Assembly: GCA_003497135.1 (NCBI GenBank)
Contig: DNKR01000049.1
Coordinates: 2,516-52,010, forward strand
Direction of reading: 5' to 3'
Source: Candidatus Uhrbacteria bacterium
GTDB lineage: Bacteria > Patescibacteriota > Patescibacteriia > UBA9934 > UBA9568
DNA length: 49,495 nt
Shown here piece after piece: positions 1 through 49,495 of the stretch. The notes beneath the pieces are model-generated. The model was given only the letters and a program-made list of their open reading frames with translations. It did not search any database and was not told where the DNA came from. Numbering within the stretch: the first letter of the stretch is position 1; each line of letters begins with the position of its first letter. Made by a program: the position numbers and the translations under genes.

Positions 1-12
1 CGCACAGCTGTG

Positions 13-45
13 CGTCCCTACCACGGGGGTTCGAAATGACGAATA
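13..45. repeat. Intergenic repeat element, copy A (CGTCCCTACCA + GGGGGTTCGAAATGACGAATA), preceded by the perfect palindrome CGCACAGCTGTGCG at 1-14
   Basis: The 11-nt block (13-23) and the 21-nt block (25-45) are identical to 5146-5156 and 5166-5186. It lies upstream of atpE. The element may continue beyond the window edge. Confidence 0.8.
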
Positions 46-50
46 ATTTA

Positions 51-302
<252 letters not shown>

Positions 303-322
303 ACATGACGCTCGGCCATTGG

Positions 323-338
323 CCAAGAGCAATCTTGG
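323..338 (+). terminator. Small hairpin CCAAGA-gcaa-TCTTGG followed by TCTTTGGTT; possible attenuator or mRNA-stabilising stem between atpE and atpF
   Basis: 6-bp perfect stem, 4-nt loop and a T-rich tail, read directly. It is too weak to be a full terminator inside an operon. Confidence 0.3.
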
Positions 339-362
339 TCTTTGGTTGAATGTTATGAATAT

Positions 363-920
363 ATGAGCACAGAAATAGAAACAATACAAAAAACAGCGCA
401 AGCTGCTTCCGAGGCAGTAGAGGCAACCGGCGGAATTGGTTCGCTTGGAATTAATCTTAAGATTTTTATTGCACAAGCAATAAATTTTTTAATTGTTGTT
501 TTGGTTCTTTGGCGATGGGTTTATAAACCATTGGTTGCGATTTTAGAAAAAAGGCAGGCGCACATTGAAAAGAGCTTAAAAGAAGCGAAAGAAATAGAAG
601 AAAGATTGGCGCTGGTAGAAAAAGAGAGGTCGCTTGTTGTTGCCCAAGCAAGAAAGCAGTCAGCTGATTTGCTTGCAAAAGCCGAAGAACAATCAAAAGA
701 ACAAGCGCAAAAAATGGCATTGTCCGCTAAAGAAGAGGTTCAAAAGATTTTAAACAATGCAAAAATCGCTCTTGTTGCAGAAAAGCAAGCCATGATACAT
801 GACGCAAAAAGCGAACTTGCAAAAATCGCTGTTCTTGCAGCTGAAAAAATTCTTTCAGAAAATATAGACAAGAAAAAGAACGAATTAATCGCTGAAAAGG
901 CAATAAAAGATCTTGTTTAA
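363..920 (+). CDS. atpF: F0 ATP synthase subunit b
   Basis: One N-terminal TM helix (FIAQAINFLIVVLVLW) followed by a long charged coiled coil. Position is between c and delta. ATG at 363 is preferred over the TTG at 342 used by the ORF track. Confidence 0.88.
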   Translation: MSTEIETIQKTAQAASEAVEATGGIGSLGINLKIFIAQAINFLIVVLVLWRWVYKPLVAILEKRQAHIEKSLKEAKEIEERLALVEKERSLVVAQARKQSADLLAKAEEQSKEQAQKMALSAKEEVQKILNNAKIALVAEKQAMIHDAKSELAKIAVLAAEKILSENIDKKKNELIAEKAIKDLV

Positions 921-921
921 T

Positions 922-1302
922 ATGAAATTAAAAACAAAACAAACAGCCCGTCTGCTGTATGAGCTTACAAATAATAAAACTGAAAACGAGATCGACAATG
1001 CAATGCAGGCCTTTGTTGAATATCTGGCAAGCGAGCAAATGCTTTCTTCTTGGGGTGAAATAATTCTCATGTTTGATGAGATGTGGAAAAAGGAACACGG
1101 AGCCGCTGTAATCGAAGTTATGAGTTCTGAACCGCTTTCGCAAAAACTTGCAAAACAAATACAGTCAATTGCCCCAAGCGCGACTTTGTATCAGAAAGTA
1201 GATAAATCATTGATAGGCGGGGTCAGCATAAGAATAGATGATCGCATTTATGACGGCACTGCAAGATCGCAACTTAATTTATTGCAAGAATCAATGTCAT
1301 AA
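922..1302 (+). CDS. atpH: F1 ATP synthase subunit delta (OSCP), unusually short (~126 aa)
   Basis: C-terminal OSCP-like signature VDKSLIGGVSIRIDDRIYDGTARSQL. Position is between b and alpha. ATG at 922 follows the atpF stop. Confidence 0.8.
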   Translation: MKLKTKQTARLLYELTNNKTENEIDNAMQAFVEYLASEQMLSSWGEIILMFDEMWKKEHGAAVIEVMSSEPLSQKLAKQIQSIAPSATLYQKVDKSLIGGVSIRIDDRIYDGTARSQLNLLQESMS

Positions 1303-1314
1303 ACAAATCATTAT

Positions 1315-2835
1315 ATGACCACAAGAGAAAACATTCTTGAATCGCTTAAAAAACATGTTGAGTCGTTCAAGGTAAAGTCAAAAGAGGAGCATGTTGGAAA
1401 GATTTTGAGCATTGGAGACGGCATTGCGCATATTTCAGGGCTTTCAAATGTCGGATCATCAGAAATGCTTGAGTTTCCCGGCGGAACATTTGGCGTCGCT
1501 TTAAACCTTGAAGAAGAATCCGTCGGAGCGATTTTGCTGGGCGAATACAGTCACATTAAAGAAGGCGATACTGTTAAAGCAACGGGTCGCGTTCTTTCTA
1601 TCCCTGTTTCAGACGAAATGGTAGGAAGAGTTATTAATCCGCTTGGCGAGCCAATTGACGGCAAGGGCGCTATAAAAAGCAAACAGTTTGAAGCAATAGA
1701 AAAAATCGCTCCTGGCGTAATGGCCAGAAAAAGCGTTGACTCGCCCCTTGAAACCGGAATAAAAGCAATTGATTCAATGATTCCAATCGGCCGAGGACAA
1801 CGCGAACTTATTATTGGCGACAGGCAAACAGGAAAAACCGCTATAGCGATTGACACTATTATCAATCAAAAAGGGCAGGGTGTTAAATGCATTTATGTTG
1901 CGATTGGACAAAAAGAAAGCAAAATCGCAAAAATCATTGCAAAATTTGAAGAAGCCGGAGCAATGGAATATACAACAGTTGTTTTGTCCGGATCATCTGA
2001 TCCTGCTGCGTATTCGTATATTGCGCCGTATTCAGGTTGCGCGCTTGGCGAATATTTTATGAACAAAGGCGAAGATGTGCTTATTGTCTACGACGATCTG
2101 TCAAAGCATGCGTGGGCTTATCGCGAAATTTCGCTTTTGCTTCGCAGACCTCCGGGCCGCGAAGCATATCCTGGCGATGTGTTTTATTTGCACTCGCGTC
2201 TTTTGGAACGCGCAGCTCGTCTAAGCAAGGAACATGGCGGAGGATCGCTTACAGCACTGCCAATTATAGAAACGCAAGCAGGGGATGTTTCTGCTTATAT
2301 TCCAACAAATGTTATTTCAATTACAGACGGACAAATTTATCTTGAATCAGATCTGTTTTATCGCGGTATCAGGCCAGCGCTTAATGTCGGCTTGTCTGTT
2401 TCTCGCGTTGGTTCATCGGCGCAAACAAAAGCAATGAAGAAAGTCGCAAAAACATTAAAGATTGATTTGGCGCAGTTTAGAGAGTTGGAAGCGTTCGCCC
2501 AATTCGCGACTGATCTTGACGAGACAACAAGAAAGCAAATAGCCAGAGGACAAAGGGCTGTTGAAATTTTAAAGCAAAAACAGTATGAACCAATGCCTTT
2601 TTATGAGCAGGTTCTTGTAATTTTTGCGCTTAATAACGGTTATTTGGATGCGATTGATATAAAAGAAATAAAGCGCTGGGAAAATGAATTCGTTTCATTC
2701 GTAAGATCATCACATCCAAAATTGCTTGAAAGCGTTAAATCAGAAAAAGACATTTCAGAGCAAACTGAAAAAGACCTTAAAAAAGCTCTTGAGGAATTTT
2801 TAAGCATATTTGAAACAGCGGAAAAGAAACAATAA
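1315..2835 (+). CDS. atpA: F1 ATP synthase subunit alpha
   Basis: 506 aa with Walker A GDRQTGKT and the alpha-type motifs [21 protein letters not shown] and ITDGQIYL. Confidence 0.97.
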
Positions 2836-2841
2836 TCGCAT

Positions 2842-5129
<2,288 letters not shown>

Positions 5130-5138
5130 AACCATTCT

Positions 5139-5203
5139 GTCATCTCGTCCCTACCAACCATGGTTGGGGGTTCGAAATGACGAATACGGCTTCGAAATGA
5201 CGA
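5139..5203. repeat. Intergenic repeat element, copy B: a long imperfect stem-loop (5139-5181) plus a tandem second copy of TTCGAAATGACGA (5171-5183 and 5191-5203)
   Basis: It shares an 11-nt and a 21-nt identical block with copy A. It contains the palindrome CCAACCATGGTTGG (5154-5167). GTCATCTCG (5139-5147) can pair with CGAAATGAC at 5173-5181 or at 5193-5201. It ends 5 nt before the atpC ATG. Confidence 0.8.
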
Positions 5204-5207
5204 TTAT

Positions 5208-5642
5208 ATGAAACTAAGTTTACAAATAGTAACCCCTGAACGCATAGTCTACGAGGATGAGGTAGATCAGGTTAGTGTTACAACCGAAACTGGCGAGATT
5301 ACGGTTTTGCCGGGGCATATTCCGCTTGTTTCAGCATTAAGAGCAGGAGAAATCAGAACAAAAGATAACGGGAAAGAAACGCTTTTGGCTGTTTCAACCG
5401 GATTTATTGAAGTCAGACACGGGAACAAAATTGTTATTCTTGCGGATAGCGCAGAAAGAGCGGAAGAGCTTGATATAAAAGCAATAGAAGAAGCGCGTGC
5501 AAATGCAAAGCGCATGCTTTTAGAAAAGCGCGAGCTGGACGATGTTGGTTTTGCGGCTGCTGCCGCAGCAATGGAGCGCGAGCTTGCAAGGCACAGAGTC
5601 GCAATGAAGCACGCAAAAGCCAAAGGATACACCTCAAGTTAA
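5208..5642 (+). CDS. atpC: F1 ATP synthase subunit epsilon
   Basis: N-terminal beta-sandwich pattern (LQIVTPERIVYEDEVDQVSV.TETGEITVLPGHIPL) and a C-terminal helical hairpin. It is the last gene of the atp cluster. Confidence 0.92.
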   Translation: MKLSLQIVTPERIVYEDEVDQVSVTTETGEITVLPGHIPLVSALRAGEIRTKDNGKETLLAVSTGFIEVRHGNKIVILADSAERAEELDIKAIEEARANAKRMLLEKRELDDVGFAAAAAAMERELARHRVAMKHAKAKGYTSS

Positions 5643-5657
5643 AGCAAAAAACAATAC

Positions 5658-5682
5658 GCGGCCTAATCGGCCGCTTTTGGTT
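5658..5682 (+). terminator. Rho-independent terminator of the atp operon
   Basis: GCGGCC-taatc-GGCCGC stem followed by TTTTGGTTTT, starting 16 nt after the atpC stop. Confidence 0.8.
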
Positions 5683-5724
5683 TTGCTTTCAAGTTGTCAA
5701 TTTTTGGGTTACAATAACAGCGCT

Positions 5725-8655
5725 ATGGATAATGATTTACTGAACAATCTGAACGAAAATCAAAAAGAAGCTGTTTTGCACAAAAACGGCCCGCTTATGA
5801 TTCTTGCTGGAGCAGGTACGGGAAAAACAACTGTTATAACAAGAAGAATCGCATGGCTTATATCAAACGGCTTTGCTAAACCAGAAGAAATTCTTGCCCT
5901 AACATTTACAGAAAAAGCAGCAGAAGAAATGGAAGAGCGGGTAGATCAACTTCTTCCAATTGGGTACATAGATATTCAGATATCGACTTTCCACTCGTTT
6001 TGCGAAAAGATTTTGCGCGATTGCGGAGCGGAGATAGGTCTTGCTTCGGATTTTAAACTTATGACCGAGCTTGGGGCATGGCTGATCACAAGACAGAATT
6101 TTGATAAATTCAAACTTGATTATTATAAGCCGATGGGCAATCCGACCAAGTTCCTAAAAGGCCTGCTAAAACATATCTCGCGAGCAAAAGACGAAAATGT
6201 TTCGCCTGATGATTATATAAAATTCGCAGAATCAATTAAAGCCGACTCTGATTCAAATAATTCTGACGAGTCAGCCACAGAGGAGTCAAAACGCATTTGC
6301 GAATTGGCTGATTTTTATCACTCATATCAGCGTATATTGCAGGAAAATGATTCTGTTGATTTTGGAGATCTTATTATGTACGCGCTACTGCTATTTAAAA
6401 AGCGGCCTAGAGTTCTTGAACAATATAGAAATAAGTTCGAGTATATTTTGGTTGATGAGTTTCAAGACACAAACTGGGCTCAATATGAGCTGATTAAAAT
6501 GCTGGCAAGTCCAAAAAATAATTTAACCGTTGTAGGTGACGATGATCAGTCCATATATAAATTTCGCGGAGCATCGCTCTCCAACATTTTGTCTTTTGAA
6601 AATGATTATAAAGACGCAAAGCGCGTTATTTTAACTGATAATTACAGAACACTGCAAAATATTTTAGACAGAGCGTATGATTTTATACAACAAAATAATC
6701 CTAACCGTCTAGAAGTCAGGGTCAAGGGCAGCGGGATTTCAAAAAAACTTGTTTCGTCAAGGCAAGGAAATGGAATCGTTGAACATATTCACGCAAAAAC
6801 AATTGATGAAGAGGCGTCCTCTGTTATAAAAAGAATGCTTGAGCTGAAAAATAAAGATGTTTCATGGGGCGATTTTTGCATTCTTGCTCGCGCTAACGAT
6901 ACTGCAATGCCGTTTATTTCCGAGCTTGAAAAAAACGGGATACCGTTTCAGTTTTTGGCGCTAAAAGGCCTGTATTCAAAACCCGTTATCATAGACTCTT
7001 TTTCAGTTTTGCGAATTGCGGATAACCCGCACGACAGCCCGTCTTTTTATAGGATATTGTGCCACAACATGTATTCATTGCCGTCAAAAGACATCGCAAC
7101 AATACTTAATGAGGCCAATAAAAAAGCGCGTTCAATCTTTGAGGTACTAGAGATTGGACAGTATTCTCTTCCGATTGAAAAATCAACGCACGAAAAAATA
7201 ACAAAAATATTAAATGACATGCGAATTGTTTCAGAATTCGCAAAAACAAAAAAAGCGTCAGAAGCATTTGTTTTGGCAACAAAGCAATTCGGCATTGTGG
7301 ATTTCGTTGCGTCGCAAGAAGATAAAGAAATTTATGAGCAGTTCCGACACCTTCAACAATTTTATGAACGAATAAAAGATTTTGAATCCCGTGCATTAGA
7401 CGCCAGTTTACACAATTTTTTACAGGAATACGCAATAGAGCTTGCATCTGGCGAGGACGGATCTGTAAAATCTGACATAACGCAAGGGCCCGATACTGTA
7501 AAAATAATGACTGTTCACGGCTCAAAAGGACTTGAATTCAAATATGTATTCGTAGTGAGCTTGATTGATCAGCGTTTTCCAAGCGTTGCAAAAACAGATG
7601 CTATTCCTTTGCCTGAGTCGCTTATTAAAGAGTGCACACAAGAGGGGAATATGCACTTGGAAGAAGAACGACGTCTATTTTATGTCGCGCTTACACGCGC
7701 GCGCGACGGTGTCTTTTTGACTTCTGCAAGCGAATACGGAGGAGCAAGAAAAAGAAAGCTTTCAAGATTTTTAACAGAACTTGGATTCAAAAGCGCCCCA
7801 AATGAGCAGGATTCAGTCGGGATATTTGAAGAGGACGAAAGCGCAACAGAAATAAAGCAGGTGTTTGAATATTCTGTTCCAAAGCATTTTAGTTTTACAC
7901 AGCTTGCCGCTTATACAAAATGTCCGCTTCAATACAAGTTTGCGCACGTGTTCCATATTCCGGTTTTTGGAAAGTTTCAAATGTCATACGGAAAATCAGT
8001 CCACTCTGTTTTTGAAAAACTGTTCAAACTGATTCTTGAGCGATCAAGCGTAAAGCAAGGTGAATTATTTTCAGGCGTTAACAGCGCATCAAATGAGATA
8101 AAAATTACCGACAAAGAATTTGACGAGATTCTAAACAGCTCATGGATTGATGAATGGTATCCGGACAGAAAAGCAAGCGAATTGTATTTTGACAAATATA
8201 AAAAAACGCTAATAAAATATTACGAATCATTAAAAGAAAACAAACCAAATACAATCGCTGTAGAAGTTCCATTTACTGTAAAGATCGGCGCTTGCGTGAT
8301 TAAGGGCCAGATAGATAGAATAGACGCGGTTGAAGGCGGGGTTGAGATTATTGACTACAAAACTGGTTCACCAAAAACAATTGACGGACTTGCAAAAGAA
8401 GACAAAAGACAGCTGTTTCTGTATCAAATTGCCGCAAGCGAAATTCTTGGGCTTAAGCCGGTAAAGTTGACATATTTTTATACTGAAGATTCTACATGTG
8501 TTTCTTTCATCGGCAAAGATAAGGATATAGATGAACTAAAAGAAACAGTCAAAGAAACAATAGCGGAAATAAAAAAATGTAAGTTCAAGGCCACTCCCGG
8601 CTTCCAGTGTCAGTTTTGCGATTTTAAAGACATCTGCGATGAACGCCAGCTATGA
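5725..8655 (+). CDS. UvrD/PcrA-family superfamily-1 helicase fused to a C-terminal PD-(D/E)XK nuclease with a Cas4/AddB-like 4-Cys cluster
   Basis: Helicase motifs: Walker A AGAGTGKTT, LVDEFQDTN, VGDDDQSIYKFRGA, TVHGSKGLEF and YVALTRAR. C-terminal nuclease: YTKCPLQYKF, GQIDRID..EIIDYKTG, QLFLYQIA and CQFCDFKDIC (C-X2-C-X5-C). ATG at 5725 is chosen over the upstream alternative start. Confidence 0.88.
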   Translation: MDNDLLNNLNENQKEAVLHKNGPLMILAGAGTGKTTVITRRIAWLISNGFAKPEEILALTFTEKAAEEMEERVDQLLPIGYIDIQISTFHSFCEKILRDCGAEIGLASDFKLMTELGAWLITRQNFDKFKLDYYKPMGNPTKFLKGLLKHISRAKDENVSPDDYIKFAESIKADSDSNNSDESATEESKRICELADFYHSYQRILQENDSVDFGDLIMYALLLFKKRPRVLEQYRNKFEYILVDEFQDTNWAQYELIKMLASPKNNLTVVGDDDQSIYKFRGASLSNILSFENDYKDAKRVILTDNYRTLQNILDRAYDFIQQNNPNRLEVRVKGSGISKKLVSSRQGNGIVEHIHAKTIDEEASSVIKRMLELKNKDVSWGDFCILARANDTAMPFISELEKNGIPFQFLALKGLYSKPVIIDSFSVLRIADNPHDSPSFYRILCHNMYSLPSKDIATILNEANKKARSIFEVLEIGQYSLPIEKSTHEKITKILNDMRIVSEFAKTKKASEAFVLATKQFGIVDFVASQEDKEIYEQFRHLQQFYERIKDFESRALDASLHNFLQEYAIELASGEDGSVKSDITQGPDTVKIMTVHGSKGLEFKYVFVVSLIDQRFPSVAKTDAIPLPESLIKECTQEGNMHLEEERRLFYVALTRARDGVFLTSASEYGGARKRKLSRFLTELGFKSAPNEQDSVGIFEEDESATEIKQVFEYSVPKHFSFTQLAAYTKCPLQYKFAHVFHIPVFGKFQMSYGKSVHSVFEKLFKLILERSSVKQGELFSGVNSASNEIKITDKEFDEILNSSWIDEWYPDRKASELYFDKYKKTLIKYYESLKENKPNTIAVEVPFTVKIGACVIKGQIDRIDAVEGGVEIIDYKTGSPKTIDGLAKEDKRQLFLYQIAASEILGLKPVKLTYFYTEDSTCVSFIGKDKDIDELKETVKETIAEIKKCKFKATPGFQCQFCDFKDICDERQL

Positions 8656-8924
8656 CATTACAGCCAATAAAAAAATTCTTGCCGAAAAATAAAATGCTTG
8701 AAGCGTCAAAGATTGTCTATGACGCGTCGAGTTCAATAAAAAAACTCGGGCTTGACGATGTGGCAGAAGCGCATTCTTTTAAAAACAGCGTGCTTGTGAT
8801 AAAATGCAAAAATTCAACGGCGGCATGGGCTGTTCTTAGGGTAAAAAAAGAAATAATCAAAGCACTGCCCCCGAATTCATCAATCAGAACCTGTTTATGG
8901 AGTTCAAACAATTCCTGCTTGTAA
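8652..8924 (+). CDS. Small DUF721-like (DciA-like?) protein, translationally coupled to the helicase-nuclease
   Basis: ATGA overlap with the helicase stop. The pattern AEAHSFKNSVLVIKCKNSTAAWAVLRVKKEIIKAL resembles the DUF721 core from memory. This was not verified by a search. Confidence 0.45.
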   Translation: MTLQPIKKFLPKNKMLEASKIVYDASSSIKKLGLDDVAEAHSFKNSVLVIKCKNSTAAWAVLRVKKEIIKALPPNSSIRTCLWSSNNSCL

Positions 8925-9280
8925 TGTTAATTGCGCTGGTTCTAAGCGGCGCTTCATTGGTACTGATTATTTTTGGAATTAATCCTTCAGAATCAGGGCT
9001 GAACGGAATTATTCTTTTTTATCTTGCGCTTTTTGTTTTTTTAACTTGCGTGTTTACCACATTCGGTTCAGCATTCCGCGTTGCAGTAAAAAAGCCGCAG
9101 GTTATCGCCTACGAGGTCAAGCACGCTCTGCGGCAAGCAATTTTGTTTACACTGCTTATTGTTCTTTCGCTGTTTCTGCTTTCAATCCAGTTGTTCACTT
9201 GGTGGATAATGGCCTTGCTTATAGCGCTAATTGCACTTGCAGAGCTTTTTTACATAATGCGAATTGAACACAAAAAGTAA
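8897..9280 (+). CDS. Small integral membrane protein (about 4 TM helices), function unknown
   Basis: Hydrophobic segments run throughout. The start is ambiguous: ATG 8897, or ATG 8924 overlapping the preceding TAA. Confidence 0.55.
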   Translation: MEFKQFLLVMLIALVLSGASLVLIIFGINPSESGLNGIILFYLALFVFLTCVFTTFGSAFRVAVKKPQVIAYEVKHALRQAILFTLLIVLSLFLLSIQLFTWWIMALLIALIALAELFYIMRIEHKK

Positions 9281-9292
9281 TCAATGGGCTTG

Positions 9293-9321
9293 TTGCATTT
9301 TGAGCTGTTTTTGTGTATCAT
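9293..9321 (+). promoter_or_regulatory. Sigma70-like promoter for mreB (TTGCAT-17 nt-TATCAT)
   Basis: Hexamers are at 9293-9298 and 9316-9321 with a 17-nt spacer. The 18-nt leader contains GGAG. Confidence 0.45.
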
Positions 9322-9339
9322 TTTGGAGAAACAAACAGT

Positions 9340-10389
9340 ATGCTAAACAGTATTTTAGGTAGGTTTTCTAAGGATTTAGGCATTGATCTTGGCACTGCCA
9401 ATACTCTTGTTTATTCCAAAGAAAAGGGAATTATAATCAACGAGCCGTCAATCGTGGCTCTTAATACAAGGACGAATCAAATTATTGCCGTTGGCCGAAA
9501 CGCCAAAGACATGCTTGGCAAAACGCCTCCGCACATAGAGACAACCCGCCCTCTTTCAAAAGGCATTATTTCAGATTTTGAAGTTACGGAAAAAATGCTT
9601 AAATTTTTTATTGACAAAGCGCACGAGGATTCATTTACGATATTACCAAGACCAAGAGTCATAATCGGAATCCCAATGGGAATTACCGAGGTGGAAAGAA
9701 AGGCTGTGGAAGACGCGGTAATTTCCGCAGGGGCAAGGAGCGTTTCTCTTGTGCACGAACCAATGGCCGCTGCAATTGGCGCTCGCCTGCCTGTTACTGA
9801 TTCTGTCGGCAGCATGATTGTTGATATCGGCGGCGGCACAACAGAAATAGCTGTGCTTTCGCTTTCAGGAATTGTCACATGGAAATCACTGGATATCGCC
9901 GGAGATGAATTAACAAAAAATGTCATACAGTTCGCGCGAGACAAATATAATCTTTTGCTTGGAGAACGAGTTGCTGAAATGATTAAAATCAAAGCCGCTT
10001 CTGCAATAGAAATGGACGATAACATTGAACTGGAAATGCGCGGACGCGATCTGATTACCGGTTTGCCAAAAGAAATAATTGTGTCTGATTCAGAAATCAG
10101 AATCGCTATTTCAAGATCAATCAGCTCAATTATTCAGGCTATCAAAGCCACCCTAGAAATGACACCGCCGGAACTTGCAGCTGACATTTATGAGCGCGGA
10201 CTTGTGCTTTCAGGAGGCGGAGCTCTTTTGCGCGGAATAGACAAAGCAATTTCGCAGGAAACAGAAGTTCCTGTAAGAGTAGCTGATGACCCGCTTACAT
10301 GCGTTGTGCGAGGCGCTGGCGCCCTGCTTGATGTGCCAGCTCTGCTTGAAGATGTTTCATTGCCTCCTACAAGCGAACAGGAACTGTAA
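9340..10389 (+). CDS. mreB: Rod-shape determining actin homolog MreB
   Basis: DLGIDLGTANTLVY, VAVGRNAKDMLGKTP and MIVDIGGGTTEIAV are actin-fold phosphate motifs. Confidence 0.96.
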   Translation: MLNSILGRFSKDLGIDLGTANTLVYSKEKGIIINEPSIVALNTRTNQIIAVGRNAKDMLGKTPPHIETTRPLSKGIISDFEVTEKMLKFFIDKAHEDSFTILPRPRVIIGIPMGITEVERKAVEDAVISAGARSVSLVHEPMAAAIGARLPVTDSVGSMIVDIGGGTTEIAVLSLSGIVTWKSLDIAGDELTKNVIQFARDKYNLLLGERVAEMIKIKAASAIEMDDNIELEMRGRDLITGLPKEIIVSDSEIRIAISRSISSIIQAIKATLEMTPPELAADIYERGLVLSGGGALLRGIDKAISQETEVPVRVADDPLTCVVRGAGALLDVPALLEDVSLPPTSEQEL

Positions 10390-10393
10390 TCTT

Positions 10394-11203
10394 ATGCGAT
10401 ACGGTTCACAGCCATATTCGCGCAAACGAAAAATATATGTAATTTTTGCTTTGGCCGTAATTGCTGTTTTTTCGCTTTTAAAAATCAATCTTATTAATAA
10501 GGCTGCCCATTCCATTGGATCAGTTTTTTCTAAAACAGGTTCATCAACAGGCAAAAGTTTATTGTCTTTCGCATGCGGAAGAGATTTGGTTTTTGAAAAC
10601 GATCATTTGCGCAATTTGCTTAAGGAGAGTGCGATAGAAAAGGAAAACTACTATACTTTGCAAAATGAATATTCAAGCATTGTTTCGCAGTGTAAATTTT
10701 TATCAAAGAGCTCAATAAACGGAGTAACTTCAAGCATATACTCGCGTTCATCTCAAGCTGACCTTTCCAATACGGTATTCGCAGAAGCAGGAATCCAGCA
10801 AGGGATCACAACAGATCATGTGGCAATAATTGACGACGGTATCGTTGCTGGAAAAGTTGACGCTGTTGCTGACTTTGGCTCGCGCATAAATCTGCTTACG
10901 CATAAAGAAACTAAATTTGCCGCAACAATTATTTCATCAAACAAAACACTTGGCATTGTTGAAGGAAACGGAACACCTCTTTTACATATGAGATTTATTC
11001 CTGAAAACGCCCCAATTAGCGTAAACGATCTTGTAATAACAAGCGGACTTGAAGAAAATGTGCCATACGGCCTTGTTATTGGCGTGGTGAACTCAATCAA
11101 TTCTGATCCGGAAAAACCATTCAAAGAAGCCACAATTGAGCCGCTCTCGGACATGAGATACGAGACAATTGTAACGCTAATACTAAACAAACAGGGAATA
11201 TGA
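10394..11203 (+). CDS. mreC: Rod-shape protein MreC
   Basis: N-terminal TM, a coiled-coil segment (ENDHLRNLLKE), and a C-terminal beta domain with VITSGLEENVPYGLVIGVV. It lies directly after mreB. ATG at 10394 avoids the overlap with mreB. Confidence 0.85.
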   Translation: MRYGSQPYSRKRKIYVIFALAVIAVFSLLKINLINKAAHSIGSVFSKTGSSTGKSLLSFACGRDLVFENDHLRNLLKESAIEKENYYTLQNEYSSIVSQCKFLSKSSINGVTSSIYSRSSQADLSNTVFAEAGIQQGITTDHVAIIDDGIVAGKVDAVADFGSRINLLTHKETKFAATIISSNKTLGIVEGNGTPLLHMRFIPENAPISVNDLVITSGLEENVPYGLVIGVVNSINSDPEKPFKEATIEPLSDMRYETIVTLILNKQGI

Positions 11204-11685
11204 TTAAACTTATATTCATATCTTGTTTTTTCGCTATTTTGTTTATAGTTGAACAAAGTTTTTTTCCTCAAACACATACGATTTTAAGCGGAATGCCGCT
11301 AATGTCAGTTTTTGGAACATTTGCGTTCTTTGTAATTTCTCGTAAATTTGGAATTCTTTGGCTGCTTGCTTACGCATTGGCCTATGATTCATACAAAATT
11401 CAATTCTTGCCAATAGCATTTGTTTTGTACTGCATCTATTGCGGTATTATTTATTTTCTATCTGTAAAGTTTTTTACAAGCAAAAATTTTTATTCAACAA
11501 TAAGTTTTGCCGCAATAGCAGGAGTTTTTAACGGCTTTGCTGGCATGCTTATGGAACGCCAGTTTAATGTTAAATTTTTTGCCATTCAATTTGCAGTTTT
11601 TACGCTTTTATTTTTCGCATTATCAGTATTCAGCAAAACGCTCAGCGGTTTTATATTTAAAAGATTCAGATATGGAATTTCGTAA
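11200..11685 (+). CDS. mreD: MreD-like polytopic membrane protein
   Basis: ATGA overlap with mreC, about 5 TM helices, and the conserved mreBCD position. There is no diagnostic motif. Confidence 0.55.
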   Translation: MIKLIFISCFFAILFIVEQSFFPQTHTILSGMPLMSVFGTFAFFVISRKFGILWLLAYALAYDSYKIQFLPIAFVLYCIYCGIIYFLSVKFFTSKNFYSTISFAAIAGVFNGFAGMLMERQFNVKFFAIQFAVFTLLFFALSVFSKTLSGFIFKRFRYGIS

Positions 11686-12304
11686 CAGAGCCGTCGCAGG
11701 CAAACTTCTGGCTGAAAAGTTAAGTAAATACGCAAATGACAAATCTGTTATTGTTTTAGCGCTACCGAGAGGCGGGATCATAATCGCCAACGAGATCGCA
11801 AAAACATTAAACTGCGAACTTGATTTGGTAATAACTCGTAAAATCGGGGCGCCGGACAATCCTGAATTCGCTGTTTGCGTCGTTGACGAACAAGGAAACG
11901 AAACTTGCAACGAAATGGAACGCAAAAGAATAAACAGCGAGTGGTTCATGCAAGCAAAGAAAAACGAAATGACAGAAGCAAAAAGAAGAAGAGAGATTTA
12001 CAGATCCGGCCGCAAGGAATTGAATTTAGAAGGCAAAAAGGTAATTCTGGCAGACGACGGTATAGCAACCGGATTGACGATGCTTGGCGCAATCGAGCAA
12101 GTTCGCGCGCAAAAACCTAATAAAATAATAGTGGCTGTGCCGGTTTCACCGGACGACTCCGCAAAGCGCATTGATTCAATAGTTGATGAGTTTGTGTTTC
12201 TAAAAAAAGATTTGGAGTTTAAGAGCTCTGTCGGTTCGTATTATGATGAATTTCCGCAGGTTAGCGACGATGAAGTCATAAAAATAATGAAAAATTCAAT
12301 ATGA
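11672..12304 (+). CDS. Phosphoribosyltransferase-domain protein (type I PRT fold)
   Basis: AGKLLAEKL...VVLALPRGG and the PRPP loop VILADDGIATGLTM. ATG at 11672 was chosen. Confidence 0.8.
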   Translation: MEFRNRAVAGKLLAEKLSKYANDKSVIVLALPRGGIIIANEIAKTLNCELDLVITRKIGAPDNPEFAVCVVDEQGNETCNEMERKRINSEWFMQAKKNEMTEAKRRREIYRSGRKELNLEGKKVILADDGIATGLTMLGAIEQVRAQKPNKIIVAVPVSPDDSAKRIDSIVDEFVFLKKDLEFKSSVGSYYDEFPQVSDDEVIKIMKNSI

Positions 12305-13164
12305 TATTGTTTTATTCTGCAAATGCTTTGCACCTGCAAGACAAGCGTTCTGATATTAAAATTGCAAAGTATCAAAAAAGCTACTTTGCAAATTCAGAGA
12401 TTTCTTATCGCATATTAACGCAAATAAAGCACAAGGACACAACGCTTATGGCTTCAATCGGCTCTGAACCCGAAACATTTTTTGAGTTGCTTTCGCTTCA
12501 GCGCGCAATCAAAGAAAATTCAGCGGGAAAACATATTTTGATTGTTCCTTATTTCGCGTACGCAAGGCAAGACAGAAAAACCAAAAGCGGCGAAGCAAGT
12601 ATTGGAGTTATGCTCGCGGAAATGATCAGAAACACCAACCATGCGCATGTTTATGCCTTTGATGTACATTCTCGCGCAATTACAAGCAGACTTGGCGAGC
12701 AATTTACAAATATTTCCGTCTTGCCATTGTTTGCAAAAGAGTTAAAGCGAATTAATCCCGAAGTTATCGTTGCTCCTGACGAGGGTTCGCACGCAAGAGC
12801 AAAAGCGCTGGCAGAAATCCTTGGCACTCAAAATGTCGCTGTAATTGAAAAGTTCCGTCCAAAACCCAACACTGCTGTTGCAAAACGGATTCGCGGAGAG
12901 GTCAGCGGCCTTAATGCTCTAATTGTTGATGACATGATAGACACTGGCGGGACTGCCATAGCGTGCGTTAATATGTTAAAAAAACACAATGCTGCCAGTG
13001 TTTCAATTGCGGCCACTCATGGAATTTTTAGCGATAACGCGATTGAAAAACTTTTAAAAACAGGCGTTCGCGAAATTATAACAACAAACACGTTGTTGCA
13101 AAAAAAACATGCGAAAGTAAAAGTTGTAGACATTCGTCAAACAATACATAACTTGTTTGTATAA
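12301..13164 (+). CDS. prs: Ribose-phosphate pyrophosphokinase (PRPP synthetase)
   Basis: VPYFAYARQDRK, APDEGS and LIVDDMIDTGGT motifs. ATGA overlap with the upstream PRT gene. Confidence 0.9.
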   Translation: MILFYSANALHLQDKRSDIKIAKYQKSYFANSEISYRILTQIKHKDTTLMASIGSEPETFFELLSLQRAIKENSAGKHILIVPYFAYARQDRKTKSGEASIGVMLAEMIRNTNHAHVYAFDVHSRAITSRLGEQFTNISVLPLFAKELKRINPEVIVAPDEGSHARAKALAEILGTQNVAVIEKFRPKPNTAVAKRIRGEVSGLNALIVDDMIDTGGTAIACVNMLKKHNAASVSIAATHGIFSDNAIEKLLKTGVREIITTNTLLQKKHAKVKVVDIRQTIHNLFV

Positions 13165-13165
13165 T

Positions 13166-15103
13166 ATGAAAAATGGCAATAATTTTGAATTTTCGCCATT
13201 TTTTGAAGAACAAGGACGCGAAATGTTTATTAATCGTGACAACGCGCCTGTTGATACAAGAAACGATTCTGACAGTGGATTTTCATCAGGATCTTTTTTG
13301 GGTGTCACATTTTCTTCAAAGCGGTACAGGTTGGCATTTATTTTGCTTTCCGTGATTTTTTTAACGCTATTGTTCCAATCGTTTAAGCTTCAAATTTTAA
13401 AAGGCGATTATTATGCGTCTCTTGCGGATAATAATAGAATCAGAACGAACATTCTGCTTGCAAAACGCGGGGAAATATATGATAGAAACGGCGTGCTTTT
13501 AGCTGGCAATGTCGCGAGCTTTGACGGAATTTTATCTCCATCAAAGCTTCCAAGTGACGAAAGCGGGCGTGATGGCGTATTACAAAAGATTTCTGATTTA
13601 ACATCTGTCCCAAAAGCTGAAATTGATTCTTTAATGCTTGAGTATTCAGATTCAAGGAACGAAAATATTATTTTGACTAAAGAACTCTCTTACGAAAGCG
13701 CTCTTTTGGCCGCTATTCAGTCAGCGGAATTGCCTGGTTTTATTGTTGATAGCGGAACAAAACGGCTTTATGCGACAGATATTGCAAAAAGTTTGTCTCA
13801 TGTTTTGGGTTATGTTAGCAGTATTTCGCTTGATGAATTTAATGACATGAAAACAAGCGGCTACCTTCGAACTGACACGATAGGCAAACAGGGATTGGAA
13901 AAATATTATGAAACAATTTTACGAGGAAAGTACGGCAAAAAGTCAATTGAAATAAACGCTTTTAATGAAGAAAAAACAATACTGGTTGAAGAAAAGCCGG
14001 TACACGGAGCAAATATAATATTGTCAATTGACACGGAACTCCAATCTGAAATAGAAAAGATTCTAGACAAAAGGATTGGAAAGGGCGGGCCGCAAAAACA
14101 AAGCGTTATTGCGCTAGACCCAAACACAGGCAATCTGCTAGCGCTTATTTCAAGACCGAGTTTTGATTCTAATTCTTTTACAAAAAGAATGAACGAACTG
14201 GAATACAAAATATATACAGAGGACGAAAACAAACCAATGTTTCCTCGTGCTATTTTGGGCGAGTTTCCGCCAGGGTCAACATTCAAGCCCATTGTAGCTT
14301 CTGCTGCGCTTGCAGAGGGAATAATAAACGAATGGACTTCCATATCATCAGTTGGCGGAATTGCTGTTTCAAAATGGTTTTTTCCTGATTGGAAATCCGG
14401 CGGCCACGGCCCGACCAACGTAAAAAAAGCAATATCAGAATCAGTAAACACTTTTTTTTACTATATCGGCGGGGGATACGAATCGTTTAACGGGCTTGGC
14501 GTGTCTAAAATTTCAGAATATGCAAAAAAATTCGGACTTGGTTCCTTGACCGGGATCGACCTTCCAAATGAATCAAGCGGTTTTATACCATCGGAAGAAT
14601 GGAAAATGAAAGAAAAAAACGAACAATGGTATATTGGCGACACGTATCACTATGCTATTGGCCAAGGCGATATACTAGTTACTCCGCTACAAATAGCAAA
14701 TGCAACTGCTGTAATTGCAAACGGCGGCACTTTGTATAAACCTCGGCTCGTTGAAAGAATAAGCGGACCTGATTACAATGAAGAAATACTTCCGATTGCA
14801 ACCAACGAAAAAATCATTTCAAACAAAATTTTACAAATAATAAAAGAAGGAATGCGCCAAACAGTTGTATCTGGAAGCGCACAAATGCTAAACAGTCTTG
14901 TTAAGCCTGTCGCTGGAAAAACAGGAACAGCAGAGTGGAGCAGCGAAAAACTTCCGCATGCGTGGTTCACTAGTTTTGGTCCGTATAATGAGCCGGAAAT
15001 AGTTGTAACGGTTCTTGTAGAAGAAGCAGGTGAGGGGTCGTCTGTTGCAGTTCCGATTGCTTATGATATTTATTCATGGTGGTTTGAAAACAGAAGCGAA
15101 TAA
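13166..15103 (+). CDS. mrdA: Penicillin-binding protein 2 (elongasome transpeptidase)
   Basis: N-terminal TM, RG.IYDRNGVLLA, the active-site STFK (PGSTFKPI), and KTGTAE. ATG at 13166 is preferred over the TTG at 13157. Confidence 0.92.
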   Translation: MKNGNNFEFSPFFEEQGREMFINRDNAPVDTRNDSDSGFSSGSFLGVTFSSKRYRLAFILLSVIFLTLLFQSFKLQILKGDYYASLADNNRIRTNILLAKRGEIYDRNGVLLAGNVASFDGILSPSKLPSDESGRDGVLQKISDLTSVPKAEIDSLMLEYSDSRNENIILTKELSYESALLAAIQSAELPGFIVDSGTKRLYATDIAKSLSHVLGYVSSISLDEFNDMKTSGYLRTDTIGKQGLEKYYETILRGKYGKKSIEINAFNEEKTILVEEKPVHGANIILSIDTELQSEIEKILDKRIGKGGPQKQSVIALDPNTGNLLALISRPSFDSNSFTKRMNELEYKIYTEDENKPMFPRAILGEFPPGSTFKPIVASAALAEGIINEWTSISSVGGIAVSKWFFPDWKSGGHGPTNVKKAISESVNTFFYYIGGGYESFNGLGVSKISEYAKKFGLGSLTGIDLPNESSGFIPSEEWKMKEKNEQWYIGDTYHYAIGQGDILVTPLQIANATAVIANGGTLYKPRLVERISGPDYNEEILPIATNEKIISNKILQIIKEGMRQTVVSGSAQMLNSLVKPVAGKTGTAEWSSEKLPHAWFTSFGPYNEPEIVVTVLVEEAGEGSSVAVPIAYDIYSWWFENRSE

Positions 15104-15110
15104 AATTCTT

Positions 15111-15134
15111 CCCGCCAAGCGCAAAGCCGGCGGG
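15111..15134. terminator. GC-rich hairpin between convergent mrdA and the 87-aa gene (CCCGCC...GGCGGG)
   Basis: 6-bp GC stem plus 2 inner pairs. Only a weak T-run follows, and only on the minus-strand side. Confidence 0.45.
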
Positions 15135-15139
15135 ATAAG

Positions 15140-15403
15140 TCACATCGTCTCAAATGCGCCTGTTTTTCTAATATGGTCATAGCCGTGCACGTGCAGTCTT
15201 TTTGTTTTCTCGCGCGATGTTCTTTTATCTAGCAGAATGCTGAATTCAGAGCGTTCATGTGTTTCAATAATATGCCCGCTTGCGTGTATGCGCACTACAC
15301 TGTTTGAATGTGCAGTGGATGCTACGCATAATTGAAACTCAATGCGTTTACCGGGCTTTATTTCACCCCATTCCGGACCATTACACAGAGTACCTGTTTT
15401 CAT
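15140..15403 (-). CDS. Hypothetical 87-aa His-rich protein with its own promoter and a strong Shine-Dalgarno site
   Basis: AAGGAGG lies 9 nt upstream of the ATG, and a near-consensus promoter lies upstream of that. No family was recognised. Confidence 0.65.
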   Translation of the reverse strand: MKTGTLCNGPEWGEIKPGKRIEFQLCVASTAHSNSVVRIHASGHIIETHERSEFSILLDKRTSREKTKRLHVHGYDHIRKTGAFETM

Positions 15404-15434
15404 TTTACGACGCCTCCTTTTTGCGTGTTGGCGA

Positions 15435-15463
15435 GTTATACAGCATTAAATATTTTTTGTCAA
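15435..15463 (-). promoter_or_regulatory. Near-consensus sigma70 promoter (TTGACA-17 nt-TATAAC) for the 87-aa gene
   Basis: Minus-strand reading: TTGACA (15463-15458), a 17-nt spacer, TATAAC (15440-15435), then the SD-containing leader. Confidence 0.6.
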
Positions 15464-15566
15464 TCGTATGTGCAGGCAACCGCTTATAAAAGCGGTAAAC
15501 ATAGCTAAGAAATCAATTTTTGTACAGGTGGTGTAAAAAACGCGTCCAGTACATTTTGTGATTTTT

Positions 15567-15595
15567 TTGGCTAGCACCAGTATTTCTGCTATACT
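15567..15595 (+). promoter_or_regulatory. Sigma70-like promoter TTGGCT-17 nt-TATACT, with the -10 ending 8 nt before the ATG at 15604 (leaderless-type)
   Basis: Hexamers and spacing were read directly. Confidence 0.5.
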
Positions 15596-15603
15596 TATTC
15601 CAT

Positions 15604-15831
15604 ATGACAGAATACATAACATTTGATCAAGAAGCCCTTTGGGCTGAAATCGCAGAGCAATGTGCAAGCGAGGGCGTTGCTACACAAGAGTCTTTTAATG
15701 AAATGGTTGACGAAATAGTAAACGAGCGGCTTGGTGTCGGTGAATTGTCTCCTGATCAAAACATTGACAGGATAATTGAATCGTTTAAGCAACGATGGCC
15801 AAGGTACCAGCAAGAATCCGGCCAGCTATGA
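15604..15831 (+). CDS. Hypothetical small acidic protein (75 aa), translationally coupled to the beta-CASP gene
   Basis: Its stop TGA overlaps the ATG at 15828 (ATGA). It is helical and acidic in composition. No family was recognised. Confidence 0.6.
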   Translation: MTEYITFDQEALWAEIAEQCASEGVATQESFNEMVDEIVNERLGVGELSPDQNIDRIIESFKQRWPRYQQESGQL

Positions 15832-17174
15832 AATTGACATTTTTGGGTTCAACTGATGAGGTGACTGGTTCAAGATATTTGCTTGAGACAGAAAAAGCTC
15901 GCATTTTGATTGACTGCGGGCTTTTTCAATCAGAAAAATGCTGTGAAGCAAATAACGCAGAGCCAATGGGTTTTGATGCCTCAAAGCTAGACGCGGTTTT
16001 TTTAACGCACGCTCACGCTGATCATAGCGGACTTTTGCCGCGGCTTGTAAAAGAAGGATATGCAGGGGCGATTTACATGACTGAGCCGACAATCGGTTTA
16101 ACAAAGTTGATTCTGGATGATTCATACGAAATAATGTCAGAGCAAGCAGAAGAACAAGGCGAAGATGTCCTCTATTCTGAATCTGATCTAGAAAGCACAT
16201 ACAAACTGTTTCACAGCGCAAATTATCATGAACAAATTTCTGTTAAAGACGCGACTGTTATGTTTCATGACGCGGGCCATATTTTAGGTTCAGCTTTTGC
16301 AAGCGTTCGTGCAAACGGAAAGTGTATAGTATTCTCCGGCGACATCGGCAACGCGAATGTGCCTATTCTGCCTGAAACAGAACGAATTTCAGAGGCAGAC
16401 GCTATTGTGTGCGAATCAACATACGGACATAGAGTGCACGAATCAGTAGAACAGCGAAACGACATTTTGCAAGCTGTTATTAAAGAATCGGTTTTTAAAA
16501 ATGGAGTTTTGCTAATTCCATCGTTTTCCATTGAACGAACGCAGGAGCTTTTATATGCAATAAACCAAATTCTAAAGAATTTTAAAACAGATGTGCCGAT
16601 ATATTTGGACAGCCCGATGGCAATAAAGGCAACAGAACTATACAGGCACTACCAGCAATATTTGCTTTTTGATTCGCCGATTCTTCAAGAGCCGGATCGC
16701 GACTTTTTTTCTTTTCCTAATTTGCGCGAAACAATTAAAAAAGACGAATCAAAAACAATTAACGAAGCGCCAAAGCCAAAAATTATTATAGCCGGAAGCG
16801 GAATGATGAACGGCGGCAGAATTTTGCATCATCTTGTAAGATATTTACAAGATGCAAACTCAACCGTTCTAATTATCGGTTTTCAGGCAAAAGGAACGCT
16901 CGGACGCAAAATATACGAAGGCGCAAAACGCGTAAATATTCTAGGAAAAGATTTATCTGTACGCGCGCAAATCAAAGCAATTGGGGCTTTTAGCGCCCAC
17001 GCGGATCAGGCAAAGCTTACAGAATGGCTGATGCCTGAATCAGGTGTTCATGCAAAACAAATATTCCTTGTGCATGGCGAACCTGATGTCAAACAAATTT
17101 TCCAAACGCACCTAAGGCACAATCTAAAAAGCGAAATATTAATTCCAAAGTTCAACCAAACTTTTACTATTTAG
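15828..17174 (+). CDS. Metallo-beta-lactamase / beta-CASP family ribonuclease (RNase J / CPSF73-like)
   Basis: MKLTFLGSTDEVTGS, ILIDCG, and the HxHxDH motif THAHADHSG. The C-terminus matches beta-CASP (ESTYG, GFSAHAD, LVHGE). Confidence 0.88.
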   Translation: MKLTFLGSTDEVTGSRYLLETEKARILIDCGLFQSEKCCEANNAEPMGFDASKLDAVFLTHAHADHSGLLPRLVKEGYAGAIYMTEPTIGLTKLILDDSYEIMSEQAEEQGEDVLYSESDLESTYKLFHSANYHEQISVKDATVMFHDAGHILGSAFASVRANGKCIVFSGDIGNANVPILPETERISEADAIVCESTYGHRVHESVEQRNDILQAVIKESVFKNGVLLIPSFSIERTQELLYAINQILKNFKTDVPIYLDSPMAIKATELYRHYQQYLLFDSPILQEPDRDFFSFPNLRETIKKDESKTINEAPKPKIIIAGSGMMNGGRILHHLVRYLQDANSTVLIIGFQAKGTLGRKIYEGAKRVNILGKDLSVRAQIKAIGAFSAHADQAKLTEWLMPESGVHAKQIFLVHGEPDVKQIFQTHLRHNLKSEILIPKFNQTFTI

Positions 17175-17736
17175 CGCAATTTTCGTCTATCTCTTGTTTT
17201 GTGCTTGTTAAAAACGGATCGCCTGAACACGAGATTATTGCGACGATTGTCTCATTTTTTGGCAAAATGTGAACTTTCTTATCAGCAACAAATCGTACAA
17301 ATTCCAATGATCCGTTTAATAGGCGTACAAAAGTTTTTGGAGAGCTAATTAGAACAGGCCTTTCCGCGCTTTCTGGATTAGAAACAAGTACGCGTCCCGA
17401 AGGAACATAAATTTCTATCCCGTCACTGTTCATTTGCTTATATTCAACATCAGTGTTTTCATCAAGAATAAACTCAGCAGTTCCGACGAACACAAACGCT
17501 GATGAATTTTTGTATGTCTTAATTGTCTCGCCTCTGTGAATTTCTGCGTTCTGAATTAACATGCGCTCTCCGGCATTGCTGAATATAATCCCACTGCCGA
17601 TAACATTACTGATTGTTCCGGTAATATTTTTTGCAATTCCGTTACCTCCGACAAAACGCAAGTCAAATCGCACACTTACAAGCAAAACAAAACACGCTGA
17701 CACAAGACCGAATGCCAACAAGTTTTTAATTGTCAT
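17167..17736 (-). CDS. Membrane-anchored FecR-domain-like protein
   Basis: N-terminal TM, then a beta-rich domain with a FecR-like pattern (IHRGETIKTYKNSSAFVFVGTAEFILDENTDV). ATG at 17736 forms an ATGA overlap with the era stop. Confidence 0.55.
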   Translation of the reverse strand: MTIKNLLAFGLVSACFVLLVSVRFDLRFVGGNGIAKNITGTISNVIGSGIIFSNAGERMLIQNAEIHRGETIKTYKNSSAFVFVGTAEFILDENTDVEYKQMNSDGIEIYVPSGRVLVSNPESAERPVLISSPKTFVRLLNGSLEFVRFVADKKVHILPKNETIVAIISCSGDPFLTSTKQEIDENCAK

Positions 17737-18599
17737 AAGTTTCCAACCCATCCCGGTCGGTGTTCAACATTTAGATCAAGGTAGATCTTTTTTCCCATTA
17801 CCGGCTCAAGCTCGCGCCGTGTTGACTGTCCGATTTCTTTAATTCCTCTTCCTCCGGCCCCAATAATCATGCTTTTGTGCCTTAAATTGTTGGTTAAAAT
17901 CGTGGCTTTAATGTACAAAACTCCATTTTCGCGTTCATTTATTTCTTCAACCTCCACATGTGTTGAGTAGGGAACTTCTTCGTGCAAGCGCAAAAAAAGT
18001 TTTTCTCTTATCAGTTCCGCAATCCACATTTCTGTCGGCAGATTCGTTATCTGGTACTTTGGATATAAAAATTCGCCTTCAGGCAAAAAGTCAAAAAGCT
18101 TGTTTTTTAATAATCCGAGATTTTTTCCATGTAGAGCAGATACCTCTATCATGTCGTCAAACAATCCTGACTCATCCTTATAAAAATCAAGATACGGCCG
18201 TTCTTTTTCATCAAGCTTGTTGAGCACCAAAATTTTAGGAACTTTTATCGGTTCAATCATGCGAAGCAGGGCGCGCTCTTCCTCGCCGATGTCTCTTGTT
18301 GGATCGGCAACATAAACAATTATCTGAATATCTTGCAATGATTGTTTTACAAAATCGGCAAGTTTTTTTGTAAGAGGATCACGCGCTTTTTTTAACAATC
18401 CAGGAGTATCAACAAAAACAATCTGTCCTCGGTCATCTGTGAGTATGCCTTGAATTGGCATTCTTGTTGTTTGAGGTTTTGGGGATGTTATTGAAAGCTT
18501 TGTCCCAATAATCGCATTTAACAGCGTTGACTTGCCGGCGTTTGATCTTCCTATCAAAACAGCAATGCCTGATTTGAGTTTATTTTCTTTTTCTGACAT
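17733..18599 (-). CDS. era: GTPase Era
   Basis: G1 GRSNAGKST, G3 DTPG, G4 NKLD, and a C-terminal KH domain (IIGAGGRGIKEIG). Confidence 0.95.
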   Translation of the reverse strand: MSEKENKLKSGIAVLIGRSNAGKSTLLNAIIGTKLSITSPKPQTTRMPIQGILTDDRGQIVFVDTPGLLKKARDPLTKKLADFVKQSLQDIQIIVYVADPTRDIGEEERALLRMIEPIKVPKILVLNKLDEKERPYLDFYKDESGLFDDMIEVSALHGKNLGLLKNKLFDFLPEGEFLYPKYQITNLPTEMWIAELIREKLFLRLHEEVPYSTHVEVEEINERENGVLYIKATILTNNLRHKSMIIGAGGRGIKEIGQSTRRELEPVMGKKIYLDLNVEHRPGWVGNL

Positions 18600-18642
18600 A
18601 TTGATATGTATATTAACGGATTTTGGAATAATTACAAGTATT

Positions 18643-19128
18643 ATGAATAAAACGGCAAACGATGAAATGCGCTTGGTTGTACTAGCTCACAACATACGAT
18701 CAATGCATAATGTCGGTTCAATATTCAGAAGTTCAGAGTGTTTTGGGGTGGAAAAAATTTATCTGACCGGCTACACAGCTTGCCCGCCAAGGCGCGAAAT
18801 AAACAAAGTAGCTCTTGGCGCCGAAGATATTGTCCGTTGGGAATATTCGCAAGAGATGTTGCCGCTAATTTTGGAATTAAAAAAATCCGGATATGAAATA
18901 GTAGCGCTGGAGACAACAAAGGACTCTGTTTCAATATCAGATGCTGCTTTTAGCGGACGGGTGGCGCTAATTCTTGGTAATGAAGTAAATGGAATAGAAA
19001 CTGATATATTGGCATTATCTGACAAGGTTGCGCACATAGAAATGAAAGGAAAAAAATCATCGCTTAATGTGTCGGTTGCGGCCGGAATAGCAATGTATGC
19101 GCTGCTGTGTAAAAGTAATAAAAAGTGA
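18643..19128 (+). CDS. SpoU/TrmH-family RNA 2'-O-methyltransferase
   Basis: HNVGSIFRSSECFG, ALILGNEVNGI and LNVSVAAGIAMY are the SPOUT motifs. Confidence 0.85.
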   Translation: MNKTANDEMRLVVLAHNIRSMHNVGSIFRSSECFGVEKIYLTGYTACPPRREINKVALGAEDIVRWEYSQEMLPLILELKKSGYEIVALETTKDSVSISDAAFSGRVALILGNEVNGIETDILALSDKVAHIEMKGKKSSLNVSVAAGIAMYALLCKSNKK

Positions 19129-19142
19129 TAATATATTAATGT

Positions 19143-19847
19143 ATGCTTTCAATTATTATCCCAGCCAAAGACGAGGGTGATACATTACCTAAACTGTTTG
19201 AACTTTTAAAATTACAGACAGTTTCACCGTATGAAATAATTATTGCTGACGCAAACTCAACCGACAGAACACGCGAGGTTGCTCTAAGCTATGGTGCAAT
19301 GGTTGTTGGCGGGGGCCTTCCTGGTCCAGGCAGAAACAAAGGCGCAAAAGCTGCAAATGGGGACACGCTCTTGTTTTTTGACGCAGATGTTGAGCCGCGA
19401 GATCCTCAATTTTTAGAAAAAGCTTTAAATGAATTCAAAAACATGGGATTGGACATTGCAACATGCGATTTGGTTCCAATAACTTCGCACAATACAGACA
19501 AGTTTTTACATTTGCTGTATAATAGCTATGCAAAATTGTGCGGGTCAAAATTAGCTCATGCAGCTGGGAATTGCATATTTGTAAAAAAGGACATGCACGA
19601 CAAAATCAACGGTTTTGATGAAAGCGTTATCTTTGCAGAGGATCATTCATACGCGATGAAAGCTGCAAAAATCGGAAACTTTGGAATCTTGCGAAGCGTA
19701 AAATTGCATGTATCAACAAGAAGGTTTGACAGGGATGGCCGTTTTAAAACAGCGATTAAAATGATCCTTGCTGAACTACACTTAATATTTTTAGGACCAA
19801 TAAAACATAACTTATTTAATTATACTTTCGGGTACGACAAAAAATAA
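19143..19847 (+). CDS. Family 2 glycosyltransferase
   Basis: SIIIPAKDE, IIIADANSTDRT and FFDADV (DxD) indicate a GT-A fold. Confidence 0.8.
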   Translation: MLSIIIPAKDEGDTLPKLFELLKLQTVSPYEIIIADANSTDRTREVALSYGAMVVGGGLPGPGRNKGAKAANGDTLLFFDADVEPRDPQFLEKALNEFKNMGLDIATCDLVPITSHNTDKFLHLLYNSYAKLCGSKLAHAAGNCIFVKKDMHDKINGFDESVIFAEDHSYAMKAAKIGNFGILRSVKLHVSTRRFDRDGRFKTAIKMILAELHLIFLGPIKHNLFNYTFGYDKK

Positions 19848-19850
19848 AAT

Positions 19851-21152
19851 ATGAAAATCATAGCGCTCATTACCGTGGCAATGCTTTCCGCGGCTCCATT
19901 ATACGCATACGCCGCAAAAACAGATCTAAGCATAGAAAGCAAAGACATATTTTTTTCATCAAACTTTAGTTCGCAATTTTTAATTGCGGGCGAACAAGTC
20001 CGGCTTTATGCAAAAGTCCACAACATCGGGGATATTGACATTTCAGGATATGTTTCATTTTTCCAGGGCGACAAGCCGATCGGAGACAGCCAAGTTTTGT
20101 CTGTAAGGGCTGGTGGTGTTGACGAAGAGGTCTATGTTGATTTTATTATCCCTTCCGGATCATTCAATATAAGAGCGGAAATCAAAGGCACGGATCCGCA
20201 AGATCAAAACAGCGCAAACGATGTGGCAGTCACAACCCTGTTTACACCTGTTTTTGATGATGATAGGGATGGTGTTCAAAATGGGAGTGATAATTGCCTT
20301 AATGTAAAAAATCCCGACCAAAAAGACACGGATAATGACAAGGTCGGAGACGCTTGCGATGACGATGATGACAATGATACGCTTACCGACGAAGTAGAAA
20401 ACGAAATCGGAACAAATCCAGTTCTTGCAGATACAGACAAAGATTCGGTCAACGATGCTGTTGATTTTTATCCGACTGACCCGTCTAAAACATCAGCTCC
20501 TGTTGTTATAAAACAACCTGTCAAATCGAACACAGACCAAAATAAGTCAGAAGTTCTGCTAAACAATGGACAACAGCAAAATCAGACATCAGAAATATCC
20601 GGCGAAAACGACGAGAAACCGATTCAACAGCCTGTTACGCGCTACGGAATTGAGCTTTCTCCAAATGCTATTTTTACATATGAGCAGATTGACTGGAACA
20701 GCTATCAATTCAGCGCTCTTGCTGCAAACGGCAACGGTTATAGATTTGAATGGGATTTTGGAGACGGCGTAAAATCAAATAAGCAAAAAGTAGAACATGA
20801 ATTCAATGGTTTTGGCGACTATACGATTAAATTGTCAGTCCGCGACCCAGATGGCAACACAGCAGACGATCAAACATCAATAAATATTTCTTTTTTCCAC
20901 ATCTCAAATCCTTATGTAAAAGCGCTGATAGGAATACTTTCTTTGCTTGTCGTTCTTTCGTTTTTGTTGTTGTTATCAACCGCCAAGCGTAAAAAAGACG
21001 AAAACAAACCAGCGCAAAAACAAATATTACCGTCATTAAAACAAACAGAATCAAAAACTCCGGCATTTTCTCTTTCGGCAAAAACAACGCTAGCAACAAA
21101 AGTCCCTGCGCAAAAAAAGAAAACGCCGCCTTCAACGCCGGCAAAAAAATAA
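19851..21152 (+). CDS. Surface protein: signal peptide, CARDB-like domain, thrombospondin type-3 Ca-binding repeats, PKD domain, C-terminal TM anchor and Lys/Pro-rich tail
   Basis: Signal peptide ending YAYA. TSP3 motifs DDDRDGVQNGSDNCLNVKNPDQKDTDNDKVGDACDDDDDND. PKD motif WDFGDG...YTIKLSVRDPDGN. TM segment LIGILSLLVVLSFLLLL. Confidence 0.8.
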   Translation: MKIIALITVAMLSAAPLYAYAAKTDLSIESKDIFFSSNFSSQFLIAGEQVRLYAKVHNIGDIDISGYVSFFQGDKPIGDSQVLSVRAGGVDEEVYVDFIIPSGSFNIRAEIKGTDPQDQNSANDVAVTTLFTPVFDDDRDGVQNGSDNCLNVKNPDQKDTDNDKVGDACDDDDDNDTLTDEVENEIGTNPVLADTDKDSVNDAVDFYPTDPSKTSAPVVIKQPVKSNTDQNKSEVLLNNGQQQNQTSEISGENDEKPIQQPVTRYGIELSPNAIFTYEQIDWNSYQFSALAANGNGYRFEWDFGDGVKSNKQKVEHEFNGFGDYTIKLSVRDPDGNTADDQTSINISFFHISNPYVKALIGILSLLVVLSFLLLLSTAKRKKDENKPAQKQILPSLKQTESKTPAFSLSAKTTLATKVPAQKKKTPPSTPAKK

Positions 21153-21182
21153 ACACACTGCAAGCGTTGCAAAAAACAGCGT

Positions 21183-22796
21183 ATGATTATTAAGTTGCTA
21201 AATTCAAAATCAAGCACAATAACAGGCGCTGCTGCGGTTGTCGGTTTCTTTTCTTTAATAAGCCGTCTTGTGGGCCTTCTTAGAGATAGATTTATTGCAG
21301 GCCAGTTCGGCGCAGGCGATGTGCTTGATATTTATTTTTCCGCTTTCAAAATTCCTGACGCGATTTTCAATCTGCTTATTATAGGATCGCTTTCTGCAAG
21401 CTTTATTCCGCTTTTTACTAAGTACTACTCTACAAAGCAATCAGATGCATGGATTTTGGCGAACAACATCTTGAATTTTATTCTTCTGCCGCTAATCGCA
21501 CTGTGCTTTATTGGAATTCTTTTTGCTAATCCGCTTGCAGAACTTGTAGCGCCTGGTTTTGACTCGCAAAAACAAGACGGCGTCGCATTGTTTATGCGGA
21601 TAATGTTCGTATCAAATTTTCTAATGGGCATCTCGTCTGTTTTTGGAGGCATTCTGCAAAGCGCTAAAATGTTTTTACTATATTCATTTGCGCCTATCTT
21701 TTACAACGCAGGAATAATAATCGGCGCGTTATTTTTTACAGAAATATTCGGTCCTGTCGGATTGGCCTTTGGGGTGGTTTTAGGAGCTCTGTTGCATTTG
21801 ATCGTGCAAATTGCCGGCTCTTATCATCTTGGGTATAGCTACATACCTGTTTTAAACGCTAAAAGCAAAGAGGTGCGTGCAATTCTGGCTCTTACAGGCC
21901 CTCGCGTACTCGGGCTTGCTATAACGCATTTGAATTTTTTTATAATGACGATAATCGCATCAACTCTTTCCTCTGGCAATGTTACGATTTTGCAATTCGC
22001 TTTTAATATTAACGCTCTGCCAATTGGTGTTTTTGCGATTGCATACGCGATTGCGGCTTTTCCAACGCTGTCAGAACATGCATCCAACAACGACAAAAAT
22101 GCTTTCACGGCTTCGTTTTCCTCATCCGTCAGAAACATGCTTTTCTTTTTAATTCCGTGCACAGTTTTGTTTTTACTCTTGCGCATTCAGATTGTACGCG
22201 TAGTTGTCGGAGCCGGCGCTTTTGACTGGCCGGAAACAGTCGCAACAGCAGAGGCGCTTGCGTTTTTTGCTTTAAGCTTTTTCGCTCAAGGCCTTGTTTA
22301 TTTACTTGTGCGCGCCTTTTTGTCGCTAAACGACACAATTTCGCCGCTTGTAATAGGAATTGCAAGTTTGGTGGTTAATATATTCGCTTCGCTTCATTTA
22401 TCAAAAACACTCGGCGTGGCCGGGCTTGCTGCCGGATTTACAATCAGCTCATTAGTTCAGTTCACACTGTTGTGGGTTGTACTGCGAAACAAAATCGGAA
22501 CCCTTGGCGAATATGGCATTCTTCGTTCAGCATATATTATGACAACAGCCGGCATATTTCAGGCAATAGTTACGCAGCTGATGAAGCCGGCAAGCACTGC
22601 CATTTTTGAACTAGATACATTTTTTGCTGTTTTTGCCCAAGGTCTTATATCGGGAGCGGCGGGTTTACTTGCTTACTTTGGAATATCAAAGCTTCTAAAA
22701 AGCAGGGAATTGTCTGATTTTATATCGGTCATCAAAAAACGCTTTTTCAAAAAATACAAAATTGCAGAAAGCGCAGAAGAAGCTACTGGAATATAA
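21183..22796 (+). CDS. murJ: Lipid II flippase MurJ
   Basis: 537-aa polytopic MOP-family protein with the typical N-terminus SRLVGLLRDRFIAGQFGAG...DIYFSAFKIPD. Confidence 0.9.
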   Translation: MIIKLLNSKSSTITGAAAVVGFFSLISRLVGLLRDRFIAGQFGAGDVLDIYFSAFKIPDAIFNLLIIGSLSASFIPLFTKYYSTKQSDAWILANNILNFILLPLIALCFIGILFANPLAELVAPGFDSQKQDGVALFMRIMFVSNFLMGISSVFGGILQSAKMFLLYSFAPIFYNAGIIIGALFFTEIFGPVGLAFGVVLGALLHLIVQIAGSYHLGYSYIPVLNAKSKEVRAILALTGPRVLGLAITHLNFFIMTIIASTLSSGNVTILQFAFNINALPIGVFAIAYAIAAFPTLSEHASNNDKNAFTASFSSSVRNMLFFLIPCTVLFLLLRIQIVRVVVGAGAFDWPETVATAEALAFFALSFFAQGLVYLLVRAFLSLNDTISPLVIGIASLVVNIFASLHLSKTLGVAGLAAGFTISSLVQFTLLWVVLRNKIGTLGEYGILRSAYIMTTAGIFQAIVTQLMKPASTAIFELDTFFAVFAQGLISGAAGLLAYFGISKLLKSRELSDFISVIKKRFFKKYKIAESAEEATGI

Positions 22797-22857
22797 TTCT
22801 TGCAACAATCGGCCCAAATTGTTAAACTGTTTTCGCGACTGACTTATTAGCTAAACT

Positions 22858-24666
22858 ATGAATTCATACGAACTTCGCGAAAAATTTTTAGAATTTTTCA
22901 AATCAAAAGGTCATGCGATTATTCCGTCCGCATCTGTCATACCGGAAAACGACCCTTCTGTTTTGTTTACAACAGCAGGTATGCATCCGCTCGTGCCATA
23001 TCTTTTAGGCGAAAAGCACCCGCAGGGCGTCCGTCTCGCTGATTATCAAAAGTGCGTTAGAACAGGGGACATAGACGAAGTTGGCGACAACACTCACCTT
23101 ACTTTTTTTGAAATGCTAGGCAACTGGTCGTTGGGTGATTATTTTAAAAAAGAATCCATAGAATGGAGTTTTGAATTTTTAACATCAAAAGATTGGCTTA
23201 ATGTTCCAATTGAAAATCTTGCGATAACGGTTTTTTCTGGCGACAGCGATGTGTCGCGTGATGATGAATCAGCTGGTATTTGGCTTTCATTGGGAATTCC
23301 AAAACAAAGAATCGCGTATCTTGGAAAAAACGATAATTGGTGGCCCGCTGGCGGAAAGCACACAGGACCGCAAGGACCTGATACGGAAATTTTCTATTGG
23401 ACAGGTAACGGACCCGCGCCTGAAAAATTTGATCCTGAAAACAAGAACTGGGTTGAAATATGGAACAATGTGTTTATGGAATTTGAAAAAAAGGACGATG
23501 GTTCATTAGTTCAGCTTTCTCAAAAAAATGTTGACACAGGCATGGGGCTTGAACGCGCGACAGCGGTTCTGCAAGGCAAAAAAAGCGTGTACGAAACAGA
23601 TCTGTTTGATAATATTATTTTGTCCATTGGTTCATTATCCGGAAAAAAATACGGCGCTGACGAAGCGAATGACAAGTCAATCAGAATAATCGCGGATCAT
23701 ATAAGAGCGGCAGTATTTATTCTGGGCGATAGATTCGGAGTTACGCCTTCGAATGTAGATCAGGGTTATGTTCTTAGGCGCTTGATAAGGCGTGCTGTTA
23801 GGCACTGCAGGAATATTGGAATAAACCAAAACTGTACTGTCCCAATTGCGCAAACCGTCATAGACGGCTATTGCAAGCACTATCCGGAGTTAAAAGAAAG
23901 AGAGCGGCTGATTAGCAACGAGCTTGCAAAAGAAGAGGTAAAATTCAGACAAACACTTGAGCATGGATTAAAAGAATTTGAAAAAATTATTTTAAAAACC
24001 AGTTCAATAAACGGCGAGAACGCTTTTTTGCTTTATTCAACTTATGGTTTTCCGCTTGAATTAACAGAAGAGCTTGCAAAAGAAAGGGGAATGGTAATTG
24101 ATAAAGACGCATTTTCAAATGAATTCAAAAAGCATCAAGAGCTGTCTCGCGCCGGCTCAAGCGAAAAATTCGCAGGAGGACTTGCGGACCACTCAAAAGA
24201 GACAGCTCTGCTACACAGTGCAACGCATCTTCTGCATTCAGCTCTACGCGCTGTTTTGGGCGATCATGTTGAACAAAAGGGCTCCAACATAACAAGCGAG
24301 CGATTAAGATTTGATTTTTCGCATAATGAAAAAATGTCCAAAGAACAAATAGAGCGAGTTGAAAAAATAGTTAATGATTTCATAAAAAAAGATTTGCCGG
24401 TAAAATTTGAGATACTGACGGTTGATGAAGCGAAAAAACAAGGAGCCATCGGCTTGTTTGAAGACAAGTACTCCCAAATTGGAGGCGGCGTAAAAGTTTA
24501 TTTTATAGGCAATGACGCACTTGGATATGCAAGCAAAGAAATCTGTGGCGGACCTCATGCGCAAAACCTAGGCGAACTTGGTGAATTTCGCATTATAAAA
24601 GAAGAAGCTTCAAGTGCGGGAGTGCGCAGAATAAAAGCAGTGTTGAAAAACTCAAAAATTAGCTAA
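22858..24666 (+). CDS. alaS: Alanine--tRNA ligase, minimal 602-aa form lacking the C-Ala domain
   Basis: Class II core (FTTAGMHP, FFEMLGNWSLGDYFK, WWPAGG..GPQGPDTEIFY, VDTGMGLER). Editing domain HSATHLLH ... CGGPH. The protein ends at GVRRIKAV. Confidence 0.93.
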   Translation: MNSYELREKFLEFFKSKGHAIIPSASVIPENDPSVLFTTAGMHPLVPYLLGEKHPQGVRLADYQKCVRTGDIDEVGDNTHLTFFEMLGNWSLGDYFKKESIEWSFEFLTSKDWLNVPIENLAITVFSGDSDVSRDDESAGIWLSLGIPKQRIAYLGKNDNWWPAGGKHTGPQGPDTEIFYWTGNGPAPEKFDPENKNWVEIWNNVFMEFEKKDDGSLVQLSQKNVDTGMGLERATAVLQGKKSVYETDLFDNIILSIGSLSGKKYGADEANDKSIRIIADHIRAAVFILGDRFGVTPSNVDQGYVLRRLIRRAVRHCRNIGINQNCTVPIAQTVIDGYCKHYPELKERERLISNELAKEEVKFRQTLEHGLKEFEKIILKTSSINGENAFLLYSTYGFPLELTEELAKERGMVIDKDAFSNEFKKHQELSRAGSSEKFAGGLADHSKETALLHSATHLLHSALRAVLGDHVEQKGSNITSERLRFDFSHNEKMSKEQIERVEKIVNDFIKKDLPVKFEILTVDEAKKQGAIGLFEDKYSQIGGGVKVYFIGNDALGYASKEICGGPHAQNLGELGEFRIIKEEASSAGVRRIKAVLKNSKIS

Positions 24667-24677
24667 AATAAGCCAAC

Positions 24678-24706
24678 TTGACAATGAAGCAGATACATTG
24701 TATCAT
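24678..24706 (+). promoter_or_regulatory. Strong sigma70-like promoter P1 upstream of infA (TTGACA-17 nt-TATCAT)
   Basis: Perfect -35, 17-nt spacer and a 5/6 -10 hexamer. Confidence 0.6.
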
Positions 24707-24734
24707 TTTGCGGTTCCTAATATCCACAGAACCC

Positions 24735-24763
24735 TTGCACTTTTTTGGCTTATTTGATAGAAT
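24735..24763 (+). promoter_or_regulatory. Second promoter P2 for infA (TTGCAC-17 nt-TGaTAGAAT), with the -10 ending 11 nt before the ATG
   Basis: Extended -10 TGn motif with a 5/6 -10 hexamer. Confidence 0.45.
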
Positions 24764-24774
24764 TTTCGCACATT

Positions 24775-24999
24775 ATGTCAGCCAAAAGCGATAAGGATTT
24801 TTTTGAACTAGAAGGAATAGTAGAAGAATTGCTCCCGGGTGCGCAATTCAGGATAAAAATTCCGAACGGACAGTTTGTTATTGGTTATCTTTCCGGAAAA
24901 ATGCGAATGAACCATATAAAAGTCCTGCCTGGGGATAAAGTCAAAATGGAAGTCAGCCCGTACGATCTCACAAAAGGCAGAATAACATTTAGAATGTAA
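24775..24999 (+). CDS. infA: Translation initiation factor IF-1
   Basis: S1-like OB fold: [63 protein letters not shown]. Confidence 0.95.
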
Positions 25000-25003
25000 A
25001 ACT

Positions 25004-25117
25004 ATGAAAGTCAGGGCTTCTGTTAAAAAAATCTGCCGCGACTGCAAAACAACCCGCAGAAAAGGACGGGTTGTTGTGATTTGCAAAAATCCTAAACACA
25101 AGCAAAGACAAAAATAA
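25004..25117 (+). CDS. rpmJ: 50S ribosomal protein L36 (37 aa; below the ORF-track size cutoff)
   Basis: Hand translation gives [37 protein letters not shown], with a C-X2-C...C-X4-H zinc ribbon. The infA-rpmJ-rpsM order is canonical. Confidence 0.93.
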
Positions 25118-25119
25118 TT

Positions 25120-25506
25120 ATGGCAAGAATCGCAGGTATAAACATTCCGCAAAATAAAAGAGTCGTGATAGCTCTTACTTCTATTTATGGTGTTGGCTTA
25201 TCGCGATCAAAAAAAGTTCTTGCAGAATGCGCAGTTGATATAAATACAAAGGTTAAAGACCTTTCAGAAGCGCAAGTAAACTTAATCCGAGAAAAAATTG
25301 AAAAGCAGTTTAAGCTGGAAGGCGAACTTCAAAGAGAAGTGCAAAGCAACATTAGACGCCTTAAAGAAATAGGGAGCTATAGGGGCGAAAGGCACAAAAA
25401 GAGCCTTCCTGTGCGCGGACAACGAACCAAAACAAATTCTCGTACACGAAGAGGTAATGTTCGCAAAACAATGACAAGCGGACGCAGAATCCTGACAAAG
25501 ACATAA
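25120..25506 (+). CDS. rpsM: 30S ribosomal protein S13
   Basis: MARIAGINIP.NKRVVIALTSIYGVG, and a C-terminus rich in R/K. Confidence 0.96.
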   Translation: MARIAGINIPQNKRVVIALTSIYGVGLSRSKKVLAECAVDINTKVKDLSEAQVNLIREKIEKQFKLEGELQREVQSNIRRLKEIGSYRGERHKKSLPVRGQRTKTNSRTRRGNVRKTMTSGRRILTKT

Positions 25507-25509
25507 TAT

Positions 25510-25917
25510 ATGGCAACAGAAGAAAACAAACCATCAAAAGTCATAAAAAAGAAAAAGAAGGCATTAAGGCAGGTTCCGCATGGCCGTGCTTATGTTCAGG
25601 CAACCTTCAACAACACAATGATCACATTCACTGACCTTAACGGAAATGTTCTAACATGGTCAAGCGCCGGCCACTGCGGTTTCAAGGGCCCAAAAAAAGC
25701 CACTCCGTTTGCTGCAAGCATCATAGTCCAAAAAGCAGTTGAACAAGCGGAAAAATACGGGATAAAAGATGTGAACGTATTTTTAAAAGGAATCGGCGCT
25801 GGCAAAGATTCTGCAGTAAGAGCTTTGAATACGTATGGGATTAACGTGCTTTCTATAACAGACCAAACTCCAGTACCGCACAATGGATGCCGCGCGCCTA
25901 AACCAAGAAGAATATAA
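25510..25917 (+). CDS. rpsK: 30S ribosomal protein S11
   Basis: GRAYVQATFNNTMITFTDLNGNVLTWSSAG ... TPVPHNGCRAPKPRR. Confidence 0.96.
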   Translation: MATEENKPSKVIKKKKKALRQVPHGRAYVQATFNNTMITFTDLNGNVLTWSSAGHCGFKGPKKATPFAASIIVQKAVEQAEKYGIKDVNVFLKGIGAGKDSAVRALNTYGINVLSITDQTPVPHNGCRAPKPRRI

Positions 25918-25925
25918 AAAGAATT

Positions 25926-26537
25926 ATGGGAAGAGTAAGACAAGCAACATGTAAGATGTGCAGAAGAGAAGGCGCCTCTTTGTGCGGACGCGAAAAGTGC
26001 GCGTTCAAACGAAGAGGAACAGTTCCTGGAGTCCACGGCGCCAAAAAAACAAGGCGGCCGTCGATTTTCGGTTCACAGCTTCGTGAAAAACAAAAAGCAA
26101 AAAGATTATATAATATTCTTGAAAGGCAGTTCAGAGGTTACTTTGAAAAAGCTGTCAAAAAACAAGGCGACACCGGCAAATTAATAATTCAAATGCTTGA
26201 AACAAGATTTGATAATACGATTTATAGATTAGGATTCGCAAAAACGCGAAGACAGGCAAGGCAGTTTGTTTCGCATTCAATGTTTGATATCAATGGGAAA
26301 AAGGTAAATATTCCGTCTTATCAGGTTAAAGTAGGTGACACCATAACTCTAAGAGAGGTCAAAAAGAACAAAAAAGCATTTGAAAACATTTCTGAACAGC
26401 TTCAAAAAACCGAAACGCCGAGCTGGCTTTTGATTGATCCTGCTAGCGTAACCGGCAAAGTCCTATCATTACCCGAAGGCGAAAATTTAAAAACAATTTT
26501 TGACCCAAAACTAATCGTTGAGTTTTACTCACGATAA
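25926..26537 (+). CDS. rpsD: 30S ribosomal protein S4
   Basis: N-terminal Cys-containing segment, [13 protein letters not shown], and an S4 RNA-binding domain ([24 protein letters not shown]). Confidence 0.95.
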   Translation: [203 protein letters not shown]

Positions 26538-26546
26538 AAATATTTT

Positions 26547-27284
26547 ATGGAAAAAATACTTCTTCCAAATCGTCTTACGGTTTCTGACGGCTCTAATCCA
26601 AACGAAAAGATCATAATAATAGAGCCATTTTATTATGGTTATGGAACAACAGTGGGCAACTCCTTACGCAGAGTATTATTGTCATCGCTTGCTGGAGCTG
26701 CTATTACTGCTGTAAAAATAAACGGGGTTTCACATGAATTTGCAACATTAGACGGCGTAAAAGAAGACGCGCTTGAAATTATTTTAAATCTAAAAGGAGT
26801 AAGATTAATTTCGCATTCAGACAGCCCTGTAAAACTATCTCTTAAAACATCAGGCGAAAAAGTCGTAACAGCAGCGGATTTTGAAAAATCTTCTGATATA
26901 GAAATCGTAACCCAGCAGCACAAAATTGCGACTCTAACAAGTCCTAAGGCAAAATTTGAACTAGAAGTAACAATCGAAAAGGGCAGGGGCTACTCGCCAA
27001 CAGAAGAGCGTGAGACGCCGTCAGATATTGGAACAATTGCAATTGACGCGATTTTTTCACCTATTAGAAATGTAGGATACAAAATAGAGAACACGCGCGT
27101 TGGAGACATAACAAACTACGACAAACTGATACTCACAATTGAATCAGATGGAACAGTTAAGCCAGAGACAGCAGTTAAAGAGTCGGTTAACATTCTTTTA
27201 GAACAGTTTAATTTTATTTTGGAAAATATTGAAGGTTCTCCTTCAACTAATTCTGAACCAGAAGCTGAACAAAAAACCGAATAG
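26547..27284 (+). CDS. rpoA: DNA-directed RNA polymerase alpha subunit, N-terminal domain only (245 aa, no alpha-CTD)
   Basis: The alpha-NTD pattern GYGTTVGNSLRRVLLSSLAGAAITAVKINGVSHEF is present. The protein ends in a short acidic tail (SPSTNSEPEAEQKTE). rplQ starts 3 nt later. Confidence 0.9.
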   Translation: MEKILLPNRLTVSDGSNPNEKIIIIEPFYYGYGTTVGNSLRRVLLSSLAGAAITAVKINGVSHEFATLDGVKEDALEIILNLKGVRLISHSDSPVKLSLKTSGEKVVTAADFEKSSDIEIVTQQHKIATLTSPKAKFELEVTIEKGRGYSPTEERETPSDIGTIAIDAIFSPIRNVGYKIENTRVGDITNYDKLILTIESDGTVKPETAVKESVNILLEQFNFILENIEGSPSTNSEPEAEQKTE

Positions 27285-27286
27285 TT

Positions 27287-27637
27287 ATGAGACACAGAAA
27301 CACAAAACGAAAACTCGGTCGAAAAACAGGTCCGCGCGTATCAATGCTGCGCAACCTTGTTGAGAGTGTTATATTATACGAATCTATTCAAACAACCAAA
27401 GCAAAAGCCAAAGAGGCAAGAAAAATTGTTGAAAAACTCATCACGATCGGAAAAAAGGGCGATCTTGCCAGCAGAAGGCAACTGATGAAATATCTATACA
27501 CTGATCTGTCTGTTAAAAAAATACTTGAAGTGCTTGCGCCAAAATACAAAAACAGAAAAGGCGGCTACACAAGAGTAACATTGCTTGGAACAAGAAAGGG
27601 AGATGGCGCGGAAATCGTTAAATTGGAGCTTGTATAA
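27287..27637 (+). CDS. rplQ: 50S ribosomal protein L17
   Basis: MRHRNTKRKLGRKTGPRVSMLRNLVESVILYESIQTT.AKAKE. Confidence 0.95.
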   Translation: MRHRNTKRKLGRKTGPRVSMLRNLVESVILYESIQTTKAKAKEARKIVEKLITIGKKGDLASRRQLMKYLYTDLSVKKILEVLAPKYKNRKGGYTRVTLLGTRKGDGAEIVKLELV

Positions 27638-27641
27638 ATAT

Positions 27642-27995
27642 ATGGAATTAAAACGCGAAAAGCACATTATTGACGCAGAGGGCCAGGCAGTTGGAAGATT
27701 GGCAACAAAAATTGCTACTTTTTTAATCGGCAAACACAAGCCGTCATTTGTTCCGAACATTGACGCTGGTGATTTTGTAACAGTTAAAAATGCTGATAAG
27801 TTAAAATTTACAGGCAAAAAGCTCGAACAAAAAGTTTTTAGGCACCACACAATGAGGCCAGGCGGACTTAAGGAGGTAAAAGTCGTTGATGTTTTCAAAA
27901 AAAATCCAGGAGAGGTGGTTAAACACGCTGTTTATGGCATGCTTCCAAAAAACAAGCACAGAGTTAATAGGATTAAGCGCCTAGTAATTGAATAA
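27642..27995 (+). CDS. rplM: 50S ribosomal protein L13
   Basis: IIDAEGQAVGRLATKIATFLIGKHKPSF, GDFVTVKNA and MLPKN. ATG at 27642 follows the rplQ stop. Confidence 0.94.
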   Translation: MELKREKHIIDAEGQAVGRLATKIATFLIGKHKPSFVPNIDAGDFVTVKNADKLKFTGKKLEQKVFRHHTMRPGGLKEVKVVDVFKKNPGEVVKHAVYGMLPKNKHRVNRIKRLVIE

Positions 27996-27999
27996 CTTT

Positions 28000-28395
28000 A
28001 TGAGCGAAACGAAATACAAACAGGGAATAGGCAGACGAAAAGAAGCAACAGCTGTTGTTCGGCTTGTTAAAGGCAAAGGGAACATAATTATTAACAAGCG
28101 GGAATATAAAGAATACTTCACAAGAACCGACCTGCAAACAATTGTAACATCGCCTTTTGATGCAATCGGAGAAAAAGACGCCTATGATGTAGAAGCGCTG
28201 GTAAAAGGCGGCGGAATCGTAGGCCAAGCAGAAAGCGTTCGGCTCGGAATTTCAAGAGCATTGCTTATTTCAAACCCAGATCTTCGCCCTTCTCTTAAAA
28301 AACTCGGCTATCTAAAAAGAGACGCTCGCAAGAGAGAAAGAAAAAAGCCGGGGCGCAGAACAGCCAGAAAAAAGGAACAGTGGTCAAAACGATAA
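28000..28395 (+). CDS. rpsI: 30S ribosomal protein S9
   Basis: GIGRRKEATAVVRLVKGKG, then GGG..GQAESVRLGISRAL, ending ARKKEQWSKR. ATG at 28000 is preferred to the TTG at 27988. Confidence 0.94.
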   Translation: MSETKYKQGIGRRKEATAVVRLVKGKGNIIINKREYKEYFTRTDLQTIVTSPFDAIGEKDAYDVEALVKGGGIVGQAESVRLGISRALLISNPDLRPSLKKLGYLKRDARKRERKKPGRRTARKKEQWSKR

Positions 28396-28400
28396 AAATC

Positions 28401-28431
28401 AACATCCTTCCAAAAGAAGGATGTTTGGTTT
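28401..28431 (+). terminator. Rho-independent terminator after rpsI
   Basis: Perfect 10-bp stem AACATCCTTC/GAAGGATGTT, 5-nt loop, followed by TGGTTT. Confidence 0.75.
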
Positions 28432-28475
28432 AATGCTTCCATTTTAGCTCATTTTGACGTACAATTGCCCTACAT

Positions 28476-29954
28476 ATGCACCAAAGCATTGCTAAAAATA
28501 CAGCATACCTCACAATTTCTTACACAGGCCAAAAAATCCTTGCTTTTGTTTATTTCATGTTCATAGCAAGAATTCTAAATGTTGACGGAGTTGGCGCTTA
28601 TTTTTTATCACTATCAATACCGACAGTTTTTTCTGTTTTTGCTGATTTTGGACTTCAGCCGGTAATTGTACGTGAAATTGCCAGAGAACGGTTTGATGTA
28701 CCTAAATTAATCAGATCATCAATCGGCTTAAAATTGTTTTTTATATTAGCGTCAGGGATAGCTAGCATAGGAACATCACTGGCTCTTGGCTATGATAAGC
28801 AAATTATTAATCTTGTATCGCTAGCAACAATCGTAATGGCCCTTGATTCAATACACCTGACGATTTACGGCGTCTTGCGAGGACAGCAACTTTTAAAGTA
28901 CGAATCAGCAGGAATTTTTATCGGCATGATCCTGACAGTTGTTTTTGGTTCCATTTCATTGATTGTAAACCCGTCAATAAGCATGCTTATGATTGCGCTT
29001 ATGATTGGCAGTTTATGGAATGTGGTCTGGTCAATCATTTGCGCCAAAAAAATAATAAGTCTTTCGTTTTTCATTCCGCGTTTTGATGTCAGTATTGCAA
29101 AAAAACTTTTAAAAACAGCCCTGCCGTTCGCGCTCGCAGGCGCTTTTGTGAAAGGTTATTCGTACATTGACACAATTTTAATTTCTCTAATTTTAGGAGG
29201 ATCATCCGTCGGTATATATGCTATTCCATACAAAATAACTTATGCTTTTCAATTTATTCCAATGGCCTTTATTGCAGCACTATACCCTGGCATGAGCGCT
29301 CTGGTAGAACAATCGTCAGACAAGCTAAAAGAGGTTTTCAGCGACTCAATGTGGTACATGGCAGTTCTTGCCTTTCCAATATCATTCGGAATTTGGGCAA
29401 TAGCGCCGGAAATTGTAACAATGCTCGCAGGCCCGAATTTTTACGAATCAGTAGCTCCGCTTAAAATATTGATATTCGCGACTATATTTTTATTTCTTGA
29501 TTTTCCGATCGGTTCAATCCTTAATGCGGCAGACAAGCAGGGAACAAAAACCGCTATTATGGGTTTTACAATGTTAATAAATGTAGCAGCTAACGCGCTA
29601 TTAATACCAAAGCTCAATGTTATCGGGGCGTGTGTGTCAGCTATAATCAGTTTTATTGTTCTGTTTGTTCTTGGAATGCACTTTGCAAGACGCACAACGA
29701 ATTATTCATTCATGGATTTATTGCGGATGATTATCCCAGTCGCATTTTCATCAGCAATAATGGCAGGTGTTGTCTTGCTGTTAAAGCAATATATGAACAT
29801 TGCTGTCGTGATACTAATTGGCTCTGTCTTGTACATTATATTTCTTAAAATATCAGGATCGCTTCAGGCAAAGCATATTAAGCATATTTCTGATGTAATA
29901 AGGCGATACTCAAATAAAAATCGTTATGAAGAAGACATTAATTCTAACAATTGA
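28476..29954 (+). CDS. Polysaccharide/oligosaccharide flippase (MOP superfamily, Wzx-like)
   Basis: 492 aa with about 12-14 TM helices. The N-terminus KNTAYLTISYTGQKILAFVYFMFIARIL is typical of polysaccharide biosynthesis flippases. It heads the glycosyltransferase cluster. Confidence 0.75.
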   Translation: MHQSIAKNTAYLTISYTGQKILAFVYFMFIARILNVDGVGAYFLSLSIPTVFSVFADFGLQPVIVREIARERFDVPKLIRSSIGLKLFFILASGIASIGTSLALGYDKQIINLVSLATIVMALDSIHLTIYGVLRGQQLLKYESAGIFIGMILTVVFGSISLIVNPSISMLMIALMIGSLWNVVWSIICAKKIISLSFFIPRFDVSIAKKLLKTALPFALAGAFVKGYSYIDTILISLILGGSSVGIYAIPYKITYAFQFIPMAFIAALYPGMSALVEQSSDKLKEVFSDSMWYMAVLAFPISFGIWAIAPEIVTMLAGPNFYESVAPLKILIFATIFLFLDFPIGSILNAADKQGTKTAIMGFTMLINVAANALLIPKLNVIGACVSAIISFIVLFVLGMHFARRTTNYSFMDLLRMIIPVAFSSAIMAGVVLLLKQYMNIAVVILIGSVLYIIFLKISGSLQAKHIKHISDVIRRYSNKNRYEEDINSNN

Positions 29955-31026
29955 TTTTCCTCCAATGTTTGGCGGAGTTGCAAGATATCTTTGCGAGCTT
30001 TCTCTTTCGCTTCATGATTCTGTCTCTGTTCTTGCGCAAAATATGAAAGGCGCAAAAGAGTTTGATCTAAATTCAAACATAAATACAGAAAGAGTTAATC
30101 TGTTCTGGCCGTTTTGGCCTCACTGGACAAAAATTATTTTCATAATTTTCAAAAAAAGAAAAGAATTTGACCAGCTCATAATAAGCCATGTTTTGCCGCT
30201 CGGGCTTCCTGCATTGTTTGCAAAAGTATTCTTAAAAAAGCAGTATATTTTGATAATGCACGGCCTTGATTACAACCTTGCAGGCAAAAATGCATGGAAA
30301 ATATTTTTAAGATCAATTATTTTGGAAAACGCAAAACTTGTTATTTGCAATTCAAACGCGCTATGCGTTCGAGCATCAGCGGAGAATCCCGGAATCAATT
30401 CAACTGTTCTTTATCCAAGCCCCTCGCAAAAACACATGGCGCTTGCAGAAAAATATCAAAAAACAGATTTATCGCCGCATAATCCAATAAGATTATTAAC
30501 TGTCGCTCGCCTTGTTCCGCGAAAGGGGCATGAACTTGTTCTAAGAGCAATTTCACAGCTTATAAGCGAAGGAACCGATGCATTTTACACGATTGTCGGC
30601 GACGGGCCGGAATATGGCAAATTATTCGATCTAGCGCGAGAATTGAATCTTGAACAAAAAGTAAAATTCGAAAGAAACGCCAGCGACGAAGCTGTAAGGG
30701 AAATTTACAAAAAATCAGACCTGTTTGTAATGCCGACTCTTACAATCGGCGCTGATGTGGAAGGATTCGGCATTGTATACATAGAGGCAGCGTCTTATGG
30801 TCTGCCTTCAATCGCAACTGATATGCCCGGCGTAAACGAATCTGTTATTAACAACGAAACAGGATTGCTTATTGAGGAAGGGGATATAAGTGCGCTGTCT
30901 GAAGCAATAAAAAAACTCGCAACAAATAACAATCTGTTTCTTGAGCTTTCGAAAAACGCAAAAAAACGGGCTTTTAATGAATTTCAATGGCATATTCAAG
31001 CGCCAAAAATATACAAATATCTATGA
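29926..31026 (+). CDS. GT-B glycosyltransferase (family 4 / group 1)
   Basis: C-terminal EGFGIVYIEAASYGLPSIATDMPGVNESV (the E-X7-E region). It overlaps the flippase gene by 29 nt. Confidence 0.85.
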   Translation: MKKTLILTIDFPPMFGGVARYLCELSLSLHDSVSVLAQNMKGAKEFDLNSNINTERVNLFWPFWPHWTKIIFIIFKKRKEFDQLIISHVLPLGLPALFAKVFLKKQYILIMHGLDYNLAGKNAWKIFLRSIILENAKLVICNSNALCVRASAENPGINSTVLYPSPSQKHMALAEKYQKTDLSPHNPIRLLTVARLVPRKGHELVLRAISQLISEGTDAFYTIVGDGPEYGKLFDLARELNLEQKVKFERNASDEAVREIYKKSDLFVMPTLTIGADVEGFGIVYIEAASYGLPSIATDMPGVNESVINNETGLLIEEGDISALSEAIKKLATNNNLFLELSKNAKKRAFNEFQWHIQAPKIYKYL

Positions 31027-31730
31027 ACCAGCTGATTTCGGTTATTATTCCAACTCACAACCGCTCAAATACAATATCTGCAACTTTAGATTCTTTGTTT
31101 TCTCAATCGTATAATAACATTGAAATTATTGTTGTTGACGACGGATCAACAGACCAAACCGAGAATGTGCTTTCAAAATATGAAAGCAGAATAAAAATAG
31201 TAAAACAAAAAAATGCAGGATCAAATGCAGCAAGAAACCGCGGGTTTAAAGATTCTACAGGTGAATATATACTATTTTCTGACGATGATATTTGTTGGGA
31301 AAGCAATGCGATCGAAACTATGCTAAATGCGCTAATGTATGACAATGGCGCGTCATTTGCATATTGCAGGTTCAAACTCGGCTGGAAAAAATTTAAATTA
31401 CGGGAATTCAATTCGGGCACGCTTAAAAAAATAAACTACATACACACATCTTCTTTAATGCGCAGAGCTGATTTTCCGGGTTTTGACGAGTCGTTACAGC
31501 GTTTTCAGGATTGGGACTTATGGCTTACACTGTTAGAAAATGGCAAACGGGGCGTGTTTGTAAAAAAGGTTTTATTTAAAATAAGAACCGACAACCCGAT
31601 TACAAAATCAACATGGCTCCCTTCCTATGCATATAGACTGCCGTGGAAAATTATAAACTGGAAGCCAAAATCCATCGCTTCGTACGAAAAAGCAAAAGCA
31701 ATCGTGCAAAAAAAACACGGAATAATGTAA
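31023..31730 (+). CDS. Family 2 glycosyltransferase
   Basis: SVIIPTHNR, IIVVDDGSTD and FSDDDI (DxD). ATGA overlap with the GT4 gene. Confidence 0.85.
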   Translation: MNQLISVIIPTHNRSNTISATLDSLFSQSYNNIEIIVVDDGSTDQTENVLSKYESRIKIVKQKNAGSNAARNRGFKDSTGEYILFSDDDICWESNAIETMLNALMYDNGASFAYCRFKLGWKKFKLREFNSGTLKKINYIHTSSLMRRADFPGFDESLQRFQDWDLWLTLLENGKRGVFVKKVLFKIRTDNPITKSTWLPSYAYRLPWKIINWKPKSIASYEKAKAIVQKKHGIM

Positions 31731-31733
31731 AAT

Positions 31734-32585
31734 ATGGACATATCAATTGTAATTGTTAACTACAAAGTCGCTGATCTGCTTTTAAGATGCTTAAAATCAA
31801 TTTATGAGCATGTTCATGGAGTAAATTTTGAAATATTTGTAATTGATAATGCATCAGAAGACGGACTGATAGATCGGATAAGAAACAATTTTCCGGGCGT
31901 AATAACAATACAGAACAGAGAAAATTTAGGTTTTGCAGGGGCCTGCAATCAGGGCATAAAGCTTGCAAAAGGCGAGTTTGTACTCCTGTTAAATCCTGAC
32001 ACAATGCTTATAGACGATTCTGTTAGCAAGATAGTGCAAAGAATGCGTACAGAGCCAAATACAGCCATTGGAGGCATACATTTGCTTAATCCTGACCTTA
32101 CGGATCAAGAAGGCGCTGTTCGCAGTTTTCCAAGAATAATTGACCAGCTGCAAATTTTGTTAAAAATACCGCATATAATAGAAACGCGTACCGTACGCAA
32201 ATATCTTATGCGTGATTTTGACATGACTCACGACGCAAATGTTGACCAAGTCATGGGCGCATTTTTTTGCATACGCAGATCAGTTCTTGACTTAATCGGC
32301 CTTCTGGACGACGAAATTTTCTATTGGTTTGAGGAAGTTGATTTATGCAAGCGCGCTGTTGATGCTGGTTTTGATGTAAAATATTTTTCGTATATCAGAG
32401 CAATCCACGAAAAAGGCCATTCATTCAGACAAGTCGCAACTTTGCAAAAGCAAACAATATTGCGCAAAAGCTTGCGGCACTATGCAAAAAAACATTTCAG
32501 CTTACAGGCGCGACTCATTTTGCTTATATTGGAGCCTGTATTCTTTGTTCTGGCGCTTGTTGCGCATATCATAAAACCAAAATAA
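31734..32585 (+). CDS. Family 2 glycosyltransferase (rhamnosyltransferase-like)
   Basis: ISIVIVNYK, VIDNASEDG, GFAGACNQGI, LLLNPD and a C-terminal TM helix. Confidence 0.82.
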   Translation: MDISIVIVNYKVADLLLRCLKSIYEHVHGVNFEIFVIDNASEDGLIDRIRNNFPGVITIQNRENLGFAGACNQGIKLAKGEFVLLLNPDTMLIDDSVSKIVQRMRTEPNTAIGGIHLLNPDLTDQEGAVRSFPRIIDQLQILLKIPHIIETRTVRKYLMRDFDMTHDANVDQVMGAFFCIRRSVLDLIGLLDDEIFYWFEEVDLCKRAVDAGFDVKYFSYIRAIHEKGHSFRQVATLQKQTILRKSLRHYAKKHFSLQARLILLILEPVFFVLALVAHIIKPK

Positions 32586-32588
32586 ACT

Positions 32589-34118
32589 ATGCGCGAGCAA
32601 TTTTTCTCAAAAACATTTTGGATTACATTATCGCTTCTTGCGGCATGGTTTGCAATAGCGGTTCTGTCTTTTTTTACAAACACTGCAACAATAGCAACAT
32701 CAGCGCTGGCAATAGCAACATTTATTATTTCTTTGCGCAAAACAGAATATGGAATTTATATTGCTTTTGCGGAATTATTTACCGGCTCGCACGGGCATGT
32801 GCTTCCTTACGCTCGCATGGCAATCTTTGCCGCAATAATGCTAGCGTGGCTTATAAAAATTATTTTCAAAAAAACGCGAATTCCTCAAAATCTGAATCTA
32901 TACATGCCCTTTTTTCTTCTCGCAACAGCTGTTGCGCTTGGGTTTGCGATTGGGCTTTTGCGCAATAACGCAAAGGACGCTTTTGACGATGCGAACGGAT
33001 TCTTTTACTTAGTTTATCTGCTCCCGATTATATCTGTAAAATGGGACGCTATCAAACAACACAATCTTTTGCAAATACTTGCGGCAAGCGCAGTCTGGAT
33101 TTCTATTTTAACCCTGATTTTAATTTACATCTTCAGCCACATGAGCGAACCAATAATGCGATCAGCTTATACTTTCGCAAGAGACACGAGGATAGGCGAA
33201 TTCACGCATATTGGAGCTGGCGTTTACAGAATTTTTATTCAGTCGCAGTTCACATCAATCGCTTTTCTGTTCATAATCACTTTGTTTTTTCTTTATAACA
33301 GTAAAATTACAGACAAAGCAAAAGAATATCTTGCGCCTTTTTCTCTTATTATTTCTTCGTTAATAGCAAGCATGTCAAGAAGCTTTGCAATCGGACTTTC
33401 TGCTGGAATAATCGCGTTTTTCGCTTTCTGCTGGCAACAGGGAAGTGTGTTTGGCGAAAATTTTACAAAAAAAATAAGCATAATTTTCTTATCGCTTGTT
33501 GCCTCATTTTTATTGCTTTTTGCCGCTGTATCAGTGCCGGTTCCGCCAGGGACAGGTTCTTTCGGCTTAATTAGAGCGCTCTCAACAAGAACTGACTCTG
33601 GTGATCTGGCTATTTCAAGCAGATGGAAATTATTACCAAGAATGAATGATGCAATATTTGAAAATCCGATTTTTGGAAGCGGGTTTGGAACAATAGTCGC
33701 ATTCCCGACAGATGACCCAAGAATACTGTCAATTTCGCCTGATGGAATGTGGAGAACATACAGATTTGAATGGGGGTGGCATGACCTATGGCTTAAAATG
33801 GGAATATTCGGCCCTATTGCAATGCTTTATTTAATTTTCTTTATCTGCAAAACAGCATTAATCAACAAAAAATCAGAAAGAGCGTGGCTTTACAGCGCGA
33901 TATTGTGCTACTCATGCGCGCTTTTAGCAATTCACATATTCAGCCCATACTTAAATCACCCGATCGGGCTTGGATTCCTCCTCTTTGCAGTTCCGTTTTT
34001 AACATTCAAAGAAAAAAATAATATACACGGCTCAAAAGTTGAAATCTTAAAAATGCCGATCAAGCAAATTAGTTTTGACGCTCCGGCTCAATTTTCACAA
34101 CAAACAAAAACTCAATAA
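32589..34118 (+). CDS. O-antigen ligase/polymerase-like (Wzy_C-type) polytopic membrane protein
   Basis: About 11 TM helices, a large periplasmic-type loop, and the SMSRSFAIG motif. It is the last gene of the polysaccharide cluster. Confidence 0.6.
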   Translation: MREQFFSKTFWITLSLLAAWFAIAVLSFFTNTATIATSALAIATFIISLRKTEYGIYIAFAELFTGSHGHVLPYARMAIFAAIMLAWLIKIIFKKTRIPQNLNLYMPFFLLATAVALGFAIGLLRNNAKDAFDDANGFFYLVYLLPIISVKWDAIKQHNLLQILAASAVWISILTLILIYIFSHMSEPIMRSAYTFARDTRIGEFTHIGAGVYRIFIQSQFTSIAFLFIITLFFLYNSKITDKAKEYLAPFSLIISSLIASMSRSFAIGLSAGIIAFFAFCWQQGSVFGENFTKKISIIFLSLVASFLLLFAAVSVPVPPGTGSFGLIRALSTRTDSGDLAISSRWKLLPRMNDAIFENPIFGSGFGTIVAFPTDDPRILSISPDGMWRTYRFEWGWHDLWLKMGIFGPIAMLYLIFFICKTALINKKSERAWLYSAILCYSCALLAIHIFSPYLNHPIGLGFLLFAVPFLTFKEKNNIHGSKVEILKMPIKQISFDAPAQFSQQTKTQ

Positions 34119-35047
34119 AAAACCGCTTTGTCTATATCAGCATAGCCATTAATAAACAAAGAAGCGTCAACCGGCTTTTTACCGCTAATTTGAATTTTTA
34201 CAATAGAAACAGCTCGGTCTTTGCAGCAGACAATTAGTTTGTTATTTATAACAGAAGCGGTTCCTATTATTCTATCACCGCATATACAATCATCATCAAT
34301 AGAAACTTCACGCATCTGAACGCGAATTTCCGTTCCGTTTCTGTTCCAAATTGTCCATGATCCGGGCCATGGTTCGTATGCGCGTATTTTTCTTTCTATT
34401 ATTTCTGCGCTTTCATCCCAGTTTATGCGTCCATCATCGCGGCTAAGCTCTTTGCAAAAAGTAGCTTTGTTGTCATCTTGCGCTTGTGCGATAATTTTAC
34501 CGGCAGCATAATCCGAAATTGAATCAACAAGAAGTTTCGGGCCGATTGATTTAATTTTTTCTTCAAGGGACGCTGATGTTTCGCTTTGATCTATCATCAA
34601 CCGTACCTGATTAAGCAGGGGGCCGTGGTCCATTTTCTTGTCCAATAGCATTATGGAAACCCCGGTTTCTTTTTCACCATTTGCTATTGCACTCATAATA
34701 GGAGAAGGTCCGCGGTACTTTGGCAAAAGCGACGGGTGCATGTTCACTGTACCGAATTTTGGAATTGACAATATTGAATCTGGAAGAATTTTTCCAAATG
34801 CGACAACACAAAAAATATCAGCTGAAATACCTTCCAGATCTTTAAGATCGTGAAACACTGGAAACCCAAGCTCAAGAGCTCTTTTTTTTACAGGCGTTTG
34901 AGCAATCTTGCTGCCGCGGCCTGCTGGTTTGTCAGACATTGTAACCGCGGCAAGCAGGTCAAATCCAGGCGACTTCGCAATCTCATCTAAAAATGGCACG
35001 GCCAAAGACGGCGAGCCAAAAAACACTGTTTTGATTTTTTCTGTCAT
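34112..35047 (-). CDS. fmt: Methionyl-tRNA formyltransferase
   Basis: VFFGSPS, GRGSK, NMHPSLLPKYRGPSPI and the C-terminal beta-barrel domain. ATG at 35047 lies 4 nt after the def stop. Confidence 0.93.
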   Translation of the reverse strand: MTEKIKTVFFGSPSLAVPFLDEIAKSPGFDLLAAVTMSDKPAGRGSKIAQTPVKKRALELGFPVFHDLKDLEGISADIFCVVAFGKILPDSILSIPKFGTVNMHPSLLPKYRGPSPIMSAIANGEKETGVSIMLLDKKMDHGPLLNQVRLMIDQSETSASLEEKIKSIGPKLLVDSISDYAAGKIIAQAQDDNKATFCKELSRDDGRINWDESAEIIERKIRAYEPWPGSWTIWNRNGTEIRVQMREVSIDDDCICGDRIIGTASVINNKLIVCCKDRAVSIVKIQISGKKPVDASLFINGYADIDKAVFY

Positions 35048-35051
35048 AGAT

Positions 35052-35525
35052 TTATAAGCGCTGATGCCTTGTGAACTTTTCAACTTTGTCTATGAATAGT
35101 ATGCCATCAAGATGATCAATTTCGTGCTGGATTATGACCGCATCAAGGCCCGAAAAAGTTTTTTTGATTTTGTTCCAGTTTTGATCCAGTGCTGAAAGTT
35201 TAATGCTCTTTGAACGCTTAACAAAACCAAAAACATTAGGAACAGACAAGCACCCCTCGTCTACTTTTATTTTTCGCATTGATCGCGAAATAATCCGCGG
35301 ATTAATGAATGCCTGAATGCAGCCGCTAAGTTCAGCAATAATAACCCTTTTTGACACCCCGACTTGCGGAGCTGCAAGACCAATTCCATCTGCTTTTTCC
35401 ATTGTTTCTTGCATGTCAAAAATAAGCTCATTAAGCTCTTTTGCGCCAATCTCGCTATCTTTAACATTAGCGGATTTTTGCCTTAAAATACTGCTTTCTA
35501 GTGTAAAAATTGACCTTATTGTCAT
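35052..35525 (-). CDS. def: Peptide deformylase
   Basis: All three motifs are present: GIGLAAPQVG, EGCLSVP and HEIDHLDG. ATG at 35525 forms an ATGA overlap with the priA stop. Confidence 0.94.
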   Translation of the reverse strand: MTIRSIFTLESSILRQKSANVKDSEIGAKELNELIFDMQETMEKADGIGLAAPQVGVSKRVIIAELSGCIQAFINPRIISRSMRKIKVDEGCLSVPNVFGFVKRSKSIKLSALDQNWNKIKKTFSGLDAVIIQHEIDHLDGILFIDKVEKFTRHQRL

Positions 35526-37333
35526 ATAACTGGATTGACTTCTATAATAACCGAATCCGGAGCTTGGCGCAAGACAGCGCATATTTCGCTGGATTTTGCC
35601 AAATCAATAAAAAACTGAAAACCGTTTTTGCATGGAATAAGATCAACACCCATCTCTCTCAAAGTTTTTTCGCACTCGCTAACAGCGCTCATGTCTTTGC
35701 TTTTAGAAGCAGAAGAAATTTTTATCTCATCAGAAAAAGGCGGAAGCATGAACCGCTTGCGTTCTTGCAGTTCATCTGCGAGAAGCTCAAGAGGGGTGTG
35801 GAGCGCTTTTTGAACCATGCCTGTCATCCATGTTTGCAAAATAACTTTTGCGCCAAGCGTCTCGCCAATACCAGCGTATTCGCGGATTCGCAAAATAGTC
35901 CTCTGGCCTGATCTGTAATCAACATCAGAAAAGCCAAGATCAGCGCATAAATCCGCAACAAGCCCGACTGATTCCGTAAATACTGAAAGATAATTTTCAA
36001 AATAATACTGAGTTGCAAGCGTTATTCTGGCTTTTCCGGGCGCTTTGCCTTTTTCAACTATTTCAACTGAATAGTCAGGGAATAAATCTTTCAATTTCGC
36101 TAAAACTTTTTTATTCCTGACGCCGAAATTCGCCAAATCAGCGCTGTTACAAACAGAACAAACCGATGAGTTTGCCCGTTCCTTTTTGCAGTTTGGGCAA
36201 ATAACCGTTTGTTCAAGCGCGACAACGGGCATTTTACAAAACACACACTGTTCAATAGCTCCGCAATCCTTGCACTTAATTCTATTGGCAACGCCTTTTA
36301 AATTGTAAAAAAGAACGACATTTTTGTTTGCATCAAGAACATTCCTGCACTCGTCTAAAAGCGCAGAGGACAAAAACGGAAATTTGTTTTGTCTTGCTTC
36401 TGTATTCAAATCAATTATTTTTGCTGTTGATTTTGTATAATATTCACAGACGCGATCAAGCCCAACAAGGTCGCCTGAAGACGGGGACGCGTCAGTAAAG
36501 ACCAAAAGTGCGTTAGCTTTTTTCGCAAGCGACTTTGCGCAATTTCGCGCGTCATATCGCGGGTTTCGGTCGCGCTGTGCGTGCTCTTGCGAGCTGGAAC
36601 GCATAACAAAAACAGCATCAAGTTTTGGCGGCAAATAAAAACAGCCTATGCGCGTTGAAACAAGACAATTAATTTTTCCGCTTCGCCAACTGTGTATAAC
36701 GCTGCATCTTGCATTTTTGGGCATACTGCCGTCTAATTTTTTATGGAGCAATCCTTTTGAAGAAAATACTTTTGAAACCACTTCAAGATCATGAAAATGC
36801 GGAACGAGGATAAGGGTATTTGCGTCTTTATCAGCTTTTTCCATCCAGTCGCAAACAAGCGACGCTGAACCTGACAAATCGTCAACAAAAGCAAATACTG
36901 ATCCTGATTTGCCCAAAACCGCAGAATCCAATTTTTTTATGTTTAAATTTTGAGCTTGCAAAACTTCTTGTTTATTGCAAAAGTCGCTATTGTTGTACAG
37001 ATTTGAAAAAGACAAATGCAACACTGAAGAAACAGACTGAAAAAGATTGCTGGCAATCTCCTCGCAAAGTTCCAGCTCTTGTTCTTTTATATAATCGCGT
37101 ATTACAGACGAAATATCTGAAAGCTTGACAATGTTAGATTCATTTTTAACACGGGCAACAACTCCGTATATATTTCTTCCATGGAAACGCACTAAAACAA
37201 GATCATTGCGCTTGACTTGCATTCCAGCAGGAACCTTATAATCAAAATACGAAAACCGCCGAGGCAGGCGAATAATCGGGTAAATCTCGGCGATTGAATT
37301 TTGAGCAATATTGCTATTTATATTTTCATTCAT
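35522..37333 (-). CDS. priA: Primosomal protein N' (PriA) homolog with degenerate ATPase motifs
   Basis: N-terminal 3'-DNA-binding-like region (RLPRRFSYFDYKVP...VLVRFHGRNIYGVV). Four CxxC pairs (CKDC..CVFC..CPNC..CSVC). priA-def-fmt synteny. The Walker A, Walker B and motif VI positions are substituted; see the findings. Confidence 0.8.
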   Translation of the reverse strand: MNENINSNIAQNSIAEIYPIIRLPRRFSYFDYKVPAGMQVKRNDLVLVRFHGRNIYGVVARVKNESNIVKLSDISSVIRDYIKEQELELCEEIASNLFQSVSSVLHLSFSNLYNNSDFCNKQEVLQAQNLNIKKLDSAVLGKSGSVFAFVDDLSGSASLVCDWMEKADKDANTLILVPHFHDLEVVSKVFSSKGLLHKKLDGSMPKNARCSVIHSWRSGKINCLVSTRIGCFYLPPKLDAVFVMRSSSQEHAQRDRNPRYDARNCAKSLAKKANALLVFTDASPSSGDLVGLDRVCEYYTKSTAKIIDLNTEARQNKFPFLSSALLDECRNVLDANKNVVLFYNLKGVANRIKCKDCGAIEQCVFCKMPVVALEQTVICPNCKKERANSSVCSVCNSADLANFGVRNKKVLAKLKDLFPDYSVEIVEKGKAPGKARITLATQYYFENYLSVFTESVGLVADLCADLGFSDVDYRSGQRTILRIREYAGIGETLGAKVILQTWMTGMVQKALHTPLELLADELQERKRFMLPPFSDEIKISSASKSKDMSAVSECEKTLREMGVDLIPCKNGFQFFIDLAKSSEICAVLRQAPDSVIIEVNPVI

Positions 37334-38121
37334 GACAGTTCAAAATTTGCGACAATATAACCGACGCCAAACGGATATTCGTACGAAAGTATTTTTGGCG
37401 TAACCGAAACACCATCAAGCGCTCCGAACAAAATCGCGAGCGATTCGTAAGAGCACTGTTTTGCCTTTTCTCTCATTCTCTTGTTCAGATTAAGAAGCCC
37501 GGCCGCATTTGTTTCTTTTATGCATTCTATAATTGTAGCGTCATACTTTGCACCCATTGCGTTAAATCCTGCAGGGGACTCGCTTGTCAAGGTATGCGCA
37601 TTGTCGCCGGATGCGATTATGGCAATTCGTTTGCTGGTTGCAAATATTTGATTTTTGAGCGCTTGTCCAAAATGAAAATGATCTTTTGCCGATAGGCGGG
37701 AAGACGAAACAGGCACAATTCTTAATTGCTCAATTCTTTGTGCAAGCAAAAGCATTGGAACAGATGCGCCATAATCAAGCTTGTCAAAAGAATCAAGCGT
37801 GATTGGAATCTTTTCGCTGCGAATAGCGCGTTGCGTTCGATCAATAAACGCAATATCAGGAAAAAATTGATTTTTGGTATTCAAATCCCCGAATTGCGAC
37901 AGATCAACAGAGTACGAATCATGAAAATTGATGGAAAAAGCGCTCTCATGCACCGGTGCATGTGATGATAAAATAATTATTGTTTCCGGCTTTGATGCAA
38001 CAAGTTCATCGCTTAGTTCTGCTAGGGCATCTATTGTTGCTTGAGCTTTTGCTGTTTTGTCTGATCCAACGCTTGAAAGCAAGAGCGGGGAATGCGGAAC
38101 AAATGAAGCGAATACGAGCAT
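37330..38121 (-). CDS. Class III extradiol dioxygenase subunit B / Memo-like family protein
   Basis: N-terminus FVPHSPLLL, ILSSHAP, and IIASGDNAH (the LigB/DODA-type His motif). Family recalled from memory. ATG at 38121 is preferred to the TTG at 38130. Confidence 0.55.
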   Translation of the reverse strand: MLVFASFVPHSPLLLSSVGSDKTAKAQATIDALAELSDELVASKPETIIILSSHAPVHESAFSINFHDSYSVDLSQFGDLNTKNQFFPDIAFIDRTQRAIRSEKIPITLDSFDKLDYGASVPMLLLAQRIEQLRIVPVSSSRLSAKDHFHFGQALKNQIFATSKRIAIIASGDNAHTLTSESPAGFNAMGAKYDATIIECIKETNAAGLLNLNKRMREKAKQCSYESLAILFGALDGVSVTPKILSYEYPFGVGYIVANFELS

Positions 38122-38136
38122 AATATTCAATTAAAT

Positions 38137-39567
38137 TTATTGTTTGCTAGTTGTTGAAACAGAAACAGTTTCTGTGTCTGATCCGGATAGCACAAATCCT
38201 GCTTGATTTATTATATCGCCTGTTTCATGCGCTAAAATTGTTTTTGGGTCAACAGAAACAACATTTTCCCAACGCAAGCCATACGATTCAAAAGCACTGC
38301 CGGAAACAACTGGTCTTAATTTACCGTCTGAAACAATATAAACAGAAGGCGAGCTAGAGGACTTAACAAGCAAGCCGTCTCTTAGTTTAACAATATCGCC
38401 TCGCGCATATTGTTCCAGTTCAGCAGGCGATTTTTTAACAATGCTTCTTGCGTCAAAATTAAGATCGAGAATATCGCGTGTAGTTATCGGGTGCTTGACG
38501 CCGTCTCTTACAAACCATACTCCGCCCGTTGAAGAGTCCTGAATTAGCGATCCAACAGGGGATTGAGACAAAGATGTTATTGGATCCCCGGCAACATAGC
38601 CGTCCAAATCTCCGAGATTAACTTCAAGCACTTCGTCCATAGAAAAACCAATTGATCTGAATGCCTCCATGTCAACAATGTGGCGTTTTGCATCATCAAC
38701 AATCAAATATATTGCGCCGCTCGGATCGCGAAGCAGGGAATAATTTTGGAATTTTATTTTCTGGCCATCTGGATAAGCGTTGATTGAAGTATCATCTGCT
38801 TGAACAATCAGATCAGGGTTAAAACGCGACAAAAGAACTGACTTGGAAGTTATCAAGCGCTTTAAGCCGTGCTCAATAAGATAAACCGCGCCGTTTGTTT
38901 TGCTTTGAAGCAAAATGCCGTTTGGAAACATTGGCGCAAACCATGTTGTCCAAATGCGCGCAAAATTTTCGTTTCCGTGCAAGTGCGGAGTGTAGCTGTA
39001 AAGCGAAGCTGTTGCTTTGTTTGCAGGCGCAACAGCAACGCCGTCTATGATAGATGTTTTTCCGGGCGCGAAACCGGCGGTTGTAACGCCGATAATTTCC
39101 AAATCTTTAAAATATCCATCGCGAAATTGCATTGCCGCTGAATTAACTTGTTTAGGAAACCCCTTCCAGCGCTGAATTGACGGTTCGTCATGCGAACAGT
39201 CGTCGCACACCGCATAGCCAGTCGCCCAATCAAGCTGGTCCTGCGACGGACTATCGTCATCAATCAAGCTCTGTTCTTTTTGCAAAAGAACAATCAAAAC
39301 TTTTGGATTGATTACCCATCTTTGCGCTGCTCTCCAGATAATTTCTGCGGAACTGCGCACAGCGCCGTCTATGTCTGTGAATTTTGCATTTGCAAGCGAT
39401 CCGGACAACAGTAATTGCTGGATTCCATTCAGGTCAAGGTCGCTCGCATTTGCAAACTCGCTGTCAGAAACAATAAAATTAGGCGTAAACGAAAACGCGT
39501 TCGCGTTAAGCGGAAAAAATGCTAATTGGCCTGCTATTATCAAAACAAAAATCAGAAATTTATTCAT
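38137..39567 (-). CDS. Secreted protein with an N-terminal globular domain and four tandem ~58-aa repeats
   Basis: Signal peptide MNKFLIFVLIIAGQLAFFPLNANA. Repeats centre on GAVYLIEHGLKRLI, GAIYLIVDDAKRHI, GGVWFVRDGVKHPI and PSVYIVSDGKLRPV (aa ~215-453, nt 38209-38925). Confidence 0.8.
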   Translation of the reverse strand: MNKFLIFVLIIAGQLAFFPLNANAFSFTPNFIVSDSEFANASDLDLNGIQQLLLSGSLANAKFTDIDGAVRSSAEIIWRAAQRWVINPKVLIVLLQKEQSLIDDDSPSQDQLDWATGYAVCDDCSHDEPSIQRWKGFPKQVNSAAMQFRDGYFKDLEIIGVTTAGFAPGKTSIIDGVAVAPANKATASLYSYTPHLHGNENFARIWTTWFAPMFPNGILLQSKTNGAVYLIEHGLKRLITSKSVLLSRFNPDLIVQADDTSINAYPDGQKIKFQNYSLLRDPSGAIYLIVDDAKRHIVDMEAFRSIGFSMDEVLEVNLGDLDGYVAGDPITSLSQSPVGSLIQDSSTGGVWFVRDGVKHPITTRDILDLNFDARSIVKKSPAELEQYARGDIVKLRDGLLVKSSSSPSVYIVSDGKLRPVVSGSAFESYGLRWENVVSVDPKTILAHETGDIINQAGFVLSGSDTETVSVSTTSKQ

Positions 39568-39581
39568 AATTTTCTTATAAA

Positions 39582-39610
39582 ATTATATCAAAAAAATTGC
39601 TTGTGCGCAA
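39582..39610 (-). promoter_or_regulatory. Promoter for the secreted repeat protein (TTGCGC-17 nt-TGaTATAAT)
   Basis: Minus-strand reading shows a perfect TATAAT (39587-39582) with an extended TG, and a 14-nt gap to the ATG. Confidence 0.5.
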
Positions 39611-39613
39611 ACG

Positions 39614-39636
39614 AAAAAGGGCAAATAGCCCTTTTT
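39614..39636 (-). terminator. Rho-independent terminator of clpB (symmetric A/T tracts, so potentially bidirectional)
   Basis: AAAAAGGGC-aaata-GCCCTTTTT, starting 1 nt after the clpB stop codon. Confidence 0.8.
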
Positions 39637-39637
39637 G

Positions 39638-42292
39638 TTATGCAGCGACTTTTACTCTTCGCCTGCTCTTTTTTACAATACTTATATCGCCTTTAATTTC
39701 GTCTATATTTACCGTATCGTTTTCGCGCAAATCGCCTTTGATTATCAATTTTGCAAGCCTGTCCAATATGACTGTTTGAACGACTCTTTTAAGCGGCCGG
39801 GCACCGAACACAGGATCATATCCGCGTTTTGCAATGAATTTTTTGGCTTCATCGGTTACCTCAATTGAAATTCTCTTTTCAGCAAGTCGTTTTTCAACAA
39901 CCCTGATCTGCAAGTCAACTATTTTGCCGATTTGTTCTTCGGTTAGTCCGTGGAATGTGATAATTTCATCAACGCGGTTCAAAAATTCCGGCTTGAATCT
40001 TTCTCGCACAAGTTCTTGTATTTTATCATTAACATACGATTCATCACTCTTATTGCGCCTATCTTCAAAACCAATACCAGATTCCTTACCGGCATTTAAA
40101 AGAAGATCTGATCCGAGGTTTGAGGTCATTATAATAATGGTATTTTTAAAATTGACTTTTCTGCCTTTTGCATCAGTAAGGTGACCGTCGTCCAAAATCT
40201 GCAAAAGCATATTGAATGTGTCAGGATGCGCTTTTTCTATTTCATCAAACAGCACAACGCTGTACGGCTTTCGACGGATTGTTTCTGTTAACTGGCCTCC
40301 CTCGTCATACCCGACATAGCCGGGAGGGGAGCCGATCATTTTACTTGTAGCGTGCTTTTCCATGTACTCGCTCATATCAAGACGCACAAGCGCGTTTTCG
40401 TCGTTAAACATGAATTCAGCAAGCGAACGGGCAAGTTCTGTTTTTCCAACGCCGGTAGGGCCAAGAAATATAAACGATCCTATTGGGCGCTTTTCTTCTC
40501 CGATCCCGGAACGGGACCTGCGAAGCGCGTTTGAAACAGCAGCAACGGCTTGTTCTTGCCCTATAACGCGTTCTGATAATTTTTCCTCCATGAACTCAAG
40601 CTTTTGAAGCTCGCTTTCAAGCATTTTCGAAACCGGAATGTTTGTCCAACGCGAAACAATCATTGCAATGTCTTCTTCTGTGATGACTTCTTTTAATATT
40701 CCGCGATCGCGTTGCAATTTCGCAAGATTGCTTTCTGTGTTCTTGAGCTGTTTATTCAACATTGGAATTCTGCCGTACCGCAATTCAGCGACTTTTTGCA
40801 GATCGCCTTTACGCTCTTCTATTTCTGCCTGGCCTTTTAGATTTTCAATCTGCTTTTTTAAATCCCTAATTTGAGTAATAAGATTTTTTTCATTGCCCCA
40901 GCGCATCTCAAGCTCGCGTTCTTTTTCAGTGATATCAGCAAGGGATTTTTCTATGTCTTTCAAACGGCTTTTTGAGTCAGCGTCTTCTTCTTTAAGAAGC
41001 GCTTGTCGTTCTATTTCAAAGCGCTTTATGTCCCTTTTTAACTTGTCTAAATCCTCTGGCATTGAATCAATCTGCAATCTCAAAGCAGAAGCTGCTTCGT
41101 CAACCAAATCAACCGCCTTGTCCGGCAAATGCCTGTCTGTAATATACCGTGCGGAAAGTTCTGCTGCAGCAACGATTGATGGATCAGAAATTCTGACACC
41201 ATGATGAACTTCGTATTTTTCTTTAATGCCGCGCAAAATCGCAATCGTGTCCTCAACAGTCGGCTCATCAACAAAAACCGGCTGGAACCTGCGCTCAAGA
41301 GCGGGATCTTTTTCTATATATTTTTGGAACTCTTTAAGAGTTGTTGCTCCGATTGCTCTAAGTTCGCCGCGTGCAAGAGCCGGCTTTAACATATTTGACG
41401 CGTCTAGCGTTCCGCCTTCTGATGTTCCAGCGCCAACAAGCATGTGAAGCTCGTCAACGAACAAAATCATGCGTCCGTCTGCTTCTTTGATTTCTTTTAA
41501 AAATGCCTTGAGACGGTCTTCAAATTCGCCCCTGTACTTTGTGCCGGCGACCATTGAACCAATGTCCATTGAAATAAGCTCTTTGTCTTTTAATGACTCC
41601 GGAACATCGCCCTGCGCAATCCGCTGCGCCAAACCCTCAACAACGGCAGTTTTACCGACTCCCGCCTCTCCGATAAGAACAGGATTGTTTTTTGTGCGGC
41701 GCGAAAGAACCTGCATCAGACGCCTGATTTCTGCATCGCGCCCGATAATTGGATCAAGCTTTTCGTTTCTTGCCATGTCAGTAAGATTCGTGGAATACTT
41801 TGCAAGAACTTGATATTTGTTTTCCGGTTCAGGAGAATCTACCTTTTGATTTCCTCGGATGTCTTTTAGAACTTTTAAAATATCGTCCTCGCGAGCGCCA
41901 AACTCTTCAAGCAAGCGGCGAATATCAGGATCAGCAAGCAAACCAAGCAAAAGGTGCTCGGTTGAAATATATTCATCTTTAAATGACTTTGCGATTCTGT
42001 GCGCTGCTGCAAGCACGCGATTCATGCGCTGTGAAACATACATTTGCGCGAATCCGCCGAATCCTCCACTTGTTTTTGGAAGGTCGTGAAGAATGTGATC
42101 AATCTCATCTGCAAGATCATCAAATTCAACTTCAAGTTTGTCAAAAATTGTTAATACTATGCTCTCTTCTTGCGAAAGCAGAGCCGCAAGCAAGTGTATC
42201 GGCTCAAGCGCCTGCTGTCCGCCTTCTACTGCTATATTGTGAGCATGTTGCAGGGCTTCTTGCGATCTGTGTGTAAAATTATTTGGTTGCAT
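39638..42292 (-). CDS. clpB: AAA+ disaggregase ClpB
   Basis: 884 aa with a Clp N-domain, two Walker A sites (GEAGVGKTA and GPTGVGKTE), and a long middle coiled coil between the NBDs. Confidence 0.97.
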
Positions 42293-42302
42293 AATTCAAT
42301 AA

Positions 42303-42343
42303 TTAGCACTCTCAATTGTAGTCTGCTAATTTGATTTTGTCAA
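42303..42343 (-). promoter_or_regulatory. clpB promoter (TTGACA-17 nt-TACAAT) overlapping a CIRCE-like HrcA operator
   Basis: Plus strand 42303-42329 reads TTAGCACTC-N9-GTCTGCTAA, against the consensus TTAGCACTC-N9-GAGTGCTAA (2 mismatches in one arm). On the minus strand the -35 is at 42343-42338, and the -10 at 42320-42315 sits in the CIRCE spacer. Confidence 0.75.
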
Positions 42344-42480
42344 ACAAGTTATTGACAGGCATTGACTTTTCGGCAATTTTCTGCAAATATGCCTTACGAG
42401 GCCGCTTTCAACCAAAGGTCAGCCAACCCTGGAAGTACCCGGGGAGGTCAGCCGGCGGCTAGTCAAGGAGGGTCAGCCGC

Positions 42481-43089
42481 ATGGCAAGCCCCAATAGCCT
42501 CGCGCGACTTACGCGCGGCGATGAAATGCAGTTCTTCCTCAATCTCCAAAAAGCGGGATTCACACTCGAAGACATCCTCAAGCTCAACAGGAACCCAAGA
42601 GTGCTCGAGTCGATGCGGACAGGAATGCTCAACGATCCGAAATTCCAGACCCTAATCGACTGCGATGCTGCTCCGTACTGCCCGGGCGATTTGGAGATCA
42701 GAGCAAAGGATCAGCCCAAGTGCCGGGTGCGCGGGGAACTTGAATTCGACCCGTCAAAGGTCGCGCTCCACCTCGACGGTAGCCAGAAGAACGGGAAGCA
42801 AATCATCGGCAGAAAGTTGCTCAAGCTGCTTAAAAACCAAACAGTGGCTCTCCCTGCTAATGTCCTGGAACACCTCCTCGCCAACACGAACCTCATACCC
42901 GAGTCGTGGAAGCAGGATGAGTTGGGTCAAACCTTGGTTATTCACTTCTGTGGCACCATCTATAGTGATTCTATTGGTGGTCTGTATGTTCGGTCCCTGC
43001 GCTTTCTCAACAACCAGTGGGGCCAATACTACAGCTGTCTTGACCACTACTTCGGCGATGCTGGCCCAGCCGCGATCCTCATACCATAG
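42481..43089 (+). CDS. Hypothetical 202-aa protein encoded in a GC-rich island; no family recognised
   Basis: AAGGAGGG lies 8 nt upstream of the ATG. Of the three overlapping open frames here, only this one has a protein-like composition. It is followed by GC-rich hairpins. Confidence 0.7.
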   Translation: MASPNSLARLTRGDEMQFFLNLQKAGFTLEDILKLNRNPRVLESMRTGMLNDPKFQTLIDCDAAPYCPGDLEIRAKDQPKCRVRGELEFDPSKVALHLDGSQKNGKQIIGRKLLKLLKNQTVALPANVLEHLLANTNLIPESWKQDELGQTLVIHFCGTIYSDSIGGLYVRSLRFLNNQWGQYYSCLDHYFGDAGPAAILIP

Positions 43090-43105
43090 CCACGCTCTAG
43101 CTCTC

Positions 43106-43125
43106 GGCCAGTCTGCTAGCTGGCC
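43106..43125 (+). terminator. Hairpin GGCCAG-tctgctag-CTGGCC just after the island ORF
   Basis: 6-bp GC stem read directly. There is no U-tract. An alternative GCTAG/CTAGC pairing overlaps it. Confidence 0.35.
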
Positions 43126-43150
43126 CTAGCCGCGTCTGATGAAACGATCC

Positions 43151-43186
43151 AGAAGGGTCGCTCTCTCGGGTGCGGCTCTTCTGTTT
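43151..43186 (+). terminator. Putative terminator closing the GC-rich island
   Basis: AGAAGGGTCGC / GCGGCTCTTCT gives an 11-bp stem (two G-U pairs) with a 10-nt loop, followed by GTTT and the switch to AT-rich DNA. Confidence 0.45.
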
Positions 43187-43331
43187 AAATACTAGCGAAA
43201 ATAAGAAAAAAATGTTAAAATTCGACAATACTTAGGTTATTTTTGCAATAAACATACCAGATCATGTCGAATATTAAATTGAACGCGTGCAAAACGAAGT
43301 ATGCGTTTTTAGTCAGTTGAATATTTTGAAT

Positions 43332-44084
43332 ATGGATACGATCAAAATTTGCGGAATAATAATAAGCAATATAAGCCGCGCAATGTTGCGTGATTTTATA
43401 TTACAATATTTAAATTCAAACAATCAACATTTTATTGTTACTCCAAATCCAGAAATGATAGTCGCTTCACGCAATAAACAAGATTTTTCATCAGTGCTCA
43501 ACAACGCCGATCTTTCAATCCCGGACGGAGTCGGACTGATGATTGCGTCGCGTTTTGTAAAAAACGGCCCATTAAAAGAAAGAATAACAGGGAACGATCT
43601 TGTGAGCGAACTTTCTCAAATCGCTTTTGCGCAAGGAAAGAGGATCTTATTGCTCGGAGGAGGTAAAGGGGTTGCAGAAAAGGCAGCAGAAGCATTGCGT
43701 AAAAATTTTCAAGGCATTGAGGTAATCGGTATTGCCGGCGGAAGATTCAATCCTATAACAGGGGAATTCGAGTCAAACACAGAAGTTGTCCAACAAATTA
43801 ACAATTTTAAGCCAAGCATACTCACGGTTTCTCTTGGCCACGAAAAACAAGAACAATGGATACACAATAATTTATCAAAACTTCCAAGCGTAAAAATAGC
43901 AGCAGGCGTCGGCGGCGCAATAGATTTTATGGCCGGAACAGTACCTCGCGCGCCGATCTTGATGCAAAGAGCTGGGATTGAATGGCTCTGGCGCCTCTGG
44001 CGCGAACCAAAACGATACAAGCGAATCTTTGACGCGGTTTGCGTATTTCCTTTAATTTTTATAAAATGCAAGCTATATGATTAA
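43332..44084 (+). CDS. tagA: WecB/TagA/CpsF-family glycosyltransferase
   Basis: TPNPEMIV, LSIPDGVGL, LLGG..GVAEKAA, GHEKQEQWI and the C-terminal GIEWLWRLWREPKRYKR. Confidence 0.88.
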   Translation: MDTIKICGIIISNISRAMLRDFILQYLNSNNQHFIVTPNPEMIVASRNKQDFSSVLNNADLSIPDGVGLMIASRFVKNGPLKERITGNDLVSELSQIAFAQGKRILLLGGGKGVAEKAAEALRKNFQGIEVIGIAGGRFNPITGEFESNTEVVQQINNFKPSILTVSLGHEKQEQWIHNNLSKLPSVKIAAGVGGAIDFMAGTVPRAPILMQRAGIEWLWRLWREPKRYKRIFDAVCVFPLIFIKCKLYD

Positions 44085-44430
44085 TGAAATAGTCATAATA
44101 CAAAATCCTGTAGATAAGCAGGAAGTAGCAATTCATGCTGAAAACACTTTTGGCGACTTTGTAAAAGCAGTCGTTGATATAAAAAAAGAAATCATGGCTG
44201 TTGGCGGCGAACTTCACGCGGATGAGGAGGCGTTACTGCTTGAATCCGGTTCAGAGCAAAATGATCTTTGGGGAATAAACATTTATGTTGATTTACCTGA
44301 GGAAAAAATGCTTGAATTTGATTCAATGATAAATATCAGGCCAAAACAAAATAATCGTTCGCGCGGAGTCGAAAACGAGGCAATACGAGAAAAAATAATT
44401 GCTGTCGTTAATAATCTTATAAAGAAATAA
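44077..44430 (+). CDS. Hypothetical 117-aa protein (resembles DUF5674 from memory)
   Basis: It overlaps the tagA end by 8 nt. Motifs AVVDIKKEIMAVGGELHADEEALLLESGSEQNDLWGINIY and NIRP.QNNRS. The family assignment is unverified. Confidence 0.6.
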   Translation: MINEIVIIQNPVDKQEVAIHAENTFGDFVKAVVDIKKEIMAVGGELHADEEALLLESGSEQNDLWGINIYVDLPEEKMLEFDSMINIRPKQNNRSRGVENEAIREKIIAVVNNLIKK

Positions 44431-44433
44431 TTT

Positions 44434-44775
44434 ATGCCGGCTATACATAGCGACTTGGCAGCCGGCCGTTGGCATAAGCTGACTTTAATGGAACAGCTTG
44501 GCAACATCGGAAGCGAAGTCGGCCGAGCCGCAAATTGGCAGGGGAGAGATGAAAAATTATTTAACGGAGCCGTTGATCGAGCCCTTGAACTTTTTGATCT
44601 GACGCTTGCTGATCCGCGCTGGATAGAAAAAAAACGGCTTAAAGAAATTGGCATAGCAAAAGATGTCTTTGCCGACGGCGTGCATGGCGGTCATGATTAC
44701 AACACAAATCTGAAAGATCTTGAAAAATACTTTTATCCGTTTGCCTTAGCGGCTCGCGCTAATATACAATCATAA
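44434..44775 (+). CDS. Hypothetical 113-aa, probably all-helical protein
   Basis: It starts 3 nt after the previous stop. Motif EQLGNIGSEVGRAANW. No family was recognised. Confidence 0.6.
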   Translation: MPAIHSDLAAGRWHKLTLMEQLGNIGSEVGRAANWQGRDEKLFNGAVDRALELFDLTLADPRWIEKKRLKEIGIAKDVFADGVHGGHDYNTNLKDLEKYFYPFALAARANIQS

Positions 44776-44780
44776 TTCTT

Positions 44781-46529
44781 ATGTCCCACACCCCAAACTA
44801 CGATTCCAAAGTCAAAGCCATTCTCGACGCGACAAAGCCGAGCGAGCGAGTTTGCGCTCTTACGGGCGAAAAATGGTTCATGGACGAGGAGGAAATCGCG
44901 TGGTACAAAAAGATTAATGTGCCGCCAGCAACGGTGTCACCATACACACGGGCTTGTTTAACTTATGCATGGGGAATAGGAGTGCAGTGGTGGTGGAATA
45001 AAGATTCACGAACCGGAAAACCACTACTTACATACATACACCCATCAACTGGTTACAAAGTTATGACCGATAATGACTGGTATTCTTGTGACTTTAGCCA
45101 AATTAATTATGAGATTAATTCAAACACACCAGTTCTTGAACAATTTCACAAATTATTATTAGAGATACCATTTCTGGCATCGCGAAACATGGTACAACCG
45201 ATTCGATCAATCGCAATGACTTCTGTTGGTGATCAAGATAGTTATTTTGTTACTGGTTGCAAATCTAAAAATGTTTTGTTTTCAACCGTTTCTTCTGAAG
45301 CGGAACAAAGTTCGGAACTTTATCAAAGCAAGTTTGTTACAGATTCGTTCAACATTGTTCATTCACGAAATATTCATAATTGCAAATACCTTCGCGAAAG
45401 TTCCGACTGCATAAACTGTTCGTTTTTGTTTGATTCGCATAATTGTGAGAATTGCTTCGGGGGAACAAACCTAAGGAACAGAAAATTTATATTTTTCAAT
45501 AAACAGCTTTCAGAACAAGAATATAATGAACAGATAAAAAACATTAACTTATCTTGCAGAAGCGAATTTGAAAAACAGTTAAACGATTTTGCTAAACTGA
45601 TGAAAACCGACACAATTTGGCCGGAAAATTTTAATGAAAACACAATTGAAAGCAGTGGTGAGTATCTAAAAGGTAGCATTAATTGCAAATCTTGTTATTT
45701 TGCAGAAAAGCTTCGCGATAGCGACGATTGCACATTCATGTTTCATATACCATCAGAATCGTGCTATTGCGTTCATGGAAGTGTTGGTGTTACAAATTGT
45801 TATTATTCAATTACACTAAAGTCTTCTGCAAATGTTCTCTTTAGTAATATCGTGGTTGACTCTCAAAATTTGGAATATTGTTTTAGTTGCTACTCCTGCA
45901 ATAATTGTTTTGGATGCGTTGGATTAAACCATAAATCTTTTTGTATTTTTAATAAGCAATATTCAGAAGATGAATACTGGAAAAAACTTGACGAAATAAA
46001 ATGTAAAATGCTTGAAGAAAATGACTACGGAAATTATGTGCCTGCAAAATGGTCAACAGGTTACATTCCAGAATCCCCAGTTGGAACTTTTATGTTAGGG
46101 GACATGAAAATAATTAAACAGATCGGCTCAAATATTTTTAACCCAAATGAGAACAATGCAACCGGAATTGAACTGGATCTAGCAAAAGAAGCAGTTAACA
46201 TAAGCGACATTCCTGATTGCATTGAAAAAATTGATATTGATATAAATGAATGGATTGGTAGGCCAATTTTTGACCCAGATTTAAACAGGCGCTTTGCTTA
46301 TATACGCCCAGAACTGGAATTTTACAAAAAGCATGAAATATTTCCACCAAACAAGCATTTTATTTCTCGCATGAAAAAACTATATTTTGGAGCAAATTCC
46401 TACAAATTTGAAGACTCGAAATGTAAAAAATGCAATAAAAGCATTATTGTTGCGAAAAACGCTGAATTTTCAGAACGAAATATTTATTGTAAACAATGCT
46501 ACCTAGAATATATTGAGCAAAACGGATAG
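44781..46529 (+). CDS. 582-aa cysteine-repeat protein of unknown function with a C-terminal CxxC...CxxC zinc ribbon
   Basis: Two Cys-rich modules (aa ~155-250 and ~295-400), each ending C.NCFG..(G)L..K.F.IFNKQ.SE.EY. An E.(W/F)YKK...PP motif occurs near both termini. CKKC...CKQC lies at the C-terminus. Confidence 0.8.
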   Translation: MSHTPNYDSKVKAILDATKPSERVCALTGEKWFMDEEEIAWYKKINVPPATVSPYTRACLTYAWGIGVQWWWNKDSRTGKPLLTYIHPSTGYKVMTDNDWYSCDFSQINYEINSNTPVLEQFHKLLLEIPFLASRNMVQPIRSIAMTSVGDQDSYFVTGCKSKNVLFSTVSSEAEQSSELYQSKFVTDSFNIVHSRNIHNCKYLRESSDCINCSFLFDSHNCENCFGGTNLRNRKFIFFNKQLSEQEYNEQIKNINLSCRSEFEKQLNDFAKLMKTDTIWPENFNENTIESSGEYLKGSINCKSCYFAEKLRDSDDCTFMFHIPSESCYCVHGSVGVTNCYYSITLKSSANVLFSNIVVDSQNLEYCFSCYSCNNCFGCVGLNHKSFCIFNKQYSEDEYWKKLDEIKCKMLEENDYGNYVPAKWSTGYIPESPVGTFMLGDMKIIKQIGSNIFNPNENNATGIELDLAKEAVNISDIPDCIEKIDIDINEWIGRPIFDPDLNRRFAYIRPELEFYKKHEIFPPNKHFISRMKKLYFGANSYKFEDSKCKKCNKSIIVAKNAEFSERNIYCKQCYLEYIEQNG

Positions 46530-46600
46530 AATCTTGGCTTTGTTGCGCTAATTGTTTGCTCTTTTGACATGACATCAAGAAAAACCACAAGAAAAACCAT

Positions 46601-46627
46601 GTAGGAGACGGTATTTCCGTCTCCTAC
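46601..46627. terminator. Perfect 11-bp stem-loop GTAGGAGACGG-tattt-CCGTCTCCTAC; possible terminator after the Cys-repeat gene
   Basis: Read directly. There is no T-run on the plus strand. On the minus strand it is followed by ATGGTTTTTCTTGTGGTTTTTC. Confidence 0.4.
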
Positions 46628-46676
46628 ACAAAATGCTGTGGATAACCTTGAAAATGAACATTACGCATCCAACACA

Positions 46677-46705
46677 TTGAAGCAGAAGACAATTTCCTGT
46701 ATAAT
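46677..46705 (+). promoter_or_regulatory. gltX promoter TTGAAG-17 nt-TATAAT, with the -10 ending 8 nt before the ATG (leaderless-type)
   Basis: Perfect -10 at 46700-46705 and a 17-nt spacer. The ATG is at 46714. Confidence 0.6.
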
Positions 46706-46713
46706 TTCAATGT

Positions 46714-48177
46714 ATGAACGAAAAAATCAGAGTGCGATTCGCACCAAGTCCAACTGGATATCTGCATATCGGCAGTTTGCGCACTGTTTTGTACAATTAT
46801 TTTTTTGCGCGCCGCAACAACGGCACTCTAATTTTGCGAATAGAAGATACTGATCGCACCAGATTTGTCCCTGGAGCGCTTGAAGCGCTTATTAAAACGC
46901 TGTCACGCATTGGATTAGAATTTGACGAAGGTCCATACATAAAAGCCGATAATGAAATTGCTCAAAAAGGTGATTTCGGCCCATATATTCAATCAGAACG
47001 GCTTGATACATACAAACAATACGCAAAACAGCTTCTTGATGCTGGCAAAGCATATCCGTGTTTTTGTTCTGAAGAACGCCTCGCTCTTATGCGCCGCCAG
47101 CAAGAGCTTGCAAAAATGCAGCCAAAATATGACCGAGAATGTTTGAAACTTAACAAAGAAGAAACAAAAACTCGTATAGAGGCAGGGGAGAGCCATGTAC
47201 TTCGCTTTCTGGTTCCTGAAGGCCAAACAGTATTTGATGACATTATCCACGGCAAAATAACAGTCCAAAACAAGGACATAGACGATCAGGTTCTTGTTAA
47301 ATCAGACGGCTTTCCAACTTATCATCTTGCAAGCGTCGTTGATGATCATCTAATGGAAATTACGCATGTGATTCGCGGAGACGAATGGCTTCCAAGCACA
47401 CCTAAGCACAAGTTATTGTACGACGCATTCGGTTGGCAGGCGCCGCAATTCGCGCACCTTCCGCTTCTTTTGAATCCAGACAAAAGCAAGCTTTCTAAGC
47501 GGCAGGGCGATGTTTCTGTTGAAGATTTTTTAAACAAGGGCTATTTGCAGGAAACGCTTATAAATTTCGTCTCGCTTCTTGGATGGAATCCAAAAGGGGA
47601 TCAAGAAATCTATACAAAACAAGAACTTACAGATCTTTTTGAACTAGAAAAGATTAACAAAACAGGGGCCATAATGAACATCGAAAAATTAAATTGGCTA
47701 AACAATCATTATTTGAGAACAAAAAGCCAAGAGGAAATTTTCAACTTAATAGAAAATGAACTTAAAACAGCAGAAAAGGCAACTGTATTGCGCTTAATTG
47801 AAATATCAAAAGAAAGGTCATCAACATCAGAGGATTTTATTCTGTTTATTAATAAAACAATCAGTATACCCGACTATAATCCTGAACTGTTAATATGGCA
47901 AAAATCAGATCGCGACACAGCGCAGGCGATTTTGCAGGAAATCCACGAATTTTTAACATCAGTAAATGAAACAGATTTTGAAATAAATGCATTAGAGAGT
48001 AAAATCAAGGAGTACATAAAACAAAAATCATATCAAAACGGAGATGTGCTTTGGCCGCTAAGAGTGGCTCTATCCGGTCTTGAACAATCGCCGTCGCCGT
48101 TTGAACTCGCGTGGGCTATTGGAAAAACAGAAACGCTCCACAGAATTCAAAACGCAATTCAAAAACTTTGGCAATGA
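46714..48177 (+). CDS. gltX: Glutamyl-tRNA synthetase
   Basis: RVRFAPSPTGYLHIGSLRT (HIGH) and KLSKRQG (KMSKS) are class I motifs. Confidence 0.95.
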   Translation: MNEKIRVRFAPSPTGYLHIGSLRTVLYNYFFARRNNGTLILRIEDTDRTRFVPGALEALIKTLSRIGLEFDEGPYIKADNEIAQKGDFGPYIQSERLDTYKQYAKQLLDAGKAYPCFCSEERLALMRRQQELAKMQPKYDRECLKLNKEETKTRIEAGESHVLRFLVPEGQTVFDDIIHGKITVQNKDIDDQVLVKSDGFPTYHLASVVDDHLMEITHVIRGDEWLPSTPKHKLLYDAFGWQAPQFAHLPLLLNPDKSKLSKRQGDVSVEDFLNKGYLQETLINFVSLLGWNPKGDQEIYTKQELTDLFELEKINKTGAIMNIEKLNWLNNHYLRTKSQEEIFNLIENELKTAEKATVLRLIEISKERSSTSEDFILFINKTISIPDYNPELLIWQKSDRDTAQAILQEIHEFLTSVNETDFEINALESKIKEYIKQKSYQNGDVLWPLRVALSGLEQSPSPFELAWAIGKTETLHRIQNAIQKLWQ

Positions 48178-49391
48178 AACACATAAAAATAACAAAACTG
48201 ATTTCTATTTTTCTTACTGGATCTATTATTCTAAATAGCTCGAATTTTAGCGCATTAGCAGAAGACGATTCATACCTTATAAACGAACAAATAACCGAAA
48301 AAAGAACGCAAGCAGGGCAATTAAACAAAAAAATAGAAGAATACAGAAACAACATTGCAAAATTACAGCAAGAACAAGCATCTCTTGCGTCAGAAATCGG
48401 AATTTTTGAAAACCAAATCGCCGGAACTGAACTGGACATACAAGCAACAGAAATGGAAATAGAAGCAGTACAGCTTGAAATGGAGCTTTTGGGCCAAAAC
48501 ATAGACAAGCAAAACATTGAACTTGAAAAAGAAAAGGACCTGCTTAACACAATAATTTTTGAAATGCACAAAGCTGACTCAATCTCAGTACTTGAAATTT
48601 ATTTTGGATCAAAACAGTTCTCTGATATTTTCGGCCGAATGCAGATGTTGGAAAACACAAACGAAGAACTAACAAACACGCTTCAACAAACATCAGAAAC
48701 AAAAATCGGACTGGAAGCAATGCTGTCATCAAAAAAAGAAAAGGCAGAGTCGCTGGAGATATCAAAAGACGCGTTAAGGCAAAAAAGAGAACAACTACAG
48801 ACAGAAATCGGATCAAAAGAGCTTCTGATAGACGAAACAGCATCTACAGAATCAAAATATCAGGCTCTGTTATCTGAACTGCGCCAGGAACAGCAGTTTG
48901 TGGCGCAACAGATCCAAAGTTTGCAGGCAGAACTTGAACAACGATTAAGCGAAATGGATTTATCAGGCGAAACTCCATCAGTGTTAAGTTGGCCTGTTGA
49001 CCCGTCATACAAAGGTATTTCAGCAACATTCCATGATCCTACATATCCATACAGGCACTTGTTTGAACATTCTGGTGTTGATGTTCCGCAACCGCAAGGA
49101 ACACCGGTTAAATCAGCTGCTTCAGGATATGTAGCTGTAGCACGCACAGGCCGTTCTTACGGCAATTATATTATGATTGTGCATACAGACGGCATCGCGA
49201 CTCTGTACGCGCATTTATCTCGCATAGATGTAAAACCGGATCAATTCGTAGCAAGGGGCCAAATTATTGGCGCAAGCGGGGGAGCGCGAGGTTCAAAAGG
49301 AGCAGGCCTATCAACCGGACCGCATTTGCACTTTGAAGTCCGTAAAGATGGAATCCCAGTAAATCCAATGGGATATTTGTCAGCAAGATAA
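48174..49391 (+). CDS. M23-family (LytM-domain) peptidoglycan endopeptidase with an N-terminal coiled coil (EnvC-like architecture)
   Basis: Signal/TM segment, a long Q/E-rich coiled coil, then HSGVDV ... YGNYIMIVH ... TGPHLHFEV. ATGA overlap with gltX. Confidence 0.9.
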   Translation: MKHIKITKLISIFLTGSIILNSSNFSALAEDDSYLINEQITEKRTQAGQLNKKIEEYRNNIAKLQQEQASLASEIGIFENQIAGTELDIQATEMEIEAVQLEMELLGQNIDKQNIELEKEKDLLNTIIFEMHKADSISVLEIYFGSKQFSDIFGRMQMLENTNEELTNTLQQTSETKIGLEAMLSSKKEKAESLEISKDALRQKREQLQTEIGSKELLIDETASTESKYQALLSELRQEQQFVAQQIQSLQAELEQRLSEMDLSGETPSVLSWPVDPSYKGISATFHDPTYPYRHLFEHSGVDVPQPQGTPVKSAASGYVAVARTGRSYGNYIMIVHTDGIATLYAHLSRIDVKPDQFVARGQIIGASGGARGSKGAGLSTGPHLHFEVRKDGIPVNPMGYLSAR

Positions 49392-49404
49392 AAATATAAG
49401 TGGT

Positions 49405-49436
49405 AAAAAAAGGATTGGGAACAATCCTTTTTCTTT
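49405..49436 (+). terminator. Rho-independent terminator after the M23 peptidase gene
   Basis: AAAGGATTG-ggaa-CAATCCTTT stem followed by TTCTTTATTT. Confidence 0.8.
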
Positions 49437-49450
49437 ATTTGGGTTTTATA

Positions 49451-49486
49451 TTTGGCGTCGTACAATATATGTTAGACGACGCCAAA
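49451..49486. repeat. 11-bp inverted repeat TTTGGCGTCGT ... ACGACGCCAAA with a 14-nt AT-rich loop
   Basis: Read directly at the window end. Its context is truncated. Confidence 0.6.
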
Positions 49487-49495
49487 CTTATTATT

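Follow-up and report, generated by a model that had tools for sequence, protein, structure and literature searches.

Can a PriA protein that has lost its whole ATP site still serve replication and, if so, in what capacity? The question is raised by a gene of a Candidatus Uhrbacteria bacterium located, in the window analysed here (the whole stretch of 49,495 nucleotides), immediately upstream of def and fmt. This gene and its neighbours are:

37330-38121, minus strand: LigB / AmmeMemoRadiSam-B-like gene (profile matches), syntenic in Uhrbacteria loci, whose stop overlaps the priA start (ATGA)
35522-37333, minus strand: priA-like gene, 603 aa, PriA orthologue without any ATPase motif (pseudohelicase), identified from the ORF list, PriA homology, the AF2 model and Foldseek
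35052-35525, minus strand: def, peptide deformylase (profile matches), whose start overlaps the priA stop (ATGA)
34112-35047, minus strand: fmt, methionyl-tRNA formyltransferase (profile matches), next after def

The overlap of the LigB-like gene, upstream, with priA corresponds to positions 37330-37333 and that of priA with def to positions 35522-35525. In Uhrbacteria the conserved order is clpB, a gene for a 476-aa protein, the LigB-like gene, priA, def and fmt. With a genomic scope of ca. 50 kb for this genome and of 6 kb on either side of related loci, def and fmt were found directly downstream of priA here and in most of 80 related loci, including those with a canonical PriA; indeed, the canonical PriAs of neighbouring CPR lineages occur in the same priA-def-fmt context. 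Two plus-strand ORFs lie antisense inside the priA-like gene (35510-35911 and 36820-37128) and were set aside because the minus-strand frame accounts for the conservation. Scans for Rfam families, tRNAs, promoters and terminators yielded no specific result; promoter-like and terminator-like sites occur at the rate expected by chance, except that clpB is preceded by a good -35/-10 match.

Assignment of the product to PriA rests on several lines of evidence. The Pfam model PF17764 (PriA_3primeBD) matches aa 27-107 (5.8e-11, 42.5 bits for a cut-off of 22.7), while the protein scores below the full-length NCBI models, with 125.6 bits for TIGR00595 priA (NCBIfam; cut-off 230.35) and 126.9 bits for NF004066 (cut-off 813), and hence does not qualify as an equivalog of the PRK05580/TIGR00595 type; its close relatives carry the NCBI name "hypothetical protein". 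A phmmer comparison with PriA crystal and cryo-EM chains gave an E-value of about 4e-18, and hhalign aligned the family profile with the canonical PriA profile over 607 columns at a probability of 100% (E 8.8e-96). The AF2 model is of high confidence (pLDDT 91.4, pTM 0.90) and its first nine Foldseek matches in the PDB are all PriA (E 1e-33 to 5e-27, TM 0.63-0.71), the best being 8fak_H, 4nl4 and 6dcr (E about 1e-33, TM ~0.70) and the next protein Mfd (1e-11). Model and structural matches both reveal an SF2 core of two RecA-like lobes with the PriA-specific topology, and the domains follow the order known from canonical PriA (E. coli, K. pneumoniae; 4NL4, 6DGD, 8FAK; TIGR00595), namely 3' DNA-binding domain (3'BD), two RecA lobes, Cys-rich region and C-terminal domain (CTD):

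37007-37297, minus strand: 3'BD, aa 13-109, with the F30-D31-Y32 pocket (PF17764, conservation)
36902-37006, minus strand: short linker, aa 110-144, replacing the winged-helix (WH) domain and holding the chance tripeptide GKS141-143 and the lost Q motif (alignment, AF2)
36404-36901, minus strand: RecA-like lobe 1, aa 145-310, catalytically stripped (AF2 secondary structure; aligned to E. coli 219-412)
35714-36403, minus strand: RecA-like lobe 2, aa 311-540, with the Cys-rich insertion and the DNA-contact motifs N344..G347 and T441 kept (alignments, AF2)
35525-35713, minus strand: CTD, aa 541-603 (AF2, alignment), 63 aa for 92 in E. coli

The protein nevertheless differs from canonical PriA in having no ATP-binding or hydrolysis residues, no WH, and a shorter lobe 2 and CTD. 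The region of WH and linker counts 30 aa here versus 114 aa in E. coli, contains no winged helix, and coincides with a drop of pLDDT at aa 110-144. Since the linker is similarly short in the motif-intact, canonical PriAs of the CPR, the missing WH is a trait of the CPR and was discarded as part of the pseudohelicase syndrome. In lacking a WH naturally, the protein resembles 6DCR, a WH-deletion PriA of E. coli that was, in contrast, made by engineering and whose ATPase core is active; the structural match (TMq 0.71, TMt 0.68-0.70) is about as good as that to any PriA. The CTD is poorly conserved as well as shortened, so that SSB binding may differ. A Pfam Helicase_C match was also obtained at aa 160-230 but, because of its position on lobe 1, is read as a cross-match between homologous RecA-like lobes.

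In the ATP site, the following remnants were recognised:

36860-36886, minus strand: Walker A remnant, aa 150-158, V-D-D-L-S-G-S-A-S, with no Lys (alignments, AF2)
36593-36616, minus strand: Walker B remnant, aa 240-247, A-V-F-V-M-R-S-S (hhalign, phmmer to 4nl4, MAFFT)
36485-36493, minus strand: motif III remnant, D281-A282-S283 in place of S356-A357-T358 (SAT) (alignments)
35858-35881, minus strand: motif VI remnant, aa 485-492, E-Y-A-G-I-G-E-T (alignments)

Motifs Q, I (GxGKT), II (DEEH), III (SAT) and VI (GRxGR) are thus all absent. The loop between beta-1 and alpha-1, which forms the P-loop, is reduced to about two residues (D151-D152), and hhalign places G229/K230/T231 on G155/S156/A157; MAFFT differs by one residue at the K230 site, where no alignment puts a Lys or Arg. 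The sequence-only reading of this DNA had described a lost Walker A motif with Ala at the site of the lysine, of which the loss stands but the register was one residue off, in the direction opposite to that of MAFFT, K230 corresponding to S156 in hhalign. It had likewise taken SQEH (248-251) for the DEEH box. The acidic pair is indeed lost, but D320-E321-E322-H323 align four residues away with M244-R245-S246-S247, and the SQEH register is rejected by phmmer, MAFFT and hhalign alike, which pair H251 with Y327 of the S-Y-K-Q that follows DEEH. Its readings of SAT as D-A-S and of motif VI as devoid of arginines hold in the hhalign alignment, with I489 and T492 facing the arginine fingers R584 and R587; in the Q motif, Q203 faces D136 (hhalign). 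The pattern [AG]xxxxGK[ST] occurs nowhere in the 603-aa protein but is kept by the other P-loop proteins of the window (AtpA, AtpD, a UvrD-like helicase, Era and ClpB) which, together with the same losses in relatives, indicates that the motif loss is not due to chance.

Elements that contact DNA or zinc have had a different fate. In addition to the 3'BD, two further features are retained:

36542-36574, minus strand: aromatic-rich loop (ARL), aa 254-264, R-D-R-N-P-R-Y-D-A-R-N, a fork-junction DNA contact (conservation; role from PMC5175346)
36149-36274, minus strand: Cys-rich zinc-binding region, aa 354-395, four CxxC pairs inserted in lobe 2 (conservation)

The 3'BD is the domain best conserved relative to canonical PriA (ratio 0.73) and the least relaxed, with F30-D31-Y32 aligning with E. 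coli F16-D17-Y18 and conserved at 90% or more in a 60-sequence family alignment. Within the ARL, the PRYDAR segment (aa 258-263) has P258, R259, D261 and R263 at 100% in the 44 pseudo-type sequences of the GTDB-derived set and at 90% or more in the 60-sequence alignment, in which only P258 is invariant. The eight cysteines (C354/357/363/366/379/382/392/395) are invariant in 60 relatives and align with E. coli C436...C479, with a spacing of 3-6-3-13-3-10-3 versus 3-6-3-15-3-10-3. The 3'-end pocket residues, the ARL and the zinc cysteines are therefore those of canonical PriA, in agreement with the sequence-only reading that had found the 3'BD, PRYDAR and four CxxC pairs intact. Other DNA-contact elements kept along with PRYDAR are the motif Ia Pro, the motif Ib Thr-Arg, the NxxG motif and the motif V Thr; among the 44 pseudo-type sequences, the equivalents of P253, T303, R304 and T539 are retained in 93%, 90%, 84% and 95%, respectively.

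Comparison with related loci indicates that this situation is not peculiar to one genome. A pseudo-type set of 44 sequences (40 from GTDB genomes, the query and three database proteins) was aligned by MAFFT and compared with a canonical set of 43 (38 CPR loci and five non-CPR controls). Every sequence of the latter (100%) has G229, K230, T231, D320, E321, R584 and R587; none of these residues is kept as a motif in the former, which is of the Uhrbacteria/Falkowbacteria type and entirely without GxGK[TS]. The K230 equivalent is Arg in 63% of the pseudo-type set. GxGK[TS] was also found in none of the best 151 non-control database cluster representatives, nor in an additional group of the Falkowbacteria type, and neighbouring CPR lineages have the canonical motifs. 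Judged from these sequences, loss of the ATP site is a trait of a large clade of the CPR/Patescibacteria, with considerably more than a hundred lineages of these ultra-small bacteria sharing it.

The pseudo-type proteins are under purifying selection, with dN/dS values of 0.037-0.10 for close pairs of relatives. Their evolution is also accelerated: median pairwise identities for PriA, Def and Fmt are 33.7, 51.4 and 50.3% in the pseudo clade versus 58.2, 62.6 and 56.1% in CPR bacteria with canonical PriA. In a neighbour-joining tree the pseudo clade falls inside the CPR PriAs, with which it shares PRYDAR, absence of the WH and priA-def-fmt synteny, and it probably arose separately from the ATPase-less PriA of Deinococcus-Thermus.

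That protein is the closest known parallel. D. radiodurans PriA shows neither ATPase nor helicase activity, yet it does bind to ssDNA, to forked DNA and to DnaB (Lopper, Boone & Morrow 2015, PMC4504706), and Deinococcus PriA matches motifs I and II poorly (PMC4504706). It is, like the protein described here, a natural, genome-retained and conserved PriA-like protein whose Walker A and B boxes are degenerate, the former without its catalytic Lys and the latter without its acidic residues; the Arg reported at the K230 site in Deinococcus-Thermus is moreover the residue most of the CPR set carries there. The two differ in lineage and in that the Deinococcus protein has been characterised biochemically while the CPR proteins are known here from their sequences. 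Taking Deinococcus PriA as described in that paper, the CPR protein is the more degenerate, with the P-loop deleted and motifs Q and III and the motif VI arginines gone. A second model is provided by E. coli PriA with K230R (priA300), K230A or K230D, which is without ATPase, helicase and translocase activity and still assembles primosomes and supports PriA-PriB restart (PMC5778457). These mutants are defective in the PriA-PriC pathway (PMC5778457), which implies that helicase activity matters in E. coli. Each of them, moreover, was engineered to carry one substitution in a motor that is otherwise intact, in contrast to the natural, long-fixed and multiple degeneration seen in the CPR.

Taken together, these data make it likely that the gene is a PriA orthologue turned pseudohelicase, acting as an ATP-independent adaptor for fork recognition. 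By analogy with priA300 (K230R) and D. radiodurans PriA, the protein would be devoid of ATPase activity, and the same two precedents suggest that it would bind forks and recruit DnaB. An abandoned replication fork would be recognised statically, with the 3'BD holding the 3' end of the nascent leading strand while the lobes and Cys-rich region grip the junction and the template of the lagging strand. DnaB would then be recruited to the protein as to a docking platform, directly or via a lineage-specific adaptor, and no ATP-driven motor would unwind the lagging arm. The Cys-rich region is the docking site of PriB, and PriA, once bound to a fork, is remodelled into a pore that surrounds the lagging strand (PMC10175261).

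The sequence-only reading had already proposed a helicase-dead PriA that still functions as a scaffold, a proposal with which all computational tests (motifs, fold, synteny and dN/dS) agree, and had suggested as checks a profile alignment, an ortholog survey and an AlphaFold model. The first confirmed the motif losses, the second found like losses in the 44 related sequences and 151 cluster representatives, and the third returned a confident PriA fold. It had missed both the experimental precedent in Deinococcus and the clade-wide spread.

Three other explanations were weighed. The first, that the protein is a PriA derivative repurposed outside replication restart, for instance as a structure-specific DNA-binding factor or with a site for a new partner or ligand, other proteins ensuring restart, would fit its fast evolution relative to Def and Fmt, the shortened and divergent CTD and the failure of NCBI models to recognise it as PriA. 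It would also fit the fairly conserved new sequence at the former ATP site (D-L-R-R and R-S-G-x-x-N-H-K-Q), which suggests that the former pocket may have a role beyond that of an adaptor. We nonetheless regard repurposing as unlikely, since the gene occupies the exact priA slot upstream of def-fmt like canonical CPR PriAs, the fork-recognition elements (3'BD pocket, ARL and Cys-rich region) are its best conserved parts, and both PriA types occur together in no genome of a pattern-limited scan.

Far less probable is an active ATPase or helicase with a non-canonical nucleotide site, using K142 of the GKS tripeptide at aa 141-143 or residues of a partner in trans, even though literature cited in PMC5778457 discusses whether E. 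coli PriA has a further nucleotide site, weaker than the first. A hydrophobic-DE Walker B, the motif VI arginines and the Q-motif Gln are all absent, and simultaneous loss of five motifs is incompatible with RecA-type catalysis. A P-loop comes after strand beta-1. The GKS, which the sequence-only reading had flagged as a caveat and which is present, although as LGKSGS at aa 140-145 and not 141-146, lies N-terminal to beta-1 (145-150) in the AF2 model and so has the wrong topology; only 6 of 60 relatives have a Lys at the site of K142, and the position and lack of conservation of this residue together rule it out as a cryptic P-loop lysine. An alignment placing K142 in the P-loop, or an acidic pair in Walker B, had been named in advance as evidence against a dead ATPase; neither emerged, the profile alignment setting DEEH on M-R-S-S.

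Finally, a decaying pseudogene or assembly artefact without function, which the missing catalytic motifs, low HMM scores and relatives only 25-33% identical might evoke, is scarcely credible and is effectively refuted by the conservation data: an uninterrupted 603-codon ORF with ATGA coupling on both sides (the sequence-only reading had cited ATGA coupling in a priA-def-fmt operon as a reason not to see an obvious pseudogene), orthologues that are intact and comparable in length across dozens of species-level genomes, dN/dS of 0.04-0.10, the eight invariant cysteines and the high-confidence predicted fold.

Beyond the adaptor explanation, it may tentatively be speculated, with more doubt than confidence, that across large parts of the CPR (lineages of the Uhrbacteria type, the Falkowbacteria type and others) PriA became independent of ATP, on two or more separate occasions, and that the emptied pocket, with its own conserved sequence, became a new interaction site, yielding an adaptor that loads DnaB directly and without a motor. 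If true, this would represent a minimal system for restart, or even for helicase loading in general, among ultra-small symbiotic bacteria with no PriB, DnaT or DnaD.

No description of an ATPase-less PriA was found in the literature on PriA in Patescibacteria, the candidate phyla radiation, Parcubacteria and Actinobacteria. An ATPase-dead PriA has so far been described only in Deinococcus, to which the CPR adds a second, much larger and more extreme exception. Surveys based on curated PriA models will call PriA absent or "hypothetical" in these lineages. The compact proteins of ca. 600 aa, with neither WH nor motor, could be of use for dissecting the hand-over of DnaB from PriA to the fork without PriB, DnaT or DnaD. 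Overall, a whole section of the CPR has erased the ATP site of PriA completely and yet maintains the protein by purifying selection, a natural experiment which argues that the indispensable core of PriA is fork recognition and partner docking, and not unwinding.

The PriA homologue and the other loci discussed here are located in the window as follows:

35522..37333, minus strand: priA ORF, 603 codons, uninterrupted
36860-36886, within priA: former Walker A segment, aa 150-158 (same columns in alignment A3)
36581-36616, within priA: former Walker B segment, aa 240-251 (same columns in alignment A3)
37330-38121, minus strand: LigB/AmmeMemoRadiSam-system-B-like gene (class III extradiol dioxygenase fold), ATGA-coupled to priA
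38137-39567, minus strand: 476-aa protein gene; hydrophobic, signal-like segment at the N-terminus of the product; no Pfam family on record
22858-24666, plus strand: alanyl-tRNA synthetase, 602 aa, with catalytic and second-additional (SAD) domains
5677-8655, plus strand: UvrD/PcrA-type SF1 helicase fused to a C-terminal PD-(D/E)XK nuclease (AddA-like), 992 aa

Pfam detected the PriA 3' DNA-binding domain (3'BD; 5.8e-11) in the 603-aa product but no DEAD/ResIII helicase domain, and no Pfam model matched lobe 2. Helicase_C, usually a marker of RecA lobe 2, gives a weak match to lobe 1 (4.2e-7; aa 160-230, window 36644-36856), probably as a cross-match of homologous RecA folds after erasure of the diagnostic motifs. 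NCBIfam PriA models match at ca. 1e-36, far under their cut-offs (125.6 bits versus 230.35 for TIGR00595), and a phmmer search of the PDB returned PriA chains only (ca. 4e-18). When a family profile of 60 sequences was compared with a canonical PriA profile (25 sequences, E. coli first), the two aligned over 607 columns with a probability of 100% and an E-value of 8.8e-96. The top Foldseek matches to the AlphaFold2 model built from the family alignment (pLDDT 91.4, pTM 0.90) were all PriA (8FAK, 4NL4, 6DGD, 4NL8 and 6DCR; E ca. 1e-33, TM ca. 0.70), the next family being Mfd at 1e-11. Of these, 6DCR is an E. coli construct deleted for the winged-helix domain, whose absence is a general feature of the CPR, unlinked to motor loss. 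By its fold, order of domains, zinc site, 3'BD and place in the genome, the protein qualifies as a PriA; it lacks the catalytic motifs and curated HMM scores of a PriA helicase in the strict sense.

In SF2 helicases, contacts with nucleic acid come from motifs Ia, Ib, IV and V, NTP binding and hydrolysis depend on motifs Q, I, II and VI, and motif III couples both activities. Equivalences drawn from the profile-profile alignment (E. coli residue first) indicate that Q203 of the Q motif corresponds to D136, G229-K230-T231 of Walker A to G155-S156-A157, D320-E321-E322-H323 of Walker B to M244-R245-S246-S247, S356-A357-T358 of motif III to D281-A282-S283, and R584 and R587 of motif VI to I489 and T492. 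The sequence-only reading had proposed by eye that the Walker A lysine and the motif VI arginines were lost and that motif III read DAS, all of which is borne out; its conclusion that the Walker B acidic pair is lost also stands, but the SQEH it took for the DEEH box does not, since H251 corresponds to Y327, a residue of the S-Y-K-Q segment downstream of DEEH. MAFFT alignments place the P-loop within one residue of the profile-profile alignment and, in the model, beta-1 (145-150) and alpha-1 (153-166) are joined by D151-D152 alone, so that the eight-residue P-loop is essentially deleted. The pattern [AG]xxxxGK[ST] has no match in this PriA and is matched by AtpA, AtpD, the UvrD-like helicase, Era and both ClpB modules of the same window, which served as internal control. 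The GKS tripeptide at 141-143 was discarded as a P-loop: it precedes beta-1 in the model and therefore lies on the wrong side, and K142 is a lysine in only 6 of 60 relatives.

Other elements of the protein are retained, as had been proposed for the 3'BD, the PRYDAR segment and the zinc cysteines. Conservation in the 60-sequence alignment is complete or reaches at least 90% for F30-D31-Y32 of the 3'BD (E. coli F16-D17-Y18), P178 (motif Ia), T227 (motif Ib), N257-P258-R259-x-D261-x-R263 of the aromatic-rich loop (ARL), N344 to G347, all eight cysteines of the Cys-rich region, T441 (motif V), D465, Q500, R525 and P531-P532; R228, beside T227, is 84% conserved in the set lacking the ATPase motifs (hereafter pseudo-PriAs). 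With the SF2 motif roles, this pattern amounts to a clean split in which the DNA contacts are retained and the motor is removed. In E. coli PriA, the ARL cross-links to the fork junction (PMC5175346). The residues replacing the ATP site are themselves conserved in the pseudo-PriA family, as D-L-R-R and R-S-G-x-x-N-H-K-Q or, more fully, [PS]-D-L-R-R-x-A-A and x-R-S-G-x-x-N-H-K-Q; they may fill the emptied pocket structurally, for instance through salt bridges, or form a new binding site.

A scan across GTDB, with each species represented by one genome, yielded 80 loci. The best matches came from Candidatus Uhrbacteria and Patescibacteria MAGs (22-34% identical over their best aligned segment), all without Walker A, Walker B, motif III and motif VI; the loss is a trait of the clade. 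Moranbacteria and Parcubacteria PriAs from the same scan have intact GPxGSGKT, DEEQ, SAT and GRxxR. In Falkowbacteria (loci L040, L055, L071 and L079), Walker A and motif VI are gone and DEEQ is retained; in L051 (Moraniibacteriota), Walker A and Walker B are gone. These five loci and the database protein P0163 represent intermediate or separate PriA decay in other CPR lineages. Among 1.84 billion cluster representatives, searched exhaustively with HMMER, there were 17,367 PriA-like matches; GxGK[TS] is absent from all of the 151 best non-control representatives (including P0003 from the first search), and 133 of these are without DE and RxxR as well. Starting a second search from the non-Uhrbacteria subgroup added ca. 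45 such proteins, some named "primosomal protein N' [Candidatus Falkowbacteria]".

In the NJ tree, the Uhrbacteria-type clade forms one group, and Falkowbacteria and L051 group with the canonical Moranbacteria clade. The motor may accordingly have been lost at least twice in the CPR, a tentative count because NJ is weak on fast-evolving sequences; overall, the data suggest repeated PriA motor loss within this radiation.

The gene is under selection and not decaying as a pseudogene: the ORF is intact and, as the sequence-only reading held, sits in a conserved, ATGA-coupled priA-def-fmt operon, and dN/dS in close pairs is low (0.037, 0.101, 0.057 and 0.099). The priA stop and the start of def (peptide deformylase) share ATGA, as do the stop of the LigB-like gene and the priA start, and fmt (methionyl-tRNA formyltransferase) comes next after def. 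The minus-strand order clpB, 476-aa secreted protein gene, LigB-like gene, priA, def and fmt is kept across Uhrbacteria, and priA-def-fmt also surrounds canonical CPR PriAs, which makes the pseudo form a positional orthologue. The pseudo-PriA family is faster-evolving than its neighbour genes, with median pairwise identities for PriA/Def/Fmt of 33.7/51.4/50.3% in the pseudo clade versus 58.2/62.6/56.1% for canonical CPR PriAs; of all domains, the 3'BD shows the weakest relaxation (ratio 0.73, with the lobes and C-terminal domain at ca. 0.5).

The gene content of the window is CPR-typical (F-type ATP synthase, MreBC, PBP2, MurJ, RNase J, Era, a ribosomal protein cluster and many glycosyltransferases). 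In the window scan, the sole strong promoter-like match lies upstream of clpB, remaining promoter-like and terminator-like sites are as frequent as chance predicts, and no tRNA gene or Rfam family at gathering threshold was found in the whole 49.5 kb (1-49495). The LigB-like gene, an odd partner for a replication gene, keeps its position beside priA across the clade, and the 476-aa protein shows 38-51% identity and synteny (clpB, 476-aa gene, LigB-like gene, priA) across Uhrbacteria and Falkowbacteria loci. The alanyl-tRNA synthetase appears truncated at its C-terminus, no Pfam domain being found beyond SAD. The UvrD/PcrA-type helicase-nuclease, whose Walker A is intact and which has a hydrophobic-DE box, looks active from its sequence and shares genome and window with the motor-less PriA.

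Natural PriA pseudohelicases are an established kind of protein in Deinococcus-Thermus, where the D. radiodurans PriA, its Walker boxes degenerate, shows neither ATPase nor helicase activity and still binds ssDNA, forks and DnaB (PMC4504706). A 2017 review names Deinococcus as the sole exception (PMC5778457), and no CPR PriA pseudohelicase was found described in the literature searched. The CPR proteins, known here from sequence and model, are of the same kind but belong to another lineage, are more completely degenerate than the published description of the Deinococcus protein, and probably arose independently. In E. coli, K230R/A/D PriA lacks ATPase, helicase and translocase activities and still sustains the PriA-PriB pathway as well as primosome assembly (PMC5778457). 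Cryo-EM of PriA/PriB/fork complexes shows that PriA, on binding the fork, is remodelled into a pore that surrounds the lagging-strand ssDNA, with the Cys-rich region exposed for PriB to dock on (PMC10175261). Together, these precedents suggest that the pseudo-PriA would grip an abandoned fork via the 3'BD, ARL, lobes and Cys-rich region, and would then act as a static platform for DnaB recruitment, leaving the lagging arm not unwound; unwinding, if needed, would have to come from another helicase.

Since their scores fall under the curated PriA model cut-offs, Uhrbacteria-type pseudo-PriAs (P0003 and P0036, from Uhrbacteria/Patescibacteria MAG records) are named "hypothetical protein" at NCBI, and surveys of gene content would count Uhrbacteria-type genomes as lacking PriA.

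Follow-up and report, generated by a model that had tools for sequence, protein, structure and literature searches.

Results

A GC-rich expression unit between clpB and tagA

Within the window (the whole 49.5-kb stretch of DNA that was analyzed), a block at 42385–43190 is one complete expression unit, in which a structured leader bearing a strong ribosome-binding site precedes a 202-aa ORF and two hairpins follow at the 3′ end, all on the forward strand. The block is the most GC-rich of the entire window, with 55.1% GC compared to a mean of 40.2% for same-size windows elsewhere (sd 2.7, maximum 49.1%). Its edges are abrupt: in 40-nt steps, the GC fraction climbs from 0.38 (42361) to 0.57 (42391) on the left and drops from 0.53 (43151) to 0.20 (43181) on the right. 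They also match functional edges, namely the start of the leader model at 42394 and the end of a terminator-like hairpin at 43183. An earlier note on this DNA had described a GC jump with sharp limits near 42390 and 43185, together with three open forward frames (42362–42655, 42481–43089 and 42665–43129), and each of these observations was reproduced. As that note also stated, no integrase, transposase or tRNA lies at the flanks, which are formed by clpB and tagA.

We next compared composition by codon position. The 202-aa ORF has GC1/2/3 values of 0.57/0.37/0.67, compared to 0.49/0.37/0.35 for the 34 window ORFs of at least 150 aa (GC3 sd 0.03, maximum 0.42), placing the anomaly of the block at synonymous sites. 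Thus, in the GC and codon-position statistics that had been proposed as a check, the block falls outside the spread of the window both in overall GC (z = 5.5) and in GC3 (z = 11).

The translation signals of the ORF are equally distinctive. A Shine-Dalgarno site, AAGGAGG, occupies 42465–42471; its distance from the ATG, given previously as 8 nt, was measured as 9 nt. Among the 34 window ORFs of at least 150 aa, the 202-aa ORF is the only one with a 6-mer match, and just three carry the 5-mer core, bearing out the claim that canonical sites are rare among host genes; AAGGAG is kept at the same position across the leaders of the gene family described below. The 202-aa start is favored over the 187-aa start of the NCBI record because codons 1–15 are conserved as protein, with synonymous differences, in the related locus L002. 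The earlier note was correct to describe one gene that stands by itself, looks foreign in composition and brings its own signals for translation.

The 202-aa protein and its family

Look-ups of the 202-aa ORF (42481–43089) in Pfam, PHROG, NCBIfam and PADLOC returned no family, and a Pfam run on 138 family members yielded scattered weak N-terminal matches and nothing more. The protein, previously reported as unrecognized, can be identified as a variable protein, or target, of a diversity-generating retroelement (DGR) through homologs with E values of 1e-25 to 1e-32 and 43–51% identity (45–51% for P0002–P0008), together with aligned columns of the variable repeat (VR). One of these homologs, P0008, is the target gene in locus L004. 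The closest homolog among 5.8 billion proteins is 51% identical, and a family profile search retrieved 3,361 clusters at 50% identity. Together with the AlphaFold2 model, these searches indicate that the protein is, as judged from sequence, a member of a large DGR variable-protein family that lacks a Pfam model and occurs mainly in Patescibacteria (CPR). A search of IMG/VR viral contigs found no family member, and we rejected a phage origin of the family on this ground.

The protein has a modular organization. Residues 1–57 (42481–42651) form an N-terminal helical module, with helices spanning residues 12–57 in the AlphaFold2 model, which is exchangeable within the family: the leader and N-terminal module share 76% DNA identity with L002 over 217 nt, while the downstream remainder of the two genes is unrelated, and most relatives carry a different N-terminus, MTTxVVxDEQLG. 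Residues 58–202 (42652–43086) constitute the conserved C-terminal alpha/beta domain, in which strands and helices follow a C-type-lectin-like order.

The AlphaFold2 model, computed from 138 sequences, reached a pLDDT of 90.9 and replaced a first run with eight sequences (pLDDT 70.5) that had given meaningless Foldseek matches. Its C-terminal domain is predicted to follow a b-b-a-a-b-b-b-b order. Foldseek returned no match at E ≤ 1e-3 against PDB, and no significant neighbor in PDB and BFVD; weak matches comprised the Bd2740 C-terminal domain (E = 0.14) and human C-type lectins (E ~3, TM 0.34–0.37). The best hit of the family profile against PDB sequences was to an unrelated protein (E = 0.38). 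The structure prediction and Foldseek search suggested earlier have thus delivered a confident model without a significant structural neighbor.

The solved DGR variable proteins, Mtd of Bordetella phage BPP-1, TvpA of Treponema denticola, AvpA of Nanoarchaeota (PMC5006420) and TaqVP of Thermus aquaticus (PMC6328139), all adopt a C-type lectin fold. The window protein resembles them in placing its variable residues in C-terminal strands of an alpha/beta domain, in a modeled b-a-a-b-b-b-b order reminiscent of that fold, and in the AAC-type codon design found in the template repeats (TRs) of its relatives. In contrast, its family shares no sequence similarity with them and gave no significant Foldseek match, and the window protein is much smaller than Mtd and TvpA. 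The window protein also resembles the variable proteins described for CPR DGRs (clade 2, PMC8144416; the CPR set and UVR classes, PMC5758913). These come from the same host group and are likewise small and devoid of a signal peptide, transmembrane segment or Pfam domain, with the VR at the extreme C-terminus and modular N-termini; as in those systems, the homologs of the window protein that are linked to a reverse transcriptase (RT) come with TR, Avd, RT and adenine-specific mismatches. Indeed, CPR DGR targets usually lack recognizable domains and have a modular look (PMC8144416), and VR classes of unknown fold have been described for CPR, as have non-adjacent or remote DGR targets in general (PMC5758913). 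The window copy differs from them in having no TR, Avd or RT within ~59 kb.

DGR machinery and diversification in relatives

Five related loci (L004, L006, L008, L009 and L010) each contain a VR/TR pair of ~124 nt, with the template copy located ~500 nt downstream of the gene end, and 79 of the 84 VR/TR mismatches in these loci fall at template adenines. The RT-linked relatives carry downstream an RT (Pfam RVT_1, 2.6e-24) with LGNLTSQ and YADD motifs, and an Avd (NCBIfam DivGenRetAVD, 2.6e-15). A comparison of L001 and L009, which derive from near-identical metagenome-assembled genomes (MAGs), is particularly informative: the two are 99.86% identical over 7,134 nt, and nine of the ten differences lie within the 123-nt VR, all nine at TR adenines. 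This natural pair points to live diversification in relatives of the window gene. Across 138 members, column entropy is 2.89 bits at TR-adenine codons versus 1.08 bits elsewhere in the VR.

In these relatives, the ~124-nt TR downstream of the gene is transcribed, and the neighboring RT, with Avd, produces a cDNA of the TR with random bases opposite template adenines. This cDNA then replaces the VR, i.e., the last 41 codons of the target gene. In a binding domain that is small and soluble, ~20 surface-exposed positions in the C-terminal beta strands are thereby rewritten, and the scaffold codons TGG, CTN, GTN and CGN remain fixed.

The variable repeat and 3′ end of the window copy

The last 41 codons of the window gene (42964–43086) align with the VRs of the five loci with VR/TR pairs and form an intact, in-frame VR equivalent. 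At the eight positions that are AAC or AAT in the templates of relatives, the window gene reads GGT CTC GGC TAC TAC AGC CAC GGC, that is, seven NNC codons and one NNT, which is the footprint of adenine mutagenesis. Other codons depart from the scaffold in ways beyond the reach of adenine mutagenesis, including W182Q, W186C and the final codons ATA CCA (GCN AGT in the family). Of the five Trp codons in the scaffold, replacements are seen at 175 and 191 (Phe), 182 (Gln) and 186 (Cys), and Phe as found at 175 and 191 also occurs in TRs of relatives; these replacements fit either partial decay or a divergent template.

A GC-rich VR end (GCTGGCCCAGCCGCGATCCTC, 43060–43080) occupies the IMH position of DGR targets, where its counterpart in the alignment is CCNGCCGCGATCCTCGC, a non-mutated 3′ block common to the VR and TR of relatives; a partial repeat of it lies at 43119–43134. 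The function of this segment as an IMH end is uncertain because the last two codons and the post-stop sequence differ from those of RT-linked relatives. Specifically, the CTTGGAACCTTGGGCAG motif found after the stop codon in RT-linked relatives is missing from the window copy and, taken with the off-scaffold codons, this suggests that the window VR may no longer be a substrate. We also considered whether the conserved post-stop sequence of relatives might encode a readthrough peptide, and rejected this candidate because the stop codons differ (TAG, TAA and TGA) and conservation is at the nucleotide level across different frames.

The two GC-rich hairpins said to end the block were confirmed. 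Hairpin 1 (GGCCAGU/GCUGGCC, 43106–43125) begins 17 nt past the stop codon, so that the window copy displays the 3′ architecture of a DGR target: C-terminal VR, GC-rich end, then hairpin. A GC-rich inverted repeat is known downstream of the IMH in DGR targets (PMC5758913, PMC3240598); by analogy, hairpin 1 may serve as its counterpart. Hairpin 2, an inverted repeat with 12-bp arms followed by TTTAAAT (43150–43183), marks the right edge of the block and is terminator-like, although a strict terminator scan did not call it. The 3′ region of the block is predicted to fold more stably than its shuffles (z = −2.3).

A structured 5′ leader specific to the family

The left edge of the block is formed by a conserved structured leader of the gene family (42394–42480). 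A covariance model built from nine leaders matches 42394–42483 at 62.7 bits and, in the 336 kb searched, has matches solely upstream of family genes. The leader structure is 79.6% paired, with eight pairs changed on both sides and a covariation score reached by 1 of 500 shuffles. Helix P1 (GCCGCU, 42401–42406, with GGCGGC, 42454–42459) is 94% paired across the family and encloses hairpin P2 (CCCUGG, 42427–42432, with CCGGGG, 42439–42444), which is 83% paired and accounts for five of the pairs changed on both sides. Both helices, predicted by RNAalifold, also appear in the minimum-free-energy fold of the window sequence itself. The three leader octamers noticed earlier are present as GGTCAGCC at 42417–42424, 42446–42453 and 42471–42478; the first two are shared with L002, and another subfamily has GCAAAACC or GCCAGCC at these alignment columns.

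Rfam 15 gave no match to the window at gathering score, and none at E ≤ 1 to the leaders of six related loci. The leader resembles the cis-regulatory 5′ UTR RNAs of Rfam in its length of ~90 nt, two covariation-supported helices, terminal Shine-Dalgarno site and specificity for one gene family. It differs in standing outside Rfam 15 and in being represented by ~12 examples. Upstream of the window gene, neither the consensus promoter nor the 5′ hairpin typical of family leaders is present, which, together with the absent post-stop motif, sets the window copy apart from its RT-linked relatives. The conserved leader itself may be new: it combines structure with a strong Shine-Dalgarno site and occurs solely upstream of family genes, in hosts that mostly have no such sites.

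High GC is a trait of the gene family

At 21 of 24 loci, family genes have a higher GC content than their flanks, with differences of 4 to 17 points; the hosts range from 39 to 56% GC, and the mean GC3 excess of the genes is 21 points. The offset is evident even within single cassettes, with GC3 values of 0.78–0.92 for targets compared to 0.52–0.62 for their own RT and 0.53–0.66 for their Avd. At 4-fold sites outside the VR, family genes have A/C/G/T frequencies of.10/.435/.28/.18, versus.23/.25/.24/.28 in hosts. High GC, which here means more C and less A at synonymous sites, is thus a trait of the family in nearly every host. This strong bias of targets, which persists in comparison with the RT and Avd genes of the same cassettes, may also be a new observation.

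Several causes were considered. Amino-acid composition was rejected because GC2 equals the host value and the excess resides at GC3 and 4-fold sites. High expression or codon optimization is unlikely: no other window ORF, including ClpB and an ATP synthase subunit, exceeds a GC3 of 0.42. Pure GC-biased gene conversion does not fit the strand asymmetry (C>G and T>A), and pure A-to-N erosion does not fit the lowered T.

A more far-reaching idea, which we regard as quite improbable, sees neither ancestry nor chance in the C-rich, A-poor synonymous composition and attributes it to a DGR-linked process that leaves its mark on the full transcription unit and not just on the VR. The target transcript might, as a whole, now and then be reverse-transcribed and enter gene conversion, or selection might remove adenines from any RNA that the mutagenic RT could use as a template. 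On this view, the structured leader of the family would be a new riboregulator or an RNA element related to RT or Avd, and leader-ORF-hairpin cassettes like the window orphan could be retro-copied, semi-autonomous units.

Origin of the block

The family-wide GC excess bears directly on how the block came to be where it is. The earlier note had proposed recent horizontal acquisition. Spelled out, a GC-rich donor would have contributed one gene to the site between clpB and tagA shortly before sampling, too late for amelioration. This would account for a GC3 11 sd above that of host ORFs, a strong Shine-Dalgarno site in a genome that hardly uses them, and the sharp block boundaries. Furthermore, the gene does appear to occupy a variable slot between conserved genes, as judged by synteny with distant relatives (the closest TagA homolog outside the source organism is 47% identical): in their clpB ... 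tagA-gltX-M23 arrangements, the slot holds other genes and no family member, and family members reside in many different neighborhoods. In these respects, namely the composition step, atypical codon usage and variable slot, the block is like a classical horizontally acquired genomic islet.

However, an excess that recurs across the family, including relative to the RT and Avd of the same cassettes, gives no sign of recent import. Because the family is GC-richer than every sampled host, exchange among those hosts cannot produce the excess. The 51% identity of the closest homolog also speaks against a fresh arrival. Gene GC3 correlates with host GC3 (r = 0.41), suggesting residence long enough to drift towards the host; consistently, the window copy has one of the lower GC3 values of the family (0.67) in one of the most AT-rich hosts, which fits long residence better than a recent arrival. 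The absence of mobility genes and tRNA and of the family from viral contigs argues in the same direction, as does the search for a target-site duplication, made by eye: no flanking direct repeats were seen, and a repeat scan covered copies up to 120 nt apart. The block therefore differs from classical islets in lacking mobility genes, tRNA and visible flanking repeats, and in a composition offset that is family-wide and present even beside host-like RT and Avd genes. Taken together, we consider recent acquisition unlikely, and its inference from GC content did not hold up.

The second origin put forward earlier, an assembly chimera, would have DNA from some GC-rich organism fused to an AT-rich contig during assembly or binning. 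The source is a MAG and composition changes abruptly at both block edges, as such a join would predict. Yet Logan contigs assembled separately from two runs cross both junctions and match the window at 100% identity, over 16,164 nt for SRR6482348 (contig of 48.5 kb) and 11,322 nt for SRR446575 (contig of 49.5 kb), and this reproduction of both junctions in two runs makes a chimera unlikely. The block edges, moreover, coincide with the functional edges at 42394 and 43183, and such a GC step also surrounds homologs in ~20 other, unrelated MAG assemblies. We regard a chimera as extremely improbable.

The window copy as an orphan or remote target

Collectively, the GC-rich block very probably encodes a DGR variable-family protein, as either a remote target or an orphan, with its high GC a property of the family rather than a mark of recency. 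The assignment of the window copy to a DGR rests on homology to RT-linked relatives and on the codon footprint in its VR. To locate the corresponding machinery, the window and 10 kb downstream were searched by tblastn with RT and Avd queries, which returned nothing credible (best match E = 0.02, within a UvrD-like helicase). A blastn search for a template repeat in the 49.5-kb window found none. An adenine-tolerant pattern, in which each site may hold A or the base of the VR, recovered the TR in four of the five known pairs; in the window, with up to three mismatches permitted, it matched the VR itself and no TR. It is the lack of TR, Avd and RT within ~59 kb that makes the window copy a remote target or an orphan.

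Were the gene an active remote target, it would still be diversified in trans by an RT, Avd and TR that reside over 50 kb from it or on a separate contig, a possibility to which we tentatively give appreciable, though less than even, weight. Non-adjacent and remote targets are known for chromosomal DGRs (PMC5758913), and DGRs are enriched in CPR genomes (PMC8144416). The window VR is intact and in frame, seven of its eight AAC-equivalent codons are NNC, and, like functional targets, it has a GC-rich end with a GC-rich hairpin downstream. On the other side, TR and RT were not found in ~59 kb, the scaffold and IMH end deviate, the conserved post-stop motif is lost, and Wu et al. saw remote targets mainly outside the CPR set (PMC5758913). 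The VRs in the assemblies of two runs are identical, but this is weak evidence, since both runs could stem from one sample and minor alleles are lost in a consensus. On balance, we lean slightly towards an orphan that is no longer diversified.

Discussion

A DGR variable-protein gene is a known kind of element, and the novelty of this locus may lie in the two side observations on composition and leader. Our analysis explains what looked like a foreign island in an AT-rich CPR genome: a gene for a DGR variable protein that sits apart from any retroelement. By extension, outliers in GC or codon usage in Patescibacteria MAGs should be compared with DGR target families before transfer or mis-assembly is called. 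A family of more than 3,000 clusters at 50% identity, without a Pfam model, now has a confident structure model and a mapped variable surface, along with evidence from nature that its diversification is ongoing. If the composition bias proves to be mechanistic, it would offer new insight into how DGRs shape their target genes, or how these are insulated from them.

The GC-rich block between clpB and tagA

The block at 42385-43190 has a GC content of 55.1%, the maximum of the 49.5-kb window, compared to a mean of 40.2% (sd 2.7) for equal-size windows elsewhere (z = 5.5). Both edges are steep: in 40-nt steps, GC rises from 0.38 to 0.57 between 42361 and 42391, and at the right edge it falls from 0.53 at 43151 to 0.20 at 43181. 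The 202-aa ORF inside the block (42481-43089, +) has GC1/2/3 of 0.57/0.37/0.67, against 0.49/0.37/0.35 for the window's 34 host ORFs that are 150 aa or longer (GC3 sd 0.03, maximum 0.42), which places its GC3 at z = 11. The compositional anomaly of the block is synonymous.

The translation signals of the gene are equally distinct. AAGGAGG lies at 42465-42471, and a 6-mer Shine-Dalgarno match is confined to this gene within that set of 34 ORFs; the host uses such sites sparsely, with a 5-mer core near a plausible start in just 3 of the 34. The anomaly is real and was correctly described by the earlier note, which had listed the sharp GC jump with abrupt edges, three long forward ORFs, the canonical Shine-Dalgarno in a host mostly devoid of them, the octamer GGTCAGCC (present three times in the leader) and two GC-rich hairpins 3' of the gene. 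No tRNA was found at the block, as that note had also stated.

One of its two explanations, an assembly chimera, did not survive. Logan contigs from two runs are 100% identical to the window across both junctions, over 16,164 nt for SRR6482348 and 11,322 nt for SRR446575; the GC-rich block is not a chimera.

Relatives of the gene are targets of diversity-generating retroelements

Curated family libraries contained no match to the 202-aa ORF. A word-indexed search of 5.8 billion proteins returned the window's own record (an NCBI TPA hypothetical protein from a Candidatus Uhrbacteria MAG, annotated from Met16) and eight homologs. Seven have the C-terminal ~145 residues in common with the window protein, at 43-51% identity, and in the eighth, P0009, the likeness is confined to the first ~50 residues. 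When 1.84 billion cluster representatives were searched with a profile, 3,361 clusters scored E ≤ 1e-3, of which 625 reached E ≤ 1e-30. Family proteins are mostly 150-250 aa long, and some have 2-4 tandem domains; in P0010, P0011, P0012 and P0017 the entire ~145-aa variable domain is repeated in tandem (2-4 copies), and every copy has a PAA(V/I)xx VR-like end. Pfam gave no meaningful match for 138 family members, and no relative was found among PDB sequences.

The decisive clue to family identity came from locus L004, where the last ~125 nt of the homolog recur ~350 nt downstream and nearly all mismatches are A in the downstream copy. Beyond this repeat are a small bAvd-like ORF on the minus strand and a gene for a reverse transcriptase (RT; Pfam RVT_1, 2.6e-24; LGNLTSQ and YADD motifs). 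The arrangement is that of a diversity-generating retroelement (DGR), with a variable repeat (VR) in the target and a template repeat (TR) downstream. With the family alignment as query, 185,579 species genomes yielded 19 loci, mostly in MAGs of Uhrbacteria and other Patescibacteria (CPR). In total, a VR/TR pair of ~124 nt is present at five loci (L004, L006, L008, L009 and L010), and TR adenines carry 79 of their 84 pooled mismatches. The accessory gene avd comes next in all five (the L006 copy is NCBIfam DivGenRetAVD, 2.6e-15), followed by an RT wherever the contig goes on.

Direct evidence of natural DGR activity was provided by Uhrbacteria GW2011_GWC2_53_7 and UBA10169 (L001 and L009), which are 99.86% identical over 7,134 nt; nine of the 10 differences fall inside the 123-nt VR, all nine at TR adenines. 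Across the family, column entropy is 2.89 bits at VR codons whose TR counterpart has A in position 1 or 2, versus 1.08 bits in other VR columns and 1.69 bits in the rest of the domain.

The earlier note had called the protein unrecognised. This holds for curated libraries, but homologs with VR/TR pairs, Avd and RT identify it: the window gene is a DGR variable-protein gene of Patescibacteria, an element of known type, separated here from any retroelement. CPR DGRs form a clade of their own, with modular-looking targets lacking recognisable domains (PMC8144416), and their VRs belong mostly to classes of unknown fold (PMC5758913); the family's missing domains and modular look agree with these surveys.

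Several further features of the relatives were recorded. In L006, L008, L009, L010, L003 and L001, the first ~50 nt after the stop codon, directly after the VR, contain a motif, GCGCTTAGGGCYTTGGAACYTTGGGCAG...CTTTGCCC, with a 7-8-nt CTTNG periodicity; a related version occurs in L002 and none in the window copy. Its conservation across reading frames indicates an RNA or DNA element, not a peptide, and it may be a target-recognition element of these DGRs. Directly after each TR, just ahead of the minus-strand avd, is a conserved hairpin, CTCTTCAT..CCCC(N)..GGGGAG..TTTGTTT (L004 1311-1360; L006 1302-1350; equivalent positions in L008, L009 and L010). Several MAGs hold two family genes (L018; also L010/L015 and L017/L018). 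The two L018 copies, 7062-7236 (-) and 10355-10529 (+), are similar over 175 nt with the second inverted; the latter was rejected as a TR, with mismatches spread over all four bases, and is a paralog. The contigs of L006, L013, L014 and L019 come from MAGs titled 'uncultured Gammaproteobacteria' or 'Candidatus Binatia', and that of L006 carries a complete CPR-type DGR cassette; such titles may reflect mislabelling, mis-binning or real spread outside CPR. No family member was found among IMG/VR viral contigs.

Predicted structure

An AlphaFold2 model built from the 138-sequence alignment (pLDDT 90.9, pTM 0.79) has a helical module at the N-terminus (residues 12-57), followed by an alpha/beta domain (residues 58-202) of element order b-b-a-a-b-b-b-b, with the VR forming the last strands. 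The modelled order appears reminiscent of solved DGR variable proteins, which adopt a C-type lectin fold. Foldseek returned no significant neighbour in PDB or BFVD (best match, Bdellovibrio Bd2740 C-terminal domain, E = 0.14; human C-type lectins, E about 3, TM 0.34-0.37), leaving the C-type lectin fold as a candidate assignment.

The window copy as remote target or orphan

Alignment with the VRs of relatives places the VR equivalent at residues 162-202 (42964-43086). The eight AAC/AAT positions of the relatives' TRs read GGT, CTC, GGC, TAC, TAC, AGC, CAC and GGC in the window, i.e. NNC at seven of eight, although host 4-fold sites are just 17% C. Such a pattern is the mark left by mutagenesis of adenines at some point in the past of this gene. 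Functional DGR targets carry a GC-rich non-mutated segment (IMH) and an inverted repeat at the VR end (PMC5758913, PMC3240598); in the corresponding places the window has a GC-rich VR end (43060-43080) and a GC-rich hairpin (hairpin 1, 43106-43125). A direct repeat, GCTGGCCC(T)AGCCGCG (43060-43074 and 43119-43134), connects the end of the VR with the 3' arm of hairpin 1. The 5' arm of this hairpin (CTCGGCCAG) can also pair with the VR end (CTGGCCCAG), so that two mutually exclusive pairings exist.

Searching the window by tblastn with RT and Avd queries gave nothing credible. An IUPAC pattern in which every site may be A or the VR base, and which finds the TR in four of the five known pairs, matched only the VR itself in the window, even at 3 mismatches, and the 10 kb past the window end hold housekeeping genes only. 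The window VR has scaffold changes at A-free codons (W182Q, W186C) and ends in ATA CCA where the family has GCN AGT, and the copy lacks CTTGGAACCTTGGGCAG, the nucleotide motif present after the stop codon of RT-linked relatives. With no partner element in the window or the adjoining 10 kb, and with these deviations, the gene is a remote target or an orphan, the latter being slightly more likely. The VR is identical in the SRR6482348 and SRR446575 assemblies, which says little about activity because both runs may share a source.

The databases hold no sibling genome, the next TagA being 47% identical. Two distant relatives keep tagA-gltX-M23 peptidase, and one also a divergent clpB; the place between clpB and tagA, or ahead of tagA, is taken in them by a PaaX_M-like and/or LigT gene, and neither has a family member in that slot. 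The slot is variable and the window gene a lineage-specific occupant. Nearby, a near-consensus minus-strand clpB promoter (TTGACA-17-TACAAT, 42343 to 42315) overlaps an inverted repeat, TTAGCACTC-N9-GTCTGCTAA (42302-42330), ~50 nt from the block start, which is CIRCE-like and resembles a heat-shock operator of the HrcA type. A 582-aa Cys-rich ORF (44781-46529, +), located downstream of tagA, DUF5674 and a 113-aa ORF, has C-x2-C / C-x-x-C-F motifs repeated many times and lacks a precomputed Pfam match.

A structured leader precedes family genes

The ~90 nt ahead of the ATG are conserved as DNA between the window and nine other loci. RNAalifold and a hand-named structure concur on two helices, P1 (GCCGCU with AGCGGC; window 42401-42406 with 42454-42459) enclosing a two-part hairpin, P2. 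Over nine sequences, 79.6% of cells pair (reached by 0/500 shuffles), eight pairs are changed on both sides (5/500) and the covariation score is 0.287 (1/500); slid controls are much lower. The covariance model re-finds its training set plus three untrained leaders (L011, 54.5 bits; L007, 28.8; L006, 20.9), all just upstream of family genes, and the best remaining match in 336 kb (L013, E = 0.08) is likewise at the 5' end of a family gene. Neither the leader nor the GC-rich block has an Rfam match.

Leader and N-terminal module are 76% identical over 217 nt between L002 and the window, and the genes are unrelated beyond. The leader, residues 1 to ~50 and a related motif after the stop codon are common to the window gene and the L002 gene (181-996, encoding P0009). 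The C-terminal 220 residues of P0009 are unrelated to the window protein, have no Pfam or PADLOC match and point to a second cargo domain on the same expression module. Farther upstream, relatives have a consensus promoter and a variable hairpin closed by TTGAAA..GGCG/CGCC..TTTCAA, both lost from or never present in the window copy. In hosts whose other genes start translation without a Shine-Dalgarno, the strong site of this gene may offset a 5' end that is structured and rich in GC.

High GC is a property of the family

Family genes exceed their own ±5-kb flanks in GC by 4-17 points in 21 of 24 loci, in hosts ranging from 39 to 56% GC, with a mean GC3 excess of 21 points. Within complete cassettes, target GC3 is 0.78-0.92, versus 0.52-0.62 for the adjacent RT and 0.53-0.66 for Avd, both close to host. 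Pooled over the family and with the VR left aside, 4-fold sites are A.10, C.435, G.28 and T.18, compared to.23/.25/.24/.28 in hosts and.15/.285/.34/.22 in RT genes; the sense strand is therefore C-enriched and A-depleted along the whole gene.

We considered several causes. Amino-acid composition is excluded, as GC2 equals that of the host, and high expression is unlikely given GC3 ≤ 0.42 in every other ORF of the window. Symmetric GC-biased conversion is at odds with the C>G asymmetry, and simple A-to-N erosion with the lower T. Exchange among the sampled hosts was rejected too: the family gene is richer in GC than all of them.

Recent import, which the earlier note had inferred from GC, loses its basis, since an excess found in 21 of 24 loci and relative to a cassette's own RT and Avd does not discriminate; the block's composition is no evidence of recent transfer. 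The window gene's GC3 of 0.67 is among the lower values in the family, its host is among the most AT-rich, and gene and host GC3 are correlated (r = 0.41), which suggests long residence with partial drift towards host composition. The family-wide synonymous enrichment of C and depletion of A, evident even against the cassette's own RT and Avd, seems to be new and worth follow-up, as does the family-specific structured leader.
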